Origin: a virus
Taxonomy: Duplodnaviria; Heunggongvirae; Uroviricota; Caudoviricetes
Direction: 5' to 3' (one strand)
Virus record (IMG/VR): IMGVR_UViG_2695420595_000005
DNA: 11,560 bases
Shown: positions 1 to 11,560 of the stretch, in pieces
Layout of the letters: each line of letters opens with the position of its first letter
Numbering within the stretch: the first letter of the stretch is position 1
Translations under genes and position numbers: made by a program
The notes under the pieces: generated by a model
Databases searched by the model: none
What the model saw: only the letters and a program-made list of their open reading frames with translations
What the model was told of the DNA's origin: nothing

Positions 1-231
1 GATACCTGGCAGGCGGAGCTGCATATTGAAGTTTTCCTGCCTGCTCAGGTGCCGGATTCAGAGCTGGATGCGTGGATGGAGTCCCGGATTTATCCGGTGA
101 TGAGCGATATCCCGGCACTGGCAGGACTGATTACCACGATGGTTACGCAGGGCTATGAGTATCGTCGTGATGACGATATGGCGTTATGGAGTTCTGCAGA
201 TCTGACTTATTCCATTACATACGAGATGTGA
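1..231 (+). CDS. U: Tail tube terminator protein gpU, C-terminal fragment (5' end lies outside the window)
   Basis: Frame 1 is open from base 1 ([38 protein letters not shown]...LTYSITYEM) to TGA at 229-231. The sequence closely matches my recollection of the lambda gpU C-terminus, and the gene sits immediately upstream of V as in lambda. The tool's start at 49 is a GTG inside the real gene. Confidence 0.85.
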
Positions 232-238
232 GGACGAT

Positions 239-991
239 ATGGCAACACCAAATCCCCTTGAGCCGGTAAAAGGTGCCGGTACCACTCTGTGGGTTTACAA
301 CGGCAAGGGTGATGCTTATGCAAACCCGTTGTCAGACGATGACTGGCAGCGACTGGCTAAGGTGAAGGATCTGACGCCGGGCGAGATGACGGCAGAACCC
401 TACGATGATAACTACCTGGATGATGAAGACGCGGACTGGACCGCGACCGGGCAGGGGCAGAAGTCTGCAGGAGATACCAGTTTTACGCTGGCCTGGAAAC
501 CGGGAGAAGAAGGTCAGAAAGGGCTTATAGGCTGGTTTGAAAGCGGGGATGTGCGGGCCTATAAAATCCGTTTCCCAAATGGCACGGTGGATGTGTTCCG
601 TGGCTGGGTCAGCAGTATCGGTAAGGCCGTGACGGCGAAAGAAGTGATCACCCGCACGGTGAAAGTGACCAACGTGGGCAAACCTTCTGTAGCGGAAGAA
701 CGCAGCAAAATTACGCCGGTCACTGCGATTAAGGTGACGCCGACATCCGGTACGGTGGCAAAAGGGAAAACAACCACCCTGACGGTTTCTTTTGAGCCGG
801 AAAGTGCAACCGACAAGACGTTCAGAGCGGTTTCCGCCGATCCGTCGAAAGCCACCATTAGTGTGAAAGATATGACAATTACGGTAAACGGCGTGGCGAC
901 AGGTAAGGTGCAGATCCCTGTGGTGAGCGGAAATGGTCAGTTCGCCGCAGTGGCTGAAGTCACCGTTACTGAAGCGGGCGCTGCAGGGTAA
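239..991 (+). CDS. V: Major tail tube protein gpV with C-terminal Ig-like (Big_2-type) domain
   Basis: 250-aa ORF with ATG at 239 and SD GAGGA 5-6 nt upstream. The N-terminus [36 protein letters not shown] and the body closely match lambda gpV as I recall it. The C-terminal ~90 aa ([30 protein letters not shown]...[16 protein letters not shown]) have the Big_2 pattern. Confidence 0.95.
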
Positions 992-1004
992 ACGGAGGTA
1001 ATAC

Positions 1005-1427
1005 ATGTTTCTGAAAACAGAACAATTTGAATATAACGGTGTGTCCGTCACGCTTTCCGAATTGTCTGCGCTGCAGCGGTTTGATTATATAAAGTTTGTT
1101 TCAGACGCAGAACAACAGGAGACAACGAAGCATGATGTCGTGCACATTAACCAGCGATATCTGGAAACGGCATCCCTGCTTGTGGCGATGTCGCTATGGC
1201 ATTCCCATTCCCTCAAAGGCACTCTGGCCTCTCCGGAGACAGAGATGCAGCAGATCCGCCGTGAAGTGATGCTGGGATGGCCTGCTGATGCACTGAATCA
1301 GGCAACGAACCGGGTGCTTTATCTTTCAGGTATGCTGGATAACCGGCACGATGCCGATCCTGAACAAACCGGGAAAGCAGAAGCGACTGAGCCGGTAACA
1401 TCAAAAAAGCATTCGAAGGCGAGCTGA
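1005..1427 (+). CDS. G: Tail assembly chaperone gpG (zero-frame product)
   Basis: 140-aa ORF with ATG at 1005 and SD GGAGG at 994-998. N-terminus MFLKTEQFEYNGVSVTLSELSALQR is lambda gpG-like. Position between V and H. Stop TGA at 1425-1427. Confidence 0.9.
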   Translation: MFLKTEQFEYNGVSVTLSELSALQRFDYIKFVSDAEQQETTKHDVVHINQRYLETASLLVAMSLWHSHSLKGTLASPETEMQQIRREVMLGWPADALNQATNRVLYLSGMLDNRHDADPEQTGKAEATEPVTSKKHSKAS

Positions 1428-1867
1428 ACTTTGTCCTGAAACTGGCGCGAGAGATGGGGAGACCCGACTGGCGCGCCATGCTTGCCGGGATGACATCCAC
1501 CGAATATGCCGACTGGCGACGTTTTTACTGCACGCATTATTTTCAGGATACCCAACTGGACGCTCATTTTTCCGGGCTGATGTACGCCGTACTCAGCCTG
1601 TTTTTTGGCGATCCGGATATGCATCCGGCGGATTTCAGTCTGCTTGCTCCAGCGTGTGAGGAAGAGCAGACGGAGATGCCGGACGAGGAAGAAATGCTGA
1701 TGCAGAAAGCGACAGGAGTTGCCGGAGGCGTCCGGTTCGGAGGGGACGGAGGGCGCGATATTTCACCTTCTGCGGATGTGGTGGATGTCAGCGAGGATGA
1801 TGTTGCATTAATGATGGCTTCAGCGGGGATTTCCGGAGGTGTGAGATATGTCCCAGCCAGCGGGTGA
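1005..1867 (+). CDS. T: Tail assembly chaperone gpGT, made by programmed -1 ribosomal frameshift from G into the T frame
   Basis: The -1 frame relative to G is open from 1391 (after TGA at 1388-1390) to the stop at 1865-1867, and it overlaps the last 37 nt of G. The only in-register slippery heptamer in the overlap is A-AAA-AAG at 1403-1409 (zero-frame codons AAA 1404-1406, AAG 1407-1409). The downstream frame reads ...KKAFEGELNFVLKLAREMGRPDWRAMLAGMTSTEYADWRRFY..., lambda gpT-like. The G/GT arrangement is conserved in long-tailed phages. Confidence 0.8.
1403..1409 (+). other. Predicted -1 frameshift slippery heptamer A-AAA-AAG (X-XXY-YYZ) for G to GT recoding
   Basis: Heptamer aaaaaag at 1403-1409 is in register with the G frame (TCA AAA AAG CAT), lies 6 codons before the G stop and inside the only window where the -1 frame is open. 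I did not identify a downstream stimulatory structure. Confidence 0.7.
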
Positions 1868-4460
1868 TCTGGTTATTGATTTGAGTCTGGATGCGGCCCG
1901 GTTTGATGAACAGATGGCCCGGGTACACCGTCATTTTTCCAGTCTGGAGGCGGATGCCAGAAAAACCGCCAGTACTGTTGAACAGGGGCTGAGCCGACAG
2001 GCGCTGGCTGCACAAAAAGCCGGGATATCAGTCGGACAGTATAAGGCTGCCATGCGCACACTGCCCGCACAGTTCACGGATATTGTCACTCAGCTTGCCG
2101 GTGGTCAGAATCCCTTCCTTATCATGCTGCAGCAGGGGGGGCAGATCAGCGATTCATTCGGTGGACCGCTCAGCCTGCTTACCCTGCTGAAGGAGGAACT
2201 TCTCGGGATCAGGGATGCCTCTGAATCATCAGAGGAGTCGCTGTCAGATACGGCAAATGCACTGGCTGAAAATGCCCGGAATGCCGGTGAGCTGGGACGA
2301 TTTATGTCGGTGGCCCGTGTGGCGGCAGGTGGCGGGGTTGCCGTACTGGCCGCGCTTGCTGCCGCCGCCTGGCAGGCAGAGCAGGCTGACCGGGCCTTAT
2401 TGCGTTCACTGATCCTGACCGGAGGGGCGGCTGCCACCACAACGGCAGAATTGTGGAAAATGGCCGGGGTGATCAGCGATGAAGCCGGTGGTGGTATCAG
2501 ACAGGCGGCAGAAAATCTGGCCCGTCTGGCAGAAAGCGGGAAATATACCGCCGGGCAGCTACGGATCATGGGGGAAACCTCTCAGAGATGGCTGCAGACG
2601 GTGGGGGACGATGCCGGGAAGGTGGAAAAAGCCTTTGAAGGGATTGCAGCAGATCCGGTGAAGGCGCTGGCCTCCCTGAATCAGCAGTATAACTTCCTGA
2701 GCGTTTCCCAGTTACGCCATATTGATGAGCTTGAGCGCACGAAAGGTAAACAGGCTGCGGTGACGGAGGCGATGTCCCTGTTTGCGGATGTCATGAATGC
2801 ACGTCTGGAGCAACTTGATAAAGCGGCCACGCCGGTGGAAAAAATCTGGGACGATGTTAAAACCTGGACTTCTGACGCATGGGCATGGATAGGTGATCAT
2901 ACACTGGGGGCACTCAGTCTGATCACTGACGTGGTGGCCGGAACCGTTGAACAAGTGAAGCTGCTGCTTGTGCAGGGGGATCTGGCGCTGGCTGAATTTA
3001 TTCAGTCAGCCTGGGAAACGACAAAGAATGTGCCCGGCGTTGGTGCGTTGTTTGGTGAACTGGCAGAAGAGAACCGCGTATTTATTGAGAAAACAAAACG
3101 CGATGAACTGGCGCTGAGAAAATCCATTGCGGAACGGGATGCGCGTATACGCCAGGGGGAAATGGGGTACATCAACCGCTCGCGTGCAACAGGCGTCAGC
3201 AAAGGTCCTGGGCAGCAGGAAGCCGTCAGCCGTCTGGCTGAAGAGCTGACAGGTAAAAAGCATACATCACCGAAAACGCGCTCTGCCGGGGAGAGGGAAG
3301 AGGAGCAGGCAAGAGAGGCTCTGCTTGCCCTTGAAGCTGAGCTCAGGACGCTGGAAAAACACAGCGGTGCGAATGAGAAAATCAGTCGGCAGCGCCGTGA
3401 TTTATGGAAGGCGGAAAGTCAGTATGCGGTCCTGAAAGAGGCTGCCACGAAACGGCAGTTATCCTGGCAGGAAAAATCCCTGCTGGCCCATGAGAAAGAG
3501 ACGCTGGAGTACAAACGCCAGCTGGCTGACCTGGGCGACAAGGTTGAACACCAGAAACGCCTGAATGAGCTGGCACAGCAGGCGGTGCGGTTTGAAGAGC
3601 AGCAGAGCGCGAAGCAGGCCGCCATCAGCGCAAAAGCCCGCGGTCTCACTGACCGTCAGGCGCAGCGGGAGTCTGAAGCGCAGCGTCTTCGGGACGTGTA
3701 CGGTGATAATCCGCAGGCGCTGGCCCGGGTCACCGGGGCACTGAAACAGACATGGGCGGATGAAGACATGCTGCGCGGTGACTGGCTGGCCGGGCTGAAG
3801 TCCGGCTGGGGGGAGTGGGCGGAAAGTGCGACGGACAGTTTTTCGCAGGTTAAAAGTGCTGCCACGCAGACCTTTGATGGTATTGCACAGAATATGGCGG
3901 CGATGCTGACCGGCAGTGAGCAGAACTGGCGCAGCTTCACCCGTTCCGTGCTGTCCATGATGACAGAAATTCTGCTTAAGCAGGCAATGGTGGGGATTGT
4001 CGGGAGTATCGGCAGCGCCATTGGCGGGGCTGTTGGTGGCGGCGCATCCGCGTCAGGCGGTACAGCCATTCAGGCCGCTGCGGCGAAATTCCATTTTGCA
4101 ACCGGAGGATTTACGGGAACCGGCGGCAAATATGAGCCAGCGGGGATTGTTCACCGTGGTGAGTTTGTCTTCACGAAGGAGGCAACCAGCCGGATTGGCG
4201 TGGGGAATCTTTACCGGCTGATGCGCGGCTATGCCACCGGCGGTTATGTCGGTACACCGGGCAGCATGGCAGACAGCCGGTCGCAGGCGTCCGGGACGTT
4301 TGAGCAGAATAACCATGTGGTGATTAACAACGACGGCACGAACGGGCAGATAGGTCCGGCTGCTCTGAAGGCGGTGTATGACATGGCCCGCAAGGGTGCC
4401 CGTGATGAAATTCAGACACAGATGCGTGATGGTGGCCTGTTCTCCGGAGGTGGACGATGA
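1848..4460 (+). CDS. H: Tail tape measure protein gpH
   Basis: 870-aa ORF with ATG at 1848 and SD GGAGGTG at 1835-1841; the start overlaps the T-frame end by 20 nt. N-terminus (MSQPAGDLVIDLSLDAARFDEQMARVHRHFS...) and C-terminal third (...LLALEAELRTLEKHSGANEKISRQRRDLWKAE...GGTAIQAAAAKFHFATGGFTGTGGKYEPAGIVHRGEFVFTKEATSRIGVGNLYRLMRGYATGGYVG...) match lambda gpH as I recall it. Long, Ala/Gln/Glu-rich, predicted helical, as expected for a tape measure. Confidence 0.95.
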   Translation: MSQPAGDLVIDLSLDAARFDEQMARVHRHFSSLEADARKTASTVEQGLSRQALAAQKAGISVGQYKAAMRTLPAQFTDIVTQLAGGQNPFLIMLQQGGQISDSFGGPLSLLTLLKEELLGIRDASESSEESLSDTANALAENARNAGELGRFMSVARVAAGGGVAVLAALAAAAWQAEQADRALLRSLILTGGAAATTTAELWKMAGVISDEAGGGIRQAAENLARLAESGKYTAGQLRIMGETSQRWLQTVGDDAGKVEKAFEGIAADPVKALASLNQQYNFLSVSQLRHIDELERTKGKQAAVTEAMSLFADVMNARLEQLDKAATPVEKIWDDVKTWTSDAWAWIGDHTLGALSLITDVVAGTVEQVKLLLVQGDLALAEFIQSAWETTKNVPGVGALFGELAEENRVFIEKTKRDELALRKSIAERDARIRQGEMGYINRSRATGVSKGPGQQEAVSRLAEELTGKKHTSPKTRSAGEREEEQAREALLALEAELRTLEKHSGANEKISRQRRDLWKAESQYAVLKEAATKRQLSWQEKSLLAHEKETLEYKRQLADLGDKVEHQKRLNELAQQAVRFEEQQSAKQAAISAKARGLTDRQAQRESEAQRLRDVYGDNPQALARVTGALKQTWADEDMLRGDWLAGLKSGWGEWAESATDSFSQVKSAATQTFDGIAQNMAAMLTGSEQNWRSFTRSVLSMMTEILLKQAMVGIVGSIGSAIGGAVGGGASASGGTAIQAAAAKFHFATGGFTGTGGKYEPAGIVHRGEFVFTKEATSRIGVGNLYRLMRGYATGGYVGTPGSMADSRSQASGTFEQNNHVVINNDGTNGQIGPAALKAVYDMARKGARDEIQTQMRDGGLFSGGGR

Positions 4461-4786
4461 AAACCTTCCGCTGGAAAGTGAAACCCGGTATGGATGTGAC
4501 ATCGGCCCCTTCCGTCAGGGAGGTGCGCTTTGGTGATGGCTATTCCCAGCGTGCGCCTGCCGGGCTGAACGCTGACCTGAAAACGTACAGCGTGACGCTG
4601 TCTGTCTCCCGTGAGGAGGCCACGGCGCTGGAGTCGTTTCTGGCTGAGCACGGGGGCTGGAAGGCCTTTCTGTGGACGCCGCCTTATGGTTACAGGCAGA
4701 TAAAGGTGACCTGCGCAAAATGGTCGTCGCAGGTCAGTATGTTGCGTGTTGAGTTCAGCGCAGAGTTTAAACAGGTGGTGAACTGA
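4457..4786 (+). CDS. M: Tail tip assembly protein gpM
   Basis: 109-aa ORF. Its ATG at 4457 overlaps the H stop (ATGA, 4457-4460). SD GGAGG at 4446-4450. The sequence MKTFRWKVKPGMDV...WKAFLWTPPYGYRQIKVTCAKWSS...VEFSAEFKQVVN is nearly identical to lambda gpM as recalled. Confidence 0.95.
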   Translation: MKTFRWKVKPGMDVTSAPSVREVRFGDGYSQRAPAGLNADLKTYSVTLSVSREEATALESFLAEHGGWKAFLWTPPYGYRQIKVTCAKWSSQVSMLRVEFSAEFKQVVN

Positions 4787-5484
4787 TGCAGGATATCCGG
4801 CAGGAAACACTGAATGAATGCACCCGTGCGGAGCAGTCGGCCAGCGTGGTGCTCTGGGAAATCGACCTGACAGAGGTCGGTGGAGAACGTTATTTTTTCT
4901 GTAATGAGCAGAACGAAAAAGGTGAGCCGGTCACCTGGCAGGGGCGACAGTATCAGGCGTATCCCATTCAGGGGACGGGATTTGAACTGAACGGCAAGGG
5001 CAGTGCTGCCCGTCCGACACTGACGGTTTCTAACCTGCACGGCATGGTCACCGGTATGGTGGAAGATATGCAGAGTCTGGTCGGCGGAACGGTGGTCAGG
5101 CGTAAGGTTTACGCCCGTTTTCTGGATGCGGTGAACTTCGTCAACGGAAACAGCGATGCCGATCCGGAGCAGGAGGTGATCAGCCGCTGGCGCATCGAGC
5201 AGTGCAGCGAACTGAGCGCGGTCAGTGCCTCCTTTGTACTGTCCACACCGACGGAAACGGATGGTGCTGTTTTTCCGGGGCGCATCATGCTGGCCAACAC
5301 CTGCACCTGGACCTATCGCGGCGATGAGTGCGGTTATAGCGGTCCGGCGGTCGCGGATGAATATGACCAGCCAACGTCCGATATCACGAAGGATAAATGC
5401 AGCAAATGCCTGAGCGGTTGTAAGTTCCGCAATAACGTCGGCAACTTTGGCGGTTTCCTTTCCATTAATAAACTTTCGCAGTAA
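4786..5484 (+). CDS. L: Tail tip assembly protein gpL (Cys-rich, likely Fe-S cluster-binding C-terminus)
   Basis: 232-aa ORF. ATG at 4786 overlaps the M stop (TGATG). MQDIRQETLNECTRAEQSASVVLWEIDLTEVGGERYFFCNEQNEKGEPVTWQGRQYQ... is nearly identical to lambda gpL as recalled and the same length. Cys cluster CTWTYRGDEC...DKCSKCLSGC near the C-terminus. Confidence 0.95.
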   Translation: MQDIRQETLNECTRAEQSASVVLWEIDLTEVGGERYFFCNEQNEKGEPVTWQGRQYQAYPIQGTGFELNGKGSAARPTLTVSNLHGMVTGMVEDMQSLVGGTVVRRKVYARFLDAVNFVNGNSDADPEQEVISRWRIEQCSELSAVSASFVLSTPTETDGAVFPGRIMLANTCTWTYRGDECGYSGPAVADEYDQPTSDITKDKCSKCLSGCKFRNNVGNFGGFLSINKLSQ

Positions 5485-5494
5485 ATCCCGGTTT

Positions 5495-6238
5495 ATGACA
5501 CAGACTGAATCAGCGATTCTGGCGCATGCCCGGCGGTGTGCGCCTGCGGAGTCGTGCGGCTTCGTGGTGAGAACGCCGGAGGGGGAGCGGTATATCCCTT
5601 GTGTGAATATCTCTGCAGAGCCGGAGGCGTATTTTCGTATTGCACCGGAAGACTGGCTGCGGGCAGAGATGCAGGGGGAGATTGTGGCACTGGTCCACAG
5701 TCATCCCGGTGGTCTGCCCTGGCTGAGCGAGGCCGACCGGCGGCTGCAGATAAAAAGTGCACTGTCCTGGTGGCTGGTCTGCCGGGGGGAAATTCATAAA
5801 TTCCGCTGTGTGCCACATCTGACAGGACGGCGCTTTGAGCACGGGGTGACGGACTGTTACACGCTGTTCCGGGATGCATACCATCTGGCGGGAATTGATA
5901 TGCCGGATTTTGTGCGTGAGGATGACTGGTGGCGTAACGGTCAGAATCTCTATCTGGATAATCTGGAGGCCACAGGGCTGTATCAGGTGCCGTTGTCAGC
6001 GGCGCAGCCGGGCGATGTGCTGCTGTGCTGTTTTGGTTCATCGGTGCCGAATCACGCCGCTATTTACTGTGGTGACGGCGAGCTGCTTCACCATCTGCCT
6101 GAACAACTGAGTAAACGGGAGAGGTATTCCGAAAAATGGCAACGACGAACGCATTCAGCCTGGCGTCACCGCCACTGGCACGTATCTGCCTTCACGGGGA
6201 TTTACAACGATTTGGCCGCCGCCTCAGCCTGTATGTGA
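5495..6238 (+). CDS. K: Tail tip assembly protein gpK, with MPN/JAMM metalloprotease motif and NlpC/P60-type Cys-His domain
   Basis: ORF ends at TGA 6236-6238. I place the start at the first ATG after the L stop (5495, MTQTESAILAHARRCAPAESCGF...), giving 247 aa. The exact JAMM signature H-x-H-x7-S-x2-D is present (HSHPGGLPWLSEAD, nt 5696-5737), and an NlpC/P60-like catalytic Cys (GVTDCYTLF) and His (NHAAIYC) follow. There is no good SD before 5495, so the start is somewhat uncertain; the tool's 5447 start is a TTG inside L. The 3' end overlaps I by 103 nt in another frame. Confidence 0.8.
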   Translation: MTQTESAILAHARRCAPAESCGFVVRTPEGERYIPCVNISAEPEAYFRIAPEDWLRAEMQGEIVALVHSHPGGLPWLSEADRRLQIKSALSWWLVCRGEIHKFRCVPHLTGRRFEHGVTDCYTLFRDAYHLAGIDMPDFVREDDWWRNGQNLYLDNLEATGLYQVPLSAAQPGDVLLCCFGSSVPNHAAIYCGDGELLHHLPEQLSKRERYSEKWQRRTHSAWRHRHWHVSAFTGIYNDLAAASACM

Positions 6239-6816
6239 ACACGGCAGCGGAAGCCATTCGCGCCCTGTCGATGCAGATGCCGGGCTTTCGCCGTCAGATG
6301 AACGAAGGCTGGTACCAGATACGTATTGCCGGTGATGACACGGCACCGGAGGCGGTGTACGCCCGTCTTCACGAACAGCTGGGTGAGGGAACGGTCATCC
6401 ACATTGTGCCGCGACTGGCCGGGGCCGGAAAGGGTGGACTGCAGATTGTGCTGGGGGCGGCGGCCATCGTGGGGTCGTTCTTCACTGCCGGGGCATCAAT
6501 GGCGTTATGGGGTTCAGCCCTGGCAGCCGGTGGTTTTTCTGCCACCACGATGCTGTTTTCACTGGGGGCCAGCATGATTCTGGGTGGTGTGGCCCAGATG
6601 CTGGCCCCGAAGGCAAAAACACCGGATTACCGCGCAACGGATAACGGCAGACAGAACACGTACTTTTCCTCGCTGGATAACATGATTGCCCAGGGGAACC
6701 CGATGCCGGTGCCTTACGGGGAAATGCTGGTTGGCTCCCGGCGAATCTCCCAGGACATCAGTACCCGTGATGAAGGCGGTGACGGGAAGGTGGTGGTTAT
6801 CGGGCGGCAGGCATAA
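6136..6816 (+). CDS. I: Tail tip assembly protein gpI (N-terminal ubiquitin-like domain, C-terminal Gly/Ala-rich hydrophobic segment)
   Basis: 226-aa ORF with ATG at 6136. MATTNAFSLASPPLARICLHGDLQRFGRRLSLYV...IHIVPRLAGAGKGG...FSLGASMILGGVAQMLAPKAKTP...NTYFSSLDNMIAQGNPMPVPYGEM is lambda gpI-like as recalled. Stop TAA at 6814-6816. Confidence 0.9.
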   Translation: MATTNAFSLASPPLARICLHGDLQRFGRRLSLYVNTAAEAIRALSMQMPGFRRQMNEGWYQIRIAGDDTAPEAVYARLHEQLGEGTVIHIVPRLAGAGKGGLQIVLGAAAIVGSFFTAGASMALWGSALAAGGFSATTMLFSLGASMILGGVAQMLAPKAKTPDYRATDNGRQNTYFSSLDNMIAQGNPMPVPYGEMLVGSRRISQDISTRDEGGDGKVVVIGRQA

Positions 6817-6976
6817 AAGCGAAAAAATCCCGCAGTACTCACGGACAGGAACTGCGGGAGCGTTACGAAGATTGAGTGTAAGGAATTATTCTTATGTCAC
6901 GACAAAAACATTAACTCAGAGAGGGAGGATGTGCCGTTCTTTTCAGGGAGAAAGGATTTATCGTCCTGAGGAATAA

Positions 6977-7000
6977 AGGTAAGGGGCCCGCCCCTTACCT
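6977..7000 (-). terminator. GC-rich hairpin just downstream of the sodC stop; probable intrinsic terminator for sodC, possibly bidirectional
   Basis: Inverted repeat AGGTAAGGGGC (6977-6987) and GCCCCTTACCT (6990-7000). On the minus strand it begins 6 nt after the sodC stop and is followed by TTATTCC, a weak U-tract. The + strand side has no clear U-tract. Confidence 0.5.
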
Positions 7001-7006
7001 GACTGA

Positions 7007-7534
7007 TTATTGAATGATGCCGCAGGCCATTCTCGCACCACCACCGCCCAGGGGCTCCGGATGGTCATGATGGTTATCACCGCCAGCATGAAGCATGAGA
7101 GAACGCCCTTTAATCTCTTTTAATGAGTTCAGTCTCGGGGCCAGGACCGGGTAGTTCGCTTTTCCGTCATGCGTCACGAACAGCGCAGGGAGGTCGCCCA
7201 GGTGTCCATCCGGAGACCAGGGGCCAAGATGTTTGCCGGTGTTTTTCGGGTCAAAGTGACCGCCAGCCGATAATGCTGCGACCGGTTTTCCGTCTTTCAG
7301 TGCCGGGGCGCAATTTCCTTTTTCGTGCACATGAAAACCATGAATGCCTTCAGACAGAGAGTGAAGGGCTGGTGTGAACAGCAGACCGTAGGGGGTCTCC
7401 TGAATGGTTATTTTTCCAATGCTGACTTCTTTTCCGTCAGCACTGACAAGGTTCATTGGGACTTCCTGTTCTGCTGCGTATCCGCATGATGCTGCTGTCA
7501 GCATGGCAATGGCAGCAATGATTTTACATTTCAT
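7007..7534 (-). CDS. sodC: Periplasmic Cu,Zn superoxide dismutase (SodC family), prophage-encoded moron
   Basis: 175-aa product starting at ATG (plus-strand CAT at 7532-7534) with SD GAGG about 5 nt upstream (plus-strand ccctc 7539-7543). N-terminal hydrophobic signal-like segment [20 protein letters not shown]. Cu,Zn-SOD hallmarks: [58 protein letters not shown]. The longer 344-aa tool ORF is an unstopped upstream extension running into J; I take MKCK as the true start. Confidence 0.9.
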
Positions 7535-7667
7535 AAAACCCTCATTAATTCCGTTAACAGACTGAGCTTGCTGGTTACAGGGTAACAAACAGCGTTCTGA
7601 TGATATCGCGCAATAGCTGTGCAATATCCTATCACTGCGATTAATAATACCAATTGAGAGGAACATT
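7535..7667. promoter_or_regulatory. Divergent control region between sodC (minus) and J (plus); should contain the sodC promoter
   Basis: 133-bp non-coding, relatively AT-rich spacer flanked by the sodC and J ribosome-binding sites. It contains a short palindrome GTTAC-AGG-GTAAC (7574-7586). I could not find a convincing sigma70 -35/-10 pair by eye, so the promoter location is inferred from gene arrangement only. Confidence 0.3.
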
Positions 7668-10600
7668 ATGGGCAAAGGTGGCGGCAGGGCGCACACGCCT
7701 CGAGAGGCGAAGGATAATCTCAAATCCACGCAGATGATGAGTGTGATTGATGCGATTGGTGAGGGACCGATAGAAGGCCCGGTGAAGGGGCTGCAGAGTA
7801 TCCTGGTGAACAAAACCCCGCTGACGGACACGGACGGCAATCCTGTGATACACGGTGTGACCGCGGTCTGGCGCGCCGGGGAGCAGGAGCAGACACCACC
7901 GGAAGGCTTTGAGTCCTCCGGAGCTGAAACCGGACTGGGCGTGGAAGTGACGAAGGCAAAGCCGGTAACGCGCACCATTACATCCGCGAACATTGACCGC
8001 CTGCGGGTCACCTTCGGGGTGCAGTCACTGTTGGAGACCACCTCAAAGGGCGACCGTAATCCCTCTTCTGTCCGACTGCTGATTCAGTTGCAGCGTAACG
8101 GTAACTGGGTGACGGAAAAGGATGTCACCATTAACGGCAAGACCACCTCACAGTACCTGGCGTCGGTGATTCTGGAGAATCTGCCTGAGCGGCCCTTTAA
8201 CATCCGGATGGTCCGGGAGACAGCGGACAGCACCTCGGACCAGCTGCAGAATAAGACGCTCTGGTCGTCATACACCGAAATCATCGATGTGAAACAGTGC
8301 TACCCGAACACGGCGATTGTGGGGCTGCAGGTGGATGCGGAGCAGTTTGGCGGTCAGCAGATGACGGTGAACTACCATATCCGCGGTCGCATCATCCAGG
8401 TACCGTCAAACTATGACCCGGAAAAACGCACGTACAGCGGCATCTGGGACGGCAGCCTGAAACCGGCATACAGCAACAACCCGGCCTGGTGCCTGTGGGA
8501 CATGCTGACTCACCCGCGCTACGGCATGGGAAAACGTCTGGTGGCGGCGGATGTTGACAAGTGGGCGCTGTATGCCATCGGGCAGTACTGCGACCAGACG
8601 GTCCCGGATGGTTTCGGGGGCACAGAGCCGCGGATGACCTTTAATGCGTACCTGTCACAACAGCGCAAGGCATGGGATGTGCTCAGTGATTTCTGCTCGG
8701 CGATGCGCTGTATGCCGGTATGGAACGGCCAGACGCTGACGTTCGTTCAGGACCGCCCGTCGGATGTGGTGTGGCCGTACACCAACAGCGATGTTGTGGT
8801 GGATGATAACGGCGTGGGGTTTCGTTACAGCTTCAGCGCCCTGAAGGACCGCCACACGGCGGTGGAGGTGAATTACACCGACCCGCAGAACGGCTGGCAG
8901 ACCTCCACGGAACTGGTGGAAGACCCGGAAGCCATACTGCGCTACGGGCGCAACCTGCTGAAGATGGATGCGTTCGGTTGCACCAGTCGCGGTCAGGCCC
9001 ACCGTGCCGGGCTGTGGGTGATAAAGACCGGACTGCTGGAAACGCAGACGGTGGATTTCACGCTCGGGTCACAGGGGCTGCGTCACACACCCGGTGACAT
9101 TATTGAAATCTGTGATAACGACTATGCCGGGACCATGACCGGCGGACGTGTCCTGTCCATCGATGCCGCCAGCCGCACCCTGACACTGGACCGTGAGGTG
9201 ACCCTGCCGGAGACAGGTGCCGCCACGGTGAACCTGATTAACGGCAGCGGTAAGCCGGTGAGTGTGGACATCACCGCACACCCCGCGCCGGACCGGATAC
9301 AGGTCAGCACCCTGCCTGATGGTGTGGAGACATACGGTGTATGGGGACTCTCCCTGCCGTCACTGCGTCGTCGCCTGTTCCGCTGTGTTTCCATCCGGGA
9401 AAACACGGACGGCACCTTTGCCATCACGGCGGTGCAGCACGTACCGGAAAAAGAAGCCATCGTGGATAACGGGGCCAGCTTTGAGCCGCAGTCAGGCACC
9501 CTGAACAGCGTTATTCCACCGGCAGTGCAGCACCTGACGGTGGAGGTGAGCGCGGCTGACGGTCAGTATCTGGCACAGGCGAAATGGGACACGCCGCGGG
9601 TGGTGAAGGGTGTGCGCTTCAGTCTGCGCCTGACCAGCGGAAGCGGTCAGGACAGCCGTCTGGTGACCACCGCCATCACCGCGGATACAGAGCACCGTTT
9701 CAGCGGTCTGCCGCCGGGGGAATACACCCTGACGGTCAGGGCGATTAACAGTTATGGCCAGCAGGGCGAACCGGCCACCACCACGTTCAGGATTAATGCA
9801 CCTGCGGTACCCGCCACGATTGAGCTGACACCGGGCTATTTTCAGATAACAGCGGTCCCGCGTCTTGCGGTGTATGACCCGACGGTACAGTTTGAGTTCT
9901 GGTTTTCGGAGGCAAAAATCGCAGACATATCTCAGGTGGAAACCTCTGCCCGTTATCTGGGGACCGGCAGTCAGTGGAGTGTATCCGGCCCGCACATTAA
10001 GCCCGGGAAGGATTTCTGGTTTTACGTGCGCAGCGTCAACCTGGTGGGGAAATCTGCTTTTGTGGAAGCCAGTGGCCGGGCCAGCAATGATGCAGAAGGG
10101 TATCTGGGACTGTTTCGGGAAAAAATAGGAAAACTGCATCTGGCTCAGGGGCTGTGGGAGCTGATAGACAACAGCCAGCTTGCGGATGAGATGGCGGAGA
10201 TGAAGACCACCATCACCGAAACCCGCAATGAAATCACACAGACGGTCAGTAAAACGCTGGAAGACCAGAGCGCCACCATACAGCAGATACAGCGCGTGCA
10301 GAAGGACACAAATGATGACCTTGCTGCACTTTACATGCTGAAGGTACAGAAAACAAAAAATGGCATACCCTATGTTGCCGGTATTGGAGCGGGGATTGAG
10401 GATACTGATGGCCAGCCCCTGAGCAACATACTGCTGCTGGCTGACCGTATTGCGATGATTAACCCGGAGGACGGCAACACCACGCCGTTATTTGTGGCGC
10501 AGGGGAATCAGTTGTTCATGAACGATGTGTTCCTGAAGCGGCTGTTTGCGGTGAGTATCACCTCGTCCGGCAATCCCCCGACGTTTTCCCTGACGCCGGA

Positions 10601-11141
10601 GGGCAGGCTGACCGCAAGAAATGCTGATATCAGCGGTAACGTGAATGCGAATTCCGGGACGCTCAACAACGTCACGATTAACGAGAACTGTCGGGTTCTG
10701 GGAAAACTGTCCGCGAACCAGATTGAAGGCGATCTCGTTAAAACAGTGGGCAAAGCTTTCCCCCGTGACTCCCGTGCACCGGAGCGGTGGCCATCAGGGA
10801 CCATTACCGTCAGGGTTTATGACGATCAGCCGTTTGACCGGCAAATTGTTATTCCGGTGGTGGCATTCAGCGGCGCTAAACATGAGAGAGAGCATACTGA
10901 TATTTACTCCTCATGCCGTCTGATAGTGCGGAAAAACGGTGCTGAAATTTATAACCGTACCGCGCTGGATAATACGCTGATTTACAGTGGCGTTATTGAT
11001 ATGCCTGCCGGTCACGGTCACATGACGCTGGAGTTTTCGGTGTCAGCATGGCTGGTAAATAACTGGTATCCCACAGCAAGTATCAGCGATCTGCTGGTTG
11101 TGGTGATGAAAAAATCCACAGCAGGTATCAGTATCAGCTGA
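7668..11141 (+). CDS. J: Tail tip / central tail fibre host-specificity protein gpJ
   Basis: 1157-aa ORF with ATG at 7668 and SD GAGAGG at 7656-7661. The N-terminal ~900 aa closely match lambda gpJ as recalled ([39 protein letters not shown]..., ...[19 protein letters not shown]..., ...[33 protein letters not shown]...). Fibronectin-III-like repeats lie at roughly 9519-10113. The C-terminal end is related but divergent. Stop TGA at 11139-11141. Confidence 0.95.
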
Positions 11142-11159
11142 ATTTTATAACCCAGAACG

Positions 11160-11183
11160 GGCGTCAGAAATGACGCCTTTTTT
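11160..11183 (+). terminator. Rho-independent terminator downstream of J
   Basis: Stem GGCGTCA (11160-11166), loop GAAA, stem TGACGCC (11171-11177), followed directly by TTTTTT (11178-11183). It begins 19 nt after the J stop. Confidence 0.75.
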
Positions 11184-11207
11184 ATTGCAGAAAAGCGAGA
11201 GGTAATT

Positions 11208-11560
11208 ATGCGTAAACTTTATGCCGCCATTTTGTCCGCAGCCATTTGTCTGACCGTATCCGGTGCGCCTGCATGGGCGTCTGAGCAGCAGGCCACGCTG
11301 AGCGCGGGGTATCTTCATGCCCGGACGAACGCTCCCGGTAGCGATAATCTTAACGGGATTAACGTGAAATACCGTTATGAATTCACGGACACGCTGGGGC
11401 TGGTGACGTCATTCAGCTATGCAGGAGACAGGAATCGCCAGATTACCCGTTACAGCGATACCCGCTGGCATGAAGATTCCGTGCGTAACCGCTGGTTCAG
11501 CGTAATGGCGGGGCCGTCTGTGCGCGTGAATGAATGGTTCAGCGCGTATGCGATGGCGGG
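11208..11560 (+). CDS. lom: Ail/Lom/PagC-family outer-membrane beta-barrel protein (lom-like moron), 5' part; 3' end outside the window
   Basis: ATG at 11208 with SD GAGAGG at 11196-11201. Signal peptide [24 protein letters not shown] then [17 protein letters not shown]...[24 protein letters not shown]...[24 protein letters not shown]. The motifs [15 protein letters not shown] and AYAMAG match lambda Lom and the Ail/PagC family as I recall them. Same position (about 65 nt after J) as lom in lambda. Confidence 0.85.

Follow-up and report, generated by a model that had tools for sequence, protein, structure and literature searches.

The window analysed here is a stretch of 11,560 nucleotides from a virus of the Caudoviricetes (IMG/VR record IMGVR_UViG_2695420595_000005), and the region of concern lies between its tail genes I and J. 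The left neighbour is gene I for tail assembly (6136-6816, + strand), which was recognised by the Pfam model Lambda_tail_I with E = 1.5e-16; its product has 66% amino acid identity to I of lambda and 70% to I of Fels-1. The right neighbour is gene J for tip attachment and host specificity (7668-11141, + strand), which carries six GpJ Pfam domains. With the last base of gene I at 6816 and the first of gene J at 7668, the spacer between them is 851 bp. An earlier note on this DNA, made from the sequence alone, had described a spacer of this length with a complete minus-strand gene at 7007-7534, antisense to the tail genes and equipped with its own Shine-Dalgarno (SD) signal, and all of these were located in the sequence. 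The same note had the flanks as more AT-rich than the tail genes, and the numbers agree: the left part of the spacer has a GC content of 0.468 and the right part one of 0.398, while I and J have 0.605 and 0.574, and sodC, the gene between the two parts, has 0.528.

Some other reading frames of the spacer were considered and dropped. Two of them are + strand frames at 6860-6976: one of them, MSRQKH, has 6 aa, and the other, MCRSFQGERIYRPEE, has an SD that abuts its ATG. A third, the 'MKINVKEL' frame on the + strand of some spacers that lack sodC, has ACG in place of ATG in many variants, including the window, and changes in the length of a T-run disrupt the frame. Some relatives also carry an ant/arc module, which lies between L and K and not between I and J.

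The sodC gene and its signals

The minus-strand gene encodes a Cu,Zn superoxide dismutase precursor of 175 aa, SodC-F, and occupies 7007-7534, with the start codon ATG at 7534-7532 and the stop codon TAA at 7009-7007. The Pfam model Sod_Cu (PF00080), the check for which the earlier note had asked, matches with E = 3.9e-32 and 111.9 bits, where the cut-off is 28.9, and the NCBIfam equivalog model for SodC (NF007628) with 218.4 bits against a cut-off of 165. PHROG 1975, annotated 'moron ... superoxide dismutase precursor', matches at 9.5e-97, and the top solved structures, which are bacterial Cu,Zn-SODs, at about E = 1e-62. The metal-ligand residues are all retained as well. In an alignment with human SOD1, the Cu ligands H68, H70, H93 and H149 stand with H46, H48, H63 and H120, and the Zn ligands H93, H102, H111 and D114 with H63, H71, H80 and D83, H93 being the bridging residue; the active-site Arg, R168, and C171, one Cys of the intrasubunit disulfide, stand with R143 and C146. 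The enzyme call of the earlier note is therefore upheld. The disulfide partner of C171 is not placed by this alignment, as human C57 falls opposite A87, and C75 (in KGNC), which is kept as C76 in SodCI and C74 in SodCIII of Salmonella prophages, is read as that partner.

Where does the enzyme go? The part coding for the signal peptide (7475-7534, minus strand) covers residues 1-20. As read from the translation, it consists of 16 residues followed by C17GYA, and A21 comes next, so that the leader carries both a lipobox (AASC, Cys17) and a signal peptidase I site (20/21). In SodC-F of E. coli O157:H7 the two are found at the same residues, and for the leader of SodC-F1/F2 it was reported that signal peptidase II removes 16 residues and signal peptidase I cuts between residues 20 and 21 (PMC2569942). 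The protein was recovered in soluble form and also associated with the membrane (PMC2569942). The earlier note had called the enzyme periplasmic on account of an export signal. The export signal stands, but the periplasm as the only location does not, because the lipobox is present and the published protein is split between periplasm and membrane.

The 133 bp between the start codon of sodC and gene J (7535-7667, minus strand, GC 0.398) would contain the 5' leader and the promoter of sodC, and their right end holds the ribosome-binding site of J. The SD signal GAGGG lies at 7539-7543 (minus strand), 4 nt 5' of the ATG. A scan with the strict sigma-70 consensus upstream of sodC gave no match; in a relaxed scan the best candidate promoter is TTGGTA, followed after 16 nt by the extended -10 element TGaTAGGAT (7626-7653, minus strand), which would place the transcript start near 7619. 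A PhoP box, as expected for sodCI, was sought by eye in addition and dropped, as one half-site (TGTTTG) only was found. On the other side of the gene, 6 nt past the stop codon, starts a putative terminator, a hairpin with a G+C-rich stem of 10 bp and a loop of 4 nt, followed by UUAUUCCUC (6977-7000, minus strand). This is evidently the hairpin that had been noticed after the stop of sodC, and its U-rich tail exists on the sodC strand only.

The cassette boundaries and the small RNA copy

How much of the spacer came together with sodC? In lambda, the I-J spacer (15445-15504) is exactly 60 bp, in agreement with the about 60 bp given by the earlier note, and with these 60 bp only the lambda junction does not hold the gene. 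The spacers of four relatives that lack sodC (JLK-2012, WGPS8, PhiR12_1 and ASU11) are 238-342 bp. When the spacer of the window is compared with that of JLK-2012, there is 97% identity from the stop codon of I to 6922, and no similarity after that until about 3 nt before the ATG of J. On this alignment the sodC cassette is the part from 6923 to about 7665 (about 742 bp, minus strand), not the whole spacer.

The left junction, between 6922 and 6923 (shown within 6915-6930), is the point where the likeness to the spacers without sodC ends; on the minus strand it reads ...CATCCTCCC|TCTCTGAGTTAATG. The 12 copies with sodC in the IMG/VR sample all have this junction, and the -10 hexamer of intact spacers (TATAAT, AATAAT or TATCAT) falls exactly at this edge of the cassette. 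Between the edge and the hairpin lies the non-coding 3' flank of the cassette (6923-6976, minus strand), which is 100% identical to the copy in an O157 prophage and in which no credible ORF or promoter was found. At the right end, the cassette provides the ribosome-binding site of J (GAGAGGAA, about 7655-7662, + strand).

Then what is the DNA to the left of the junction? On the strand opposite the tail operon it holds a full-length but promoter-less copy of a small RNA (sRNA) that belongs to the Hfq-binding EcOnc22/23/24 family (6820-6919, minus strand). The copy was recognised by a covariance model, R1, which had been trained only on other sequence types of the family and which matches the window over positions 1-99 of 99 with 57.2 bits (E = 1.4e-8). 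The same model gives 99.9 bits on the spacers of Sakai Sp15/Sp14/Sp11 and no match in lambda, Gifsy-2 or Fels-1. By sequence, the sRNA segment has 97% identity with the spacer of JLK-2012, which lacks sodC, and about 60% with the Sp15 type. Its predicted intrinsic terminator (6820-6858, minus strand) has the stem CCCGCAGU/ACUGCGGG, in which 6858-6851 pairs with 6836-6829, a loop of 14 nt and then AUUUUUUCG, and it is probably a second stop for read-through from sodC. Neither this hairpin nor that of sodC has a U-tract on the + strand, and therefore late transcription should cross the cassette and J should not be blocked.

A search of IMG/VR with a pattern for the sRNA terminator gave 124 sites, 112 of them without sodC nearby, which reduce to 54 unique variants. 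In each of these an invariant TCTGA-N6-TCACA palindrome with a varying spacer is found, with a -10 box at a fixed distance from it, and the transcript of about 93-102 nt contains, besides the terminator, a U-run and an A-rich tract as well as the motifs ACUCCUUA and UUAAUCUUC. The stem and the U-run of the terminator are constant in the 54 variants because both belonged to the collection pattern. As structure for the family RNAalifold gives only the terminator, with a stem that the search pattern had fixed. In the 851-bp spacer of the window the palindrome is absent, and in 12 of the 12 sodC-bearing copies of the IMG/VR sample the -10 box is replaced by the cassette and the transcribed part is whole. 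Thus, as far as its sequence tells, the copy in the window is promoter-less and is not a normal member of the EcOnc22/23/24 family, and most likely it is silent or only weakly made.

Known RNA families were compared with the region too. An Rfam scan of 6700-7800 gave no family near its threshold, the best being STnc400 with 23 bits against 80, and the spacers of the sodC-less phages and of Sakai gave no described Rfam family for the sRNA. AgvB, AsxR and Pas were rejected as the identity of the sRNA, since their site is the PR' / Q-lysis moron and not I-J, and so was EcOnc11 of Sp10, which sits in the lysis region. The family itself is documented in Sakai. There, the intergenic regions that separate J and I in Sp11, Sp14 and Sp15 rank near the top of those bound by Hfq (PMC4104026 Tables S1B, S2), and EcOnc24, EcOnc23 and EcOnc22, respectively, were placed in them on the strand opposite the tail genes (PMC4104026). 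For EcOnc22 a northern band of about 85 nt was reported, which is destabilised without Hfq (PMC4104026). Judged by the position of AsxR, the coordinates of PMC4104026 are about 135 nt below those of the current record, and after correction for this shift the reported Hfq peaks lie within the predicted sRNA transcript. The copy in the window shares with EcOnc22/23/24 of Sakai (Sp15, Sp14, Sp11) its place by the stop of I, its antisense strand and its terminator; the difference is that the Sakai members have the promoter, that is, the palindrome and the -10 box, while in the window it is replaced by the sodC cassette. The targets of EcOnc22/23/24 are given as unknown in a 2021 review.

Could the retained sRNA body have been put to a new use? 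It may be regarded as the 3'UTR of sodC: transcripts that read past the first hairpin would end at the sRNA terminator, and processing could free from them an Hfq-binding sRNA under joint regulation with sodC. The geometry agrees with this, in that model positions 1-99 and the strong terminator are intact on the same strand, 85-190 nt past the stop of sodC, the junction is placed exactly between the -10 box and the start of the transcript, and the U-tract of the first hairpin is broken (UUAUUCCUC). However, the 10-bp stem of the first hairpin is strong and rich in G+C, and four of the first five bases after it are U, so most transcripts may end there. That the sRNA remnant shows no obvious decay would favour the reading, but this carries little weight because all copies are at least 99% identical. 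Moreover, the published data are not in favour: a table that gives top regions only has neither an Hfq peak nor an enriched intergenic region for ECs1987-ECs1989 of Sp10, while the three intact copies do appear in it (PMC4104026). We therefore regard this reading as unlikely. It is equally doubtful that the cassette has rewired the sRNA, turning it into an Hfq-dependent regulator that is co-expressed with SodC and no longer under its original, probably CRP-type, promoter.

SodC-F and the sodC genes of Salmonella prophages

The SodC protein is identical to ECs_1989 of the Sakai prophage Sp10 and to WP_000649829.1 of O157:H7, in keeping with the remark of the earlier note that the gene is not novel as a class. 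At the DNA level, 850 of the 851 bases of the spacer agree with Sakai Sp10 and one base differs. The known copies are SodC-F1 and SodC-F2, which are carried in EDL933 by CP-933R and CP-933V according to PMC2569942; the gene of Sakai Sp10 (ECs_1989) is the same gene at the same I-J position. A single residue separates SodC-F1 from SodC-F2, and the protein here equals one of the two. By this identity the sodC of the I-J spacer is the already characterised SodC-F, a correct but ordinary find.

The biology of SodC-F was studied by D'Orazio et al. 2008 (PMC2569942). The prophage sodC is expressed in the lysogen in log phase, in stationary phase and under anaerobic conditions, independently of RpoS, and a promoter fusion was made with a 299-bp fragment from upstream of the gene's start codon (PMC2569942). 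Deletion mutants of sodC-F show a raised sensitivity to hydrogen peroxide (PMC2569942). The chromosomal SodC of E. coli belongs to the same enzyme family, and the NCBIfam SodC equivalog model is passed by the protein here; unlike SodC-F, however, the chromosomal enzyme is monomeric, depends on RpoS and is made in aerobic stationary phase only (PMC2569942). It is also fully soluble and has lower activity and stability than SodC-F (PMC2569942). The reported activities are 19380 U/mg for SodC-F1 and 6290 U/mg for chromosomal SodC, and SodC-F, which is a dimer, exceeds the latter in resistance to protease and in heat stability (PMC2569942). SodC-F is cited as an established example in a review (PMC4712152).

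The earlier note had compared the gene with the prophage sodC genes of Salmonella (sodCI of Gifsy-2) and of O157 prophages. The comparison holds in general, but the partner at the same junction is sodCIII of Fels-1, and sodCI of Gifsy-2 sits elsewhere. Gifsy-2 SodCI is likewise borne by a prophage among tail genes and transcribed in the opposite direction, with 58.8% amino acid identity; its place, however, is between a lom-like gene, which follows M, and L rather than at the I-J junction. It is also a stable dimeric enzyme, with an expression pattern similar to that of SodC-F (PMC2569942), and in Salmonella it is documented to contribute to virulence (PMC4712152). Does the same apply to the gene here? 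The earlier note called it a virulence moron, and of this the expression in the lysogen and the peroxide phenotype are published (PMC2569942); a role in animal infection and virulence of E. coli may be supposed.

SodCIII of Fels-1 (STM0924) has 60.5% amino acid identity to SodC-F, and its gene also lies at the I-J junction, likewise antisense; its signal peptide, unlike that of SodC-F, has no Cys at the lipobox position. Such a coincidence of place leads to another scenario, that sodC at I-J is ancestral to this tail module, common to it and Fels-1, and has been lost in the phages without sodC. The divergence of the proteins would fit, since the identity of about 60% between SodC-F and SodCIII is near that of the flanking proteins (70% for I, 71% for L and 62% for J). 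Yet the spacers without sodC are far more diverse, with 54 variants that have a conserved intact promoter and sRNA, while a single junction is common to all sodC copies, which hardly differ from one another. In addition, the similarity to Fels-1 at the DNA level is limited to the ORF. The spacer of Fels-1 is of lambda type, with the hairpin AACCGCC..GGCGGTTTTGTC kept before J and with no match to the EcOnc22-type sRNA; in this it differs from the window, and therefore the insertion point is a different one. All this makes an ancestral sodC quite improbable.

The cassette as a probable insertion at the small RNA promoter

What explains the locus best is that a self-contained cargo cassette with sodC was inserted at the promoter of the sRNA and that SodC-F is made from it in the lysogen, and of this we are highly confident. 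The identity of the gene, the ligands, the boundaries and the sRNA homology were computed here; expression, localisation, activity and the Hfq binding of the sRNA family come from the literature; and the position of the promoter, the sites of termination and the silence of the sRNA copy we infer. The cassette (6923 to about 7665) would consist of an AT-rich promoter and leader, the SD signal, sodC and the hairpin terminator. Transcription of sodC would run leftward from the 133-bp region adjoining J, apart from the late operon, and would stop at the hairpin 7000-6977, with any read-through stopping at the sRNA terminator. The SodC-F precursor would be exported via the Sec pathway; one part would be cut at A20/A21 to give a soluble periplasmic dimer, another part would be anchored by lipid at Cys17, and both would clear superoxide arriving at the cell envelope from the exterior. 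As published, SodC-F is a very stable, protease-resistant dimer like SodCI of Salmonella. As to the DNA, the cassette appears to have taken the place of the sRNA promoter and of the hairpin before J, to have left the sRNA body with its terminator (6820-6919), and to have carried in a new ribosome-binding site for J. Rightward late transcription would pass through it.

In several respects the cassette resembles the morons of lambdoid phages such as lom and bor of lambda (Juhala et al. 2000 as cited in PMC4104026), which are extra genes between genes that are neighbours in relatives and which have their own terminator and regulatory region and a deviant base composition. Here I and J are adjacent in relatives, with 60 bp between them in lambda and short spacers in the four sodC-less phages; the hairpin 7000-6977 with its U-rich tail would be the terminator of the cassette's own; a regulatory region of its own would lie within 7535-7667; and the GC content is 0.507 for the cassette and 0.398 for its right flank, whereas I and J have 0.605 and 0.574. 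Unlike these morons, sodC opposes the late operon, and the site at which it landed was a small RNA gene instead of a plain spacer.

How does the cassette spread? One O157 copy agrees with it at 100%, but at only 90-97% in I and J and at 54-85% in other tail genes. The tail mosaic differs between the two, with 72-85% identity for H/M/L and 54-72% for the C-terminus of J. A cassette at 100% between flanks at 90-97% suggests that it travels among mosaic tail modules via recombination in its flanks. For its source, no near-identical chromosomal donor was found when one genome per species was searched, the best matches being Serratia, Pragia and Pseudomonas with 62-69% identity.

The presence of sodC marks the prophage as one with a tail module of the Sakai Sp10 type of STEC/EHEC. 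The host gains a stable superoxide dismutase in its envelope, probably aiding survival under oxidative stress, which is textbook for such prophages. The element is thus already known down to its biochemistry, and the relation of the cassette to the sRNA is a modest new anatomical detail: the I-J junction is an sRNA locus, and the sodC cassette sits on the promoter of this sRNA. Prophages with and without the sRNA promoter form a natural pair, which is useful for studying the still uncharacterised sRNAs EcOnc22-24.

Finally, at least 80% of the spacer is present in 547 of 5426 complete E. coli genomes, and at an identity of at least 99% it is found in 540 E. coli records, mostly of O157, O111, O145 and other STEC. 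Since the spacer moves as a unit in these 540 records, one might take all 851 bp for a single inserted element, as the earlier note did, but there is very little chance of this: an insertion in the I-J spacer is supported, yet the first 106 bp (6817-6922) also occur in phages without sodC, being 97% identical to the spacer of JLK-2012, and match the model of the sRNA family, and some E. coli genomes match bases 1-106 of the spacer only.

Promoter of the I-J spacer sRNA

How might transcription of the I-J spacer sRNA be controlled? As seen in the IMG/VR loci L105-L135 and others, and in Sakai (locus L011, 1250-1430), the promoter of the EcOnc22-24 family sRNA carries a TCTGA-N6-TCACA palindrome, which is invariant except for its spacer, which varies. 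In 52 of the 54 variants the palindrome is centred 42 nt upstream of model position 1 of the sRNA; it is absent from the window. Since it resembles the CRP site TGTGA-N6-TCACA and is centred near -42.5 to -44.5, the promoter sequence suggests that the family may be under cAMP-CRP control. On some viral contigs the sRNA unit is found as two or three tandem copies (L058, 4419-4675; L063, 454-703; L068, 323-1026), which differ in sequence type and are spaced by about 220 bp in most cases.

It should be noticed that the coordinates in the 2014 Hfq-CRAC tables of PMC4104026 are about 135 nt below those of the current Sakai record, NC_002695.2. This offset is inferred from AsxR, which is at 1268629-1268681 in NC_002695.2 and at 1268494-1268542 in PMC4104026, and mapping of the EcOnc sRNAs from that paper requires correction for it.

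Hairpins flanking J and the frameshift site

A plus-strand hairpin with a T-run directly 5' of J is common to the sodC-less spacers (locus L002, 1880-1925; phage WGPS8, L008; and L010), lambda (L003, 1575-1600) and the Fels-1 spacer, and its sequence is CAGGCACC..GGTGCCTGTTGTTTTTG, or AACCGCC..GGCGGTTTTGTC. The window, in contrast, is without this hairpin, which was displaced by the sodC cassette. Another hairpin with a T-run, GGCGTCA..TGACGCCTTTTTT, is located 3' of J, within 11160-11560. Elsewhere in the tail region, the tail chaperone gene G (1005-1427) has GGGAAAG close to its end (1371-1377), the lambda-type site of -1 frameshifting for the G-T fusion, and the T reading frame (1454-1867) lies downstream of gene G.

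Mosaicism and further cargo

The window is mosaic when set against the O157 prophage copy closest to it, with 3600-5500 and 10600-11100 divergent. Positions 1-3300 are about 100% identical to that copy; the end of H, together with M and L, is 72-85% identical, and the receptor-binding C-terminal portion of J is 54-72% identical. Among the best matches listed from the complete E. coli genome collection, none matches the whole window above about 94%.

After the hairpin that follows J, a lom/ail-family outer membrane protein gene starts at 11209 and runs beyond the window end; it is a second cargo gene in the tail region. The L-K junction of phage WGPS8 is another cargo site within the tail operon, where tail genes L and K are separated by an arc/ant (anti-repressor) module (L008, 55-1650). 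This module includes a weak, below-threshold sar-RNA-like Rfam match of 29.5 bits (L008, 661-727). As for carriers, 3 of the 997 spacer-matching places in E. coli are on plasmid-labelled records, for example NZ_CP090612.1 (420 kb, from a pig isolate).
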